From assembly GCA_964014485.1 (NCBI GenBank), contig CAXHAT010000013.1:1-62643 (forward strand): a stretch of 62,643 nucleotides of DNA. Direction: 5' to 3'. Below the pieces are notes generated by a model. It did no database searches and had not been told where the DNA came from. It saw nothing but the letters and a program-made list of their open reading frames with translations. Source of the stretch: an uncultured Deferribacteres bacterium. GTDB lineage: Bacteria > Zhuqueibacterota > Zhuqueibacteria > Zhuqueibacterales > Geothermadaptataceae. Position 1 is the stretch's first letter; every line of letters begins with the position of its first letter. Shown here one piece after another: positions 1 to 62,643 of this stretch. The translations under genes were made by a program, and so were the position numbers.

Positions 1-55
1 TTTTGGTTGTTGTTCGAGGGTATTTGGAAGTTACTGACAATCAAGACCGAATTAC
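1..55. repeat. Terminal direct repeat (copy 1), identical to 62589-62643; assembly overlap of a circular contig
   Basis: TTTTGGTTGTTGTTCGAGGG...GACCGAATTAC is present at both ends and an ORF reads in frame across the junction. Confidence 0.95.
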
Positions 56-230
56 AGAGTTGAATAGCATTGCAGACACCCTGATAAGCCGCATTAACAC
101 ACATGCTCGTAATTTGAAATCGTTGGCGATTGTGCTTTCTGATTTGTCAAACGAATCAGAAAAGAGTAACGACCCCGATGTGCTGAAATTGAGGGGAGAG
201 ATTAGGCGGTTGCTGAGTCAGCCGATGTAG
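3..230 (+). CDS. 3' part of a hypothetical protein that starts at ATG 62486 and crosses the circular junction
   Basis: MMHRPYSDEVFK...CIGVL continues in frame into VVVRGYLEV...; start overlaps the TAA of 62247-62486. Confidence 0.7.
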   Translation: MVVVRGYLEVTDNQDRITELNSIADTLISRINTHARNLKSLAIVLSDLSNESEKSNDPDVLKLRGEIRRLLSQPM

Positions 231-241
231 AGGAATTAGTA

Positions 242-2707
242 ATGGTATACAACAAGATTTACTTTCAAGCTGGCCCAACAGGATCGCCGCCCAATTGGAA
301 ACAATTCGTACAAGAAGCAGCAGCAAAGAGCCAGCCTGTTTACGCCATTGGAACTGATAGCAAGGCTACTATTGATGATGTAGAGGAATTTGGGGTAGCT
401 GGTAGTCGTTGTAATTTTAGACCTACAGGGACTCTTTCTCCGTCAGAAATGCGACTAATTGCTCCTGAATGGGAAAACGATTGGGGGGATTACCATTTAG
501 ATATTCCGATTTATAATATTTACAACTCTAATCACGAGGCTCACAGCACCTACAAACGCAACGCCGCGTATCATGTAGAGGCAACCCTCTTCAAACTCCC
601 AATCGACCTCGATTTAAGTGTATCAACTATTAGCACGTGGAATGAAGTACGTGAATACAAGGGGTGGTGCAGCATAAATGACACAAAGCCTGATGAATGT
701 GAAAAAACAATACCGGGATTTGGCGGCTGGGCTGATGTCATTGGCTGGCAAGCATACTATATCGGCGTCGAGCTTGTAAACAGGAAAAATGCAGGTTTGC
801 CATGGTTCAGGTGGGCTGCGTTCGCCTTTGCTGGTGGCAATCCTGAAAAAGGGGTTTGGGAATCCGAGGGGATGCTTAACTATCTTCGGCTGGCGGCAGA
901 AAACCCTGATGTGCTTGGTGTGGCTCTTCACGAGTATTCATTCACTCTAAGCATCGAGGATGGTTTTGGCGATTACATTGGCCGCTTTGAGGAATTGCTG
1001 AAAACATGTGACAAGCACAATATAAAAAGGCCGTGGATAGAGATTAAGGAGTGGGGCTGGCGTCAGGATATAATTCCCGAAAAGCAGAAGGCGTTAGCTG
1101 ATATAGCATGGTGTGCCGAGTATTACGCAAAGCACCCCGAAGTCTTGATGGCGGCAATATGGACTACGCGGGGTTGGCCAAGCAAAACGGATATTCGCGC
1201 AGATGTGCAAGCTCTTGCTCCTGAATTGTATGAATGGTCACTAAACACAACCTTCCCCGACCCTGATGAGCCAGTCGAGCCGCCTGTAGAACCGCCATTA
1301 CCCGATCCAGAGGAGACTTTTGACGAGTGGGTTTGGCGCATGGCTAAAGAAGGCCAAGTGCTGTCACTCAACAAGGACGCTGCACTACAAGCAGCAATGA
1401 CGCAAATCCCTAATCAGGGGCCAGTCGGTAACGAAGAATGGCACACGTACACAGATGGAACCAAGTGGGCAATTCAAAAGGCAGGAAGTTGGGAAGATGA
1501 GATAGAACGCGCTTATTTCGCGCCTGTGTCTGATTTTGGTGATGTGCGGTTTATTGCTGATCCTGCGAACAGACCAGAGCCGCCGATTGAACCGCCAATA
1601 GAGCAGATAGAGATTGCGGATATTGTGGATAGTCTTCCAAAGCACGCGACAAAGAGATATCGCTCACGAGCCATTAAAGATATCACACACCTTGTAATTC
1701 ATCATACAGTTAGTCCCCCTGACAGGCCAATAAGCGGTATTGCTGCGTTTCATGTCAATACAAGGGGTTGGCCAGGTATTGGCTACCATTACGTCATCAA
1801 CGATTTGGGCGAGATTTACCAGACGAACTATTTAGATACTATCAGTTATCAGACTGGTGGCCAGAATCATTACAGTGTTGGTATTGCGCTCCAAGGGAAT
1901 TTTCAAAAAGAATCGCCACCGCAAAAACAAATTGACGCAACCGCTAAACTTGTTGAGCATTTGCGTGGCGAGGTGCCGACCATCACCGATGTTGAACCGC
2001 ACAGGGGGATGCCGGGGCAGTCAACAGCTTGCCCGGGGAATACGTGGCAAGATTGGTTTTGGCAGATTTCAGGGGTTGTGGAACCTCAGCCACCTGAACC
2101 GCCCAAGCAAACAGTAGACTTGCTTCCCTACTTGCGCGGCGATGGTCGCCAATACGAGGTGCGTCACCCATCAGGCACAACAGAAACTTTCCAAACACAA
2201 AGCGAGGGTAGCACCTTTTATCAGGTCAAGAACAGCCAGTACGAAACGTTCCATTATGACGACCATTATATCTATCGCAGTGTGGATACGTCCCCCGGTG
2301 GTGCGCCAACATACGCCGAACGCCCCGGTAAAGCGCGATACTACACTCAGTTCGACCACAACGACAACAAGGCAAAATGGTGTCGCCGATACATGGTCAT
2401 TGGTGAGAGGTTCACAGGTCAAGGCCACACTGTTCAGTTTTACTACAAGGAAGATTGCAAGCCATCTGTAGCAAATAGCGGCGCATCGGTGAACACCGTT
2501 ACGCTAGTAGCGCATCACAAGGTTAAGGTTTTCAACAATCTAGTGATGGAGGATGTTGTAGAGCTGAAAACAAACACGGGCGAATCCATGTTTTTTGCTA
2601 GGGGCTATGGGCTAGTCGGCTGGTCTGCTGATTGGGGGTCATCTGGTGTTTTTGAGATTCATATGGGGCGGCCCGATCTAATTCGTGAGCGCATACCGTG
2701 CCTATAG
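242..2707 (+). CDS. Multidomain endolysin: N-terminal glycoside-hydrolase-like barrel, Amidase_2 (PGRP-like) domain, unknown C-terminal domain
   Basis: HLVIHHT, GWPGIGYHYVI, SVGIALQGNF, H...STACPG amidase motifs; WNEV/ALHEY/IKEWGW GH-A-like motifs; PxEPP linkers; follows holin-like genes across the junction. Confidence 0.85.
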   Translation: MVYNKIYFQAGPTGSPPNWKQFVQEAAAKSQPVYAIGTDSKATIDDVEEFGVAGSRCNFRPTGTLSPSEMRLIAPEWENDWGDYHLDIPIYNIYNSNHEAHSTYKRNAAYHVEATLFKLPIDLDLSVSTISTWNEVREYKGWCSINDTKPDECEKTIPGFGGWADVIGWQAYYIGVELVNRKNAGLPWFRWAAFAFAGGNPEKGVWESEGMLNYLRLAAENPDVLGVALHEYSFTLSIEDGFGDYIGRFEELLKTCDKHNIKRPWIEIKEWGWRQDIIPEKQKALADIAWCAEYYAKHPEVLMAAIWTTRGWPSKTDIRADVQALAPELYEWSLNTTFPDPDEPVEPPVEPPLPDPEETFDEWVWRMAKEGQVLSLNKDAALQAAMTQIPNQGPVGNEEWHTYTDGTKWAIQKAGSWEDEIERAYFAPVSDFGDVRFIADPANRPEPPIEPPIEQIEIADIVDSLPKHATKRYRSRAIKDITHLVIHHTVSPPDRPISGIAAFHVNTRGWPGIGYHYVINDLGEIYQTNYLDTISYQTGGQNHYSVGIALQGNFQKESPPQKQIDATAKLVEHLRGEVPTITDVEPHRGMPGQSTACPGNTWQDWFWQISGVVEPQPPEPPKQTVDLLPYLRGDGRQYEVRHPSGTTETFQTQSEGSTFYQVKNSQYETFHYDDHYIYRSVDTSPGGAPTYAERPGKARYYTQFDHNDNKAKWCRRYMVIGERFTGQGHTVQFYYKEDCKPSVANSGASVNTVTLVAHHKVKVFNNLVMEDVVELKTNTGESMFFARGYGLVGWSADWGSSGVFEIHMGRPDLIRERIPCL

Positions 2708-2758
2708 ATGGTACTTTGTACCATTTACATTATTGATGTATTGATACAAAATATCCCT

Positions 2759-3199
2759 ATGAGTGTATTGGTATTTAGTATCACAAGCGTTGTATCGGCA
2801 TTTTTCCCCTTTCTCTCGGATTGCGACCATTCGCCCACCTTGCCAGAGGCTTGCCATGTGGTGACAGAGCGACCAGATGTTGATGAGCTGCCGTTGCTCT
2901 CTACCTATTATAATCCGCTCCTTGGTGGCATAAATTGCGCCGCTGATTGTTCGGCATTGGCAGACGGCTTGGGATGGTCAGAGAGCGATTTTGGTCGCGT
3001 GGCGGCTTGTCCTAGGGGTTGGCATTATCAAACGGTTATCTTCGGAAGTTACGAACTTTTATGCAGGGATAGAGGAGGGATGATTGACTGCCTGTACAAC
3101 GAATTTTACAGACAGTGGGTTTGTCATGTTGATGTGCTGGCACGGGGGATAGATTGTAATTATTGTTTATGGTGGGACTGGAAGCGGGTTAGGCGGTAG
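2759..3199 (+). CDS. Secreted Cys-rich 3D/DPBB-like (lytic transglycosylase-like) protein
   Basis: Hydrophobic N-terminus; STYY...VAACP...CRDRGG...VDVL resembles the 3D-domain TAY...IAVDP...DTGG...IDL pattern. Confidence 0.5.
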   Translation: MSVLVFSITSVVSAFFPFLSDCDHSPTLPEACHVVTERPDVDELPLLSTYYNPLLGGINCAADCSALADGLGWSESDFGRVAACPRGWHYQTVIFGSYELLCRDRGGMIDCLYNEFYRQWVCHVDVLARGIDCNYCLWWDWKRVRR

Positions 3200-3275
3200 T
3201 TTTTGGTGCATCGACGGCATTAAGCACCAGCGCGATTAGAGCCGCTTCACGCTGTTGTAGTCTACAAATCGGATA

Positions 3276-3677
3276 TTGACATTCGTCTTGTTACAGTTTA
3301 TCGACCAGACAGAAGTCCTGACAGATGGGATTCGACTTATGAAATCAGACAGCCAAGAAATTAATTACAGCGATTACGATGAGGAATTGATTCCTGCACG
3401 GGTGCTCTTTGTTAAACGCAGTGGCAACATTGCTATTGAACTCGAAGTGGATGGTTATAGAGGCGAAAAGACCGGAGAAGTGTATTACAGCAGGGATACG
3501 TTGGTATGGGCAGAAAGCATGGCAAAAGAAGTCGAGCAAAAAGGCGTGGGATTAATTCTGTCTTTCAATATTCCTCGCTTTGCTTTAATCCCAAAGATTC
3601 AATCCACTAACAATGTCGCAAGCGACATTTACAAATCTAGCACATACGGAATAAAAGAATACTCTTTCGCAACGTGA
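3276..3677 (+). CDS. Hypothetical protein
   Basis: 133-aa ORF, start uncertain (ATG 3339 possible). Confidence 0.4.
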   Translation: MTFVLLQFIDQTEVLTDGIRLMKSDSQEINYSDYDEELIPARVLFVKRSGNIAIELEVDGYRGEKTGEVYYSRDTLVWAESMAKEVEQKGVGLILSFNIPRFALIPKIQSTNNVASDIYKSSTYGIKEYSFAT

Positions 3678-3855
3678 TACGAGTTGCGAAGAGATAGAAA
3701 GACAGTATTGCCGAGTAGTACGGAGACCCAAGTCCCTCATGAGCCTTGAAAGTCGTCACATCGCCGAGCTCTTTTAGCCTGTCTTGTAGATACCCTTTCA
3801 GCTCAGGGTAATTGGTTATGGTTGCAAAATCATAATAATAAGTTTTTGTTGGCAT
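3637..3855 (-). CDS. Hypothetical protein
   Basis: AAAGGAG ribosome-binding site upstream of ATG. Confidence 0.6.
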   Translation of the reverse strand: MPTKTYYYDFATITNYPELKGYLQDRLKELGDVTTFKAHEGLGSPYYSAILSFYLFATRITLRKSILLFRMC

Positions 3856-3890
3856 GGTTATGCTCCTTTGGCTCTGCGGCCGTTTTGTGT

Positions 3891-4235
3891 CTAATCAAAG
3901 TGCCGCATAAAAAATACCTTGTCATACCTTGTCCCTCTTGATTGTTTATAAAAATGATTCTCTGGAAAATACTTGACAAGGTTTGACCCGCTCTTGATAA
4001 TCCCATGTCTTACGCGCCGAAGGTCAATTTCCAATTCTGTAGCAATATCCCTTAGCATCGGTAGTGTGTAGTCGATGTCGTCGTATCGAGAAATCACGAT
4101 AGCTACATGCTTCTGTGAATTTTCAGAGAGATATTTCACTGCATCGAAGCAAAGTAAAAACGTTGAACCGTCTCCGCGCTCCCTTAAAATCTTAGGAGTG
4201 TTACGCACCCTTTCTAATCGTTCGTAATCAATCAT
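3891..4235 (-). CDS. Hypothetical protein with degenerate P-loop-like segment
   Basis: RERGDGST followed by helix and hydrophobic strand; AGGA upstream. Confidence 0.55.
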   Translation of the reverse strand: MIDYERLERVRNTPKILRERGDGSTFLLCFDAVKYLSENSQKHVAIVISRYDDIDYTLPMLRDIATELEIDLRRVRHGIIKSGSNLVKYFPENHFYKQSRGTRYDKVFFMRHFD

Positions 4236-4588
4236 TATTCCCTAATCCCGAAAATCCCACGAAACCTTTTCCAGCAATCGACTCGCCGCCACGCGATGGC
4301 ATTCTCGCATCAGGTTGCTGCATACAGATGTTGACCCGCCGCGATCCCTGCATTCATGCCAAACCCTCGTCTTTTTTCTGTGATTTCCAATTTACAAGTT
4401 CATCGTAGGTCATGTACTTGGCGTTATTTCGGCCTAAGTTGTTTCTTTTTATGGCTCGTTCCGCTTGTGGTCGTTCACGGTACAAGTGTGCCGCGCCAAG
4501 AGTATCGCCCCAACCATGACGGCCTTGCCAGAACCGAAAACTGCCGTTGTTGTTGTGGAATATCACAAAGTATGTAGACACACTCATG

Positions 4589-4798
4589 TCAACTCCTCCG
4601 CTCCATATCTTCAAGATTTTGAAGTTTTTGATCAATCATTGAAACTATATCGGATCGCAAATCTGAGTATTTGAGCTTTCCACCCAAGTACGCTTTCCAA
4701 CGACCCCAACATCCAGAAGGGACCGAATCATCACGCACTATTTCATAACCCCTATACACATAGACACCATTTTCAATTTTCTTGATTTTGCGAGTCAT
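4589..4798 (-). CDS. Hypothetical protein
   Basis: GGAGG RBS; part of leftward operon. Confidence 0.6.
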   Translation of the reverse strand: MTRKIKKIENGVYVYRGYEIVRDDSVPSGCWGRWKAYLGGKLKYSDLRSDIVSMIDQKLQNLEDMERRS

Positions 4799-4865
4799 TC
4801 TGAAGCCTCCATTATTTTTACTTTTTAGAGCCTATCACCAGATAGGCTCTTTTTCTGTAACGCTT

Positions 4866-5087
4866 TTACTGTTGTAAGTACCAGCCAATCCCGCCATCTT
4901 TCATTTCCGAATCTGTCTTGATTCTAGACAGGAATACAAATTCCTCATGTTTCGTTTCAGCATCTCTAACTTCAATATACTTCCCGAAATTGTCATTGTA
5001 CTTGCCAATTACGTAAGCCTCCCGAATTGTGTCTGGGCCAGATACCGCAAATAATTTATCGTTTAGTTCGTGTACTAGCTGATTCAT
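4866..5087 (-). CDS. Hypothetical protein, first gene of leftward operon
   Basis: GGAG RBS, TACAAT -10 at 5133-5128. Confidence 0.65.
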   Translation of the reverse strand: MNQLVHELNDKLFAVSGPDTIREAYVIGKYNDNFGKYIEVRDAETKHEEFVFLSRIKTDSEMKDGGIGWYLQQ

Positions 5088-5115
5088 CTCGTATCTCCGT
5101 GTGTTTGCTTGATTA

Positions 5116-5221
5116 ACCTATATAGGTATTGTAACTTGATATATATAGGTTGTATATAGTACTAAAGTACCAAAAATTAACCTAAATAGGTGTTGACACT
5201 AACATATATAGGTGCTATGCT
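5116..5221. promoter_or_regulatory. Divergent promoters with four copies of a 12-bp palindromic operator
   Basis: ACCTATATAGGT 5116, ATATATATAGGT 5139, ACCTAAATAGGT 5180, ACATATATAGGT 5202; TTGACA-17-TATGCT at 5193-5221. Confidence 0.8.
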
Positions 5222-5227
5222 ATTTGC

Positions 5228-5476
5228 ATGGTAATTGCAGTGACAAAAGGGACTAAAGAAATGACACTAGTTAGATCTGAGCAGTCCCGCAGCAAAATAG
5301 CAGAACTATTCCGAGGTGGCCCGAAAGGCAAAAAGGGATTGCGCAGCTACTTCTTGAAGCCGTATCAGCTTGAAATCATTGACATAATTTCAGAAGAAAC
5401 GGGGAAAGGGAAGGGTGAAGTTGTGCGAGATATTTTTGATGAATGGGTTGAAGTAACGTTGCGGGAAGGCAAATAA
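5228..5476 (+). CDS. Ribbon-helix-helix (CopG-like) regulator, probably leaderless
   Basis: RSYFLKPYQLEIIDIISEETGKGKGEVVRDIFDEW; ATG 6 nt after the -10. Confidence 0.65.
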   Translation: MVIAVTKGTKEMTLVRSEQSRSKIAELFRGGPKGKKGLRSYFLKPYQLEIIDIISEETGKGKGEVVRDIFDEWVEVTLREGK

Positions 5477-5730
5477 AAAAGCCCCGCAACCCATAAGGCC
5501 ACAAGGCTAAAAACGGCTTGAAACCAAGCCTGAAATGGTTTACACTGTTGGAACGTTAGACCAACGTGTAACCCGCCCCCTATTCCACCGACCAAAGTGC
5601 TTAGGGGGCATAAACAACACAGCGCACAAAGCAACCGCGCTCTTTAATACAAGAATATTCAGTTAGATTTCTTAATTTTGCAATTACAATTGAAAGAATC
5701 AATTGTGAATAATGCAACTATTGGTTATCA

Positions 5731-6335
5731 CGTGACCACGGCAAGCGAAAAACCACGGTCACGATATAACAGCTAGCCAATTGACTGGCATACTTCTGCG
5801 TGTTTTTCCGCACGCACCAGGCTAGCTCCCCCTTTTGTGACCGTCGTCGCTCTTTCCCTTCCCCTCTCAATTTCTTCTTTTTGGACACTAATAATAGTAA
5901 TGAACAAGTGACGATATAAACGGCGGCGGTCACCCCTCCTTTGTTAATTGCTGATGGGATAACCTTTTTACTGAGAGATATTAAAAGTTAGTCTGAATAA
6001 TTGTCAGGCTATTAACGCGATTTTGCGTGAAGGTTTTTGCTGTATTGTCCCGCAAGATTTTGCAGCACCCATCAGTTTTTCCTTTACGGGTTCACCTCAT
6101 TTCGAGGCTTTTCATTCTTCCTCCTTAAGGCGGCGGTCGTTTTGGCCGTCGCCGCTCCTTCTAGGCAGCGCGGCTTTTGTGGAGAAAGTCGGTACAGACA
6201 AAGCTTGCAATGTTAAAGGCGGTTCAAGTCCGTCCGTTGCCTCTAATCAGTGCAGTCCTCGTAAGGGGGAACGGTGCTGGTGAAAACTCCTTTTGGTTCA
6301 CCTCGTTGCCGCCGAGGGATAGAAATAGCGGCATC
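5731..6335 (+). ncRNA. Candidate structured non-coding RNA cluster
   Basis: Consecutive stems separated by C/T-rich CTCCTT-like linkers; no convincing ORF. Confidence 0.5.
6164..6242 (+). ncRNA. tRNA-like element or pseudo-tRNA
   Basis: Acceptor GGCAGCG/CGTTGCC and T-arm GGCGG-TTCAAGT-CCGTC intact; D and anticodon arms non-canonical. Confidence 0.55.
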
Positions 6336-6479
6336 TAACTGTTAATGTACTTTAAAAATGAAAAATAATGTGTTTGCCCCTGATGTTACTGAGGGTAAAG
6401 ACTAGGATACCTGTTTTAGGATCGCTTGTCCTAGGTCGCCGCCCCTGTGCTAGATTGATAACTCCGATAGCAGCCTGTA

Positions 6480-7538
6480 CTATAGCAGACTTGTCTCGAT
6501 TGTGTTAAGTGCAACTCGGCTATTGTCCTGATGACCGTATATCGTTAATGTTGTGTCTAGTTTTTTGTGGCCAAGCCGTTTTTGGGCAATCTTCGGATGA
6601 CCCTGGTCAACAATGTAGCGACCAACAGCGTGGCGTAAAGCGTGCGGCAAAGCATCCTTCATTCTGCCTGAAAAACCAGCTATTCGCGCAACGTGTCGAT
6701 TACACTTTCTAATTGATTCAGATGAGTGGGGCAAGCCGTGACGAAGGCACTGAGGGCAGGTTGGGTGCTGCTCAAATGGTGCGTGCCAAGGGCAGTTCGT
6801 TACACGAGTGAAAACATAATTATGATTGACGTGTGGACGAACCGCAAGCCAGCGTTTTAAATAGTTGGCTAGCTTGTCTCCATAAAATGCGTTTCGGATT
6901 TCACTCTTTCCGGTTTTTGCCTCACCTTCTACCCTCATAATGTAGTAGTTCTCTATGTTGCCATCTTTGTCGATGACACCTTGAGGCGAATCAAGTCCAA
7001 GGCGATCCATTGTCAATGTCTTCACTTCGCCATTCCGAATTGCCGTCTCTATGACGGTTAAGAAAACGACGGCTGACGCAATTTGATTTAATACGCTAGA
7101 CTTCGTCATGGCCTTGGCTGCGTTTACCATCAGCAAAAGGTCTTCCCTCTCTAGTACAGTATCGTCGTCTCTAGCTTTGTTTTTCCGAACAGTGTGGTGA
7201 AATGAGAAAGGTTTTTTGCTGCACCGATTGGGGTATCGCTCACGAGCAAACTTCTCGACAAATTGAACAGTTTGTAAATACCCGCTGATTGTGGTTTGGG
7301 CAATACCTCGTTCCTGTTCAGACGCTAGCCATTCATCAATCATAAACGGTTTCAGTTTTTTCATCGACAAATCACACAACGGCGATTTGTGGCTTGAGTA
7401 AATAAACCGACAAAACGAACTAACTCGGTATTTGTGATTCTTGATGTCATTCTTGCTATTACCCTGAGATTTCAGGAACAGCAAATACTCTTCGTGAGCG
7501 CGGCGAAAGGTTAGCACATTATTTTTCCAAGTAAACAT
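6480..7538 (-). CDS. int: Tyrosine recombinase/integrase
   Basis: AIRNGEV (R), AKTGK (K), HALRH, LGH, TTLTIY catalytic motifs; N-terminal core-binding region. Confidence 0.92.
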   Translation of the reverse strand: MFTWKNNVLTFRRAHEEYLLFLKSQGNSKNDIKNHKYRVSSFCRFIYSSHKSPLCDLSMKKLKPFMIDEWLASEQERGIAQTTISGYLQTVQFVEKFARERYPNRCSKKPFSFHHTVRKNKARDDDTVLEREDLLLMVNAAKAMTKSSVLNQIASAVVFLTVIETAIRNGEVKTLTMDRLGLDSPQGVIDKDGNIENYYIMRVEGEAKTGKSEIRNAFYGDKLANYLKRWLAVRPHVNHNYVFTRVTNCPWHAPFEQHPTCPQCLRHGLPHSSESIRKCNRHVARIAGFSGRMKDALPHALRHAVGRYIVDQGHPKIAQKRLGHKKLDTTLTIYGHQDNSRVALNTIETSLL

Positions 7539-7907
7539 ATCTACACCCCAGCAATGGTTGGCACTACGTCAATAAATGCAGGGCGTGTGATGGTAATTGA
7601 TTTTGTTTCAGCCCGTGAGTGAGTCGTGGAAAATTGAGGCACAATGCTCCACAGATTCACTATACAAAATCACGGGTTGCAAAGAAAGTAAATATGTTTG
7701 CAATAGTCCAGTGTAATTTTTGACCCCCCATATATGGGGGCCGCACCACCCAAATGGTGCGCGTATATTGCGCAGAACACTTGAGTTATGACAAAAGTAC
7801 CATCAGGTATACACGTGTTAGGCGCGTGTATTATTCAAAAAATCTATAAAGCAAAATGGGGATCGAACGGTTTGCGTTCAACCCCCAACAAAAAAATAAA
7901 GGTGTGG

Positions 7908-7919
7908 GAACGGGCGTTC
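7908..7919. promoter_or_regulatory. Putative Gram-positive-type LexA (SOS) box upstream of the early operon
   Basis: GAAC-GGGC-GTTC just upstream of a TGTTATAGC -10-like element. Confidence 0.4.
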
Positions 7920-7970
7920 CCTGGTGTTGTTATAGCTTTACTATACAGCACAACCTAAAGATATTTAATT

Positions 7971-8312
7971 ATGGACGTATTTGGGCGCGAATTGGGCGCG
8001 AATTGGGTGTACATAGCAGCATTTGCGTTTGCCCTCGCGTACAACCACTTGATTGCAAAGCTTCACAAAAATGGAACGCTGGAAGGGTTCACATGGCTTT
8101 CTGTTTCGGTTGGTGTTGCGGTGACGTTGTGGTTGGGAAATTTTTTGATTGATTACGAGGACATTCTGAGGATTCTTGGTTTGTTTGTGGCTAGCGGCTT
8201 GCCAATGATTATCGGTGAGATTTTTAGATACCGACAGGCCAGAAATGCAGAGTTAGAGGATGTTCGTTTAGGAGTACGGAGTAGTGTCAAAAGCGAGAGC
8301 TTGGCCGAATAA
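7971..8312 (+). CDS. Membrane protein (3 TM)
   Basis: Three hydrophobic segments. Confidence 0.7.
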   Translation: MDVFGRELGANWVYIAAFAFALAYNHLIAKLHKNGTLEGFTWLSVSVGVAVTLWLGNFLIDYEDILRILGLFVASGLPMIIGEIFRYRQARNAELEDVRLGVRSSVKSESLAE

Positions 8313-8508
8313 CGCCAAAAACGCCAGAGACAGAAGCGCGGAGGAGATACAGATGTCCATAATGAAATTGGAGAAATTGATCGCCAGAGTTGGAAAAGGT
8401 GAATTTACGCGGGTTGGTTTAGAGCGCGATTTATATGAGTTGCTTAAGCACAATATGGTAGCTATCCGGCATTTAGAGAGTGTTGGGGCTGCAACAAGGC
8501 CAGAGTAA
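8284..8508 (+). CDS. Hypothetical protein
   Basis: AGGAG RBS before GTG; helical composition. Confidence 0.55.
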   Translation: MSKARAWPNNAKNARDRSAEEIQMSIMKLEKLIARVGKGEFTRVGLERDLYELLKHNMVAIRHLESVGAATRPE

Positions 8509-8793
8509 AAACGGCCACGGATACTGCTAATTACTCGCTGATTCGTGGGTCAATGCTAGAGGTACCAAGACGATGAAATCCAAAACAACAGTAACCATCA
8601 AGATAAAAGGATTAGGGAAGCTAAAGCTGACACCAGCACAGGCTGAAGAATTGCAGACTGAACTTAATGACTTGCTAGGCATTCCTGAAGACGAGCAGCA
8701 AACAAGCGTGGTGTGTTCGCCAACTCGTCGGTTTATTTCGAGTGGCGGGTTAAACAACACTAGCTTCTCCACAATGTCGCTTGGAAAACAAAC

Positions 8794-8994
8794 ATGGTGA
8801 CAATCCATGAAGTAGAGAAACGCTTAAAGGCAATCAATGAAATAAAAAACGACGATGAAGCTGCACACGCGATGGAGGACAATTTGTGGTGCGATGTTCT
8901 AGAAGCTATTGCCAGCGGCGCGGCGAATCCCCAGAAACTAGCCAAAGCCGTTCTTCGCTCTCGTGAATGCGGATTTGCAAGGTGGTGTGCGTAA
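8794..8994 (+). CDS. Small conserved-type phage protein
   Basis: DDEAAHAMEDNLW...VLEAIA...F.RWCA pattern common in phages. Confidence 0.7.
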   Translation: MVTIHEVEKRLKAINEIKNDDEAAHAMEDNLWCDVLEAIASGAANPQKLAKAVLRSRECGFARWCA

Positions 8995-9334
8995 ATGCGA
9001 ACAAGCAAAACCTGTAGCACATGCACTCACTGGGAAAAAACAGGGATGAAATGCACCAAATTAGAGAAGTCAGATGGCTTGACCCACATGGTGAGTGCAG
9101 TCGAATCGGCAGTTTGTGCGACGACTGCACAACGGCTTGGACATATGTAAGCGGGGCTAGTGTTGATTGTGAGGCAAATCTGATTACTCAGCCTCACTTT
9201 GGATGCAACTTATGGGAGCCTAAGCAAGGAGGCAAATGATGAGTGTTGATTTAAGCAAGTGGGGTGGAACTGTTGTATGGGATATGAAGAAAGAACGACA
9301 AAAAAGCGAAACCATGAAAGGTATTCTTTCCCAG

Positions 9335-9628
9335 TTAGCTAGCTCCCCTTCTCTTCAGCCATTCAGCGACGCCGACCTTAAGCATCTCGTCCCAGCTAGC
9401 AAACTTAGTTGTTCTAGCGATGAAATCGTTCCACTTGACACTATTGACCTCTTCGGCATTTTGAATACCGCTTTTATTAGTCATCTCGTTGAGAGTTGCG
9501 TGATCGGTATAACGCCGCATGAAATCGTCAGTGAATAAGTCATCAAGTGTATACGACAGACTTCCTCCTAGCGATTCTAGCTTCTTTCCAAATTCGTCAA
9601 TGTTTCTATTTAGATCATCAAAGCTCAT
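9335..9628 (-). CDS. Leftward moron, hypothetical protein
   Basis: GGAG RBS, own promoter at 9694-9667; LFTDDFMRRYT...WNDFI...TKFASWDEML. Confidence 0.75.
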   Translation of the reverse strand: MSFDDLNRNIDEFGKKLESLGGSLSYTLDDLFTDDFMRRYTDHATLNEMTNKSGIQNAEEVNSVKWNDFIARTTKFASWDEMLKVGVAEWLKRRGAS

Positions 9629-9714
9629 GATTATCTCCAATGTGAAACTACCAACAGAGACTGTCGATTCTAGCCAAGTTGCATCATGGCGCAATAGAAC
9701 GGGTGTTTTTAGCC

Positions 9715-10029
9715 ATGAGTAAGCAATCAAAGAAACGCAAGTGGCACTACGCCTTTACGTATCCAAAAACAGATGATGGTCTGGTAACTGCATGGGCAAA
9801 ACCGTCAGGTTTTCCGCAGCCGTTTGTGCTTGGCAATTATCTCATGGAGGTTGTAAGAGGCGAAAGAGAGGAAGAGCCGCTTTATTTTGAATACGGGCGC
9901 ACAACGGTTGATGCACTCGAAAAATTAAAGGCGCAGCTACCAGATGAACCGCCTATGAAGAGCCAAAGATTTGATTTATTGCAATTTGCAGAGCAGATAA
10001 CGAAAAGGATACGCCATGTTTTTGGATAG
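9715..10029 (+). CDS. Hypothetical protein
   Basis: ORF from MSKQSK; C-terminus runs antisense into the next gene. Confidence 0.55.
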   Translation: MSKQSKKRKWHYAFTYPKTDDGLVTAWAKPSGFPQPFVLGNYLMEVVRGEREEEPLYFEYGRTTVDALEKLKAQLPDEPPMKSQRFDLLQFAEQITKRIRHVFG

Positions 10030-10300
10030 AGGCTTTCAGTTTGTTCAATTTAGTATCATCTCGCATGGCTTCGAGGGCTTGATGCCCTTTAAATGTAAGG
10101 CTTGTAATAATGACTGCTTTGATTTCATCGTCTCCGCGCAACGGTCTTCCATTTGCCCAGCCAATTTCAAGAATCTCGCTTTGATTATAAAGAATCTGCT
10201 TCTTGGTGTACTTGCTCAAGTCTGGCGACTCTTCACCCTCAATTTGAATCATGATCAACTTCAACAATTCGAGGTCAAGTTTTTTATTGCTTTGCGACAC
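9953..10300 (-). CDS. Leftward moron, DUF2513-like protein
   Basis: DLELLKLIMIQIE...SLTFKGHQALEAMRDD; AAAGGAG RBS; own promoter. Confidence 0.75.
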   Translation of the reverse strand: MSQSNKKLDLELLKLIMIQIEGEESPDLSKYTKKQILYNQSEILEIGWANGRPLRGDDEIKAVIITSLTFKGHQALEAMRDDTKLNKLKASIQKHGVSFSLSALQIAINQIFGSS

Positions 10301-10582
10301 AACACACTCCTTTCAAAACTACTGATAAGGAAACATGATTTTAGCCATTATTCAGGCTCGGGCAACAGAAGGGTTCTCGGAATACAAAGAATATGAACGA
10401 TTTAACACAACTCGCACAAGCAGCGGAACAAGCAGAAGCGGCAATGGAGTCGATAGCAAATATCACGGTGATACTTTTTAACAAGTTAATCGACCAAGGT
10501 ATGACCAGAGAAGAGGCGTTAGAGCTGGCTAAGATTTATTTGGAGTCAGTGAGTTCGCCATGTAATGGCGGTGGAGGGTGGC

Positions 10583-11359
10583 GTGACTAATTACAAGCTT
10601 TATCACGGCGATTGCTTGGATGTGCTGCCGACGCTTAAACCACAGTCCATCGACGCTGTGATAGCTGACCCACCTTATGGCACAACTCACTGCAAATGGG
10701 ATAGCGTTATTCCGTTTCACAGAATGTGGTCAGTGATAAAGCACGTGTTAAAGCCCCGCGTGGCTTGCGTGCTGTTTGGTAGCCAACCGTTTACAAGCGC
10801 ACTGGTAATGAGTAATCCTAGCTGGTTCAGCCATGAATGGATTTGGAGTAAATCAAACGGTGGTGGGTTTCTGAATGCCAATCGCCAACCTTTAAAGAGG
10901 CATGAAATTGTCAGCGTATTCTCTGAAGGGCAGATGCTCTACAACCCGCAAATGACAGAAGGTAGCCCCTACGCCTGCACGAGTGCAGGCGTAGGGGCTA
11001 CCACGGCTGATTTATCAGTGATTGGGTGGCGGACAGTGAACAATGGCAAGAGATACCCAACTACTATTCAATCATTCTCAAATGACACTGGCTTACACCC
11101 CACCCAAAAACCCGTTGCTCTGCTTGAATACCTCATCAAAACCTACACCAATGAAGGCGATACAGTTCTCGATTTCACAATGGGCAGCGGTGCAACTGGC
11201 GTCGCTGCTGCAAACACAGGGCGCAAATTCATCGGCGTAGAACTTGACGCAGAATACTTTGCCATAGCCGAGCAGCGCATCAAAAACGCATACGGTAATT
11301 ACGTGATGACTGATAAGGAAAAATCCACCCCCCAGCCTTCGCTATTCGGGTGGCAATAA
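10583..11359 (+). CDS. DNA N4-C/N6-A methyltransferase (beta class), copy 1
   Basis: LYHGDCL, DPPY, HPTQKP, VLDFTMGSG. Confidence 0.95.
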   Translation: MTNYKLYHGDCLDVLPTLKPQSIDAVIADPPYGTTHCKWDSVIPFHRMWSVIKHVLKPRVACVLFGSQPFTSALVMSNPSWFSHEWIWSKSNGGGFLNANRQPLKRHEIVSVFSEGQMLYNPQMTEGSPYACTSAGVGATTADLSVIGWRTVNNGKRYPTTIQSFSNDTGLHPTQKPVALLEYLIKTYTNEGDTVLDFTMGSGATGVAAANTGRKFIGVELDAEYFAIAEQRIKNAYGNYVMTDKEKSTPQPSLFGWQ

Positions 11360-11366
11360 TGACAGT

Positions 11367-11978
11367 CTATTCCGCAACATACCCCAACTGCAAGGCGCAC
11401 ACTAGTGCAATTTCTCGCGCTGGGGATTCATCCAGTCCCTCGACGCCATCAATTGCGGTGTTCGTGCAAATCGTCAATTCCGTTGCCCGTGGCTGCAACT
11501 CAGATGCCGGGACATCGTTGTCTAGCACGACGACCCAATCTGCCGCTGTGGCTAGCTGGTTACGTTCCTCTGCCTCTCGCCATTCTGCAACGGTAGCATC
11601 GTGCAAGGTGCCGCCATCAAACCAGCGTGTTGCTAGTGGCGTTGCTGAAGGAATAGACGTTCGTGTTGGCGCGGGTGTATCGGTTGGCCCTGGTGTACTT
11701 GTCGGTTCTGGCGTGTCCGTGGGTGCTAATGTGTTTGTTGGTTCTGGTGGTGTGGTTGGCTCTGGCTCTTCGGCCGGTTCTGGTTCATCCGTTGCAGTTG
11801 GCGGTACTTCTTCTTCAACCACAGCAATTTCTTCGGTAGTTGCCCCGGCTTCGGCAGTAGCGAGATTTTCCGCTCTTCTGTCGGCTATGAAATCCTGTGC
11901 AAATTGGGTAATGACAGCACAAATAGTGAACAAGATGAACAGCGTAAAACAACCTCTCAACCAGCGGCGACGTTCCAT
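11367..11978 (-). CDS. Membrane-anchored protein with Pro/Thr-rich linker (moron, possible superinfection exclusion)
   Basis: N-terminal TM, PTDTPEPTSTP repeats, globular C-terminus WFDGGTLH...LATAADW; AGGAG RBS. Confidence 0.8.
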   Translation of the reverse strand: MERRRWLRGCFTLFILFTICAVITQFAQDFIADRRAENLATAEAGATTEEIAVVEEEVPPTATDEPEPAEEPEPTTPPEPTNTLAPTDTPEPTSTPGPTDTPAPTRTSIPSATPLATRWFDGGTLHDATVAEWREAEERNQLATAADWVVVLDNDVPASELQPRATELTICTNTAIDGVEGLDESPAREIALVCALQLGYVAE

Positions 11979-12195
11979 AACAAAACTCCTATTTTTACCC
12001 TTCCTGAGCAGAGGAGATTGTAACCACACCGTCAAAACGCGCAATAGAACGGATATTCTGGGGGATAACGCGGCCGAGTATGTTATTATTGAAGGTAGCA
12101 ACCCAACCTCTAGGTTGACCGCCATTACAAGGTTGGGCTGCAAGATTGACGGCCTTTGCCGTAGGCGTGACGTGCTTGCGGTGAAGGCTAGTTTT

Positions 12196-12528
12196 TTAGC
12201 CAGCCTTACGCCTTCCCTTTCTGGAAAATCTGATTTTAGAGAGACTACCGTTCAATCTTGGCTCAAACCTCTTGAGGAAATGTTTTTCCAAAGAGTACAA
12301 AGCCTCCTGTCTGCACGCTATCCAGCCAATATCAGCCGATGGGAGTTCCTTGATTACGGGCAACTTGTGGTGTCCACTTGTGTTCCACCTTGCCCAAATA
12401 TCCTTGGACTTTCCAATATAAACAGGCTCCCCATTTTCAAGAATGAAATACACGCCAGAAATGCGCGGCAACTGCTTGATTTTTCTAAAGTCCATTACAT
12501 CGTCGAAAACAATACTCATACTCATCAT
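12196..12528 (-). CDS. GIY-YIG nuclease-family protein
   Basis: SGVYFI...VYIGKS...RW...H...LE...PRLN. Confidence 0.85.
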   Translation of the reverse strand: MMSMSIVFDDVMDFRKIKQLPRISGVYFILENGEPVYIGKSKDIWARWNTSGHHKLPVIKELPSADIGWIACRQEALYSLEKHFLKRFEPRLNGSLSKIRFSRKGRRKAG

Positions 12529-12618
12529 TCCTTTACTAATTATGCTATTATTGAGAGTGACCCATCCTCTCGGTTGGTAGCCATTCAGAGGATGGGTGCT
12601 AATGCGGTGGTTCGTATC

Positions 12619-13113
12619 CTATGGGGTGCGAACCGCTTCATTCTCTCGAATCCCCAAGAACTCAAAGTCGAACGAATCCATTGCATCTCGGCTAGCAAAC
12701 CGATCAACCACACTTTCAATCAAATCAGGCAAGTCGGTGCCAAAATTCATGCCATCGAAAAAGTTGTATTTGGGATAGTTGTAGCTATTTCCGTTCTGAA
12801 GCGTGTCAAGGGTTTCCTGAAAATATCTAATAAAAAACACTTCCATAGTGTTTGCCAGTTGAAACCTGTCTTTGATAATCATTATTATCTCCATAATTGG
12901 GCGGTACCCTTCAGCTCTCAAACCCTTGACCCACAATTGAGATTTTGTTCGTCCGTATTTGGATGCAGCAATGTGTCCGTTGTAACGCCTTGCTGGATAA
13001 GAAGCTTGCCCCACATAGCAGATAGCTCCGCTTGCAGGGTGTCGCAAAACATAAATATAGGTTACTCCACTAATATACTTGAACTGCTTCCAATCAATAA
13101 TGTTTCTAGTCAC
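12619..13113 (-). CDS. GIY-YIG nuclease-family protein
   Basis: YIYVL...CYVGQA...RRYNGH...ME; AAAGGA RBS before GTG 13113. Confidence 0.8.
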   Translation of the reverse strand: MTRNIIDWKQFKYISGVTYIYVLRHPASGAICYVGQASYPARRYNGHIAASKYGRTKSQLWVKGLRAEGYRPIMEIIMIIKDRFQLANTMEVFFIRYFQETLDTLQNGNSYNYPKYNFFDGMNFGTDLPDLIESVVDRFASRDAMDSFDFEFLGIRENEAVRTP

Positions 13114-13261
13114 AGCAATCTTTCCTTTACTAGATGTGTTATTATTCAAGAGAGTAGCTCAACCTACGGGTTTGCTGCCTCATTGAGGTTGAGCTACGCA
13201 ATTGCGTTGGCGGGTGGAGACACGCCCGTCAACGACTTTTGCAATTCTCAAAAGATAAAAA

Positions 13262-13459
13262 CTACTCCGAAGACGTTTCCTCCTTCGTTTCACCTGTATC
13301 TTTCAAAAACTTTTCAAACATGTCTCTTATGGCACGTTCTGTTAGCCACGTCTTATTTCTGTCGTAATAAATCGTGTCTGCTGTCGATGCCATCATTTCG
13401 AGCATATTTACCGTTTCTTCGTCAAATCGCATACTTATTCTTTTCTTTGCCAAAATCAT
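13262..13459 (-). CDS. Ribbon-helix-helix regulator
   Basis: KKRISMRFDEETVNMLEMMA...NKTWLTERAIRD; divergent from promoter 13528. Confidence 0.7.
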   Translation of the reverse strand: MILAKKRISMRFDEETVNMLEMMASTADTIYYDRNKTWLTERAIRDMFEKFLKDTGETKEETSSE

Positions 13460-13527
13460 TTTTACGTCTCCATTATTCAAGAATTGCTAGCGCGATTGTA
13501 CACCACACACCAAAATATGTCAATGTC

Positions 13528-13556
13528 TTGACTTGTACGTACAAGTATGCTATCAT
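13528..13556 (+). promoter_or_regulatory. Sigma70-type promoter with 16-bp palindromic operator
   Basis: TTGACT-17-TATCAT with TG; ACTTGTACGTACAAGT at 13531-13546. Confidence 0.85.
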
Positions 13557-13593
13557 AGTCTCCGTAGTCAACCACACGAAACGGAGACAAAAA

Positions 13594-13911
13594 ATGAACC
13601 AAGTAACAATCAAAATGCCAAGAGCGCGACAAAAATACACTGACAAATACGGCATGAACTGGGAAGTATTTAGCGTTCGGCAAACACGGGCGCAAAACCC
13701 AAGAGTAAATTGGATTTTCAAAGAAATAACCCTAATAACCAGCGATGCTATCACCGACGACTGCTGGGATAACATGGACGTTGACGAGGACGCGGTTCGC
13801 TTCGGTAAAGATTATTTCTCCCGCGTAATTGTCAAAGACAAAGCCGATGACATCGACTGGGCTTGGCAAGAGTTTGTGCAAGAGCATGGAATTGAGAGGG
13901 TGCAGTCATGA
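13594..13911 (+). CDS. Hypothetical protein (the conventional gene at the 3' end of the 853-aa ORF)
   Basis: GGAG RBS, downstream of promoter, protein-like composition. Confidence 0.75.
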   Translation: MNQVTIKMPRARQKYTDKYGMNWEVFSVRQTRAQNPRVNWIFKEITLITSDAITDDCWDNMDVDEDAVRFGKDYFSRVIVKDKADDIDWAWQEFVQEHGIERVQS

Positions 13912-14784
13912 ACCAAGTAACAATTTCAACCCAAATCAAATCCCTAGAAATGATTAAGCGCACAGCAACAACTGCCCCAACCTACAACGAAAAACGGTTT
14001 ATTCCACAGATGTAACAACAAAAGCAGGAATGGTGTTGAGTGGCAGGCTTTTGGACATAAAGCCTTTTGTCGAGATGCCGATAAGGAGCAAGTAATGAAA
14101 ACAACAAAACCCATCAAACTAACCCCTGCTGAGGTTCAACAATTCAAGGAAAGCATCACTCGTTTTTGCGACATGATGAACGGTAAAATTCGCCTAACGG
14201 CCGATGGGCGTTGGGTAGAAACGGGGAAATAGCATGATTGACAAACAAACTGGCCCAATGCTTTTGGTAAGCTGTGCGATTGGCTTGGCTATTTATGCGG
14301 CGTTGTATTTCGTAGTGTTTTAGGAGCAATAAAAATGAGTTCTAAGAAACAATTTGGTGAGTTAGTCATAACCGACATTGTGAAACGCTGGGGAGGCGTC
14401 AATCAAACCACAGCTATTGCGCGGCTCGAACGCGGCGGTGTCTCCCCAAGCCACAGCGATTGGTACAAAAAACATCGGTGTGTCAAATATGCGGTGAAAG
14501 ATTCGACTGCCGTTCGTCCCGTATGTTTCGACCTGTGCGCCAAAACCGATTAAACCGCTGGCACAAGATATGCCAATCTTGCGGGGGATTAAGTGATGAT
14601 TGAATACCTGCTATTGGCTGGGTTGGCACTCGCAACGCTTGTGCTTATCGGCGTCATCGCTTGGTATATATGGCGAGCGTCGAAACTAGAAAGGTCTGAG
14701 GAATGACTGAATTTTTACTGATAGCACTGTTGGTGTTTCTGGCCATTGTAGCAGCGGTTGGGCTTGTGGAGGCTGTTAGGTCTC

Positions 14785-15255
14785 ATGATGATTAACCAGC
14801 CGTCGCTGTTGCCAAATGTCGCGCCACAGACGCGCATTGACCGCCTGAAACAGTGCGCCAAATGCGTCAAATTCAAGCCGTATGCAGCTTTCTACGTTGA
14901 CCGCAGTCGTCATGACCAGAAAACCACGCGCTGCATTATGTGCATACGTGAATGGAAACGTGAGTACGACCGCTCCGAAATGGGTCACAAAAACAACCGC
15001 AACAGAAAGCGGCGCGACTATGACAAGGTTCAGGCAAGACGCGCGGTTCACAATGCAATTTTGGCGGGTGGCATGAAACCAGCAAAGGAACATGACTGTG
15101 TTCATTGTGGCCGTCAAGCAAAGCACTGGCACCACCCCAACGGCTACAGCATAGAGCATTGGTTTGACGTTGAAGCCGTTTGCGTGAGGTGCCACGTGGA
15201 TATACATGACCCGTTTATTGAAACGCCATTCGGGCAATTGAGGTTAGGGATATGA
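14785..15255 (+). CDS. HNH endonuclease with N-terminal zinc-binding domain
   Basis: CAKC...CIMC; CVHCG...HWHH...VCVRCH..IH. Confidence 0.8.
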   Translation: MMINQPSLLPNVAPQTRIDRLKQCAKCVKFKPYAAFYVDRSRHDQKTTRCIMCIREWKREYDRSEMGHKNNRNRKRRDYDKVQARRAVHNAILAGGMKPAKEHDCVHCGRQAKHWHHPNGYSIEHWFDVEAVCVRCHVDIHDPFIETPFGQLRLGI

Positions 15256-16043
15256 CATACAAACTCTATCACGGGGATTGTTTGGAGGTGTTGCCAACGC
15301 TGGAGGCACAATCGGCTGACGCTGTGATAGCAGACGTGCCTTACGGCACAACAGCCTGCAAGTGGGATTCTGTTATCCCCTTTGAACCAATGTGGGCGGG
15401 GATAAAGCATGTCACCAAACCCAAGGCGGCGATTGTGCTGTTTGGTAGCCAACCGTTCACAAGTGCGCTGGTGATGAGTAATGCAGACTGGTTTAAGTAT
15501 TGCTGGGTGTGGAACAAGGTGTCTGGCGTTGGCTTCCAATCTGTATCAAAGATGCCTTTAAAAAGCCATGAAGATATTGCCGTTTTCTGTAGTGGGCAAC
15601 CAACATTTAACCCACAAATGACAAAGGGCGACCCATATACGCGCCCCCAATCGAGCGGGGGCGCGTATATGGGTCGCGATACGGCTCAAAAATTTAGCGG
15701 ATGGGTTACTGTAAATAATGGTTTAAGGTATCCAAAGTCGATAGTTAAGAAATCAAATGCAGACCAAACAGGTAGATTGCACCCGACCCAAAAACCCGTC
15801 GCCCTACTTGAATATCTCATCAAAACCTACACAAACGAAGGCGACACGGTTCTCGATTTCACAATGGGTAGCGGTACAACTGGCGTGGCAGCGGCCAATA
15901 CAGGCCGCAAATTTATCGGCATAGAACTAGACGCTGAATATTTCGCCATTGCCGAACATCGTATCAAAAACGCATACGGCGATTATGTGATGACGGAAAA
16001 GGAAAAGCAAGTTCCCCAGCCGTCACTATTCGGGTGGCAATAA
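15252..16043 (+). CDS. DNA N4-C/N6-A methyltransferase (beta class), copy 2
   Basis: LYHGDCL, DVPY, HPTQKP, VLDFTMGSGTT. Confidence 0.95.
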   Translation: MTYKLYHGDCLEVLPTLEAQSADAVIADVPYGTTACKWDSVIPFEPMWAGIKHVTKPKAAIVLFGSQPFTSALVMSNADWFKYCWVWNKVSGVGFQSVSKMPLKSHEDIAVFCSGQPTFNPQMTKGDPYTRPQSSGGAYMGRDTAQKFSGWVTVNNGLRYPKSIVKKSNADQTGRLHPTQKPVALLEYLIKTYTNEGDTVLDFTMGSGTTGVAAANTGRKFIGIELDAEYFAIAEHRIKNAYGDYVMTEKEKQVPQPSLFGWQ

Positions 16044-16047
16044 TGAC

Positions 16048-16263
16048 TCACTCATCAGGATTGGGTTTTGGTTTTTCCACGTCAGTAGCGATTAAGCGAC
16101 GCATGTACTCAGCCATGCTAACCCTAGCTAGGATTGCACGTTCTCTGAGTTTTTCATGCAAAGATTCTGGAAGATTGAAACGTAATGACGTGAACTTCTC
16201 GCCGTACATTTCCTCGAAGGATGGCGGCCCCGTTTTTTTGTTCTCTTTTTTGTTATCGGACAT
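16048..16263 (-). CDS. Arc/ribbon-helix-helix regulator, probably leaderless
   Basis: LRFNLPESLHEKLRERA...SMAEYMRRLI; TACAAT 7 nt before ATG. Confidence 0.8.
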   Translation of the reverse strand: MSDNKKENKKTGPPSFEEMYGEKFTSLRFNLPESLHEKLRERAILARVSMAEYMRRLIATDVEKPKPNPDE

Positions 16264-16302
16264 GAAATACATTGTAAACCACAACACAATCACGGCGCAA
16301 CC

Positions 16303-16495
16303 TTGACACATTAGATTATCCGTAGTACAATTACTACACATTGATTAAAAGCCTTTGGCGAGGCAATAGGTAAAAGCGAAATGAATCTAACAATTAAAAC
16401 ACCTCTCTCTTCAGGGCATCAACCGCCCCGCTTTTACCAAGAAATATCGCCAAATTTCATGGGTGAAGGTGCCTTGAACAGAGGGGTGTTTTCTT
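16303..16495 (+). promoter_or_regulatory. Promoter and structured attenuator-like leader
   Basis: TTGACA-17-TACAAT; GTAGTA..TACTAC operator; long stem 16396-16492 followed by T-rich tail. Confidence 0.75.
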
Positions 16496-16507
16496 TTAGG
16501 AGTAATT

Positions 16508-16903
16508 ATGAATATCAACATTGATGAACTGATTGAACAACTAAAAAAATTTCAGCAGTTGCAAGCACTACTTGGTAGCGGTGTCGTGCGGGAAGAACCA
16601 GACTTGCTAGCCCATCTCATTGGCAAGAAAGTTGTCGTTCGCGACAACGGGGCGGGCGTCTTTGTGACCACACTTGAGGCTGTGCGCGGCAAACAATGGC
16701 GTGGTGGCGAATCTCGAAAAATACACTACTGGTCTAAAGCTGGCGCCATCGAAGGTGTCGCGCAAACGGCTATTGATTTTCAGAACTCTCGGGTGACAGT
16801 GAGGACACCCGAATCTAACGGCCAAGACTTGATTCAGATATGCCCAATTTCTGATGAAATCCACAAGGAATTGATGGAGGCTCCTGTATGGAACCCAAAA
16901 TAG
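16508..16903 (+). CDS. DUF6948-like phage protein
   Basis: IGKKVVVRDNGAGVFV...SRKIHYWSKA; sits directly before a Gly-rich repeat gene. Confidence 0.7.
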   Translation: MNINIDELIEQLKKFQQLQALLGSGVVREEPDLLAHLIGKKVVVRDNGAGVFVTTLEAVRGKQWRGGESRKIHYWSKAGAIEGVAQTAIDFQNSRVTVRTPESNGQDLIQICPISDEIHKELMEAPVWNPK

Positions 16904-17178
16904 TTTCCTTGATCGAATTGATTGGTCTCGGTGACGGTCGCGGTTACGGTTCCGGTGACGGTCGCGGTTACGGTTCCGGTGACGGTCGCGGTTACGGTTA
17001 CGGTTACGGTTACGGTTCCGGTGACGGTGACGGTAGCGGTGACGGTTACGGTTACGGTTCCGGTAGCGGTGACGGTTACGGTTACGGTTCCGGTTCCGGT
17101 TCCGGTTCCGGTTACGGTGACGGTAGCGGTGACGGTTACGGTTACGGTTACGGTCGCGGTGACGGTTACGGTGACTAA
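16888..17178 (+). CDS. Gly-rich (G-x dipeptide, GYGSGDG) repeat protein
   Basis: GGAGG RBS; hexamer repeats GGT-NNC over 16930-17175. Confidence 0.75.
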   Translation: MEPKIVSLIELIGLGDGRGYGSGDGRGYGSGDGRGYGYGYGYGSGDGDGSGDGYGYGSGSGDGYGYGSGSGSGSGYGDGSGDGYGYGYGRGDGYGD

Positions 17179-17498
17179 GTCGAGTATCACTCGCTCGGCC
17201 AATGATTCTTTCGTAAGGGTCAGTGGCCGAGGGGATTTTTCTGTCTGCAAAAGGTGTGTGTTATGAACGAAAAAACATATTGGGTCACAGTTCCATTTGC
17301 TGGATATATATTAATTAAAATAAATGCCGATTCAGAAAAAACGGCAATCGACAAAGCGTTGCAAGCTGATGTCTATATCGACCTTCTTGGTGATGACAGC
17401 GATGTGGTAGAGCTAGAAGAATTTGAACTATATCGCCGTATCGTTCAGGGCAATATTGTTTACCCGTCTGTGTGGGAAGCTGAAGCAAGGGAAGCGTC

Positions 17499-17837
17499 AT
17501 GAACATAGAAGCCATATTAAACAAAGTCCATCGCCTCGAGAACCATCGCGACAAGTACCGCGCATATGTCTACCGCCAAAATGGGTTATGCAGCGTGACG
17601 CCGCGTGTCGAGTTGCTGACTGCTGATATGTACGCGGATTACAAGCTGCAAAACATGAAAGCAATTGAGCGCGTTCAAGATTTGCCCGAGCAGCTTTTTG
17701 AGGTGGTTTGGTTTGACCATGAGAAGCCGCAACCGAACTTTGACGAGTGGGTGTTTAAGAATGAGCAAGCCAAGGTCGCCGAGGAAGCGGATTACGAAAA
17801 CACATTGAGCGACTTTCGCGATTTGAGGTGGGTGTGA
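17499..17837 (+). CDS. Hypothetical protein
   Basis: ATGA-coupled ORF in early operon. Confidence 0.6.
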   Translation: MNIEAILNKVHRLENHRDKYRAYVYRQNGLCSVTPRVELLTADMYADYKLQNMKAIERVQDLPEQLFEVVWFDHEKPQPNFDEWVFKNEQAKVAEEADYENTLSDFRDLRWV

Positions 17838-18282
17838 TAGATACAGAAAAATGCAACCAGTGCGAGCGTGATTTCCCCGACTACCTCATCAATGACATGG
17901 TGACACAAGCAGGGACGATCTCTACTTGTCCCTTGTGTGCTCTTGAAGCACGCAACGCCACGCACGGACTGCCAAAGTGGACGCCGTTTCAGGGTGAAGT
18001 TGCTCATGATATGTGGCTAGAAGCTATAGCATACTTGGATGCACAAAAATGAACCAAATACAAGTCCAGCAACTATCAGTCGTCAAAGCTGGCGAACTTG
18101 TCATAGCAGCAGCTAGCAATCTTGGCGAGGTTGAACACGCTTATACCTGTGCCAGTTGCAACAATGATTGTGATGGCGCGTGGGTACGAATCAAGAGCGA
18201 CTATCATCGCCATTATATATTAGGAAGTGGCGTTTTGATTGAAACTGGCGGCGAGAATTGTATTCCGTTTTAGGAGATTTGA

Positions 18283-19083
18283 ATGTTAACCCAGAGCGAA
18301 TCTATTGGAAATCTAGCAATGGCATTAGCAAAAGCTCAAAACCAAATGAGTTTGGCGCAGAAATCAGTACAAAACCCGCACTTGCGGAATAGCTATGCTG
18401 ATTTAACTAGCGTTTGGGACGCTTGCCGAGACGCTTTAACAGATAATGAGTTGAGTTTGTCGCAACTGCCAACAACTGAATTAGTGGATGGCACTCTGGT
18501 TGTTGGGTTGACTAGTATGTTGATGCATAGCAGTGGTGAATATGTATCAACACGAATGCACGCTCCAGCAATTGGAAATCGTGGCGTGAACGATTTGCAA
18601 GCAATGGGTAGCGTTATCACCTATTTACGCCGTTATGCTCTTTCTGCAATGGTGGGCGTAGCTACAGGTGATGATGACGATGGGAATGGTGGAGGCAATG
18701 CGCAGCAACGACAGCAAACGCCAAGCAAGCAGCGCAAGCCGGTAGTAAAAAAGGCAATGCAACCCCAAAAGCCTAACGGCTCCAACAAAAAAGCAGATGC
18801 TGCACCACAAATCATCACCGAATCGCAACTAAAATCCCTTCACGCTGCTGGCAGGGGGTTCTACGGTGACGAGTGGGAAACAAAGCGCGGCGAACTAGTT
18901 GCCCACATCACCAAAAACCGCACATCTAGCAGCAAAGATTTAACCGTTAAGGAAGCTGAGAAGTTGATTGGTGGCATTAACCGAAAAGCTGATGAGGCAC
19001 AACAAGCGCAGGGTGAAATACCACCACTGTTTCCTGAAGATGAACAGCAAGCAACCAACAGCTACGCAACGGAAATGGCATAA
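18283..19083 (+). CDS. ERF-family ssDNA annealing protein
   Basis: NPHLRNSYADL, LMHSSGE, QAMGSVITYLRRYALSAMVG, DDDDGN. Confidence 0.93.
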   Translation: MLTQSESIGNLAMALAKAQNQMSLAQKSVQNPHLRNSYADLTSVWDACRDALTDNELSLSQLPTTELVDGTLVVGLTSMLMHSSGEYVSTRMHAPAIGNRGVNDLQAMGSVITYLRRYALSAMVGVATGDDDDGNGGGNAQQRQQTPSKQRKPVVKKAMQPQKPNGSNKKADAAPQIITESQLKSLHAAGRGFYGDEWETKRGELVAHITKNRTSSSKDLTVKEAEKLIGGINRKADEAQQAQGEIPPLFPEDEQQATNSYATEMA

Positions 19084-19866
19084 ATGAGTCTTACTTCACT
19101 CTCAAAAACAAGTGACTTTCGTCAAACGTGCGACAAGCATTTCATCTCCCCGCCAAAAATAAAAATGGTGGGGTTAGGTGGCATAATGCCTCTTACTACA
19201 GAGTACGCGCTCACGGGGATGGCGTTCAGCTACCTCTATCGACTATTGCTAATGCAGAGCAGAAACGATTTTGTTGCAGGCGAGTTCGTTGCTGAGATGA
19301 GCAATGCGCCTGAAGTGCATTCGTTTCAAGAGAAGTTGCAAAAAGTTAAATCTTTGTCTATGCAAGAGTTAGCTCAACTTGCTCTGATCGCTGCGCTACT
19401 TGATAAGGATGCAAGAACAGGCGTGATAGCCTTTCCTCAATTAACCAGTGGAAAGGCTATTCACATGGGGAAAATAATTGACGATTTGCTAGCGATGTCA
19501 GCACCATTGCTGAGTAGAAAGGCGAGTAAATCCAAGGTGCTGATGAACTATCATTTTGGCAGTGTTGGCCGTGTAGTGGGCGGTGCAGATAACGCCGTAA
19601 TAGTTGGCTCAACAATGGTTAGAACCAGCACCTCCAAATACGCCCATCTGCACCCTGACCTGTGGTATCAAATGCTAGGTTATTGGGCTTTGCACAATTC
19701 GCAAAGCGGGGTTTGGGTTGACCGTAAGCGGTATGATATAGAGCTAGACAGTTTTGTTATCTACTTCGCACGCTATCAAAAGTCCTTGCGGTTTGCAATT
19801 AAAGACATTGCCTTAAAAGACATGTTTCATCCGCAGTATAAAAATATTTTAGGAGTCGGTGCATAA
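19084..19866 (+). CDS. PD-(D/E)xK nuclease-like protein with apparently degenerate active site
   Basis: FG...VGGAD...QMLGY...IYFARY framework present, D-I-K position replaced. Confidence 0.5.
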   Translation: MSLTSLSKTSDFRQTCDKHFISPPKIKMVGLGGIMPLTTEYALTGMAFSYLYRLLLMQSRNDFVAGEFVAEMSNAPEVHSFQEKLQKVKSLSMQELAQLALIAALLDKDARTGVIAFPQLTSGKAIHMGKIIDDLLAMSAPLLSRKASKSKVLMNYHFGSVGRVVGGADNAVIVGSTMVRTSTSKYAHLHPDLWYQMLGYWALHNSQSGVWVDRKRYDIELDSFVIYFARYQKSLRFAIKDIALKDMFHPQYKNILGVGA

Positions 19867-20274
19867 ATGACCCGCCCATCACCATCCCCACCTCCAATCG
19901 TCAAATTTCGCGCCCTGCTTACCGCAGGTGCCAACACTGGACTTGGACGGCATACCGAGGCGAAAATCGCTAAAACAGGCGAAATTAGCACGTGTGCAGA
20001 ACGCAGAATACACAATGCGTGGTTGGCGTATCGGGATGGTGTTGCGGCGCGGGTGACGGGGATTTTGAAATGACAAAAACAAAGCAATACGCTATAGGAT
20101 TGAGCGCACCAGAGCTGGAGTTGATCCATGATGTGCTGTGCGGAAATTTTCAATGGCGAAGCAAGCAGGATGTTGAAGAAATTGCAAAAAAGATCAACCA
20201 TTTTATGGACAGAAGCGGTGCTTGGAACGAATTAGACCCCAGTGATTTTGGCGATTACGATTGGATGAAACCAG

Positions 20275-20766
20275 ATGGCTAACGATACATATCACTATTT
20301 TGGAGCGTATCTCGAAATCAAAGTTAGGCCATTTACTGTCATGCGAACATATAACGAATGTGTTCACGGTCATAGACGGGAAACACCTTATTGCAATGAG
20401 TGCGGAACTCCTGTCAAGCCCATCGAGAAAACGGAACAGGTCATACCCACGATGATTGTTGACCATCTCCTTGGTGATGAATTCGAAGATGTTCTACACG
20501 AGGTGACACCTCCAAACCTGTACCAAACAGGTGTAATTCTGGCAGTGGGAAACATGGGCGGGAAGTGTGGGCAGTGGCTATACCTGAGCAGGTGGCACGA
20601 GGAAAACGAATGTCAAACCAAGCTATTCCCAACGACGGAGCAAATAGCAGAAATGGTCAATGAGCTTTCATCTAACTACAGTGAAATCATTCAAGCCTTA
20701 CGAGAATCGCCACATGTCGAAACTGTCGCTATCAAAGCTGGGTATGTGTTGGATGCGGAGTATTAG
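20275..20766 (+). CDS. Hypothetical zinc-ribbon protein
   Basis: CVHGH...YCNECG. Confidence 0.65.
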   Translation: MANDTYHYFGAYLEIKVRPFTVMRTYNECVHGHRRETPYCNECGTPVKPIEKTEQVIPTMIVDHLLGDEFEDVLHEVTPPNLYQTGVILAVGNMGGKCGQWLYLSRWHEENECQTKLFPTTEQIAEMVNELSSNYSEIIQALRESPHVETVAIKAGYVLDAEY

Positions 20767-21012
20767 AGATGACCTACAAGCAACAAATCCTAAACCTGAA
20801 ACCAACTCACGACATGACATTGCCCGAAGCCAATGCTTTCGATTTCGCCACACGTGAAGCGGCTGAAATTGCGGCTGAGGCTGACGCTGAGATTGCGCGG
20901 CTGAAATCTGAGCTTGAACTAACTAAAAATCTAGTCGAGAAAACAATGACACTATGCCAGCGCATGGCTAACAAAGTGGCTCTTGATGCTGACATATTGT
21001 CACAATCAAGAT

Positions 21013-21222
21013 ATGAGCCGAACGCCGCATGACGCCCACAAAGCATATTGGTCACACCTGCCCCACACTGCCGAAAATTTGCCGTGTGGCTGCGTTATCG
21101 TCACGTTCGCGGGTGTTAGGTATAGATTGCGACAGGACGGCGAGAGAGCGCGATGCGAGCTAGAAGATGACAAGGACAAGGAATGGGCGATGAAACAAGT
21201 CGAAGGGATGGTAAAGGCATGA
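21013..21222 (+). CDS. Hypothetical protein, paralogue of 24411-24617
   Basis: HLPH.AE.LPCGC.IVTF.GVRYRL...WAMKQVEGMV shared. Confidence 0.65.
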   Translation: MSRTPHDAHKAYWSHLPHTAENLPCGCVIVTFAGVRYRLRQDGERARCELEDDKDKEWAMKQVEGMVKA

Positions 21223-21382
21223 CAGTTACTTTGATGATTCAGCTACTAGTGGTGATATACATATCTGTTGGTTTGTTTGTTGCAACCACATTGCCAAACA
21301 GCGAGCCAGATTCTGTTTGGTTGCTGAAGGCGTTCGGGGTGGTTGTGGAATGGCCGATGGTGGCATTGTGGAGAGTGAAGAA

Positions 21383-21832
21383 GTGAACAGCATCGGCAAA
21401 ACATCAAGCGGAAAAATCCTGCTGGAACTATCCCAAATGGAATATGATGAATTTCTGCTGTCAAAAAAACGCGCCTTGAACATCCATGACGAATGCTGGC
21501 GAATTCAGCCGTCAAAAGTTCCTGAGACTGTCCGTCAGATTCGTAACCATCATGGCATCTCTCAACCTGATGTCGCTAAAGCTGCGGGACTGTCATCGGT
21601 AGCGAGTATTTCGCATTATGAGACAGGAGCGCGAAAGATAGACATGGCAAAGTTGGAGAAGTTGGCTAATGCGCTTGGCTACGATGTCAATGTTGTATTT
21701 ACAAGACAGACTGATGAATCTGTATGCGGCTGTGGTTATCCGATTATTCGCGTTGATGGAGCCTGGGAACACGTTGGTGTGCCGAATGGTGTGGACACAC
21801 GGCACATACCAATGCCGAAGAGGCAATCGTGA
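21383..21832 (+). CDS. XRE-family HTH protein, paralogue of 26876-27334
   Basis: IRNHHGISQPDVA...ISHYETG...LANALG. Confidence 0.85.
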   Translation: MNSIGKTSSGKILLELSQMEYDEFLLSKKRALNIHDECWRIQPSKVPETVRQIRNHHGISQPDVAKAAGLSSVASISHYETGARKIDMAKLEKLANALGYDVNVVFTRQTDESVCGCGYPIIRVDGAWEHVGVPNGVDTRHIPMPKRQS

Positions 21833-23836
21833 AAACAATAACAACTAACACCAAAATTCCCGTTCCCGTCGATGTTGCCACTTGCCCCGCCTGTGATGGC
21901 AAGTTGACAGTCGAAGAGGTTGATTCGCTTGTTGAGCAGGATGACGGCAAATACATGGCTGAATCGGTTTTTCCTTCGTGCGAAAATGATGAGGATTATC
22001 GTCTGCATGAGTATACCTACGACATGCCGTATGTTTATTGGCTGCCTGTTGTGTTGGAGATAGAGGCGTGGGTGAATGAGAATTTTAGGTTTGTTTGGGA
22101 GTGAACCATGACTAATAAACTATCAAAACCAATTGCCACTCGATGGGCTAAAGACAACGAAATCACAAGTCTGATAACTGATGTTGATAAACTGCGCGAA
22201 TTCGCCACCAATGACATTTCAGATTTACTGGATGAGATTGCTGAGATAGAAGGTGACGCGGAGCATCGGCAACACGCCGCCGAAAGTAACTATGACGCAG
22301 CAGAAATGATGAATAACGAACTTCAAGAGCATCGCACCCTCCTCAAAAAAATCAGACGCAGCCTATCCTTCGCTGACGAGGGTTGGGAGGTGTTGATCAG
22401 TGAGATTGATGAGGTGTTGGGATGAAAACCACCAAAGTAAATGTCTACACCCTCAACGGCAAATTGTTGCGCAGCTTCGTGCCTGGCACGGGCTTTGCGC
22501 AACCGAAGAAAAGCAAGCGGGTTGTGTTTGAGTTTGATGAGAGGGATATGGACGCACTGAAGAATATGGCGATTAACGGGAATTACAGCCATTGGATGGA
22601 GACTCGCAAGCAGCAATACCAACCTCCAAAATTGGCACAGTATGCACCAGACCAAACACAAAAACATGGCACACTGTAGAAAAATAACGAGGTGAATACT
22701 ATGACAGATTTAGACAAGCCGTTAATTTTTATTTTTGATTTCGCAAAGAAGCGCGGTGTTACTGATGATGACTTAACCGCCTTTGCCGAGAAATGCGGTG
22801 GAACATGGGTGCGTTACGGTTGCAGCTTTTTGCACGAAAACCAACACGCTGACCAAGTGCGCCATTCTTTGAACAAGGCGTTTAACGACATTATGCAGTA
22901 TGCAGAAACAGGCATCGACCCTGACAAAGAACCAGATTGGATTGACAAGGATTAATTATGGATAACGAAGAATTTGTCGAACCGATGGAAAATGAAGCCC
23001 AAAACAAGGTGGCCGACTTGATGACAGATCTACTAACAGCAATGCAAGATTTGCGCCCAACAGAACGCAGTGAATTAGCACGACGCTGGGCTGTGTCCAT
23101 TACACAAATGGAACTGGCTACAAGCTATTTCTTTGCTTGGGTCATGACTGCTGGGGACATTGACAATGAATGAAACAGAATTGCAATGGTATGACAACGT
23201 TGATTTTATACCAGACGCTATTTGGTGGGTACGCTTGACAAACGGTGAAGTTCACGAAGCCCGTTTGTCTACGGTGATTGGGAAACGCTAGACAGCGAAG
23301 CGATGTCAACGGTCACGCATTTCGCTATCAACCGCCCGAATGCGCGCGTAGCTTTGCACAAAGCACCGTTTGAGATTGGCTAACCTCATGACCCCTCAAC
23401 CCCAATCGCCATGTCTATCAGGCGATAGGTGAAATTATGATGACCAACAAAGAGGGTGTGTATTTCGTACTATCCCTATTCATCGTACTGATTATCTTAC
23501 TCACTCCCATTGCTTTTGCATGGCATGAAATTGCACAGTCCCCTGATTATGTGTTATTTGGGTTGGGGTTGTGCGCTGGAATAGCAGCGGGCGTTTCTGC
23601 TGTTGTATCTGTTTTGACTTGGAGTGACAGACTATGAAATGTGAAATTTGCGAAACAGAAATTAGCTCAAACGATATTCGTTTTAATGTGTGCTGGGACT
23701 GTGCTACAGCAGAAAGCATTATTGATGAAGGTTTGGATATGTTTGATGAGGGACTTGCTGGGGAAAAGGTTCCAGCAAAAACAGCTCGTGAAAAGCTCAA
23801 GTTTTTGATTGTGAAAGGTTGGGCAAAAAACGGATC

Positions 23837-24172
23837 ATGAATAACTACGATTCAACAGGCGAAACACTGCAACATATAGCAAAGGTTCACATCAATATTG
23901 GCGATATGATCCGAAATTTACACCAACGTGCGAGAGTACACGACGCAAGCAAGCTGGAAGAACCAGAAAAATCATTTTTCGATAAATACCGTCCAATGCT
24001 GAATGAGCTTGAGTACGAAAGTCCTGAGTACAAACAGGCACGAAAAGAATTGCAGCCAGCGCTACAGCATCACTATGAGGTAAACAGTCATCATCCCGAA
24101 CATTATGCTTACTGGCTGTTCCTTTTCTACGAGCAGCCACAAACAAAAAGGTGGCTACCATGTCGAAACTAA
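23837..24172 (+). CDS. DUF5662-like HD-type protein, probably C-terminally truncated
   Basis: HI..V...HDASKL...ALQHHYEVNSHHPEHY then abrupt end. Confidence 0.65.
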   Translation: MNNYDSTGETLQHIAKVHINIGDMIRNLHQRARVHDASKLEEPEKSFFDKYRPMLNELEYESPEYKQARKELQPALQHHYEVNSHHPEHYAYWLFLFYEQPQTKRWLPCRN

Positions 24173-24402
24173 CCCCCAAACGAATCCCAGAAAATGCAAA
24201 AGCCGAAGCTGCGCTGGCATTCAACGTTGTCTATCACGATTACGGCTGGTCTGAATGCGCTTACAAGGCGGCTGCGATTGCCGCTAAGGCTGATGTTGAG
24301 ATTGCACGACTGAAATGCGAATTCGGTGAGGCAGTGAATTATATCCACACCCTAGAATCCGAAATTGCCTCATTGCAAACAGACAGTGAAGTTTTGTTCT
24401 AA
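24160..24402 (+). CDS. Hypothetical chimeric protein
   Basis: N-terminus matches 28414 ORF; middle matches AEADAEIARLK of 20769 ORF. Confidence 0.55.
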   Translation: MSKLTPKRIPENAKAEAALAFNVVYHDYGWSECAYKAAAIAAKADVEIARLKCEFGEAVNYIHTLESEIASLQTDSEVLF

Positions 24403-24410
24403 CAAACAAC

Positions 24411-24617
24411 ATGAGAACACCCGCCCTAATCCTTCAGCGTTCCTTTGGTCATCTGCCACACATTGCTGAATTCCTGCCGTGTGGCTGCATTATTGTCACA
24501 TTCGGCGGCGTGCGCTATCGGCTGAAGCAGCGCGGCGAGTTCGTGTCGTGTTTGTTGGAGGATGAATACATGCGGGATTGGGCTATGAAACAGGTTGAAG
24601 GAATGGTGATGGTTTGA
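24411..24617 (+). CDS. Hypothetical protein, paralogue of 21013-21222
   Basis: Direct sequence similarity. Confidence 0.65.
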   Translation: MRTPALILQRSFGHLPHIAEFLPCGCIIVTFGGVRYRLKQRGEFVSCLLEDEYMRDWAMKQVEGMVMV

Positions 24618-24711
24618 AACGTAAACGCAAATATCACACGCTCCGCATTTACCGCACGACTGACGGTGGTAAGGGCAAGAAATTGATTCGCAAGGTGAAG
24701 GTGAAAGCGTC

Positions 24712-25257
24712 ATGATTGACTACGACCTATACATATTCGACATTGACGGTACGCTATGCGACCGTGACAGCACAGAGCTTTATCCACATGTTGTGGAGTG
24801 GCTTGAGGCCAATAATCCCAAACACATCGCACTAGCTACAAATCAAGGTGGTGTTGGGTTGCGTTATTGGATGGAAACCAATGGCTTTGGTGAACCTGAA
24901 AAATACCCAACGGAAAACGACATCAAAGAGCGCATTAATAGGATTGTCACAAACATACTGGCCGTTTGTCCGTCTGCTAATATCACGCCATATGTCGCTT
25001 ACCGCTATCAATCCAGAAAGGGGTCGTGGTCACCATACCCTGAAAATCTCACTGATGAAGGCAAGTATCAGTGGTCTGAAACATCAAGAAAACCAAACGG
25101 CTTGATGCTTCGTCGTGCGATGAAGCGGCATAAGGTGGAGCCAAATCACACAATCATGGTGGGTGATATGGAAACAGACAAACAAGCTGCTGAAAACAAT
25201 CTCGCTGGTTGCCACTTCGCGTGGGCGCACGAATTTTTTAGAGTAGGTAGTGGTTAA
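24712..25257 (+). CDS. HAD-superfamily (IIIA-like) phosphatase
   Basis: FDIDGTL, ATNQGG, RKP, MVGD...D. Confidence 0.9.
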   Translation: MIDYDLYIFDIDGTLCDRDSTELYPHVVEWLEANNPKHIALATNQGGVGLRYWMETNGFGEPEKYPTENDIKERINRIVTNILAVCPSANITPYVAYRYQSRKGSWSPYPENLTDEGKYQWSETSRKPNGLMLRRAMKRHKVEPNHTIMVGDMETDKQAAENNLAGCHFAWAHEFFRVGSG

Positions 25258-25282
25258 ATTCAAGAGTAAACAGGGATAGCTT

Positions 25283-26326
25283 ATGACTCCAAATAACATC
25301 CGTCAATTAGGCCAACTGATTCGCAGCGGCTTCACTGACTGGCAATCAATCGCCGATATCAACGTCACACCAAAAGGCGATTTGCTTCTGTTCAACTACA
25401 ACATGCACGCCACATTTAACGCACGCTGGAACTGGTTAGAGCGTAACAGCCGTGGCTTGATAATGAACACTTATGGTGAATGTATAGCACGCCCATTTGA
25501 GAAGTTTTTCAATTGGGGGCAGCACGGTTTCACGACCAATGCCCCTATTAGGCGTGTGTACGAAAAAATGGATGGCAGCCTAGGTATTAGCTACTGGCAC
25601 AATGGTGAAATCAAAGTTGCCACACGGGGAAGCTTTGAGAGCGAGCAAGCATTATGGGCAACTGAGCGATTGCAACAAAAAGACTTCACCAACTTCCCGC
25701 AAAACTGGACGCTATTATTTGAAGTCATCTATCCCGAAAACCGTGTTGTTGTGAATTACAACGGGCTTGAAACTTTGACGTTGCTGGCTATTCGTGACAC
25801 TGAAACGGGCAACTATTTACACTGGGACACCGTTCAAGGGGTTGCTCATGAGTTTGATTTCAGTCTTCCAGATGTATGGTTCAGCACAGGTGTCGAGGTT
25901 GGCGATATTCTTGCGCAGCTTCCTAATCTAACCGCAAACGAAGAAGGGTATGTTATCGAGTTTGAAGATGGTCAACGGTTCAAATTCAAAGGCGATGCTT
26001 ACAAAATTCTGCACAAAAAGATTAGCGGCTTGAGTTTCAAGAATTACTTAGAAGCACGTCGCAGAGGTGTTGCTGATGAATATGTTGCTGACATCCCCGA
26101 TGAATTTATGGGTGATGTGGAGATTTGGCGACAGATGATTACAGGCACCGTCAACGTTGTAAAAAGCGAAATCAGAGAGGCAATGCAACATGCGCCAACT
26201 GATGACCGCAAAGAGTTCGCGTTGTGGTGCAAGGAAAATGTACCTCACTTGATGACATACATGTTTTTGGTACTGGATGGCCGCAGTCCTTTAGATGCGA
26301 TTTACAAGCGGGAGTTTGGGTCATGA
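25283..26326 (+). CDS. T4 Rnl1-like RNA ligase
   Basis: SRGLI...ARPFEKFFN, EKMDGS, ATRGSF, FEVI, EGYV, FKFK. Confidence 0.9.
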   Translation: MTPNNIRQLGQLIRSGFTDWQSIADINVTPKGDLLLFNYNMHATFNARWNWLERNSRGLIMNTYGECIARPFEKFFNWGQHGFTTNAPIRRVYEKMDGSLGISYWHNGEIKVATRGSFESEQALWATERLQQKDFTNFPQNWTLLFEVIYPENRVVVNYNGLETLTLLAIRDTETGNYLHWDTVQGVAHEFDFSLPDVWFSTGVEVGDILAQLPNLTANEEGYVIEFEDGQRFKFKGDAYKILHKKISGLSFKNYLEARRRGVADEYVADIPDEFMGDVEIWRQMITGTVNVVKSEIREAMQHAPTDDRKEFALWCKENVPHLMTYMFLVLDGRSPLDAIYKREFGS

Positions 26327-26634
26327 CAGCGCGACCAATTCTGTACATAAAGCTCGGCGAAAAGGTTCGAGAACTCCGCAAGCGCAAAGGTTGGACACAA
26401 GGCGAGCTAGCAGAAGAGCTTGATGTTACCAGAACATCAATAACCAATATTGAAAGCGGGCTGCAAAAGACAACGGTTCAGAAGGTTTTACAAATGGCGA
26501 TTGCTTTGGACTGCGAAAGTTGGGATGACATTTTGCCGCCGTTCTCTCCAAACCTTCAGCTAGAAATCACAAACGATTTACTTGAAAGGGCAATGGAGAT
26601 TGCGATGAATCAGTTGTTGAATGGTGAGGCATGA
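26323..26634 (+). CDS. XRE-family HTH regulator
   Basis: RELRKRKGWTQGELAEELDVTRTSITNIESG. Confidence 0.9.
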   Translation: MTARPILYIKLGEKVRELRKRKGWTQGELAEELDVTRTSITNIESGLQKTTVQKVLQMAIALDCESWDDILPPFSPNLQLEITNDLLERAMEIAMNQLLNGEA

Positions 26635-26875
26635 AATTGACTTCAACTCCCTACATCACCAAGTACAAAGATACCCCCTGCGCTGAGTGCAGAGGCAGTA
26701 ATAATGATTGCCCCACGTGCGACGGCACAGGCAAAGAGCCATTCATCCCGTGTTCGTGCTGCGAAAATGAGGCTGATTACATGATACCACTCATGATGAC
26801 AACAGCTCATGTTTGCCCAAAGCATTACCACGGTGAAAAAGTTTTATGGCAACGGGTGAGAATGAAGGTGAGCAA

Positions 26876-27334
26876 GTGAATACCATCGGCAAAACATCTA
26901 GCGGGAAAATCTTGCTAGAACTATCGCAAGCGGAGTATGACAGTATCCTGCTTGCCAAAAAGCGAACAGAATCGAGCGATTTGCCGGACGAGTGTTACAT
27001 GGTCAATCCGTTACAGGTACCAGAAACGCTGAAGCAACTGCGTAACTTCCACGGCATATCTCAGCCTGACGTGGCTGAATTTATGAAACGCTCTTCTGTC
27101 TCAACAGTATCACATTACGAAACAGGTGCGAGAAAAATGGATATGGAGAAGATAGAACGGTTTGCCAATGCGCTGGGATACGATGTCCAAGTTGCATTCA
27201 CAAAGCAGGTTGATGAAGCAGTATGCGGCTGCGGTTATACGATTGTTCGTATTGATGGCGTGTGGGAGCATGTTGACGTTCCTGGTGAATTGGGTATGCG
27301 GCATTTGCCGATGCCAAAGAAGGTGAATCCATGA
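26876..27334 (+). CDS. XRE-family HTH protein, paralogue of 21383-21832
   Basis: LRNFHGISQPDVA...VSHYETG. Confidence 0.85.
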   Translation: MNTIGKTSSGKILLELSQAEYDSILLAKKRTESSDLPDECYMVNPLQVPETLKQLRNFHGISQPDVAEFMKRSSVSTVSHYETGARKMDMEKIERFANALGYDVQVAFTKQVDEAVCGCGYTIVRIDGVWEHVDVPGELGMRHLPMPKKVNP

Positions 27335-27417
27335 AAAAAATTCAATCATTATTTAAACGGGATATGGTAAAAATCAAACGGCGTGATTTTGGGTTGGAGT
27401 GGCCCGTTAAATCATGA
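27331..27417 (+). pseudogene. Internally deleted remnant of a DUF5565-like RNA ligase
   Basis: 28-aa ORF MKKIQSLFKRD|MVKIKRRDFGLEWP joins the typical N- and C-terminal ends of that family. Confidence 0.55.
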
Positions 27418-27626
27418 AAAACAAACCACCACAAATGACTGACGAGCAAGCAGCACGTTTTGTTGTGCTATTTGACGACTTGCTATTAGAGGCTGAAGCG
27501 TTCACAGCGACGGACGAAGAAATGCACCAGTATTTATTAGATGCTGGGTATACGGAAGAAAGCTTGACAACGTTTAAAAAGCGGATTAAAGAGGATTTTT
27601 TGAAGCGGATAAGAGAGAGCGGGGAA

Positions 27627-27824
27627 TCATGATTGCATATCCCTTTCAATCAATAAGCGAAAGTAATCACTCATCTTTATTCCACGCTCTTTTGCTTTCT
27701 TGCGAACATGGTCTAAATACGATTTGGGGACGCGAATCGTTGTTCGGTCGAGTTCTTCACCGTATTTCTTGCTTAACGGGTCTCTTCCGGGGCCAGCCAC
27801 GTAATTGCCTTTCCTTTTTGCCAT
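27627..27824 (-). CDS. Ribbon-helix-helix regulator, probably leaderless
   Basis: TTIRVPKSYLDHVRKKAKERGIKMSDYFRLLIE; TACAAT 7 nt before ATG. Confidence 0.85.
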   Translation of the reverse strand: MAKRKGNYVAGPGRDPLSKKYGEELDRTTIRVPKSYLDHVRKKAKERGIKMSDYFRLLIERDMQS

Positions 27825-27866
27825 ACAGCAAATTGTATTTTGGTATAGATTCTAGCACAATCTTTC

Positions 27867-28075
27867 TTGACATACAAAAAGGTTTGTGGTATTATTCTTT
27901 TACCACATTCAGAAAGGCAAACGCGGCACCAAAGCCCCCTAGCTTTTCAACCGAATATCATTCGGATACAATTTTTACCAAGCCGACTTGTACCGTGAAC
28001 GAAAGCCCCCAAAGGTTGCCGTTTACATGCTTTCTGAATGTGGTGTTCAAAGCGTATAAGTCGGCTGTTCCTTTT
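27867..28075 (+). promoter_or_regulatory. Promoter and structured leader with alternative pairings
   Basis: TTGACA-17-TATTAT; 27902-27916 complementary to 28030-28044; stem 27981-27993/28054-28066. Confidence 0.75.
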
Positions 28076-28105
28076 CCCGTAGCAGCCCCAAATCAAGAGG
28101 TTGTT

Positions 28106-28414
28106 ATGAAATTCAATACCCGTAAAGCAAATAAAGAATTAGGACGTGATGCAGCCATGTTGCTCAATCTGTTGATGAGCAAAGATTTGACATCTCGTTA
28201 TGGTTGCCCGAACGAGAAAATTTTGGTTGATCGGGGCTTGGCAACCATCGACAACAAGGCGCGTGGTTGGGGTTTGGAAATCTACAGCAACGAAAAAGCC
28301 TGTCGTGAAGCTGGATACTATGTTGAGTCTGCCGAGGAAAAAGAACGGCGCGAAGCATGGGAGGCTTCCCAAGAGAGCTTTTGGGCGCGTCACAATAGTT
28401 TGGGGGTGGCGTAA
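28106..28414 (+). CDS. Hypothetical protein (the conventional gene at the 3' end of ORF 27629-28414)
   Basis: GAGG RBS before MKFNTRK. Confidence 0.7.
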   Translation: MKFNTRKANKELGRDAAMLLNLLMSKDLTSRYGCPNEKILVDRGLATIDNKARGWGLEIYSNEKACREAGYYVESAEEKERREAWEASQESFWARHNSLGVA

Positions 28415-28689
28415 TGTCCAAACTAACTCCCAAGCGAATCCTAGAACTAGCTGAATCCGAGGCCGCGCTGGCCGCAAATGTCGCATATCACGATTACGGG
28501 CGTTCTGCCGTCTATTGCGACGAATTGTATGAGCGCGTGAAGGCAAGCGTTCTGGCGCGGTATATGGCTGATGAGGGGACAGTGGCGCAGGTTGCCAAAG
28601 CGGCTGATGAGCTGACCGTGCAAGAGCATGATGATTTGTTTGCCGCTCAACAGGATACGTATGCGGGGCTGCTGGAGATGACGAGATGA
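28414..28689 (+). CDS. Hypothetical protein
   Basis: TAATG-coupled; N-terminus shared with 24160 ORF. Confidence 0.6.
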   Translation: MSKLTPKRILELAESEAALAANVAYHDYGRSAVYCDELYERVKASVLARYMADEGTVAQVAKAADELTVQEHDDLFAAQQDTYAGLLEMTR

Positions 28690-29586
28690 TTATCACAGAA
28701 GTAAGTTTTCATGATGACGAGTTTGACGCTTATCTAATTGCTAATACCGTAGAAATTCGTAGTGTCGATGATGTCTTGTTGAGCTTTGACAAACAGGTTG
28801 CCGATAGCATGAGTGAGACAGTGCTGCTGATGATTGTTGCTGCTTATCAAAAGGGACAAGACGATGGCTACATTCACGGCGCACGCGACACAAAGGCCAC
28901 GATTCGCAAAGCATTGGGGGTTGATGATGAGTAAGCAACATGTTTTTTCTAGTGACGTTGAGCTTTTAAAGGCGTACAAGCCGACCAAAAGCAAGAGGCG
29001 TTGCGCATTCTGTCGCAACTGCAATTGCCCAAATCGAGTTGTGTCAACATGTTATTTCTTCGATGAGGTGGTTTGTAGAAAGCATAGGAGTGCATTATAC
29101 AGACTCTCTGACATTCGCCTTCCAGCAACCAAAAAATGGTTTGTGCAGTCCACGGGGTATCTTGAGCGTGGGGAGTTCGATACTTGGGATACGCAGGAAA
29201 GTTTATTGGAGATGACGCGATGACACTATCAACTGACTATTGTCCATATTGTGACAAAGAAATTGGCGGACTGCCTCCTTTCGAGCGAAATAAATGTTAT
29301 TACAACTGTGAGGGGCAGATGAAACAGTGGCGTGCTCACAGGGCAAAGCTTTGGTTGCAACAAAACGCACCAGACTATGTTGCGGATTACATCAACTCAC
29401 TTGTTCATCCATCAAGGCTAGAAATCGCACATGTTGCTGTAAACAAAATGTGGGATGAAGCGGATTTTGAGTTTCGTTCTTATTTGGCCAATAGGTATCC
29501 AAGTGTTTTGGTGGAGGGTGGGCTTGATTTAAAAAAGTTGGATTTATTGGAAACGTAGTAACAAAGTAAAGGTGAGGGTGTGTTGT

Positions 29587-30189
29587 ATGTTGAAAGCGAT
29601 AGAAACGCAGTACAACGGGCGGTTGTTCCGTTCCCGATTAGAGGCCAGATGGGCGGTATTCTTTGACAGTTTAGGTGTCAATTATGAATATGAGCATGAT
29701 GGTTTTGAGCTAGCACATGGCGATTGGTATCTACCAGATTTTTGGATACCAATTAGCGATTTCTACATTGAAATTAAGCCAAAGGGTTACAAAGAATTAG
29801 ACCTTGATGGTTATGTAGATACGCTAATCAAAAACGCCAAAATGGTTGGCTCTCAGCAAAGCGAATTTGCCCTACGTTCCAGCTTTGTGCTATTTGGCAA
29901 CCCGTGGCCGGAAGAGTATGAGTTGGTCGGGTATATCAAGGGTGACCCAATTGATGATGCCCAATTTGTCCGCAAGCTCATCTTTGCAGAGTGTCGCCGT
30001 TGCGATGGTCTATGCTATTACATTGTCGATAATGAGGCCAACGAGCTTGGCTGGGGAAACATCGGTAATCATACATGTGACGACCATGATCGCTGGCCAC
30101 TTTTGGAAGGTAGCCAAATTCAGGCAGCATACAAAGCCGCTCGTTCAGCACGGTTTGAACACGGTTACAGCGGGGGTGCATTGCTATGA
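29587..30189 (+). CDS. PD-(D/E)xK nuclease-family protein
   Basis: YNGRLFRSRLEARWA, YLPDF, YIEIKP. Confidence 0.85.
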   Translation: MLKAIETQYNGRLFRSRLEARWAVFFDSLGVNYEYEHDGFELAHGDWYLPDFWIPISDFYIEIKPKGYKELDLDGYVDTLIKNAKMVGSQQSEFALRSSFVLFGNPWPEEYELVGYIKGDPIDDAQFVRKLIFAECRRCDGLCYYIVDNEANELGWGNIGNHTCDDHDRWPLLEGSQIQAAYKAARSARFEHGYSGGALL

Positions 30190-31166
30190 TGCTCCCGCAA
30201 GAATTAGAACGCTTTGCAGGATTGCCAGACTTGCAGTTTAGAGGCAATGGCGAATGGAGTTCCGCTTGCCCAGTATGCGGCGGTGGAGGTAAACGGTACG
30301 ACCACTCAGACCGCTTCCGTATTTTTGCAGCTAGTGGCGGTCACAATGCGCGTGTTTGGTGTCGGCAGTGCAATTATTTCTCTTGGGCTAATAACGACAC
30401 AGATTCCCGCCCGTCACCCGAACAGATAGCCAAGGCCCAGCAGATACAGCAATCGTACCTAGAGGCTGAAAACAAGCGTCTCAGAGCGCGTATAAGCCAG
30501 CTAAAGGAAACGGCATACTGGAAAGGCTATCACGACGCCATGAAAGAACAGCACAGGGCATTGTGGCGACAAGCTGGCATCCCTAACGAGTTCCAAGATT
30601 ATTGGGAATTGGGCTTTATGCCTGAGTATCGAGGGCGGGTTGGCGATAAAGAATTTACGTCACCGGCCATGACAATCCCATATTTTGAGCCAGGGCGGCA
30701 ACCGTCAAACGTTCAATACAGGCTGACCAATCCGCCTAAACCAAATGATAAGTACAGGTTCACGAAAGGGCTTAAACCTAGCCTGTGGTTAGCCGACCCC
30801 GACCAGCCCCCCAAAGGCGAGTGCTTGCTTGTTGAGGGCATGAAAAAGGCGGGCGTTTGCTTTGTGGAATTGGTGGCCAAGGCTAATCAAAATCTATCGG
30901 TAGTTGCGGTACCAAGCAAGACGCCAAGCGAAGCGATGGTGAACGGGCTAAAGGATTGCGAGGTGGTTTACGTGGCATTAGACCCTGATGCTTACACCAA
31001 AGAAAAAAAGCAGCAACAAACAGCAGCGGCAAGGGTTGGCGAAATGCTAGGGAATAGGGCGCGATATGTTCATCTACCAGCGAAGGCAGATGATTTATTT
31101 GTTGATTATGGTTTTACGGCTGGGATGTTTGGCAACTACATTCGACAGTCAACGGTAACGGCGTAG
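30186..31166 (+). CDS. Primase (zinc-binding plus TOPRIM domain)
   Basis: CPVCGG...DRF...WCRQC; LVEGMKKA; ALDPD. Confidence 0.85.
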   Translation: MMLPQELERFAGLPDLQFRGNGEWSSACPVCGGGGKRYDHSDRFRIFAASGGHNARVWCRQCNYFSWANNDTDSRPSPEQIAKAQQIQQSYLEAENKRLRARISQLKETAYWKGYHDAMKEQHRALWRQAGIPNEFQDYWELGFMPEYRGRVGDKEFTSPAMTIPYFEPGRQPSNVQYRLTNPPKPNDKYRFTKGLKPSLWLADPDQPPKGECLLVEGMKKAGVCFVELVAKANQNLSVVAVPSKTPSEAMVNGLKDCEVVYVALDPDAYTKEKKQQQTAAARVGEMLGNRARYVHLPAKADDLFVDYGFTAGMFGNYIRQSTVTA

Positions 31167-31170
31167 GAGC

Positions 31171-31926
31171 ATGAATTACCCTCAGATTAACTACCTAACT
31201 GACACAGTTATGAAGCGCGTGAAACCGAACACTTTCAAGGTGATTATGTGCGTTGCGCGTGCCACGTGGGGCTGGAAAAAAGAGTGTGAAAAAATCAGCT
31301 TCAACGACTTCACAAACGCCACTGGTATTGTTGGTCGTAGCACGCTCAATAACGCCTTGAAAGACGCACTAAACAGTGGTTATGTGGTTCGCAGAGACGA
31401 GGGTAATTCCTTTTGTTACGCCATGATTGATGTTGATTTCTCAGAAGAAAACGGTACGGAAACAGAACCAAAACCAGTACGGAAACAGAACCGAAATGGT
31501 ACTGAAACAGTACTGGGGGAAGATCGAAATGGTACGGAAACCGTACCAGAGCGGTACGGAAATCGTACCAAAAACGGTACGGAAATCGTACCAAATCAGG
31601 GGGGTATTAAAGAAAAAGAAACTATTACAGAAAGCGACGACGATGGTCACGATTTGAGTTTTGCTGATGCCGCAGCCGCCTATGAGGACAACATTGGAAT
31701 GCTGTCAAAGATTTTAGCCGATGACATTGAGGATGCAGTGAATGAATTTGGAGCAAGTTGGGTGATTGAGGCCATTGGGGTTGCTGTTAAGGCTAATGTC
31801 AGGCGATGGAATTATATTTACGCTGTTTTGAAACGCTGGAAAACTGAGGGTAGAAAAGGCAGGCCGGAAGCGTCTCAAGCAGACCGTGTAATGGTGGCGA
31901 ATGCAGACGGGAGTTTTTACGGATGA
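31171..31926 (+). CDS. Replication initiator (lambda O-like N-terminus, DnaD-like C-terminus)
   Basis: ARATWGWKK...ISF; YEDNIG...WNYIYAVLKRW; internal iterons. Confidence 0.85.
   Translation: MNYPQINYLTDTVMKRVKPNTFKVIMCVARATWGWKKECEKISFNDFTNATGIVGRSTLNNALKDALNSGYVVRRDEGNSFCYAMIDVDFSEENGTETEPKPVRKQNRNGTETVLGEDRNGTETVPERYGNRTKNGTEIVPNQGGIKEKETITESDDDGHDLSFADAAAAYEDNIGMLSKILADDIEDAVNEFGASWVIEAIGVAVKANVRRWNYIYAVLKRWKTEGRKGRPEASQADRVMVANADGSFYG
31453..31592. repeat. Six 17-bp iterons, probable replication origin
   Basis: Consensus GGTACGGAAAYNGWACC at 31453, 31476, 31498, 31531, 31553, 31576. Confidence 0.85.
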
Positions 31927-32936
31927 CAACCTACGAAGAATTGCGCAAAACAACAAACACGCCACCCGAAACCGGAACAAAGGCAATACAGCATTTGCGA
32001 AATATTCAAGCGAATGTGCATCGCTCAATGCCACTGCCGATTGAGGGAATAGGGTTTGGTGCCTACTTTGCTGACCTCAACCCCGGTCAAACATGTGCTG
32101 TAATTGCTCAAACCCACAACTACAAAACGGGTTTCATGGAAATGTGGGAAAAGGGATTGGCCCGTCATTTGCAAACCCAAGGGCGTACTGATGAAATCAT
32201 TGTTCGTGTTGACGTTGAAAACACAATCGAAGAATTGGGCATGATGGAAATCAGCCGCTTAAGCGACCACAGTATGGCAGATTTGGCACGCGGCAATATT
32301 CGGGACTGGACTAAGGTTATCCATGCAGCAGGAAAAATATCTGAGTTAAACATTTATCGGATTGCTGACCCGTTGGGCGATGACACAGCACCGGAACTTT
32401 ATCTGAGCAACATATACCGCGCAACCAAGTTTATCAAGGATGGTAGACTGACAGGCGAACCGCTTAAGATAGCCGCGATGTTTATCGACTATCTTCAAGC
32501 GTTGCCGTTCGACCCTGAAGTCAAAAAGCACAAAAACTTAGATGACCAGCGACGGCTGCAAGTTCGGCGCGATGTGTATCGAATTAATCAAATGGCAAAG
32601 CACTTTGCTTGTCCAATTGTTTATGGTGTTCAGGCAAAGCAGGAGTTGAAAGGTATGCTTGGGCCAAACATGTTGACACCTGGTATTTATGACGGGGAAG
32701 AAACGTCGTCAATTGGGCAGCGTGTTCATCGCGCTATATCGCTCTGGATGCCAAAGACAACTCATTCGGTAGGGCAAGCATTAGTTCACAATGGTGTTGA
32801 CTTTGAGGTGTCAGAAGACTTGATTTGGGTGCGGATTCCTAAACAGCGTGGCGGATTACCTTCCGGCAAAATCTGGCCTTGTCGAATTGACTTCAAGACA
32901 AATACATTGCGGATAACCCGCAATCTAACCCCCTAG
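31923..32936 (+). CDS. DnaB-like replicative helicase
   Basis: Variant Walker A AQTHNYKT, IDYLQ, GVQAKQ, KQRGG; follows initiator. Confidence 0.75.
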   Translation: MTTYEELRKTTNTPPETGTKAIQHLRNIQANVHRSMPLPIEGIGFGAYFADLNPGQTCAVIAQTHNYKTGFMEMWEKGLARHLQTQGRTDEIIVRVDVENTIEELGMMEISRLSDHSMADLARGNIRDWTKVIHAAGKISELNIYRIADPLGDDTAPELYLSNIYRATKFIKDGRLTGEPLKIAAMFIDYLQALPFDPEVKKHKNLDDQRRLQVRRDVYRINQMAKHFACPIVYGVQAKQELKGMLGPNMLTPGIYDGEETSSIGQRVHRAISLWMPKTTHSVGQALVHNGVDFEVSEDLIWVRIPKQRGGLPSGKIWPCRIDFKTNTLRITRNLTP

Positions 32937-33028
32937 CCCAACCCCAAGCGCGGGTTTCTCTACAAGGATGATTGCATGAACAAGCTAAAGAAATGTGAAG
33001 TGTGCGGTTTAGATAGCGTGTTTTTTAG

Positions 33029-33511
33029 ATGCCAAGATTGCAAGAAGTGCGATTCTTGCGGCGCAAGCGTTCCATGATTGGCGATATTGAGATTGTGGCA
33101 ATTCCGCATTATCAAACAAATCTATTGGGCGAATCCGACACCAGTCTACCAACTCAACTAGACGCATTTTTGCAGGACAAGCTTGGCGACAAGCTGACCA
33201 AAAACGGCAGTAAGTACAAGAGCTTCAGCTATGGCAAATACAAGGTTGATTTATTTCTTGCAACACCTGCCAACTTTGGCAACATTTACACGATTCGTAC
33301 AGGCAGCCGCGATTTTAGCGCGTGGTTGATGACATCTAAATTTAAAGGCGGTGCTATGCCTATGGGTATGCGACAGAAAGATGGGTTTTTGTGGAAAGGT
33401 GATGAGCGGATTGATTGTCCCGATGAAAACGATTTGTTTGAGGCTATTGATGTACCGTTTGTTGCTGTGGATATGCGGGACGATGGGAAGTGGCGTGAGG
33501 TGGCGGTATGA
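33029..33511 (+). CDS. DNA polymerase X/beta-like nucleotidyltransferase, 5'-truncated
   Basis: LRRKR...GDIEIVAIP, KVDLF, IRTGSRDF, EN.LF. Confidence 0.75.
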   Translation: MPRLQEVRFLRRKRSMIGDIEIVAIPHYQTNLLGESDTSLPTQLDAFLQDKLGDKLTKNGSKYKSFSYGKYKVDLFLATPANFGNIYTIRTGSRDFSAWLMTSKFKGGAMPMGMRQKDGFLWKGDERIDCPDENDLFEAIDVPFVAVDMRDDGKWREVAV

Positions 33512-33939
33512 AAAACATGAGCTTTTTCCTAACAACACACCAGATGAAGAAGCGCACAAAAACTGTAACCCGGCGATTAGGTTGGGGCAGTTTGGAAGTT
33601 GGTAATTATGTCATGGCCTGTGTTAAGTGTCAGGGCTTGGGTTCGGGTGGAAAAATTGAGCGTATTTGGCCGTTGAAAATAACAGGTATTGGGCGAGAGC
33701 CATTGAACACAATAACACACGCCGGGTGTGTCAAGGAGGGCTTCTCTGAAATGTCACCAAGGCAGTTTGTGGATATGTTTTGTAAACACAACAAGTGTAC
33801 ACGTGAACACCTTGTCAATGTTATAGAGTTTGAGTTTTCCAGCTTGCTTGATAGTGGTGCAACTGGTGCTATGTCTGATGCTCAGTGGTATTGGTGGATG
33901 CAACAGCGTGATATTTTGTTAGAGAATCCGGGACATTAG
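33508..33939 (+). CDS. ASCH-domain protein
   Basis: MSFFLT...KTVTRRLGW...EGF...VNVIEF. Confidence 0.8.
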   Translation: MKNMSFFLTTHQMKKRTKTVTRRLGWGSLEVGNYVMACVKCQGLGSGGKIERIWPLKITGIGREPLNTITHAGCVKEGFSEMSPRQFVDMFCKHNKCTREHLVNVIEFEFSSLLDSGATGAMSDAQWYWWMQQRDILLENPGH

Positions 33940-33942
33940 ACA

Positions 33943-35508
33943 ATGACTAAAACCCTTCGCACATGGCAGCAAACCGCCTTTTCTCGCTACTGGCAGGCGA
34001 AACTTAGAATTTTTGTCATCGAAGCTGTAATGGGTGCTGGCAAAACTTTTCTTGCCGCTTACCTGTTGCACCAGCGACGTTTGCAACGCCTGTCCAAGCG
34101 GCTCGTCGTTGTCACCCCCACACGCCACTTAAAGCGGCAATGGGCCAAAACATTAGCGCAGTTCGGGCTACATCTCGATCATGAGTATGACACGAGCCAA
34201 ACGTATGAAGGACGCGACTATCACGGCATCATTACAACCTATGCACAGGTGGCTAAAAACTGGCGATGTTTTCAGCAGCAATGCCAGTGGGTTGATACCG
34301 ATGTGGTATTAGATGAGGTTCATCATTGCGGTGATACCAAAGCTTGGGGGGATGCCATTGTAGACGCGTTTGGCAAAGCAGCTTTTGTTATGCCACTTAC
34401 AGGCACGCCAATTCGCAGCGATAACAACCCAATACCGTTTCTCACATACAGAGACGGGGTGATGGTGCCAGATTATGCCTATACCTACGCAGATGGTCTC
34501 AGAGATGGCGTTGTGCGCCCCGTGGCGTTTATCCCTTATGGCGGCGATTTAAGCTGGTCTGAGGGCGGTGTAGAGTTTCACGGAAGTATCGACCGTTATA
34601 AGTCAGCTAAATTTGCCCAGCGTTGTTTAAGTGTGGCTTTAGACGTGAATAGCGGCTGGCTTGACACGATGATTCGGGATGCTGATTTGCTACTGGACAA
34701 AATTAGACGCGAGCAACTACCGAACGCTGGTGGCTTGATTGTGACGAAGAGTATAGAGCATTGCAAAGAGGTGGCGCGGGTGGTGGAGCGCGTTACGGGT
34801 GTCAAGTCAGCCATCGTAGTCAGTGATAGCAAAACATCAACGACGACGATAAAGGCGTTTGAGCATAGCCGTGATAAGTGGCTGGTTGCCGTGAAAAAAG
34901 TGTCTGAGGGTGTAGATATTCCACGTTTGCGGGTAGGTGTCTTTGCCACGAACACGCTAACAGAAATGTATTTTCGCCAGTGGTTTGGGCGGTTTGTGCG
35001 TACCAAGTATGGCAATGAGCCAAGTTACTGCTTCATTCCCGCTGACCCGCGTTTGTTGAAAATGGCACGGGCGGCTGAAGAGGAGCGGCGGCATGTTTTA
35101 CGTGATGAATTGTTGACCATGCCGGGGAATGGTGCGTTGGAGCGCGATTTCTTTGGGGCGCATGTTACGGCAATCGGGTCGGTTAATAGTGGGTTTGAGA
35201 TGGCCATTGTAAACGGCAACTCGATTCAAATGGGGTTGTTCGGAACGCCCGCGAATATCGGCGGGTTGGCTGATACCGTTCAGAGTATTGTTGGCAGCGG
35301 TGTGGCTGAGATGACTATGACGGAGACGCGCAAGGGTTTGCGCACTGATATTACAAGAGCCGTGAATAGGCTGGCTCGCAAGCGGCGCTGTGAGCAGCGT
35401 GAGGTGTGGGCGATGATTAATAGGATGCAAGGTGTCAAGCAAGCAAATTGCACGCTGGCACAGCTACAAGAACGGCGTGAGATTTTGGCACGATGGGAGA
35501 GTGGTTGA
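33943..35508 (+). CDS. Superfamily 2 helicase (ResIII-like)
   Basis: LRTWQ, GAGKT, DEVHH, TGTP, SEGVDIP, QWFGRFVR. Confidence 0.92.
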   Translation: MTKTLRTWQQTAFSRYWQAKLRIFVIEAVMGAGKTFLAAYLLHQRRLQRLSKRLVVVTPTRHLKRQWAKTLAQFGLHLDHEYDTSQTYEGRDYHGIITTYAQVAKNWRCFQQQCQWVDTDVVLDEVHHCGDTKAWGDAIVDAFGKAAFVMPLTGTPIRSDNNPIPFLTYRDGVMVPDYAYTYADGLRDGVVRPVAFIPYGGDLSWSEGGVEFHGSIDRYKSAKFAQRCLSVALDVNSGWLDTMIRDADLLLDKIRREQLPNAGGLIVTKSIEHCKEVARVVERVTGVKSAIVVSDSKTSTTTIKAFEHSRDKWLVAVKKVSEGVDIPRLRVGVFATNTLTEMYFRQWFGRFVRTKYGNEPSYCFIPADPRLLKMARAAEEERRHVLRDELLTMPGNGALERDFFGAHVTAIGSVNSGFEMAIVNGNSIQMGLFGTPANIGGLADTVQSIVGSGVAEMTMTETRKGLRTDITRAVNRLARKRRCEQREVWAMINRMQGVKQANCTLAQLQERREILARWESG

Positions 35509-35787
35509 TGTTTTATCGAATCAAGGAATTGGAGTGGGAATTGTTGGTTGGGAACTCGGCTGCGCTTTTTCGATGCTTGACTCCCTCATGTTCGTATTAT
35601 ATTTACAAAATTGATGGCGAGTTTGAGCTTTCTGTTTCTACACTACGTGCCAAAACGGATATTGAGGCTGAGTCCGTCGAAGATGCCAAACAAAAAGCAC
35701 GGGAGCATTATTTGGAGTTGATTGGGGCAAAGGAGGTTGTTGGCATAACTGTCTGCAATGGCGAAATTGAAGAAATCGAGGTGGATG

Positions 35788-36027
35788 ATGAACTGGATTA
35801 GTGTTGAGGACAGGTTGCCAGAGGTTGAGGAGACAAGCCGAACAATATGGATGTCTGCTCAGGTTCTGACTGCATTCTGGAATGGAGAGTACTGGGAGTT
35901 TGGATTGAACCGATTGCGCAGTTTTACAAAATCGGGGCGCGTTCGTTGGTACGGGGATAAAGAGCCTCAATATTGGGCAGAGATTGCACCACCGCCTGAT
36001 AGTGTTGAGATCTATGAGTACGAATAA
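35788..36027 (+). CDS. DUF551-like protein
   Basis: WISVEDRLPE...YWAEI.PPP. Confidence 0.75.
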   Translation: MNWISVEDRLPEVEETSRTIWMSAQVLTAFWNGEYWEFGLNRLRSFTKSGRVRWYGDKEPQYWAEIAPPPDSVEIYEYE

Positions 36028-36041
36028 ATGGGAGTAATGGT

Positions 36042-36536
36042 ATGGCTAGATATAACAGTATTGAAGATTTACCAGCACATCACAGAAAACAAGCGGCGGA
36101 ACAGATGAGGCAGTCGTCTGCGAGGATTGGTATTGCTGATGGTGCTGATTTGGGCGTGGTGCCACACGAACATGATGAGCAATCTGCGCTTATGCAATGG
36201 GCTGATGTTTGGGCTTGGGAATATCCAGAGCTAGGGTTGCTCTATGCCAATGCTAATGGCGGTTATAGACCCGATAAGACGGCACGGGCGATGAAGCGCG
36301 AGGGGTTGAAGGCGGGGGTACCTGATTTATTTTTGCCAGTGCCTAGAAATGGTAAGCATGGCTTTTATATCGAGATGAAACGAGCGAACAGGAAAAACCA
36401 TGCAACACCACAGCAGCAAAGGTGGATTAGGGTGCTACAGGATTATGGTTATCGCTGCGAGGTCTGCTATGGCTTTGAGGAAGCCAAGGTTTCTTTGTGT
36501 GATTATTTGGGTATTGATTTAGAGGATATAACCTGA
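36042..36536 (+). CDS. VRR-NUC nuclease (resolvase-like)
   Basis: EHDEQ, NGG.R, GLKAGVPDL, IEMK, Q..W. Confidence 0.9.
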   Translation: MARYNSIEDLPAHHRKQAAEQMRQSSARIGIADGADLGVVPHEHDEQSALMQWADVWAWEYPELGLLYANANGGYRPDKTARAMKREGLKAGVPDLFLPVPRNGKHGFYIEMKRANRKNHATPQQQRWIRVLQDYGYRCEVCYGFEEAKVSLCDYLGIDLEDIT

Positions 36537-36836
36537 TGATATTCCTCAATCTAGCTGTTGCCTTTGTTCATCGAGAATATCACACTGTTCGCTTCGGTTT
36601 GAATGATGCAAGTGTAGTGGCGTTGATGAGTGATTACGAAGTCAGTGTATTGCGGGGAGCATTGGAGTTAGTCGATGAAAACAAAAGCAGAAAGAAGAAT
36701 CGCAAGAGGAAAGAAGCCGTTTCCAGCGCGGGTGGTGTGTCGTGAATGCCCCGCATATGTGACACTGTTCTCAAAAAACGGATTGTGTAATAAATGCTTT
36801 GGTAGATTTATTTTGGGATTAAAAAAGTGAAAGTAG

Positions 36837-37556
36837 ATGATTAATAATGATTTTGATATCGGCGGCTTAAACATAATGCCAAAAGGCGTTTGGAATGATG
36901 AGATGATTCATGAATGGGCTAGCAAGTATGTTGACCCATTCGACCCTGAGATGGTAGAAAGCGGCTCTTTGGATTTGCGGTTGTCAAATTTAATACGGCT
37001 GCCCAATCCGTATTGGTTTGATTGGTTCGAGAAAATGAATGTTGTTTTTGGAAGAATGAAATGGCAAGGAGAACGAACCGTCAATATATTACGTAGCAGC
37101 TTAGAGAGTCATCCAATTTGGCAAAAGCCGCAAGAATTCGATTGGCACATCCTTTGGCCAGGCGAATTTGTCTTGCTCTCATCCATTGAAAAAATGGAAC
37201 TACTCCCACACATGACAGGGTTGCTTGTCTTGAAATCAACCCCCGGACGACTTGGACTGAACCACTCGCATAGCGGACATGGCGACCCCGGCTTTGGCTA
37301 CGGCGATCCGTCCTCATGGACATTCGAGGTGAAAAACATCGGACATGCGCCGTACATTTTAAAGGCTGGCAAGTCCATTATTCAATTGCGGATTGATACA
37401 ATGGCGGAGGTGCCAGCGATTAACTATGCTGAGAAGGCAGAGAACTACAATGGGCAGATTATGCCAACAGGGGCGCGGGTGGCATCACTAACGGATGACA
37501 GCAGCAAAACTCATACGTTTGATTCACCAACACAGGTCAAGGCGATAACAGAATGA
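36837..37556 (+). CDS. dcd: dCTP deaminase/dUTPase-family protein
   Basis: SLDLRL, PGEFVL, KSTPGRLGL, DPGF, TFEVKN, IIQL, YNGQ. Confidence 0.85.
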   Translation: MINNDFDIGGLNIMPKGVWNDEMIHEWASKYVDPFDPEMVESGSLDLRLSNLIRLPNPYWFDWFEKMNVVFGRMKWQGERTVNILRSSLESHPIWQKPQEFDWHILWPGEFVLLSSIEKMELLPHMTGLLVLKSTPGRLGLNHSHSGHGDPGFGYGDPSSWTFEVKNIGHAPYILKAGKSIIQLRIDTMAEVPAINYAEKAENYNGQIMPTGARVASLTDDSSKTHTFDSPTQVKAITE

Positions 37557-37758
37557 TGATTACCAAAACAGCGTACAGCAAACCATCATACCGCGAAGGC
37601 CAGAAGGTGTTCACTGTTTTGACCAGTGACATAGATACCAGCTACAAGGTGAGTGACGTTATTTCTGTTGTTGACACGGCGGGGAGTGAGATGGCACGCT
37701 GGCTGGTGTTACGAGTTGACGACAAGGTTGTTGAATCGGTTGTGAGCTGGGTTTGGGG

Positions 37759-37962
37759 TTAGTCGGGGGGTGGTTCAACCCCTCTTCTCTTCAGTTCTTT
37801 CTCGATGCAGTAGCGGATAAAGGCAGAGCGATCAGGGAATTCCTTGGTGTTTCCTATTTCATTGATTGCGTTACGCATCCAAGTTGAAACCCGAAGGGGC
37901 ATAGGGTGGCGTATGCCGTGTGGTAATCGGGGTCTGCCCGATGGTTTTTCTTTGTTGGTCAT
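37759..37962 (-). CDS. Ribbon-helix-helix regulator
   Basis: GRPRLP...MPLRVS...DRSAFIRYCIEKEL. Confidence 0.8.
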   Translation of the reverse strand: MTNKEKPSGRPRLPHGIRHPMPLRVSTWMRNAINEIGNTKEFPDRSAFIRYCIEKELKRRGVEPPPD

Positions 37963-38024
37963 CGGAATCTTATATTACAGTAATACGAATTTTAAAACAA
38001 TGAGCAAATTAGTACTTTTTTCGC

Positions 38025-38191
38025 TTGACTTTCGAGTCTTACCGTAATACTATAAACACAGGCGTTCTATCAACATCATCGCAACAAGCATCGTAGCTAA
38101 CATCATCGTATCGGTAAAGAGACAATTTGATAGAACAACGGCAAGAAGCCCCGACGATAGGACGCCTCCAATCACGGGGTTTTTTGTTTTT
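38025..38191 (+). promoter_or_regulatory. Promoter, structured leader and intrinsic terminator
   Basis: TTGACT-17-TACTAT; TATTACAGTAATA palindrome upstream; AAGCCCCG/CGGGGTTT plus T-run. Confidence 0.75.
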
Positions 38192-38851
38192 GCGGAATGA
38201 AAAATATGTTATTCAGGCGCGAAATATATCCTTGTGAATGCGGCGATCCATCACACGCAGTTCTCGTTGTGGTGGATGACGATCCAACTCCGTTTATATC
38301 TCTTAGCATTGTCCACCATTGGAAGGAGCGTTCATTGTGGCAGCGTGTGAAAATGGCGTGGTATGCTTTGACGCTAAACGAGCATGTATGGTCCGAGGTA
38401 CACATTGATGTGGCGCATCAAGAGCGATTTATCAATTTTGTTAGCAGCTTGAAAAACAACGAATCTGGTGATTGCCAGACAACAATCTAGCAATAAAAAC
38501 GCCCCGCCTGTGAGGATTGGTAGTCAGTACAGGCGAGGCTAATGCCATCGGAGACGGCACGAGTAGTATATTGATTGCTGTTTCCGATGGCAAGGAGACG
38601 GTATGAGCAAGAAGGTGGTTTGGGTAGAAGTATTAGGGGCTGGTTGGGTCGCAAAGGATACATCAATACAACTTGATACAAATGCGGTTGATGCGTTTCT
38701 TGAATATAAGGGGGGTGACATTGTTGATAATCGCTTCGATATAGCGCACGATGCTGCCGGACATCCGTATGACCCCATCAAGGAGGTTAGCATCATCACG
38801 CTGATTGATGATTGGCGAGGCAAGAACGGAGTGTAAAATCGAGGATTTTTT

Positions 38852-39526
38852 ATGGAAGATAACCAAGTTAAAAACAAAATTCGTGACACCAAAATAGTAG
38901 CCTTCTGTTTCTTCGGTATGGCTTTTTTCGGAAGTCTGCTCGAACAGGGGTGGCCAATCGTCGTGAGGACGTTTATGTTGTCATTTCTGTTTGGCCTGTT
39001 GACGTATTCCTTTGTTTGGTTCTTGGTATATTCCATCATACATCCAATTATTTTTTCGTCTTCTTTGTACTTCGCTCACAAACAACGAGAGGCAGAGATG
39101 AAGTGGGTTGAAGAACAGTTGGACAGTCTAAGGATGCCATCAGCAACGGGAGGGGGAGGAGACAAGGGAATGCCCACTCTCCCCCCTCCCCCGGCAAGAA
39201 GATTGGTCGAAAACGCGCCAGAACGGGTTCAGAACCGTTCCAGAACGGGTGAAACGGTTCCAAAACTAGCAGAACCGTTCCGAAATGACGAGCAGTGGGG
39301 GAAGCTGCCTAACGAAAGCGCTGATATGCATGTCAAAAGGCTCAAGCGTATTGGGGAAAATTCCAGCTTGGACGAGGAGCGTTTTATTGCCAAAATGCTG
39401 GCGGCTGGAGTTACGCGGACAACCATCCGTCGCGTTGTAGGCGGGAATACTCGTGATACATCACGATTGATTGAGGAAGTATCGCGTTCGGTGAATATAA
39501 CGGACAGCGGGGTATCATTTGCATGA
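38852..39526 (+). CDS. Membrane protein (2 TM) with Pro-rich linker and C-terminal HTH-like domain
   Basis: Hydrophobic N-terminus; MLAAGVTRTTIRRVVGG. Confidence 0.7.
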   Translation: MEDNQVKNKIRDTKIVAFCFFGMAFFGSLLEQGWPIVVRTFMLSFLFGLLTYSFVWFLVYSIIHPIIFSSSLYFAHKQREAEMKWVEEQLDSLRMPSATGGGGDKGMPTLPPPPARRLVENAPERVQNRSRTGETVPKLAEPFRNDEQWGKLPNESADMHVKRLKRIGENSSLDEERFIAKMLAAGVTRTTIRRVVGGNTRDTSRLIEEVSRSVNITDSGVSFA

Positions 39527-40119
39527 GTAGACATCACACAACATTCAAAAAGGCGGCAGATCGTATAAAGGAGTCCGAGTTTGTTATTCCAGTTTTCTTC
39601 GTTTTTCTTTTGCTTTGGTTTATGTCCATCGCTTTTGCTGTTGAGGATTACTGGACTAGCTTTTGGGGGTACGAAATGCTTCCGACACAGCGTGGCTTTT
39701 GGTGGTCAACTTATGCCGTCGCAGCCTTGCCTTCTGTAGGTCAGATAGCGTCAGGCTATATTGCCTTGGCCTTGGGCTGGGACGCTGAAGAGGATCGGAA
39801 ATACACGCTTATTAGTATTGGCATATGGCTGCTATTGTTCGCTGTTGATGCGTATACAGACATGTATTTTCGTATTGGTGTATCCGCTTGGTCTATGGAA
39901 CTGGCTGCATCTGCCGTTTTTCAGACGGTTGGTATATTCACCATCGGTTCTGAGCTTGCGTTTGTGGTTGGGTTTGGGATGACGATGCAGCTTACCCCAG
40001 AGGCCGTTGCCCAATCATTTTCTGTTGGTGTGAAATTGCGTGGGCGCACTGACCAAATAAAGCGAGATTGGGCAGACCGTGCTGCACCGCCACGCCCTAG
40101 ACGGCATGAGCGTGTATAA
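39523..40119 (+). CDS. Polytopic membrane protein (4 TM)
   Basis: Four hydrophobic segments; ATGA-coupled. Confidence 0.75.
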   Translation: MSRHHTTFKKAADRIKESEFVIPVFFVFLLLWFMSIAFAVEDYWTSFWGYEMLPTQRGFWWSTYAVAALPSVGQIASGYIALALGWDAEEDRKYTLISIGIWLLLFAVDAYTDMYFRIGVSAWSMELAASAVFQTVGIFTIGSELAFVVGFGMTMQLTPEAVAQSFSVGVKLRGRTDQIKRDWADRAAPPRPRRHERV

Positions 40120-40227
40120 CCCGCACCTTATCCCTGCGCTTGTAATCGGCGTTTTATTTGGTATTGTATTTTGGATAGTGGCCGAGTGGCTGCGTAGGGG
40201 CGAGTTTTGATTTTTGAGGTAGGTAGA

Positions 40228-40899
40228 ATGAACAAGAATAGCATTTATGATTACTTGGGATGGATTGCCGTTGTTGCTGTACCAATTGCGCCTGTGTTCT
40301 TTTTTGCTCACAAGATTTACAATGTTGCTTTAACAATGGCGGGTTCGTTCTGGCTGTCTTTGAGCGTTGGGGTCATCTCTGCCATCGGCTTGGAGATTGT
40401 TGGCATTTATGCGGGGCATACAGCAATGGAGTTTTGGCGGCGCGGTGATAATACACGAGCGGCAATTAGCGGTGCTATTATGCTGGCATATGTCGCCATT
40501 GGGGTTTGGGAATTGTGGGGGACAGTAGGGGTTGTCATGTTTGTTATCGCTCCACTGGTTTACGTATTATTGGCACTGCAAGAAATGCTGAAAACCGAAG
40601 ACGCAAAAGAAGCTGATGCTGTTGTTTTCGAGCAAGATGAAAAAATCAAAGACAATGATTTTAAACGCCAGATGATAGCAGAGAGGCAGCGGTTAAAGCA
40701 TGAGCTAGCATTAGAGCAAATGAAAGCTAGCACAGCAATTGCACAAGCAAATCCAGTGCTAGCAGTGCAAGAGCAAGTGCAGACGGGAGCTAGCTATGAG
40801 TGCGAGGACTGTGGCAAGACTTACAAGACTGTGCAAGCTCTAAATGCTCATGGTCGATTTTGCAAGGGTGTCCCAATGCTGAATGGTAAAAGCGCATGA
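40228..40899 (+). CDS. Membrane protein (4 TM) with coiled coil and C-terminal C2H2-like zinc finger
   Basis: YECEDCGKTYKTVQALNAHGRFC. Confidence 0.75.
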   Translation: MNKNSIYDYLGWIAVVAVPIAPVFFFAHKIYNVALTMAGSFWLSLSVGVISAIGLEIVGIYAGHTAMEFWRRGDNTRAAISGAIMLAYVAIGVWELWGTVGVVMFVIAPLVYVLLALQEMLKTEDAKEADAVVFEQDEKIKDNDFKRQMIAERQRLKHELALEQMKASTAIAQANPVLAVQEQVQTGASYECEDCGKTYKTVQALNAHGRFCKGVPMLNGKSA

Positions 40900-41141
40900 C
40901 ATACAAGCCCACAACCGACAACCTCAAGCCATGCCCATTCTGTGGCGAGCAGCCCAGCATCGACGGGATTCTTGGAACATTCGCAGAAATTTATTGCTGT
41001 GTGTCTATGGATTTGCAAAAGTCAGATGTGATGTCGAGGGAGCAAAGAAATACATGGAGTGGAACCACTTATCAATACAGCCCCGAGGCTGAGGCCAAGG
41101 CATGGGCGGTGTTGGTCGATATGTGGAATACTAGGGTTTAG
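40896..41141 (+). CDS. Lar-like restriction alleviation protein
   Basis: LKPCPFCG...WNTR. Confidence 0.7.
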   Translation: MTYKPTTDNLKPCPFCGEQPSIDGILGTFAEIYCCVSMDLQKSDVMSREQRNTWSGTTYQYSPEAEAKAWAVLVDMWNTRV

Positions 41142-41236
41142 CTCAACAGGTCAAACACGCGGTAATGGGGGCTCCCGAAACGATAGGGGTAATTAACCTC
41201 ATAAGGCGTGTGCGCGGGGTTCCCGTAACCTGTTTT

Positions 41237-41309
41237 GGTGAGTGTGGTGTAATGGCAACACATCTGACTGTGAATCAGAAGATTGTGAGTTCGAGTCTCA
41301 CCGTTCACC
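41237..41309 (+). tRNA. tRNA-His(GUG)
   Basis: 8-bp acceptor GGTGAGTG/CGTTCACC (G-1:C73), D arm GTGT/ACAC, TCTGA-CTGTGAA-TCAGA, GTGAG-TTCGAGT-CTCAC; CCA not fully encoded. Confidence 0.9.
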
Positions 41310-41370
41310 CTTTTTTGTGGTATAATTGGAGTGCAAATAGACAAAAATAACCCTGTCCTTTGCGCCGCCG

Positions 41371-41423
41371 CCCCATATTTGACTAGTCCGGCAAAAAACT
41401 GTGTCAAATATGGGGTCTTTGTT
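41371..41423 (+). terminator. Hairpin/terminator after the tRNA
   Basis: CCCCATATTTGAC/GTCAAATATGGGG followed by T-rich tail. Confidence 0.6.
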
Positions 41424-42020
41424 TCTCTACGTCATTTTTACCTCAACGCAATTTTAAACAAAAAGCGGCTGTTGGCCTCCTTGCCATAAGTTGCATCAAC
41501 CCTCAACACCACGACACTAGACAGAAACAACATCGCTATGCTATAATAGAATCGGTCTATATTGGCCGTGTTTGTATTGGTAATAGCAGAGGTGTTGTTT
41601 GTCTCACAATCTCCGAATAACTCAGCAGCGATATGATGAATACTATGTGATTGCGTGCGATGGTTGCGACTATCGCCGTTTAGTGCTGCTTGGCAAGAGT
41701 GGATTCATTGCCAAGTTCGGCCATGCGCTGTGTCATGGGGATGTGGCACAGCGTCATGATTTTAATGTCGGTGTAGAGGGGTTGGAGTTGGAAATGGTGG
41801 GTGATGTCGCAAATAGTCGTTAATGCTAGCTTTCCTGCTATCCAATCGGCGATAAAAATTTATGGCTCACGGGATGGTGCCAGAATCCAGCTAGATATAT
41901 CAGAAAATAACATAGGTGAGGTTGCGCAGTTGATGGCATTGCGTGATATGGCGTTTAAAGTGACGTTTGAATTGGCAAAGCAGGGAAGCGGGGAGATTGG
42001 TTATGGGGGGCGTTTAAAAG

Positions 42021-42398
42021 ATGGCTAGACGAGAATATAGCGAAGAAACGAGGGCGGCCGTGATGGCGAGCCTTTTAGCTGGCCAAAGCGTATCCAGCGT
42101 ATCAAAGGATTACAATATACCTCGCTCCACCGTCGCGAATTGGAGTGCTATAGCAAATAAAGCTGGTGTTCCTGTTGTTCCGTCACAAAAAAACGAACGT
42201 ATCGGCGAGTTGTTGCTTGATTATCTTGAAGAAAATCTAAAAGCGTTGCGCGTTCAATCGAAGGTTTTCTCTGATGAAGCTTGGCTTAAAAAGCAACATG
42301 CTAGTGATGCAGCCGTTTTGCATGGCGTGATGACTGATAAGGCGGTTCGATTACTAGAGGCTTTTGGTGATGACAGCGATAGCGATACAGCGTCCTAG
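42021..42398 (+). CDS. terS: Terminase small subunit (HTH)
   Basis: YSEETRA...VSKDYNIPRSTVANW; directly upstream of TerL. Confidence 0.75.
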   Translation: MARREYSEETRAAVMASLLAGQSVSSVSKDYNIPRSTVANWSAIANKAGVPVVPSQKNERIGELLLDYLEENLKALRVQSKVFSDEAWLKKQHASDAAVLHGVMTDKAVRLLEAFGDDSDSDTAS

Positions 42399-43692
42399 GA
42401 TTCGCGTTGGGCGTCGATGGAAAATTGGCAAAAAAGCCGTATTGGGTGGAACCGATACCAAATTAATTGCCAAACTTAACACGATCTACAAGCCATACCT
42501 TAGCAACACAGCCCGTACACAAATATATTTCGGCGGCGCGTCCTCTGGCAAGTCGGTGTTCAATGCCCAGCGATTTGTACTTGCAGTAATGGATGATGGG
42601 CGCAACGTCCTTGTGTGTCGTGCCGTTGCCCGAACTATTCGCAAGTCTGTTTTTGCTGAGATTCGCAGCGTCATAAATGAATTTGATTTAGAAGACGAGT
42701 TTCATGTTCACAAAAGCGAGATGGTTATCACTCACAAAGCCAACGGCCACCAAATCCTGTTTGCTGGCCTAGATGATGTCAATAAACTCAAGTCGATTAG
42801 AGCAGAAAAGGGCGCGATAACAGATGTCTGGGTCGAAGAGGCAACCGAGATTCAAGACATCAAAGACATCAAGCAGCTTATGCGGAGGCAGCGCGGCGGC
42901 GACCCAGGTACCCCAAAAACAATAACCCTGACATTCAATCCTATCTACCAATCTCACCCCATTTACAAGGAATATTTTGAACCACTAGGGTGGCACGATA
43001 ACCAGACTGAGTACAATAGCGATAGCTTGACTATCCTCAAGACTTGGTATATCCACAATGAATATCTGACTCAGGGTGATATTGATGACCTTGAAAACGA
43101 GCCGGACGGCTATTTCAAGGATGTTTACACCTATGGCAAGTGGGGCATTCTTGGAAATGTGATATTTACCAATTGGCGTGTTGAAGATTTGTCAGGAATG
43201 CGTGGCCAGTTTACCAATCATCGTCATGGGTTGGATTTTGGCTTCTCTAACGACCCTGCCGCGCTTCCTTATACTCACTACGACAAGCCCAAAAAGCGAA
43301 TCTATATCTATGATGAGTTTTACGAGGTGGGGATGACTAATGATGTGCTAGCAGCTTCTATCAAAGCCCCATTAGCGGGCAGCTATGTCAAAGCTGATAG
43401 TGCGGAACCGAAGAGTATCGCGGAGTTAAACAAGCACGGGGTAAGGGTTGTTGGAGCAAAGAAGGGCAAGGACAGCGTCTTGCATGGCATCCAGTGGCTT
43501 CAGCAGCAGGAAATCATCATAGATAAGTCGTGCGTACATTCGATTTCAGAATTTCAGCAATACCAATGGAAAAAGGACAAGCACGGCGATCCTTTGCCGC
43601 AACCTGTTGATAAAAACAACCATATCATTGACGGGCTAAGGTATGCTTACGAAGATGATATGACATTGCAATCAGGATTCTACATGGGCTAA
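42370..43692 (+). CDS. terL: Terminase large subunit, PBSX family
   Basis: GGASSGKS, WVEEATE, TFNP, GLDFGFSNDP, ADSAEPKSI, NHIIDGLRYA. Confidence 0.95.
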   Translation: MTAIAIQRPRIRVGRRWKIGKKAVLGGTDTKLIAKLNTIYKPYLSNTARTQIYFGGASSGKSVFNAQRFVLAVMDDGRNVLVCRAVARTIRKSVFAEIRSVINEFDLEDEFHVHKSEMVITHKANGHQILFAGLDDVNKLKSIRAEKGAITDVWVEEATEIQDIKDIKQLMRRQRGGDPGTPKTITLTFNPIYQSHPIYKEYFEPLGWHDNQTEYNSDSLTILKTWYIHNEYLTQGDIDDLENEPDGYFKDVYTYGKWGILGNVIFTNWRVEDLSGMRGQFTNHRHGLDFGFSNDPAALPYTHYDKPKKRIYIYDEFYEVGMTNDVLAASIKAPLAGSYVKADSAEPKSIAELNKHGVRVVGAKKGKDSVLHGIQWLQQQEIIIDKSCVHSISEFQQYQWKKDKHGDPLPQPVDKNNHIIDGLRYAYEDDMTLQSGFYMG

Positions 43693-43696
43693 ACCT

Positions 43697-45244
43697 ATGG
43701 ATATTAAATCATTTAATCTAGGCAGTTGGCGACCACCTGACGGCAAATCGGGTATTTACATTCTCAATGAGCGCACAAAAGCCATCACGTTATCCGGCCT
43801 GACTAGCGAACACTTTTCAGAGTTGCTAGGTATTACGGGCGGGTTGGAGCAGTTAGCTGCTAACGTTGCCTATCTCTATGCCGCTTATGACGCACGAGCT
43901 GGCGAGATTTCTAAGCTACCGGTTGTTTTAAAAAACAACAAGGGAGAGGTGGTCAGCAAGTGGCCTGTACAAGTTGATTTACCAGACTTGCTTTATCGTT
44001 CGGAGTTGTCGCTAAATATTCACGGCGAAGCTTACATGTTTAAGGAGCAAATCAACAAGCGCAAAGCAAGACTGAGATGGTTTGACCCTGCAAGTGTGGA
44101 GCCGCTAGTTGATGAAAAGCGCGGCTTGTATGCATTTCGTCGCAATTTGGCGCAGGGTGGCAGGGAGTACCCCGTCGAACCCCAAACAAACTTGTCAGAA
44201 ATGCTTTGGATTTGGTTACGCGGCTTGCGCGAAACGTCGCCTGGTGTTTCTCCATCTCAGGTTGTTCGCTTTGCGAGCGAGATGTTGCGTAACATTGACC
44301 TGCAATCGTCGCAGTTCTTCGAGGGTGGGGCGATGCCTGTCACGTTGCTAGAGGTGCCCGATACCATGTCTCCCGAAGATGCGAAGCGTGTGGAGTCAGG
44401 TTTGCGCCGCTACATCAACAAAATCGCGCCACGCGAAAACAAACCTGTGCGTGCCATCAATCGCTCTATCAAGGTGCATCAATTATCATTCAACCCCAAA
44501 GATTTACAGGTTGGTGAGTTAGAAGAGAGTAAGCGCAAGGACATTGAGGTGGCATCACGTGTGCCTGATTACATTCTGACAGGTAAGAGCGAGAATGTTG
44601 CGACGGCAGAAAACACGCGCCAGCAATGGATGGAGTCTGTGATCTTACCACGTGCCGAACTGGTTATCGGCGAAATGAACCGCCAGCTATTCAAGCCACT
44701 TGGTTATGAACTAGTGATAGCACGTGAGCGAATCAGTATTTTTCAAAAGCAAGAGTTGCAGAAGGCGCAAGCGTTGACCGAGCTGGCTGGTGGCGCGATT
44801 TTCACCGTTAATGAGGTTCGTGAGATGGCTGGGGCTGAACCGTTGCCATATGGTGATTTCATTCACGATGTCAACCAGCCTATTGTAGCAGAGTCGTCTA
44901 CCGAAGAGATCTCGCAACAACCACCACCTTCCGAATCAGACAGCCAATCAGCCAAAGCCGCTGAGTTGACCCGCCTGCGCCGTTGGGCGAAGAAGCGGAA
45001 AAATCCAAGGGCAGCGGGTTTTCGCAGTGATATTCTAACCCCTGCTGAAATCAGGGAGGAGATACGCAATATCAAGAGTCCGCGCTTTATCCCCGATGGC
45101 AATCCACTGCCCCCCGTTCCTGCTGATTTCTCTGTAACCGAAAGGGACATCGAGAACGCCATTGAGCAGTGGGATGATACGTTTCCTGAGTTGGCGGGCT
45201 TGCTAGATGCTGATGCGACAGCAACGGAATCCGAGGGGCAATAA
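43697..45244 (+). CDS. Portal protein
   Basis: GEAY, FFEGGAMP, TVNEVREMAG.EP; follows TerL. Confidence 0.88.
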   Translation: MDIKSFNLGSWRPPDGKSGIYILNERTKAITLSGLTSEHFSELLGITGGLEQLAANVAYLYAAYDARAGEISKLPVVLKNNKGEVVSKWPVQVDLPDLLYRSELSLNIHGEAYMFKEQINKRKARLRWFDPASVEPLVDEKRGLYAFRRNLAQGGREYPVEPQTNLSEMLWIWLRGLRETSPGVSPSQVVRFASEMLRNIDLQSSQFFEGGAMPVTLLEVPDTMSPEDAKRVESGLRRYINKIAPRENKPVRAINRSIKVHQLSFNPKDLQVGELEESKRKDIEVASRVPDYILTGKSENVATAENTRQQWMESVILPRAELVIGEMNRQLFKPLGYELVIARERISIFQKQELQKAQALTELAGGAIFTVNEVREMAGAEPLPYGDFIHDVNQPIVAESSTEEISQQPPPSESDSQSAKAAELTRLRRWAKKRKNPRAAGFRSDILTPAEIREEIRNIKSPRFIPDGNPLPPVPADFSVTERDIENAIEQWDDTFPELAGLLDADATATESEGQ

Positions 45245-45939
45245 TGGCTTTTTGGGAATGGATGCCTAATTCGCGCCGCTATCGCCTAACCACGGAGGGC
45301 GCAGAAAAGCTAGGGCAACGTGCTGGCACTTTTGTATCTCAAAGCAAAATGGTCGGTTTGCGTGACGAATTGATAGCCAGTCAAAAAAACCGCGTCAATG
45401 ACTTGGCACGCCGTTTGTCAAGCGGTGACATTCGCCTAGAACGCTGGCAGCTTGAAATGCGCGAAATCGTCAAAGAGAATTTTATCAACCAGTACATGCT
45501 AGCTCGTGGTGGTCGCAATGCCATGACTCCATCTGACTGGGGGCGGCTTGGCAACATGATTCGCAACCAATACAGCTTTCTCGATTCATTTGCGGCTGAC
45601 ATTGCAAGCGGTCGGTATGGCGAGGCAGGGGTAGCAGCACGCGCGAGAATGTATGTTGAGGCCAGCGGGCAAGCATTTGAGCGTGCTAATGCGGTTACGC
45701 GGGGAATGCCTGATTTGCCTCAGTACCCTGGTGACGGCAGGACGCAATGCCTAGCTAATTGCAAATGTCGCTGGCGTATTGTTGAGCGAGAAGCGCAATG
45801 GGAATGCCATTGGGTTCTTTCCCCGGCAGAGCATTGCCCAGACTGCTTGGCAAATGCGGTGCGGTGGAATCCGCTAGTTATAAGCAAGGAGCGTGTACCA
45901 TTCAGAAGCGTGGCTCTGAAGGAGTTGGCGGCGTTATGA
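45244..45939 (+). CDS. Head morphogenesis (MuF-like) protein
   Basis: PGDG.T.CLANCKC, EHCPDC; follows portal. Confidence 0.65.
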   Translation: MAFWEWMPNSRRYRLTTEGAEKLGQRAGTFVSQSKMVGLRDELIASQKNRVNDLARRLSSGDIRLERWQLEMREIVKENFINQYMLARGGRNAMTPSDWGRLGNMIRNQYSFLDSFAADIASGRYGEAGVAARARMYVEASGQAFERANAVTRGMPDLPQYPGDGRTQCLANCKCRWRIVEREAQWECHWVLSPAEHCPDCLANAVRWNPLVISKERVPFRSVALKELAAL

Positions 45940-46463
45940 CCCTAAAACTAACCGTCAAAACAACCCCCCCCTTTCGCGATCAACGTGGTCGATTCAGAAA
46001 GGCTGACAAGGCCGCTAAGGACTCCCTGCGCAATTCTATGCGCTCACAGGGGCGCATTGTTACGGGCATTGTGAAAGATGAACTAGCAGCGAAAATCGGC
46101 CAGCGCAACGCAAAGCTAGAAAAAGGTATTCGGTTCAACACTCGACAGCAGGGCAACACGACACGGCTAAATGTCACCGTTCCGCAAAAGGCGCGTCCTC
46201 ACAAGATTTACCCCAAGCGCAAGGCATTAGCTTTCAAGTGGCGGGGCATGAATGTTGTCGTCCCTAGAGGTGGCGGCTTCAAAACTCACAAGCGTGGCAA
46301 TACGTTATGGGTTGGCAAGGGTTTTGTGCAGCACCCCGGCGGGTCGTTACAACCTTTATTTGGGCCTGTGCTGGATAAGTCGTTAAAGAAGTGGCGAAGC
46401 AGTGAGGAGCCAGAGGTTATTAGTAGGGCTGTGCGTAGTTTTGAGGCGGAGCTGGTGAGATGA
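45936..46463 (+). CDS. HK97 gp10-like neck protein
   Basis: RPHKIYPKRKALAF...VQHPG; basic. Confidence 0.65.
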   Translation: MTLKLTVKTTPPFRDQRGRFRKADKAAKDSLRNSMRSQGRIVTGIVKDELAAKIGQRNAKLEKGIRFNTRQQGNTTRLNVTVPQKARPHKIYPKRKALAFKWRGMNVVVPRGGGFKTHKRGNTLWVGKGFVQHPGGSLQPLFGPVLDKSLKKWRSSEEPEVISRAVRSFEAELVR

Positions 46464-46824
46464 GACAGACACCAAGGACAAGCAGGTTACTAGCCGTTAT
46501 CCTCAATGCCTTTGGTGTGTGGCTTCTTGTCGGTTTGATTTTGAACATTATCCCCGTCTCTCCTTCGCTTTGTCTGGCTGTAGTTTCGCTGTTCGGACTC
46601 TCGCTTGCTGTGCTTTTATCTTGAGTGTGTTGACGTGTTGGTATAAGGTGTGTGTGTTGTGAATAAATTAAGCAGAGATGTAATCAGCAACCTAATTAGT
46701 GCTATTAGGCAGATAGAGGCGGCTGAGGGTGTGTCGCCTGAAATGTCAGTGATTCGCCCACGAAGCGAACGGCGAAACTTGACGGCTCAGTACAAGAGCC
46801 GTCAAGTTGTAGTATTAAGCTCTG

Positions 46825-46957
46825 TTGACACACTACAACAATAAATGCTAAAATAGATGCGGCGCAAGCTGCGTCACAATTAAATAGCTGACACACGTCA
46901 GATAGTGGAAAACGAAAGGGCGTGACTAATCTATATGGTTAGTCACGCCCTTTTTTT
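46825..46957 (+). promoter_or_regulatory. Promoter followed by intrinsic terminator just before the capsid gene
   Basis: TTGACA-18-TAAAAT; AAAGGGCGTGACTAA/TTAGTCACGCCCTTT plus T-run. Confidence 0.65.
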
Positions 46958-46962
46958 GTTTT

Positions 46963-48957
46963 ATGAGCAATGTAATGGAAGCAGAAGTATTGGGAGACGA
47001 GTTTCTTTTGACGGGCAACGCCTTGAAGGCTGTGGCAGAAACAGATGATGAGTTGCGAGTGCAAAACTACATCGTCCTGTTTGATAGTCGTGACTTGACA
47101 GGCGAGGAAGTTGACGGCTTTGGCACTGGCAACAAGAACGCCGACGGGTCAACGGGCGAGTATTTTACTGAAGCAACAGAAGTTGAGTCCATTTTCACCA
47201 AAAGCGGGACGCTTCCAATTGGATGGGAGCATGGGGAGCCTATCCCGGGCGAACCGATGATACCTCATGGCTTGGGTTACGTTGATTGGAAAACAGCCCA
47301 GCGCGACGCAAACGGATGGTTAGTGGAGCGCATCCTAGATCGTCGAAATAAGTTCATTCAAGCTATAGAGCCAATTATTCGAGCAAGAAAAATCGGGACA
47401 TCTAGCGAGGCTCACAAATCAGTTGTTGCAAATGATGGACGTATCGAGCAATGGCCACTAGTGGGGGACACTTTGACAGTGAAACCATTTGAACCGCGAA
47501 TGCTAGAAGACAACCCCGTATTAATGAAATCAGTAAAAGAACTTGCGAAATATGATTCGCGCCTAAAGGCAATGCTGCCAGAGACGGACGGTACATCTGT
47601 GGAGCAGCACGCGACGGAGAGCGATGAAGTCGAGCAAGAAAATGCAGAAGCGGTTGAAAGCAAGCCGCAAAGTGTTGAGATTGACGTTAATCTGAACGTC
47701 AGCCAAAACAACAACAGTAACGGTGAATTAGAAATGAGTACAGAACAAGTACAGGAAAACGTGACCGAGGAAGCTGTGAAAGCTCCTGCGGTTGGCAGCG
47801 ACGGGGCGACGCAGACTGTCACGCAACGTCCCGCGAACTTTAATCTTAATGACAATCAATTAAAAGCCATCATTGACGGTGTTTCTGAAAACCTTCGCCT
47901 TCGCGATGAGCAGGAGACCCCTGATTTTAGCAAGGCTGGCTTTGTTGCTCCCCAAAAGAGCATCGACAAAGGCATCAACTACAACAAGACTCGGCGCGGT
48001 GATAGTGAAGCCGCTGCGATTGCAGCTTGGGCACGGACTGGCGACGGTGGCACCTATGGCAAGAGCGTGTCCCTCAAAGGTCAAACTTTAACAGTCAAAG
48101 CCTCAAACGATACAGGCATGAACATCACTACGGCTGCTGATGGCGGCAACGCTGTCCCCACGGGTCACTTTCAGGGCATTATCGCTCGGCGTGATGAATC
48201 AATGCTAGCTGCCCAGCTTGGCGTTCGCAACATCCCGGGTCAAGGTACGACGGTAAATGTTCCAATCGACTCTGAAGCTGACGGTGAATTTGTTAGCACA
48301 TCAGAGCAGAACGATGCCAATTCAAACAACTTCGACCGTGATGCGCCCTCCATTGGCACAGTTGCAATGACACTGGTCAAGTATACGAAGAAAGTTGAAT
48401 TGACTGACGAACTTTTGCAAGATGAAGACAGCCGCCTGATGGCATTTCTCGAAGACTTTGTTGGGCGCGGTATGGCGAAAACTCATAACAGCCTATTGCT
48501 GACCGAGGTTTTGGCAAACGGCACCGCTGGCGTAACGGCTGCTGGTGCTGCTGCTATCACGGCTGGCGAGGTTGTCGATCTAGAGTACGCACTCGCTGAT
48601 GAGTACGCCGACGATGATGCTGCTTGGATTACACGCCGAGCAACAGAAGGTGTTATTCGCAAGCTGCAAGGCGATCAATTTATCTTTCAGTCCACACCAC
48701 ACAGCTCAGGTGTTCGCACCTCACGCAGCATTAACGGCTACCCTGTTTTTAATAGCGCCTATATGCCATCCCTAGCGACGGGAAACAAAACGGTTGCTTT
48801 CGGAAATTTTACCTTTGTTGGCAAGAGAGAGGCACCAAGCTTCACGCTTTTGCGTGACCCGTACAGCGTAGATGGCAAAGTAATTCTCAAATACTACTTC
48901 CGCACTGTTTACAAGGTGCTGCAAGCTGAAGCTATTCAGTACCTAACACAAGCGTAA
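46963..48957 (+). CDS. Fused prohead protease and HK97-fold major capsid protein
   Basis: Protease-like N-terminus (GEYFT, WEHG, GTSS, LTVKPFEPR), acidic linker, capsid motifs (GG.AVP, TDELLQD, INGYPV, AFGNF, LRDPY). Confidence 0.9.
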   Translation: MSNVMEAEVLGDEFLLTGNALKAVAETDDELRVQNYIVLFDSRDLTGEEVDGFGTGNKNADGSTGEYFTEATEVESIFTKSGTLPIGWEHGEPIPGEPMIPHGLGYVDWKTAQRDANGWLVERILDRRNKFIQAIEPIIRARKIGTSSEAHKSVVANDGRIEQWPLVGDTLTVKPFEPRMLEDNPVLMKSVKELAKYDSRLKAMLPETDGTSVEQHATESDEVEQENAEAVESKPQSVEIDVNLNVSQNNNSNGELEMSTEQVQENVTEEAVKAPAVGSDGATQTVTQRPANFNLNDNQLKAIIDGVSENLRLRDEQETPDFSKAGFVAPQKSIDKGINYNKTRRGDSEAAAIAAWARTGDGGTYGKSVSLKGQTLTVKASNDTGMNITTAADGGNAVPTGHFQGIIARRDESMLAAQLGVRNIPGQGTTVNVPIDSEADGEFVSTSEQNDANSNNFDRDAPSIGTVAMTLVKYTKKVELTDELLQDEDSRLMAFLEDFVGRGMAKTHNSLLLTEVLANGTAGVTAAGAAAITAGEVVDLEYALADEYADDDAAWITRRATEGVIRKLQGDQFIFQSTPHSSGVRTSRSINGYPVFNSAYMPSLATGNKTVAFGNFTFVGKREAPSFTLLRDPYSVDGKVILKYYFRTVYKVLQAEAIQYLTQA

Positions 48958-48962
48958 TCCTT

Positions 48963-49127
48963 ATGGCACGAAAAGCAACTAAGGTATGGGTTGAATTGCT
49001 GGTTAGCCGTGCAAGCGCGAACGGCGCTGAGTCTGGTGCGCCAGGTGACGTTATCTCCGTTGCCAGCGACGAGGCAAAGCGAATGATTGCAGCAGGTCAG
49101 GCTAAGAAGGCATCAGCCCCAAAATAG
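48963..49127 (+). CDS. Small head accessory protein
   Basis: 54-aa ORF with PGDVISV...EAKRMIAAGQA. Confidence 0.6.
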   Translation: MARKATKVWVELLVSRASANGAESGAPGDVISVASDEAKRMIAAGQAKKASAPK

Positions 49128-49706
49128 ATGGCATACGCATCACTTACAGAGTTCAAGACTTATCGAGGTGTTTCTAATACCAAAGATGACACCTTGATTA
49201 CCTCCTTGCTAGACCGCGCTACGGTGTGGCTAGACAGGGAGGCCAAGCGAACTCTGTATGCTGAGAATGACACGACGCGCAATTTTGACAGCATTGAAGA
49301 TGTCGAAGGCATGACGCTCTATTTAGATGACGATTTGGCGGTGGTAACAACCATAACAAACGGCGATGAGGTTGTTATTTCGTCATCCGAATATGTGACT
49401 GAGCCGCGCAACAATGCGCCGTACCATGCAATCAGGCTACTGGCTTCATCCCAAAAATCTTGGGACGGTAAGTCGAATGGTGACAGTGAGGACGCTATCG
49501 AGATAGTGGGTAAGTGGTCATACTTCGCCAGCGTCCCCAATGACCTGAAGCATTTTTGCGTACGGTTGGCAGCCTACGCTTACACGCAAAAGGATGCGAC
49601 GGTATTTGACACCGTCGCCATTCCTGATGCTGGTGTGATTAACATACCCAACGGATTTCCTGCTGATGTTGGGCGGTGGATTCGACAGGTTAGGCGGTTG
49701 CGTTAG
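49128..49706 (+). CDS. Head-tail adaptor
   Basis: MAYASLTEFK...DDTLITSLL...VPNDLK. Confidence 0.8.
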   Translation: MAYASLTEFKTYRGVSNTKDDTLITSLLDRATVWLDREAKRTLYAENDTTRNFDSIEDVEGMTLYLDDDLAVVTTITNGDEVVISSSEYVTEPRNNAPYHAIRLLASSQKSWDGKSNGDSEDAIEIVGKWSYFASVPNDLKHFCVRLAAYAYTQKDATVFDTVAIPDAGVINIPNGFPADVGRWIRQVRRLR

Positions 49707-50096
49707 ATGGGGACATTATCAGCCTCGGAGTTTCACACGCTGTTGACAGGGTTGTCCGTTGTAGGTGTGAACACAAATATCGGAACGCTTGACGGGAAAG
49801 TTGATACAGCCAATCTGCCTTACAAGTATGTCGATCAAGTGCAAAGCGAGCGTCGTCAGGGCGGGTGTTACCCGCCCAGCCGCTCGGGTCGTATAACGAT
49901 ACTTGTAGAGCCTGAAGGCCAAGGAACACCAGACGATAATATGAGTTCATGTGTCACGATTCAGGCGGCGTTAGAAACAGCACTAGACGCAGTCACAGCC
50001 GCTCAGTTGCATTGGCAAATCGAGGTTGGCTTGATCGCCGACTACATTGGCGATATTCGCTATTGGGGCGTGTCGTGTCAGGTGGAAGACAGCTAA
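49707..50096 (+). CDS. Tail terminator-like protein
   Basis: Position and size. Confidence 0.55.
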   Translation: MGTLSASEFHTLLTGLSVVGVNTNIGTLDGKVDTANLPYKYVDQVQSERRQGGCYPPSRSGRITILVEPEGQGTPDDNMSSCVTIQAALETALDAVTAAQLHWQIEVGLIADYIGDIRYWGVSCQVEDS

Positions 50097-50298
50097 TGGC
50101 AAGAAAGACAAAACCAAACACGCACAGGGTCGAAGTTGACCCTGGTATTGGCATTGCCCCAGGCAAGCTTTTGCTAAAAGGCGAAGAGTGCAATAAAAGC
50201 ACGTTCGCGCACCTCCACAAGGGCAAGGACCTGGAAGCGCGTTGGTTAGCAATGATTAAAAAGGGGATGTTGGTTCCCCTGGTACAGGAAAATAAGTA

Positions 50299-50700
50299 AT
50301 GGCTAAATTCAAAGGCGACAAAGCTTCATTCACATTTGGCGGCACCGTATACGAGTGCCTTACAAATTGGAGCTACAGTGGCACGGCGTCACAGAACAGA
50401 ATTCGCTGCTCTGGCTCTTCAGGGGCTGTTGAGCATGATGTTGATTCAGGAACTGAGGACACATTCACTGCCGATCACCTACTCGAAGGTGCTAGCGCAA
50501 CAGTAGCCGCAGCTCTGTTACGTAATACCACAGGCACATTTGAAGCACACGCAGAAGGTGACAGCACAGGTGTTGCTGAATTAACCGCAACCAGCGCACG
50601 AGTGACCAGTATGTCAATCACGAACACGCCAGATAGTTTGACTATCCTAAGCGTGACGTTTGGCTTGACGGGAACGGTTGCTATCGGAGCAGCAACGTAG
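50299..50700 (+). CDS. Major tail tube protein
   Basis: Gly/Thr/Ser-rich beta protein before chaperones and tape measure. Confidence 0.7.
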   Translation: MAKFKGDKASFTFGGTVYECLTNWSYSGTASQNRIRCSGSSGAVEHDVDSGTEDTFTADHLLEGASATVAAALLRNTTGTFEAHAEGDSTGVAELTATSARVTSMSITNTPDSLTILSVTFGLTGTVAIGAAT

Positions 50701-51235
50701 TGAAGTTAAAGAAAAATGTGCCAATGAAACCTTGGCTTGATTGGGAGTTGGGGTTTCAGGCGTTAACAGACGAGCAGAAGATAGGCAAGCTGAATTACGC
50801 GAGCCACATAGTTGGTCTTGCAATCTCATGCAATCTCGTGGAGGGCGTCAACGACAAAACCATCATTGAGGGCGAAAATCCTAATGATGTTTTGGTTTTA
50901 TGCGAGCAGGTTCAGGACGCCTACAGGGAAATAAAAGTGCCTGACCCAAACTAATGATTCGGGCGGGGTTTTATGCCAACGGAAAGGCCAAAGCCCCGCC
51001 CGAATTAGAGCTAGCGTTTCAGGCAAAAAGCTGGGGGGTTTTGCCGTATGCAGGAGGGTTGCTTGACCAACCTGCGGGACTCATTATGCGTATGACAGTT
51101 GCTTACAATGCCTACAGTTACGCCAAGAGTTATTTAAACGTTTCATCAGGGAGCATGTCTAGCTGGACGAAGAATAATCCAGAGGGCTTCAAGTTTATTC
51201 GGTGGCTAGAAGAGCAGGAGTACGATGACAACTAG
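50700..51235 (+). CDS. Tail assembly chaperone pair (50700-50954 and 50954-51235) with -1 programmed frameshift
   Basis: C CCA AAC slippery site 50945-50951 before TAA; hairpin TTCGGGCGGGG/CCCCGCCCGAA starts 6 nt downstream. Confidence 0.85.
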
Positions 51236-53348
51236 TATTATCGTTGATGCTCTCTGGAAAGGGGGGCAGGCGTTACAGCAGGCCACAAGAGATTACAAAG
51301 AGCTAGACGACACCTTTGTGGATAGCAACGGCAGGTTGCGTGATGCAAAAGGCCGCTTTGTTGCTGCATCTGAAGGCGTCGATCTCCTTGGCGGTTCTGT
51401 TGGAAAGCTGGTCACGGGTGGCGCATTGCTTGCGCTTGGGAATCAGTTAATACAAGTAGGCGGCGAATCGCTAAACCTCGCCAGCGACATGCAAGAGACA
51501 GCGAGCCTGATTGATAATTCGCTTGGTCCAGCTGCACAATCGTTTCGTTCTGATTTAGATGCTATTGCAGAGGCCACGGGGCGCAGTGCCAACGAGCTAG
51601 AAAAGGGGTCAGCCACAATCATAGCAATGTCCAAGAATATGGGCTTTGCGCAACAAGAGGCTGCCAACTTTTCATCACAGTTCACTCAAGTCGCGCTTGA
51701 TTTAGGGAGCTTTTTCAATCAAGAGCCAGCACGAGTCTTTGAGGATATACAGTCGGCGTTGTCAGGAAGCTCTGAAACAATGCAGAAATACGGCATTGAT
51801 GTTCGCGAGACGGCGTTAAAACAACTCGCTTTGAATCAGGGGATCATTGATTCAGCTAGCGATGTTATTCCTCGCCAAGAACGGGCGATGCTGTTATTGC
51901 AAGCCGTTACCGAGCAAGCCAGCGATGCGATGGGGGACGCGGCTAGAACCAGCGATAGTTACGCAAATAAGAGTCGGGCTTTACAAGACGCGGTCCTCGA
52001 TTTAAAGACTGCTTTTGGCGAGGGGCTTATCGAGCCCGCGACGCAAGCGGCAAGCGTTCTGGCTGATTTGACAAGGAGTGCAACTGAATTTTTCAAAACC
52101 GACTTTACAGCTAATGGGGCTGCTCGCGATCTGGGTGAGATAAAGGAAGCGGCCGATGGCTTAAGACACGCCATAGCAACTGGTCAAATCACCGGAGGTG
52201 CATTTGGCCTTGATGGAATTGAGGAAAAAGGAGTTCGCCAATTTCGCTCGCTAACAATTGAGGTAGCCAAAAGCTCAGACAACTTAGCGGACTTTGCTAA
52301 CAATTTAGAGGATGTCTTTGGTACAAATTACGCCTCTCAGTTACAAGATGTTTTCAATTTAGGGGCAATATTTGACGCTACTCAGATAGAGCAAAATCTA
52401 AGAAAGCTTGATGAGATGTCACAAGCATCAGAAAAGCTTGCCAGCGACATGCGGACGGCAACGGTTTTTACAGAGGAAAACACGAGGTCAACTCACGAAG
52501 CGACAAGGGCTTACGATGGATGGGTTGAATCTGCCAACGAGATGCATCAAGCTAGACTGGACAAGATAGCCGAAGATACAGCAGCAAAAGCTGAGGCCGA
52601 CCGACTGGCAGCAGAGCAAGCTGAAGCCAATGCGCGAGCGATGGAAATGCAAGCTGCTGCATTGGATCGCGTAAACGCTAAAACGGGCGATTATTTTACG
52701 ACAGCTATCAACAGTGATGGCGCGGCTAATTTGTCGCAATTTTTATTTGAGTCAGCGGATGCAGCAGGCGCAAACGCTCTTCAACTTGGCGTTCTTGCCG
52801 AACAGCTAGGTGTGGTCGAGGATGCTAGCAAGAGTGTGGGCGAGTCACTGGCTAAAGCATTGCTTGATAATGCGGCAGAAGATTTTGCCGCCACAGGCAA
52901 TCTTGATGCACTTAACCAAGAGCTAGAACGAGCCAAGGAGCTTGTTGAAAATTTCCCATCTCTTGAAAAGCTGTCACAGCAACAAGCTCAAAGCCAAATA
53001 CTTGCTGAAGAGTCGCCGTTCTTCAAGATTGAAGAGGATGCCCCACTAGCCGTGCAAGCTTTGGGCGAAGTGACAAATACTGGTGTGCAGGGTTTCGGAG
53101 AACTCAACACTAGCATTGGCACAGCAGCGGCTTCCGCTGGTTTGCTCAACGAAACAGTCGCTTCCATCTCTGTCGAACCAGTCCACATGCTCAGAAATGG
53201 ATTTATTGAAGCAGGTGCAGAAATAGATGCCATAGGTTCAAAGGTTTCGCTGGCGATAGAACAGATACGACAACTTGGTGGTGTACTGGAAGATGTCGGC
53301 GGACAGGCAAATAGTATTGTGAACGATGTAGCAACAGGTGGATTGTAA
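51225..53348 (+). CDS. Tape measure protein
   Basis: Ala-rich helical, RLRDAKGRF, DLGSFFN, GDAART. Confidence 0.9.
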   Translation: MTTSIIVDALWKGGQALQQATRDYKELDDTFVDSNGRLRDAKGRFVAASEGVDLLGGSVGKLVTGGALLALGNQLIQVGGESLNLASDMQETASLIDNSLGPAAQSFRSDLDAIAEATGRSANELEKGSATIIAMSKNMGFAQQEAANFSSQFTQVALDLGSFFNQEPARVFEDIQSALSGSSETMQKYGIDVRETALKQLALNQGIIDSASDVIPRQERAMLLLQAVTEQASDAMGDAARTSDSYANKSRALQDAVLDLKTAFGEGLIEPATQAASVLADLTRSATEFFKTDFTANGAARDLGEIKEAADGLRHAIATGQITGGAFGLDGIEEKGVRQFRSLTIEVAKSSDNLADFANNLEDVFGTNYASQLQDVFNLGAIFDATQIEQNLRKLDEMSQASEKLASDMRTATVFTEENTRSTHEATRAYDGWVESANEMHQARLDKIAEDTAAKAEADRLAAEQAEANARAMEMQAAALDRVNAKTGDYFTTAINSDGAANLSQFLFESADAAGANALQLGVLAEQLGVVEDASKSVGESLAKALLDNAAEDFAATGNLDALNQELERAKELVENFPSLEKLSQQQAQSQILAEESPFFKIEEDAPLAVQALGEVTNTGVQGFGELNTSIGTAAASAGLLNETVASISVEPVHMLRNGFIEAGAEIDAIGSKVSLAIEQIRQLGGVLEDVGGQANSIVNDVATGGL

Positions 53349-53785
53349 TGAGTCATGTAATTGTGGACAGAATAACATCAGGTCTAGCAAATCGACTAAT
53401 TATCTTTAATAGCACCGAAACAAACAGGATGAGTTTGGACGAAGGCGCAGAGGTTGGTGGCCATCTGAAGGTTCTTTCTCGCATAGAAAGAACGCCAGAT
53501 GGGTCAGTGTATGACCACGATGGCACTGATGACGCAATAGCCTCACCTGGCGTTTTGTCTCAGACGTGCATACTAACACAACCAACACTAGCCAGTGCGA
53601 AATCTACCTTTGATGATATTCACCAATATCTAGGCGACGAAATGACGTTGCGCTCTCTGGCATCACAAACAGCCACAGCAAAAATGACTAAATGTATCGG
53701 GACGTTTCTTAATTATTCTGCCTCCGACCAGCCACATACGATGCGGGTTGAATTCGAGTGGCAACTCAAAACGGACTTTAGCTAA
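53348..53785 (+). CDS. Distal tail-like protein
   Basis: Position after tape measure. Confidence 0.55.
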   Translation: MSHVIVDRITSGLANRLIIFNSTETNRMSLDEGAEVGGHLKVLSRIERTPDGSVYDHDGTDDAIASPGVLSQTCILTQPTLASAKSTFDDIHQYLGDEMTLRSLASQTATAKMTKCIGTFLNYSASDQPHTMRVEFEWQLKTDFS

Positions 53786-56700
53786 TGGGCTGGTCAAATC
53801 ATACAGTAAAATTTTATAGCATCGCTGATACGCCCGTTTTGCAGGGAACTATTACAGGCAAGATTTTTGGTGCCAGTGGTATGCAGGAGCGGAACAGGGC
53901 GGGCACTGGCGAGGTGCTGCTACCTGAAACTCTCACGTCAACAGAAGAAGGCTACATCATTGATAATGCTTGGTGTTATGTCACCGCCGATGATGATGTT
54001 GGTGGCACGCTGCCCGTTTGCTGCTTCCTTGTTCAAAATCGTGATTTAGTTTTCAGGAGCGGGAATTGGTACACGCGCTTGAGCGGCCCTAGCGTTCTTG
54101 GCGAGATTGCAATGCGTCCTATACGCGGGTTTATTTCCAAGCGCGTTACAGGAACGGTTCAGGCCATCAATACATCTGGCGACACCATCACAGTAACGCT
54201 AGACAGCAACGCAAGTGCAACAGATGATGCCTACAATGGGTGGACGTTACAGTTTGATAATCAGGTTGTTTTCATTAATGATTATGTTGGTAGCACAAAG
54301 ATTGCAACAACAAATGTAGCCGAGTGGCCTGTTTCCCCCGCTCCTGCTGTTTCCGACTCCTACACTGTCACAGGTGGTGAGGCCGACCCCGAAGATTTGG
54401 ATTACATATCAACCACGTATTTTGTTTCCCCGTGGTCGCTAGAGGTCGAGGGTAGCAACACTGGCACAGCCGATGGCAGCTATCACAATTTCAACGGCAT
54501 CGGGCAGCTTGAGGCATGGCGGCGAATTGCGGAAGGGACAGCGGGGCAAGAGTGGTTTAGAAACAAAGAACTCGATCCAACCAGTGGTGATTTCAGGACA
54601 ATGGAATGGCGTCGCACCAACGACGCCAGTGGCGTGACACTGGTCGGGGCGGGGACAGTTTCGCAACAGCAGAACGCTAGTTATGGCATCATTTTAGATT
54701 TGAAACGAAAGAAGGACGGGCGATACATTACTCGCTCGTATCCTATTGCAGGCGATGGTATCACGCTGGAAAATGCCAGCAGCTACTACACGCTGCCAAG
54801 CGGGTTTGATTACACTTCTGATGCTGGGCCGGGAATCAAAAACACCACGCTAGAAACGACCAACGCCTCACGCGGGTCCGTTCATCAAGTCTCCAAAATG
54901 CCATCATACCCAGACATGACGCCCGTTGCCGAATCAACGGCGGGCGTGGTGGCTACCACAATCCAACTGGCAAAACGAGCGCTTAATCTTCTCCGCCAGA
55001 ATGACGATGTTCGCACATATTACACCGTCACATGCGTGCTGCATAAAAACGTCAAGCCGGGGCAAACGATTGATGTTACGTACACACTACCTGGCGAAAA
55101 TGGCGAATCAATTAGTGAGACAGGTCTGTATATTCAAAGCGTCAAGTACTCGCTTAACCGACATGGAACAAGAGTCGTAACCCTCTCGTTGAGTAGCACA
55201 GCATGGCCATACAGCGGCGACCGTGATTTTAGGGACAGGCAAAACAGAGCAATTGAAGGATTGGCACGGCTGAAGCCTAGAGATGGCGGGGCTATTTCCG
55301 GCGATGTGCTGATAGTCAATCCGCCCGTGGATACTAGCGACTTCCTATCAAAGAACGGCGGAAACCTGACGGGCAATGTTACTGCTGATGCGGGAGTGAC
55401 GATTGACGGGCGTGATGTTAGCGTTGATGGGGCAACACTGGACGCCATCCCCAGCGCCTACGTGCCGCAAACAAGAACTATTAGCACCTCGTCACCTCTG
55501 ACGGGGGGCGGCGATTTGTCAGCCAACAGAACCATTTCCTTTAGCAGCCAAACGGCCAATCATGCGCTGCTTGCCCCTGACGGCTCTAACGGCACACCGT
55601 CTTTTCGCGCTCTCGTTTCTGATGACTTGCCCGCCCACGACATCATCAGCAAACATAGCTACAGCGGCGGCGCCAATCTGGATGTCTTTGGCTTGTCCGC
55701 AGCGTCAACCATTGCAAGGCTGACCCCGCTTGCTAGCCCCGGAAATGCCGCCGCCATTTTGAGAACAGATAGCAGCGGGGTTGTTAGTCCGGCGCAGGTT
55801 CACTTGAATCCGGTTGGTAATATATACAGCTCTCTGCGCATTGGCCCCGCGCCATTATCGTCTCAACATACAACCAACATCATACACGAGCAGCCAGGTA
55901 CACGAATGGAGGTTAGGCGCAGCGGTGGCGGCGGTTTCTTTACCTCTCTATTTGATGTTGCGGGCAGCACAGGAACAGGTGATATTACCGCGCTGGGCGC
56001 GTTTGGGATTTTGGGGACATTGCCTGACACGGCCACCTATCTATATCTCGGTGTTCGGGATGGGGCCGACCCTGCCTATACTAATCCCCAATTCATGATC
56101 AGACCGGGGGGCATTCGCGTGAGGGCGCAGGTTGCTGGGGACGATGCGGCGATTTTCACACCCCGCAGCAGTACAGGCATTGGTGTGCGAGTTATTGGGG
56201 CAGCTTCTCAAACCGCGAACATGATAGAGGCACAGGACAGCGGAACATCGCCAGTTTTCAAAGTTGATTCGGCAGGCCGCGTCTCAACGCGAGCGATACG
56301 CCCCGTTTTTGATGGTGTGAGCAATTTAGCAATTGAATCGGCTGCCGGGTCCACTATGTTGACGGTCAACACGACCGCCGATACGCTGTTACTCAGCACA
56401 TCGACCGATATTTCTGGCGATACATGGACATCGGGATTTTTAGGTAATCAGTGGGGGATTGACACCAGTGCGGGGCACGCAGATTTCCGCAGTATTTATG
56501 CTGATGAGTTACGAGTCACAACATTTATTGCCGAAGGCGCTTTTGTTCGAGCTGGGAGCCAATACATTACTCCTAGCATGGCACAGCTTTCACGTGATTT
56601 TGTAATCCCCAGCACTGGCAGTGCCACCCTGTATGTTGAGGATATAGAGGGCTCAGCCGATACCGCTGTTTTTACAGAAAACGAGTATGTGCTAATCAGA

Positions 56701-58437
56701 ATCGTTGACAGGTCGGGCGGCGGGCTGGTCGTTGGGAATGCGTGGGGAGTTGTCACCAGTTACACAGATTTGAGCGGCGGCGAGCAATCATGGTCGTTTA
56801 CGGCGGTGTCAATTGATAGCGGCGTAGGGGGGCAAACGGCAACGGCTGGTGCTGTTGCGCTCGGTTTTGGCAAATCTGGCGATGGATATATTGTATCCAC
56901 GACGCTCGATCAGGCCGGTTCACCCTATGAACGAATCACAACATGGACTGGCAACCCGTACACAGCCAGCAACAGAAAGGTTCATGCTCAGTGGGGCAAC
57001 CTAGATGGATTAGCCGGTATTGACCGCGAGTTTGGATTTTACGCTGGGTTATCTCCATCATCGGCCCGAATCATTGCTAGCGATACACAGGTAGCACTAC
57101 ACAGCGTTCCGCTTTCTCTTTACGCGGGGGGCGAAAATGATATTTGTTATCTGTTCACTTTGCGACTAAATACCGATTTACAAACTGGACGCAAAACAAA
57201 TGGGGATATTTCGTCCAGCAATATTAGCTACAGCACTGGCTCATCAGCTAGTGCAATTTTGGCAGGCACAACCTCGGATTGGACATACAACACCGGTAAC
57301 AGCAAAAACGCGAACGCATGGCTTGATTTGGAGAGCATCACAACAGGGATGGACTATCTCGAAATCGAGGCCAATGGTTATGTCACATCAACAAATGACG
57401 GCATTGTTTTAACAGCGCAGATATTCAAGAGCGATGGCACAACAGAACTGACTGATGAGTTGATGCTTTTGAATCAGGATTACACCACATATACCACATA
57501 CACCAAACGTTTTGGCTATGTGGATGACTCGGCTAGCCAAACCGATTGGGATGGCGCGCGGTTGCGTTTGCAATGGTATTACTACCCAGCGAGCAGCAAC
57601 AGTGAGGTTATTCGCTTAGACCCGTTCGCGCCGTCCATTGCTGTTGGCTCACCGCTACCAACATCATTTGACACTGGTGATGGTATGTGGGCAGGTTTGG
57701 CCAGCGATGGTTATTACAAGTGGAAGGTGGGGAAAGCGACGGCTCAACAAATCCGCTGGGATGGCTTGAACCTACGCCTAATGGATGCGGCGGGCAACAA
57801 CACAATCATTTTCCAAAGCACAGGTAACGCTCGCTTTGATGGCGTGATTGAGGTCGGTACAAGCGGCGGTATTTGGCAGGGGACGGGGACATTTGCCAGC
57901 CCAACAACGGGGCTGAAGATCTGGAATGATGGCGGCGTTGGGCGGATTGCTGGCTATGGCAGTGGGACGTTGCAGGCTGGGTTCAACACCAGCGGGCAGC
58001 TAACCGCAGGTGCTGGCAATGTCATCCTAGACGAGGATGGGGTCACACTGGACGCTGTGGTGGGTAAATTCACAACTGGCTCAATTGACTGGAAGGACGG
58101 CAGTAGTACCAAGTTATCAGTTGGCACCGTTGTCGATTTAGGGAATGTTACAGGAACATATATCGAATCGCTGGACAGTGCATTAGAAATCAAAACGACA
58201 ACAAGCGGGAGCATCACCCTCAGTGCTGACGACGGGGACGGCTTCGTGATCATTGATGGTGCCATTGAACCTCGCACCATCAATACGCCATCGGCACCAG
58301 CCAACAGCATTAGCCGAATCTACCAACGAGGAACAAAGCTGATTGTCCAATACGGCGACAGCGGCACCACTCGCTACAAGTACCTAGAATTGTCGGGAAC
58401 AGGGGCGACTTGGACGCACACAACCACAGCCCCATAG
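53785..58437 (+). CDS. Tail tip/hub protein fused to fibre (receptor-binding) domains
   Basis: 1550 aa, Gly/Ser/Thr-rich; fibre motifs TIDGRDVSVDG, LTGGGDLSANRTI, PSFRALV. Confidence 0.85.
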   Translation: MGWSNHTVKFYSIADTPVLQGTITGKIFGASGMQERNRAGTGEVLLPETLTSTEEGYIIDNAWCYVTADDDVGGTLPVCCFLVQNRDLVFRSGNWYTRLSGPSVLGEIAMRPIRGFISKRVTGTVQAINTSGDTITVTLDSNASATDDAYNGWTLQFDNQVVFINDYVGSTKIATTNVAEWPVSPAPAVSDSYTVTGGEADPEDLDYISTTYFVSPWSLEVEGSNTGTADGSYHNFNGIGQLEAWRRIAEGTAGQEWFRNKELDPTSGDFRTMEWRRTNDASGVTLVGAGTVSQQQNASYGIILDLKRKKDGRYITRSYPIAGDGITLENASSYYTLPSGFDYTSDAGPGIKNTTLETTNASRGSVHQVSKMPSYPDMTPVAESTAGVVATTIQLAKRALNLLRQNDDVRTYYTVTCVLHKNVKPGQTIDVTYTLPGENGESISETGLYIQSVKYSLNRHGTRVVTLSLSSTAWPYSGDRDFRDRQNRAIEGLARLKPRDGGAISGDVLIVNPPVDTSDFLSKNGGNLTGNVTADAGVTIDGRDVSVDGATLDAIPSAYVPQTRTISTSSPLTGGGDLSANRTISFSSQTANHALLAPDGSNGTPSFRALVSDDLPAHDIISKHSYSGGANLDVFGLSAASTIARLTPLASPGNAAAILRTDSSGVVSPAQVHLNPVGNIYSSLRIGPAPLSSQHTTNIIHEQPGTRMEVRRSGGGGFFTSLFDVAGSTGTGDITALGAFGILGTLPDTATYLYLGVRDGADPAYTNPQFMIRPGGIRVRAQVAGDDAAIFTPRSSTGIGVRVIGAASQTANMIEAQDSGTSPVFKVDSAGRVSTRAIRPVFDGVSNLAIESAAGSTMLTVNTTADTLLLSTSTDISGDTWTSGFLGNQWGIDTSAGHADFRSIYADELRVTTFIAEGAFVRAGSQYITPSMAQLSRDFVIPSTGSATLYVEDIEGSADTAVFTENEYVLIRIVDRSGGGLVVGNAWGVVTSYTDLSGGEQSWSFTAVSIDSGVGGQTATAGAVALGFGKSGDGYIVSTTLDQAGSPYERITTWTGNPYTASNRKVHAQWGNLDGLAGIDREFGFYAGLSPSSARIIASDTQVALHSVPLSLYAGGENDICYLFTLRLNTDLQTGRKTNGDISSSNISYSTGSSASAILAGTTSDWTYNTGNSKNANAWLDLESITTGMDYLEIEANGYVTSTNDGIVLTAQIFKSDGTTELTDELMLLNQDYTTYTTYTKRFGYVDDSASQTDWDGARLRLQWYYYPASSNSEVIRLDPFAPSIAVGSPLPTSFDTGDGMWAGLASDGYYKWKVGKATAQQIRWDGLNLRLMDAAGNNTIIFQSTGNARFDGVIEVGTSGGIWQGTGTFASPTTGLKIWNDGGVGRIAGYGSGTLQAGFNTSGQLTAGAGNVILDEDGVTLDAVVGKFTTGSIDWKDGSSTKLSVGTVVDLGNVTGTYIESLDSALEIKTTTSGSITLSADDGDGFVIIDGAIEPRTINTPSAPANSISRIYQRGTKLIVQYGDSGTTRYKYLELSGTGATWTHTTTAP

Positions 58438-58444
58438 GAGTAAC

Positions 58445-58861
58445 ATGAAAAACAGACACACGACGACTATAAGGAGTTTTTATTCAGATATGTGGCCAGC
58501 TATTCAAAAACTTTCCCAAGCCAGTATTGGTGATGGGGTTGTAAAGTTGATGGTAGCCCGCAATTTACAGACATGCCGACTAGACATCGAGCCAGTCATT
58601 TCTGTTGAAAAACAGCTAAACGAAGAGCTAGCCGACATTCGCCAGCAAGTAGCAGAGGGTGGCGTAGGTGACAAACAGCTAACTAAGGAGGCACGCCGCC
58701 TAAATAAAACATTTGAAGAGATTCTGGATGCGAAACACACAGTCGAACTAATTCAAATCCCCTACCAATCTTTAGAGGAGTATATGAAAACACCTGAGCA
58801 AGTTCTGGCTCTGCTGCCTATGCTGATCGTCCCAGAGGAGGAGAGTGATGATGATTCGTAG
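58445..58861 (+). CDS. Putative tail fibre chaperone
   Basis: AGGAG RBS; helical, directly after fibre. Confidence 0.55.
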   Translation: MKNRHTTTIRSFYSDMWPAIQKLSQASIGDGVVKLMVARNLQTCRLDIEPVISVEKQLNEELADIRQQVAEGGVGDKQLTKEARRLNKTFEEILDAKHTVELIQIPYQSLEEYMKTPEQVLALLPMLIVPEEESDDDS

Positions 58862-59279
58862 AGAGTTTATAAAGCAAGCGGTCTCGACCGTTTTTTTGCC
58901 CGTGATGGGGTAACAGGTATCGTTGACACTGATGTCTATTTGAGTGTTCAAAAACATGAAGCCAGTAGCGGTGGGGCTAGAATAACCGGTCTAAAAGACA
59001 GTAACGGAGACGATAGCGGGGCTTTGATGTTGCGCGGCGTTTTGGGCGAAGCTGCCAAAACCGCTAAATCGGCCAGTGGGTGGGGTGTCGTCAATGTCTA
59101 CAGCAATATCAAGAGCGGGACAAGCACGGCGGCTGTAGGGGTAAACGGGAATCTCTTTGCTATCGCTAATGATACTAGTGTAAAGGCAATTATTAATGCT
59201 TACGATTGATGCGCTACGGCAAAGCCACGATGCCACAGAGCGGCGTTTGGCTCGGCTGGAATCGCGGCTTTTGAATTAG
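58862..59279 (+). pseudogene. Remnant of an alternative tail fibre C-terminus
   Basis: Start-less fibre-like frame to 59209, then a shifted frame encoding IDALRQSHDATERRLARLESRLLN*. Confidence 0.55.
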
Positions 59280-59291
59280 GAATTAACAAAC

Positions 59292-59606
59292 ATGAAGAAT
59301 AAAGAATTGCAAATAATGGGGCCAGATAACACGCCACTAACAACGGCAGATGTGCTAGTGGCAGTACTAGGCAGCCAGCGGTTGGGGGAGGGTGTGACAT
59401 ACAACCAAATGCACGAACGCTTCCAAATTCTGGATGTGCTGCAATCGGCAAACGGAACAATTGAATTGAGCAGCGAGCAATGGGAAGCCGTTAGGAACCG
59501 GTACAACGCTCATGAGTTTGGGGTTTTACATCGTGATATTTATGAATTAGGCAAGGCGATAAACAAGCTTGCCGAGGACGCCGAGAATGCCAAAAATAGC
59601 ACATAG
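59292..59606 (+). CDS. Putative tail fibre chaperone
   Basis: GVT..QM..RF.ILD.L......IELS.EQW. Confidence 0.55.
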   Translation: MKNKELQIMGPDNTPLTTADVLVAVLGSQRLGEGVTYNQMHERFQILDVLQSANGTIELSSEQWEAVRNRYNAHEFGVLHRDIYELGKAINKLAEDAENAKNST

Positions 59607-59836
59607 AATCAACGACCAGCAAAAATTCAACGACCTCAAAGAGGCGTATGCCGTGCGGTTTAATTATCAGGACATGGTACCAGATGGCAACGGTGGATTG
59701 ATGTCAAACCCCGAAAGCAAGCGGCAGTTTATGAAGCGCATGATTCGCCAGCGGCAGATTATGCCCGTTTACCAAGACTACAAGAGGACGCAAGACATCG
59801 CCGCCCTTCCTGCTCACGATGACCTTGGCATTGAAG

Positions 59837-60793
59837 ATGACAGCGACAATTAAAAACGGTTTATTGTTGCTGGGATTTATCCTAATCATTGCACCGGAAA
59901 CCCATTGGGCGCAATCAGCAAGCAACGCACATCGGCACTATTTGCCAGTACTAAAAACAGCGAACTGCAATCCTAAGAAAGGGGTGGCGCTTGCTTATGG
60001 CTGGGCTGCCAATCCAATGGGGCAGGATATTTTGTGTACCGGCACACAGATGCGCTGGGAGATTCAGAACAGTGGCAATAATCGCTCTAGGGAATTGCAA
60101 ACATGGTGGGACGATTGCTGGCCTTCAACAGAGGAATGCACAGTTGATTATTTTGCTGACTTGCTTTGGCTAGCCGCTCAAACCGATTACAGCCAAATGA
60201 TAACTCATAACGGCTACCCTGTGGTTAAATTCCTGAATGAGCCGGATAACGCCAGTCAGGCGGCACGCTCTCCACAGGAAGCGGTGGAGCTGTATCGGCA
60301 GGTTGTTGCAATTTGCCCTCATTGCGTTTTCACACTCCCCGCTATCAGTGCCTTTGACCATTTCTGCGACTGGCCAGAGCGGGAATGGTTGCCATTCCAT
60401 GACGATATTATTGACGGCGGTGAGTGGTGTTGGTCGAGGGCGTTTCTGGCGGGGCTGGAACCGCATGAGCGGGATAATTTCGAGGTGTGCAACGTTCATC
60501 ATTACTACTCAAATATCCGTCATGAGTTACGGCGCAACATAGCACCCTTGGAACCGGCTGACTCGCTGGCGGCTGTTGTTGGATGCTCTTATTTCGTTAT
60601 CAGCGAATATGGCACCTGTGACCCTGCATGGATGACCGCGCTAACCAATGCCTACAATGCTGATGAGCGCGTGATTGCGTTTTACGCCTACACAGTCAAC
60701 AAACCAGACAACACCTGTGACGTGTTGATGAACTGGCACACAGGTCAATTGACAGACGTTGGCAGGGCGTTTGCAGAGGCGGGTAATAACTGA
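59837..60793 (+). CDS. Secreted GH128/Glyco_hydro_cc-like glycoside hydrolase
   Basis: Signal peptide, HYLPVLK, KKGVA, FLNEPD, NVHHY, ISEYG, GQLTDVG. Confidence 0.8.
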   Translation: MTATIKNGLLLLGFILIIAPETHWAQSASNAHRHYLPVLKTANCNPKKGVALAYGWAANPMGQDILCTGTQMRWEIQNSGNNRSRELQTWWDDCWPSTEECTVDYFADLLWLAAQTDYSQMITHNGYPVVKFLNEPDNASQAARSPQEAVELYRQVVAICPHCVFTLPAISAFDHFCDWPEREWLPFHDDIIDGGEWCWSRAFLAGLEPHERDNFEVCNVHHYYSNIRHELRRNIAPLEPADSLAAVVGCSYFVISEYGTCDPAWMTALTNAYNADERVIAFYAYTVNKPDNTCDVLMNWHTGQLTDVGRAFAEAGNN

Positions 60794-60906
60794 TGATGCC
60801 GGTGAGCAGAGCAGAGAAAAGACGGCTGGCTGTGTTGGGCGTGGTGTTGATTGTTTGCAGCATGATACTGTTCGCGCTGTCGCTGGGGGCGTGGTTGGGT
60901 TAGAAC

Positions 60907-61248
60907 ATGGATTTTTTACTTGTAGCTTACAACAACACACCCGCTATTCTTACAGCATTGCCCTTTGCAGCCTGCGCGGTTGGCTTAGTTATGATTTGGT
61001 GGAAATACGTACGTCACATCGCATTACTGGCTATATCATCAATCATGGTTGCTGAGTGTGCCATATACATGTTGTTGCAGTGGCCTCCTAGCTGGTGGCC
61101 TGTTTGGGGCAGGGCAATATTTCGTGCCACTCAATCATATGAAGGAATAGTTATGTTTGCGCTTGTCACGTGGCTCTTGATTGCAAACAAGCCGTACCTT
61201 GTCGTGTTGCGCGAACTAAAAAAGGCGGCTGAAGACAATGGACGCTGA
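60907..61248 (+). CDS. Membrane protein (3 TM)
   Basis: Hydrophobic segments; lysis region. Confidence 0.65.
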   Translation: MDFLLVAYNNTPAILTALPFAACAVGLVMIWWKYVRHIALLAISSIMVAECAIYMLLQWPPSWWPVWGRAIFRATQSYEGIVMFALVTWLLIANKPYLVVLRELKKAAEDNGR

Positions 61249-61747
61249 AACCGTTTTGACATATGTGCAATTGCTGGTTTTGCCAGTGGCTCTTGCAATC
61301 ATTGCCTACTTTGGCAAGAAGCAGGCTGCGCAGATTGCCGCAGAACCGGAGGCGGACAAGGCCCTTGCTCAACTTGCAGCAACCTTGAGCAAGGGAGCCG
61401 AGCAATTAATTGAACCATTACAAAACCGACTACAGGCTGAAATAACACAAAGGGCTGAAGCCGAAATGAAACTCTCCGCACTGGAACAACGCATGGAAGA
61501 AATGGAGAAAAGAGCGAGGGCGCAAGACGCCAAGCTCAGAAAGCAAGAGTCGCAAATCAAGCAGCAGAATGAAGAAATTAAACGCCAGAAGGCGCGTGTT
61601 GCTGAATTGGAGAAAAAGGAAATCATCGCTAGAGAGCGAGCCAAAGAGCTTGAAATAGAGAACGCCGCTTTCGAGAGAAAGATAGGGCGCATTTTAGACG
61701 CAGTAGAGGACACGAGTCCTCTATCGCCAACAAAGGGTAAAAAGTAA
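61238..61747 (+). CDS. Single-TM coiled-coil protein (lysis accessory)
   Basis: N-terminal TM and long heptad region. Confidence 0.7.
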   Translation: MDAETVLTYVQLLVLPVALAIIAYFGKKQAAQIAAEPEADKALAQLAATLSKGAEQLIEPLQNRLQAEITQRAEAEMKLSALEQRMEEMEKRARAQDAKLRKQESQIKQQNEEIKRQKARVAELEKKEIIARERAKELEIENAAFERKIGRILDAVEDTSPLSPTKGKK

Positions 61748-62058
61748 TGGAACGTAGCATAAAAAACACACTGTATTCACTACTGACCAGTCGCAAATTC
61801 TGGTTGGCTTTTATTGCCGCTGTTGTGGCAATTGTTTTGTATGTCAACGGGGCAATTACGGCGGAACAGTTGGCTGAGACGTTTACTGTTTTAGGTGGGG
61901 TTTTGGTCGCTGCAATTGCGGCTGAGGACTCGGCGGAAAAGTTTAACCGCCCCACCATCAACGCCCCATCATCTTGGACGACAACAACCAACACCCCGTC
62001 AAATTGGACAACAACGACAACCACGGCAGACATTGACCCGCCGTCAGCAGTAGAGTAA
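61747..62058 (+). CDS. Holin-like protein
   Basis: LLTSRKFW plus 2 TM. Confidence 0.7.
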   Translation: MERSIKNTLYSLLTSRKFWLAFIAAVVAIVLYVNGAITAEQLAETFTVLGGVLVAAIAAEDSAEKFNRPTINAPSSWTTTTNTPSNWTTTTTTADIDPPSAVE

Positions 62059-62246
62059 TCAACAAAACACTACACCTAACAATGAGGCAACATTATGATG
62101 AAACAAGAGGACGTACTAAGCGCGTTCGCCGCCATGTCGTCAGCGGTGGCAGCAATTACGTCCACGATATTCAGCAGTGGTTTAGAGCAAATAACAGAAC
62201 TTAAAAACATTGTCGTTGCATCGAATCTAACAACGGAGACAAAATC

Positions 62247-62486
62247 ATGACACCAAAACAATGGCAACACGCCTGCAATTCAGCCAATGCAGGTGTTGCT
62301 GAAAAACACGCGCACGAGCAAGACATACGCAAGGAGATTCAGTCACTAAAAGAGGAGTTGCTAAGGTTGCAACAAGCCCTGAAAGCGGCTGTAAGGGAGT
62401 CAGAGGAGCAGCTCCTTTTTGCTAACGCACTAAGAGAGGCCGCGCTAGAAAGTGGCGTTGACCCTGATTTGCTACAGGTGCTGTAA
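62247..62486 (+). CDS. Hypothetical coiled-coil protein
   Basis: GGAG RBS; ATGA-coupled to a 51-aa ORF at 62095-62250. Confidence 0.55.
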   Translation: MTPKQWQHACNSANAGVAEKHAHEQDIRKEIQSLKEELLRLQQALKAAVRESEEQLLFANALREAALESGVDPDLLQVL

Positions 62487-62588
62487 TGATGCACAGGCCA
62501 TACAGTGACGAGGTTTTCAAAGCTGAAGCCCCTGTGTTTGTTCGGAATTATGTAGCGAACAGAGTATACAAAAAGGTATGTATAGGGG

Positions 62589-62643
62589 TTTTGGTTGTTG
62601 TTCGAGGGTATTTGGAAGTTACTGACAATCAAGACCGAATTAC
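62589..62643. repeat. Terminal direct repeat (copy 2)
   Basis: Identical to 1-55. Confidence 0.95.

Follow-up and report, generated by a model that had tools for sequence, protein, structure and literature searches.

The arrangement that appears closest to the one described here is the eta/kil region of phage P4, in which translation of coupled ORFs prevents termination (Forti et al. 1999, J Bacteriol 181:5225, as cited in PMC10111431). In the accessible part of the latter source, the eta frame overlies, on the same strand, the immunity RNA that directs termination, and it is translation rather than the product that is taken to prevent termination and to allow the downstream genes to be reached. 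Other known frames are partly comparable. Passive shadow ORFs are described as long antisense frames lying in register with one real gene, and have been attributed to codon usage (PMC3454372, in part). In Pseudomonas aeruginosa and E. coli O157:H7 long antisense ORFs have been proposed to be translated, and the available portions of these reports place them inside single annotated genes and argue that they encode selected proteins (PMC8850804, PMC9927249). Free-standing homing endonuclease genes of the T4 type overlap upstream ORFs, for which translational coupling has been proposed, as with the UAAUGA at the nrdA/mobE junction (PMC2988022); a stop-free frame on the opposite strand does not belong to the description in the accessible part of that source.

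The stretch of DNA analyzed here (the window) is a whole contig of 62,643 nucleotides, and is the genome of a temperate phage. As the contig was merely binned with a MAG, the host of the phage is uncertain. The MAG holding the contig encodes Rho. From about 7.8 kb onward the genes are rightward nearly throughout and joined via start/stop overlaps or short gaps; within 7971-16306 the longest untranslated stretch of the + strand is 64 nt, if the stop-free frames that run antisense across leftward genes (hereafter bridges) are included. Public copies of the phage are all about 99-100% identical to one another, and the cassette of leftward genes under the main bridge is without differences across three sequencing runs, all from one study. 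No diverged relatives of the cassette were found in any collection searched, and none of the RNA runs searched for the phage contained it.

The main bridge is antisense to four leftward genes (g1-g4), together with four spacers and a divergent promoter region, and runs in frame into the 105-aa gene p105 (Table 1). The stop-free run of the + strand extends over 11317..13911 (864 codons) and ranks second in length among the open frames of the contig. The ORF listing gives 11350..13911, opening at GTG (853 aa); counted from the ATG at 11359 the product is 850 aa, matching the length of the database protein P0001. The stop codon of the upstream methyltransferase gene M1 (TAA, 11357-11359) shares a base with this ATG (11359-11361), and between it and the start of p105 742 codons are open, with 35 and 45 stops in the other two + frames. 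The registers of g1, g2, g3 and g4 relative to the + frame are 1, 2, 2 and 0, and the bridge thus crosses three registers, with g2 and g3 being codon-aligned with it. A preliminary description of this DNA had reported an ATG coupled via TAATG that opens an 850-codon frame, crosses four leftward genes in three registers with their gaps and a promoter, and ends as the gene at 13594-13911; it had also held that the two codon-aligned genes must lack every TTA, CTA and TCA. The sequence and the ORF listing agree with this account, and none of the 19 Leu and 21 Ser codons of g2 and g3 is TTA, CTA or TCA.

Table 1. Bridge frames, genes and sequence elements discussed in the text (positions in the window)
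Feature	Position	Strand	Remarks
Two tiling ORFs	9236..9722	+	Across leftward gene 9335-9730 (basis: PHROG 2211, 1e-10)
Second bridge ORF, 126 codons	10016..10396	+	Crosses leftward DUF2513 gene 9953-10300; AAGGA before ATG
M1, N6/N4 DNA methyltransferase	10565..11359	+	Pfam PF01555, 1.1e-29; upstream partner of main bridge
Main bridge ('escort') ORF	11359..13911	+	850 codons from ATG in TAATG
g1, 203 aa	11367..11978	-	AGGAG before ATG; register 1
Hairpin + AATAATARCA element, copy 1	12081..12140	-	About 100 nt upstream of g1
Hairpin with G-U pairs, then TTTTTT	12148..12197	+	-29.4 kcal/mol, z -4.0; inside main bridge ORF
g2, 110 aa, predicted GIY-YIG (UvrC N-terminal-like) nuclease domain	12196..12528	-	Codon-aligned with bridge
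Hairpin + AATAATARCA element, copy 2	12543..12600	-	Immediately upstream of g2; 462 nt (3 x 154) from copy 1
g3, 176 aa, predicted GIY-YIG endonuclease	12619..13149	-	Codon-aligned with bridge
Hairpin + AATAATARCA element, copy 3	13137..13204	-	Immediately upstream of g3; 594 nt (3 x 198) from copy 2
g4, probable ribbon-helix-helix regulator	13262..13459	-	First gene of leftward operon; register 0
Divergent back-to-back promoter-like sites	13495..13556	both	Inside bridge frame, read through
p105, conventional 105-aa gene	13594..13911	+	Nested in frame at bridge end
M2, paralogue of M1, 71% identical	15252-16043		Same TAATGAC end as M1
ORF from TAATG at M2 stop	16043..16306	+	Over most of leftward RHH gene 16048-16341

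Judged from sequence alone, the main bridge resembles P4 eta/kil, as far as the accessible account of the latter goes, in being a long ORF coupled to the upstream gene (here by the TAATG that recurs at the end of M2), in having a shorter gene nested in frame at its end (p105) and in containing a promoter (here the promoter-like site at 13528-13556). For eta it is translation rather than product that is taken to matter; for the bridge the same is only proposed. Unlike eta, the bridge passes antisense through four protein genes, two of them predicted nucleases, and a divergent promoter pair, over about 850 codons. No Eta/Bro-network homology of the 853-aa translation was found among Pfam families above cut-off or in the protein collection, indicating that the resemblance to P4 is one of working and not of descent. 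The preliminary description knew of no such system; this must be qualified, as a coupled ORF the translation of which prevents termination is published for P4 eta (PMC10111431, in part).

M1 and g1 are convergent with their stop codons 7 nt apart, which leaves no space for a terminator, and none is found there. The g1 protein carries a membrane anchor at its N-terminus and an orphan domain at its C-terminus, along with a linker rich in Pro and Thr; exactly this protein is called on 88 contigs, and its database 'homologues' are linker-only matches. Profile searches predict that g2 and g3 possess a GIY-YIG catalytic domain. For g2 the Pfam GIY-YIG match is just under the cut-off (3.3e-4, 21.3 bits), with further matches to PHROG 1111 (1.6e-5) and the NCBIfam uvrC N-terminus profile (4.6e-6). 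For g3 it is above it (2.5e-5, 24.9 bits vs a cut-off of 22.6), and the alignment shows a conserved Y..YVG..R..H..E..N motif; a search of 1.84 billion representatives gave 1,191 relatives of g3 (E<=1e-3). No relative was found that either carries the g2/g3 insert or lacks it. The presence of GIY-YIG genes between phage genes and of stop/start overlaps is reminiscent of the T4-type homing genes as partly described in PMC2988022; unlike these, the nuclease genes of the cassette are inverted relative to the operon, and the strand that stays open is that of the operon. The g4 product has 65 aa from an ATG preceded by GGAG, or 72 aa from a TTG at 13480, and has the best codon score of the cassette. 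Its Atlas feature matches (0.90-0.93), a lead only, are to small viral proteins and RHH/TraM-type clusters, and searches against Pfam and NCBIfam gave no match.

The divergent region upstream of g4 contains a promoter-like site with 11/12 consensus matches on the minus strand (13523..13495), another with 10/12 matches and a TG on the + strand (13528..13556), and a perfect 14-bp palindrome, CTTGTACGTACAAG, at 13532-13545. The latter promoter-like site, together with a GGAGA Shine-Dalgarno sequence of its own, precedes p105, which is called as a gene on 108 public contigs. Within the bridge ORF, the + strand hairpin followed by a U run looks like an intrinsic terminator, and the minus strand at the same position is without a comparable fold (z -1.3). 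In the repeated AATAATARCA element the stems vary between copies, yet pairing is kept.

The probability of such openness given the leftward proteins was estimated for each gene by synonymous resampling, with 20,000 resamples under phage codon usage and 10,000 under MAG usage. For g1-g4 it amounts to 0.0585, 0.0054, 0.0040 and 0.0085 with phage usage (jointly 1.06e-8) and to 0.061, 0.092, 0.076 and 0.0086 with MAG usage (jointly 3.7e-6). The four spacers were open in dinucleotide shuffles (5,000 each) with probabilities of 0.013, 0.16, 0.20 and 0.086, or 3.6e-5 jointly. Resampling from average usage exaggerates significance where frames are codon-aligned; omission of g2 and g3 leaves 0.0585 x 0.0085 x 3.6e-5, or about 1.8e-8. 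The null was calibrated on 38 blocks of 200 codons taken from + genes of the phage, where the antisense stops in the three frames (282/294/394) are close to expectation (280/266/420) and 0/114 block-frames are stop-free. Moreover, g2 and g3 do not avoid A-ending third positions outside Leu and Ser (0.23 and 0.25 vs 0.22 in the rest of the phage). Across the bridge frame there are 109 single substitutions, silent or intergenic, that would create a stop, and the frame would therefore be fragile unless selected. The 8.4 Mb of MAG contigs hold four ordinary shadow ORFs of 603-854 codons (P <= 7e-4), one of which spans two genes; all are in register 0 and codon-aligned to long genes in which few codons end in A (0.07-0.13 across four-fold families). 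Like the passive shadow ORFs of the accessible part of PMC3454372, the bridge is open opposite real genes, and its codon-aligned part over g2 and g3 depends on the lack of TTA, CTA and TCA there; unlike them, it extends over three registers and 553 nt of non-coding spacers, and has coupling overlaps at both ends. Classification of the bridge as a passive shadow ORF was rejected both on register (1, 2, 2, 0 and four spacers, rather than a single one) and on codon bias (A-ending codons in four-fold families are 0.34 in g2 and 0.37 in g3, vs 0.07-0.13). Chance does not account for the main bridge frame.

The 850-aa product, which one public gene call has predicted as a protein, finds only itself among 5.8 billion clustered proteins, and the 853-aa translation matches no Pfam family above cut-off. 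Its composition is antisense-like, with Cys at 2.7x, Ser at 2.1x and Asp/Glu at 0.3-0.4x the phage average, and its best Atlas score (0.79) is within the range reached by shuffled sequences. The codon score of the bridge frame is near zero, and that of the leftward frames is positive in the same places. The preliminary description had proposed that the open frame rather than the protein is selected, and that shuffling synonymous codons would show how often the + frame stays open: it does so rarely (about 1e-8 with phage and 4e-6 with MAG usage), and these statistics, together with the composition and the lack of relatives, speak for that proposal.

Two or three shorter stop-free antisense frames accompany the 850-codon one. 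The second bridge, 1 kb upstream of the main one, opens 14 nt ahead of the stop of one + gene (end 10029) and closes by an ATGA overlap with another (start 10393); its P(open) is 0.0026, as against 10 and 6 stops in the remaining + frames, and the DUF2513 gene beneath it has Pfam support. Further upstream, two ORFs tile the leftward gene 9335-9730, the probable true start of which is 9628. The ORF 9236-9538, which has an AAGGAGG, overlaps by ATGA the gene that ends at 9239, and the ORF 9519-9722 ends 5 nt past the ATG (9715) of the next + gene; this tiling is marginal, being equalled in 254/5,000 resamples (P about 0.05). The ORF that follows M2 ends where the next + promoter-like site starts (16303) and lies over a gene for a FitA-like RHH protein (3.1e-5), and is statistically uninformative (resampling P 0.84). 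All bridges start and finish in coupling-type overlaps, namely TAATG, ATGA or overlaps of 8-20 nt. These additional frames, which go beyond the preliminary description, lie in the same rightward operon; over the leftward genes outside it (the integrase and the 3637-5087 cluster) there are no bridges, with 15-23 stops in each + frame and no tiling.

These observations point, with moderate confidence, to ribosome retention as the most likely role of the stop-free frames: the rightward transcript would keep its ribosomes on passing through inverted genes. Where a leftward gene or cassette sits inside this rightward unit, the + strand retains a stop-free frame that runs from the stop of the preceding + gene, or from slightly ahead of it, onto or into the next one, its amino-acid sequence probably not being what is kept. 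Ribosomes finishing M1 might restart at the TAATG and translate 850 codons antisense through g1-g4, so that the rightward transcript would never expose a long naked stretch. This cover could block Rho loading on the C-rich antisense RNA (C exceeds G in 15/19 windows of 120 nt in the + RNA of the cassette) and hinder folding of the terminator-like hairpin; the bridge would also bring both ribosomes and RNA polymerase as far as p105 and the genes downstream of it. The cost to the leftward genes would be the exclusion of codons and codon pairs that read as stops on the opposite strand. We infer both the translation of the bridges and protection from termination or polarity as its benefit from the frames, which are themselves observed. 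Circumstantially, the + hairpin with its U run, the C-rich + RNA, the Rho of the MAG and the convergence of M1 and g1 fit such a benefit, which the preliminary description had proposed as suppression of Rho-dependent polarity or hairpin termination by coupled ribosomes. Against it, p105 has a promoter-like site of its own, and read-through from M1 is thus not obviously needed downstream; likewise, the + transcripts could equally be meant to stop at the terminator-like hairpin inside the frame.

The same site of p105 also favors the alternative that the frames are open and translated for a benefit other than termination control, as rescue of transcription would then not be strictly required. 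Instead, the bridges could pass translational coupling on to the next + gene, shield the + RNA against RNases or against pairing with the leftward mRNAs, or let ribosome-pushed RNA polymerases win head-on encounters and silence the leftward operon by transcriptional interference. The coupling-type overlaps at both ends of each bridge agree with this, as does the near-consensus (11/12) promoter of the leftward operon that faces the bridge, given which convergent transcription is to be expected. However, the present evidence does not separate these benefits from protection against Rho or hairpins, and the + hairpin with its U run and the C-rich + RNA indicate termination more directly; we regard this alternative as unlikely. 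Rather improbable is a second one, by which the openness belongs to putative mobile nuclease units and not to the phage, the long frame being the sum of frame-neutral insertions. Units with lengths in multiples of three and a stop-free opposite strand would do little harm on insertion into a translated operon. In agreement with this, g2 and g3 share the GIY-YIG assignment and the codon alignment with the bridge, and each follows a copy of the hairpin + AATAATARCA element, in one and the same + phase, with unit spacings of 462 and 594 nt. However, openness extends to g1, g4, the promoter region and a 217-nt spacer, which are not nuclease units, and no nuclease is involved in the DUF2513 bridge. 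The mobile units would in any case be compatible with ribosome escort, as the same selective force would act at another level.

That the 850-aa frame or parts of it constitute a real overlapping gene, either a long isoform of p105 or several antisense genes, is highly improbable. The frame is open, has an ATG start and continues into a real gene, a public gene call predicted its product, and long translated antisense genes have been reported (PMC8850804, PMC9927249, in the portions available); as against those genes, the amino-acid sequence of the bridge seems irrelevant and its frame links neighboring genes of an operon. The lack of relatives and Pfam families, the skewed composition, the Atlas score and the near-zero codon score presented above all argue against a protein. 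Moreover, the frame crosses promoters, Shine-Dalgarno sites and structured repeats, and the three further bridges with the same odd composition would need to be proteins too. Least credible is an extreme shadow ORF thrown up by chance or composition in a very large scan. Many windows were scanned, the resampling is over-optimistic for codon-aligned frames, and the MAG does contain four long shadow ORFs, one over two genes. Nevertheless, every one of these is codon-aligned to long genes with few A-ending codons, whereas g2 and g3 are rich in them, the bridge crosses three registers and 553 nt of spacers with P about 2e-8 even without the aligned genes, and 1 kb upstream there is an independent second bridge that overlaps its neighbors on either side, with control block-frames open in 0/114.

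Returning to ribosome escort, we propose, somewhat more tentatively than for this locus itself, that such ORFs are a general and so far undescribed layer of phage design, in which backward genes and spacers are recoded for one stop-free frame. The inverted genes would include selfish nucleases and lysogeny or regulatory cassettes, and hundreds of codons would 'code' for openness alone; the constraint would show in the backward genes through a lack of TTA, CTA and TCA codons and of stop-forming codon pairs. If this is true, a long reading frame would be strongly selected solely for the absence of stops, the opposite strand would shape the codon choice of backward genes, and the single precedent of P4 eta would be extended to protein-coding antisense cassettes. 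Gene finders would miscall such regions, as the public prediction of an 850-aa 'protein' may already illustrate, and for annotation a recognizable signature would be given by multi-register stop-free frames that begin and end in coupling overlaps. Recoding could likewise render an inverted insert non-polar in engineered operons. The bridges would also show how phages tolerate inverted morons, regulators and selfish nucleases in long operons without dedicated antiterminators.

A stop-free frame of 864 codons extends on the + strand of this phage from 11317 to 13911, ranking second in length among the open frames of the contig, and lies antisense to four leftward genes (g1-g4) in registers 1, 2, 2 and 0, in agreement with the preliminary description. 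Its ATG at 11359 shares one A with the TAA stop of the upstream methyltransferase gene M1, giving a TAATG, while at its other end this ORF, here called the bridge, runs on in the same frame into a conventional gene for a 105-aa protein (p105, 13594-13911) with its own Shine-Dalgarno sequence; the overlapping start and the in-frame fusion that had been claimed are thus both confirmed. Also inside the bridge frame are four spacers and two promoter-like sites arranged back to back.

Leftward features of the phage contig and the + strand reading frames opposite them
Feature	Coordinates	Strand	Annotation or position	Relation to + strand
g1	11367-11978	-		register 1
g2	12196-12528	-	GIY-YIG	register 2
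g3	12619-13149	-	GIY-YIG	register 2
g4	13262-13459/13480	-		register 0
hairpin element	12081-12140	-	upstream of g1	
hairpin element	12543-12600	-	upstream of g2	
hairpin element	13137-13204	-	upstream of g3	
leftward gene	9953-10300	-	Pfam DUF2513, 1e-12, above cut-off	ORF 10016-10396, AAGGA before ATG
leftward gene	9335-9730	-	PHROG 2211, 1e-10	ORFs 9236-9538 (AAGGAGG) and 9519-9722
leftward gene	16048-16341	-	RHH gene after M2	frame from M2's TAATG to 16306
integrase	6480-7538	-	phage gene annotation; left of rightward unit	no cover
leftward cluster	3637-5087	-	left of rightward unit	no cover

The window comprises an entire 62.6-kb contig (C13) from an 8.4-Mb metagenome-assembled genome (MAG). 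It is a temperate tailed phage, which besides the integrase encodes an Erf recombinase, HTH regulators, replication genes, the large terminase, the portal, the major head protein and a tape-measure-like protein, with nearly all genes oriented rightward from ~7.8 kb to the contig end. The MAG, which encodes Rho, is its putative host by binning only. Two tandem modules (10565-13600 and 15252-16340) follow a common plan, starting with a methyltransferase gene and TAATGAC, followed by one or more leftward genes, of which the last is a small RHH-type gene, and then by a rightward promoter-like site. The two methyltransferases, M1 and M2, are paralogues sharing 71% identity, and each of their genes contains a perfect inverted repeat of 20-21 bp (10961-11002, arms 2 nt apart; 15628-15677, 8 nt apart) at an equivalent position in the most divergent part of the protein; the two repeats are unrelated in sequence and resemble palindromes inserted in frame, or a device for variable-region recombination. 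Directly preceding M2 is an HNH endonuclease gene (14758-15255), and the stretch 14234-14795 holds tiny + ORFs (29, 37 and 30 aa), each with a single hydrophobic helix; these overlap or lie a few bases apart, and probably encode genuine small membrane peptides belonging to the early operon.

The genes g1-g4 are real: codon scores are positive in their leftward frames and near zero in the + frame. The g3 product scores above the Pfam GIY-YIG cut-off, aligns with the motifs of that family and has 1,191 relatives (E<=1e-3) among 1.84 billion representatives, while g2 matches GIY-YIG/UvrC N-terminal models. The g1 gene, called on 88 public contigs, has an ATG preceded by AGGAG and encodes a membrane anchor, a Pro/Thr linker and an orphan C-terminal domain, for which a search detected no relatives. 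Its build, with an N-terminal anchor, a Pro/Thr-rich spacer and a small C-terminal domain, is TonB-like, matches to NCBIfam TonB being weak and owed to the spacer; database 'homologues' of g1 were discarded as relatives because their similarity is confined to the linker. The top codon score belongs to g4, which has a near-consensus promoter and whose resemblance to ribbon-helix-helix proteins at the feature level is a lead only. A perfect 14-bp palindrome, CTTGTACGTACAAG (13532-13545), separates the -35 from the -10 in the rightward promoter-like site (13528-13556) and adjoins the leftward one; it is likely to be the operator of a g4/p105 switch. p105 and the small ORF that follows it (13908-14015) open with the same codons (MNQVTI), formed by a 17-nt repeat, ATGAACCAAGTAACAAT, that is identical at 13594-13610 and 13908-13924. 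This suggests an insertion, of p105 alone or of the entire block preceding 13908, at the start of the second ORF, together with a copied start.

From the M1 stop to the p105 start the bridge frame contains 0 stops in 742 codons, against 35 and 45 in the other + frames. In a resampling null, in which the four leftward proteins were held fixed and synonymous codons redrawn, the probabilities of an open frame across g1-g4 were 0.0585, 0.0054, 0.0040 and 0.0085 with phage usage (product 1.06e-8) and 0.061, 0.092, 0.076 and 0.0086 with MAG usage (product 3.7e-6), so that the frame is seldom open under either usage, as expected from the earlier proposal that openness itself is selected. Dinucleotide shuffles of the four spacers gave 0.013, 0.16, 0.20 and 0.086 (product 3.6e-5). 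Calibration on the phage itself, using 38 blocks of 200 codons from + genes, yielded 282/294/394 antisense stops against 280/266/420 expected, and 0 of 114 control block-frames were stop-free. The MAG's own contigs C35, C38, C28 and C194 contain four ordinary shadow ORFs (854, 650, 608 and 603 codons, that of C35 covering two genes), which also score as improbable by average-usage resampling. All are codon-aligned opposite long genes with A-ending codon fractions of 0.07-0.13 in four-fold families and with zero TTA, CTA and TCA codons against 7-13 expected from average usage; gene-specific codon bias can therefore yield aligned shadow ORFs. This explanation does not apply to g2 and g3, which use A-ending codons freely (0.34 and 0.37) and from which, as codon counts verify for the preliminary description, TTA, CTA and TCA are absent. 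With both left out, the spacers and the two genes that are not codon-aligned (g1 and g4) still give ~1.8e-8. A gene-specific null built from Lys/Glu/Gln codons mispredicted TTA in the MAG genes and was abandoned, only the A-ending fractions being kept. Moreover, 109 single substitutions, silent or intergenic, would each introduce a stop into the bridge frame, and an unselected frame would therefore soon decay. Summed over all readings in which the bridge is translated, selection for openness is very likely.

Another reading, rival or complementary, is that the cassette of g1-g4 grew by modular, frame-neutral additions; it fits the placement of a hairpin element whose three copies share a common phase of the + frame, at spacings of 462 and 594 nt. 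This element is absent from the rest of the contig, folds at -22 to -24 kcal/mol (z -3.5 to -5) and has AATAATARCA after the hairpin; its loop is conserved in part, and its stems vary between copies yet pair. Rfam gave no match in the region, this element included. The element may serve in processing or in binding a regulator, or may belong to a mobile nuclease unit. The cassette was also considered as an invertible segment, which was rejected as flanking inverted repeats were not found. Alternatively, the bridge product may have a function of its own. Its 853-aa translation matched only itself among 5.8 billion clustered proteins and no Pfam family above cut-off, and has a skewed composition relative to the phage average (Cys 2.7x, Ser 2.1x, Asp and Glu 0.3-0.4x), which upholds its earlier characterization as resembling non-protein sequence; its top Atlas feature score of 0.79 is inside the shuffled-sequence range, and a Pfam search with shorter bridge ORFs gave no match. 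All public copies are 99-100% identical, three DNA sequencing runs of one study contain the region with the cassette free of any difference, and no RNA sequencing runs are listed as containing it.

Every other leftward gene on the contig was examined for + strand bridges. The ORF opposite the DUF2513 gene starts 14 nt ahead of the preceding + gene's stop and ends in an ATGA on the next + gene; its probability of being open is 0.0026, with 10 and 6 stops in the other + frames. Opposite the PHROG 2211 gene, one ORF has an ATGA overlap with the preceding gene and the other ends 5 nt past the next gene's ATG, a tiling equalled in 254 of 5,000 resamples. The frame following M2 stops where the next + promoter-like site begins; it was rejected as a replicate, its openness (P 0.84) being expected from the protein sequence alone. 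Across the integrase and the leftward cluster there are 15-23 stops in each + frame, and no tiling was found. With bridges counted, the longest untranslated + stretch between 7971 and 16306 is 64 nt; without them, the same span would have gaps of ~2.2 kb, 0.36 kb and 0.47 kb.

M1 and g1 are convergent; only 7 nt separate their stop codons, no terminator intervenes, and rightward transcripts must therefore enter the cassette, whose + RNA is mostly C-rich and G-poor. Rho with NusG is described in PMC11551753 as terminating untranslated nascent transcripts, antisense RNAs included. Where the bridge frame passes from g1 to g2, at 12148-12197, the + RNA alone is predicted to form a 20-bp hairpin (-29.4 kcal/mol, z -4.0; minus strand z -1.3); U6 comes next, as is characteristic of an intrinsic terminator on the + strand. 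A ribosome trailing the polymerase along the bridge would mask sites of Rho loading and could also prevent formation of this hairpin. Anti-termination as the specific benefit is plausible, and we hold its chances to be about even. Bridge translation could alternatively bring other gains, such as a coupling relay, RNA protection or winning head-on transcription against the leftward promoter. Two points count against the termination reading: p105 has its own promoter-like site, and the hairpin might serve simply to end + transcripts.

The searches for relatives of the cassette yielded none that was usable. A blastn search of phage records and a DNA search of 41 related genomes recovered methyltransferase matches only (short ones in the latter), tblastn with g1 gave no matches and with g3 two remote ones, and a terminase query among 29 genomes of the order matched solely the window's own copy. 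Viral contigs searched with p105, g3, g1, Erf and P0012 gave distant loci only, the cassette being absent by tblastn; among metagenome contigs searched with g1 the Pro/Thr linker alone matched, and among genome contigs searched for p105 and g3 none was found. At locus L015 a GIY-YIG relative is co-oriented with its neighbours and unbridged. A small survey of 26 viral/metagenome loci (382 kb) revealed 9 inverted islands, too few to generalise, with one small island of 255 nt, present twice (L042/L043), fully spanned.

The known neighbours of the bridge are the eta and kil genes of phage P4, passive shadow ORFs as treated in PMC3454372, and antisense genes claimed to encode proteins (PMC8850804, PMC9927249). 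In the literature covered, which mostly excludes subscription journals, we found no account of stop-free antisense frames maintained across real genes for read-through, nor do the accessible sections of a review of T4 mobile elements (PMC2988022) describe such translation-carrying frames. The earlier suggestion that this had not been described as a system holds, within that literature, for the antisense arrangement and needs qualifying for the principle. According to PMC10111431, the P4 gene eta is coupled to an upstream gene and its translation keeps transcription from terminating, allowing it to reach the downstream genes; the shorter Kil lies nested within eta's frame. The layout of eta and kil parallels that predicted from the sequence for the bridge and p105. 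We accordingly rate the underlying principle, that translation shields a transcript from termination, as already known, and antisense bridging as a variant of it.
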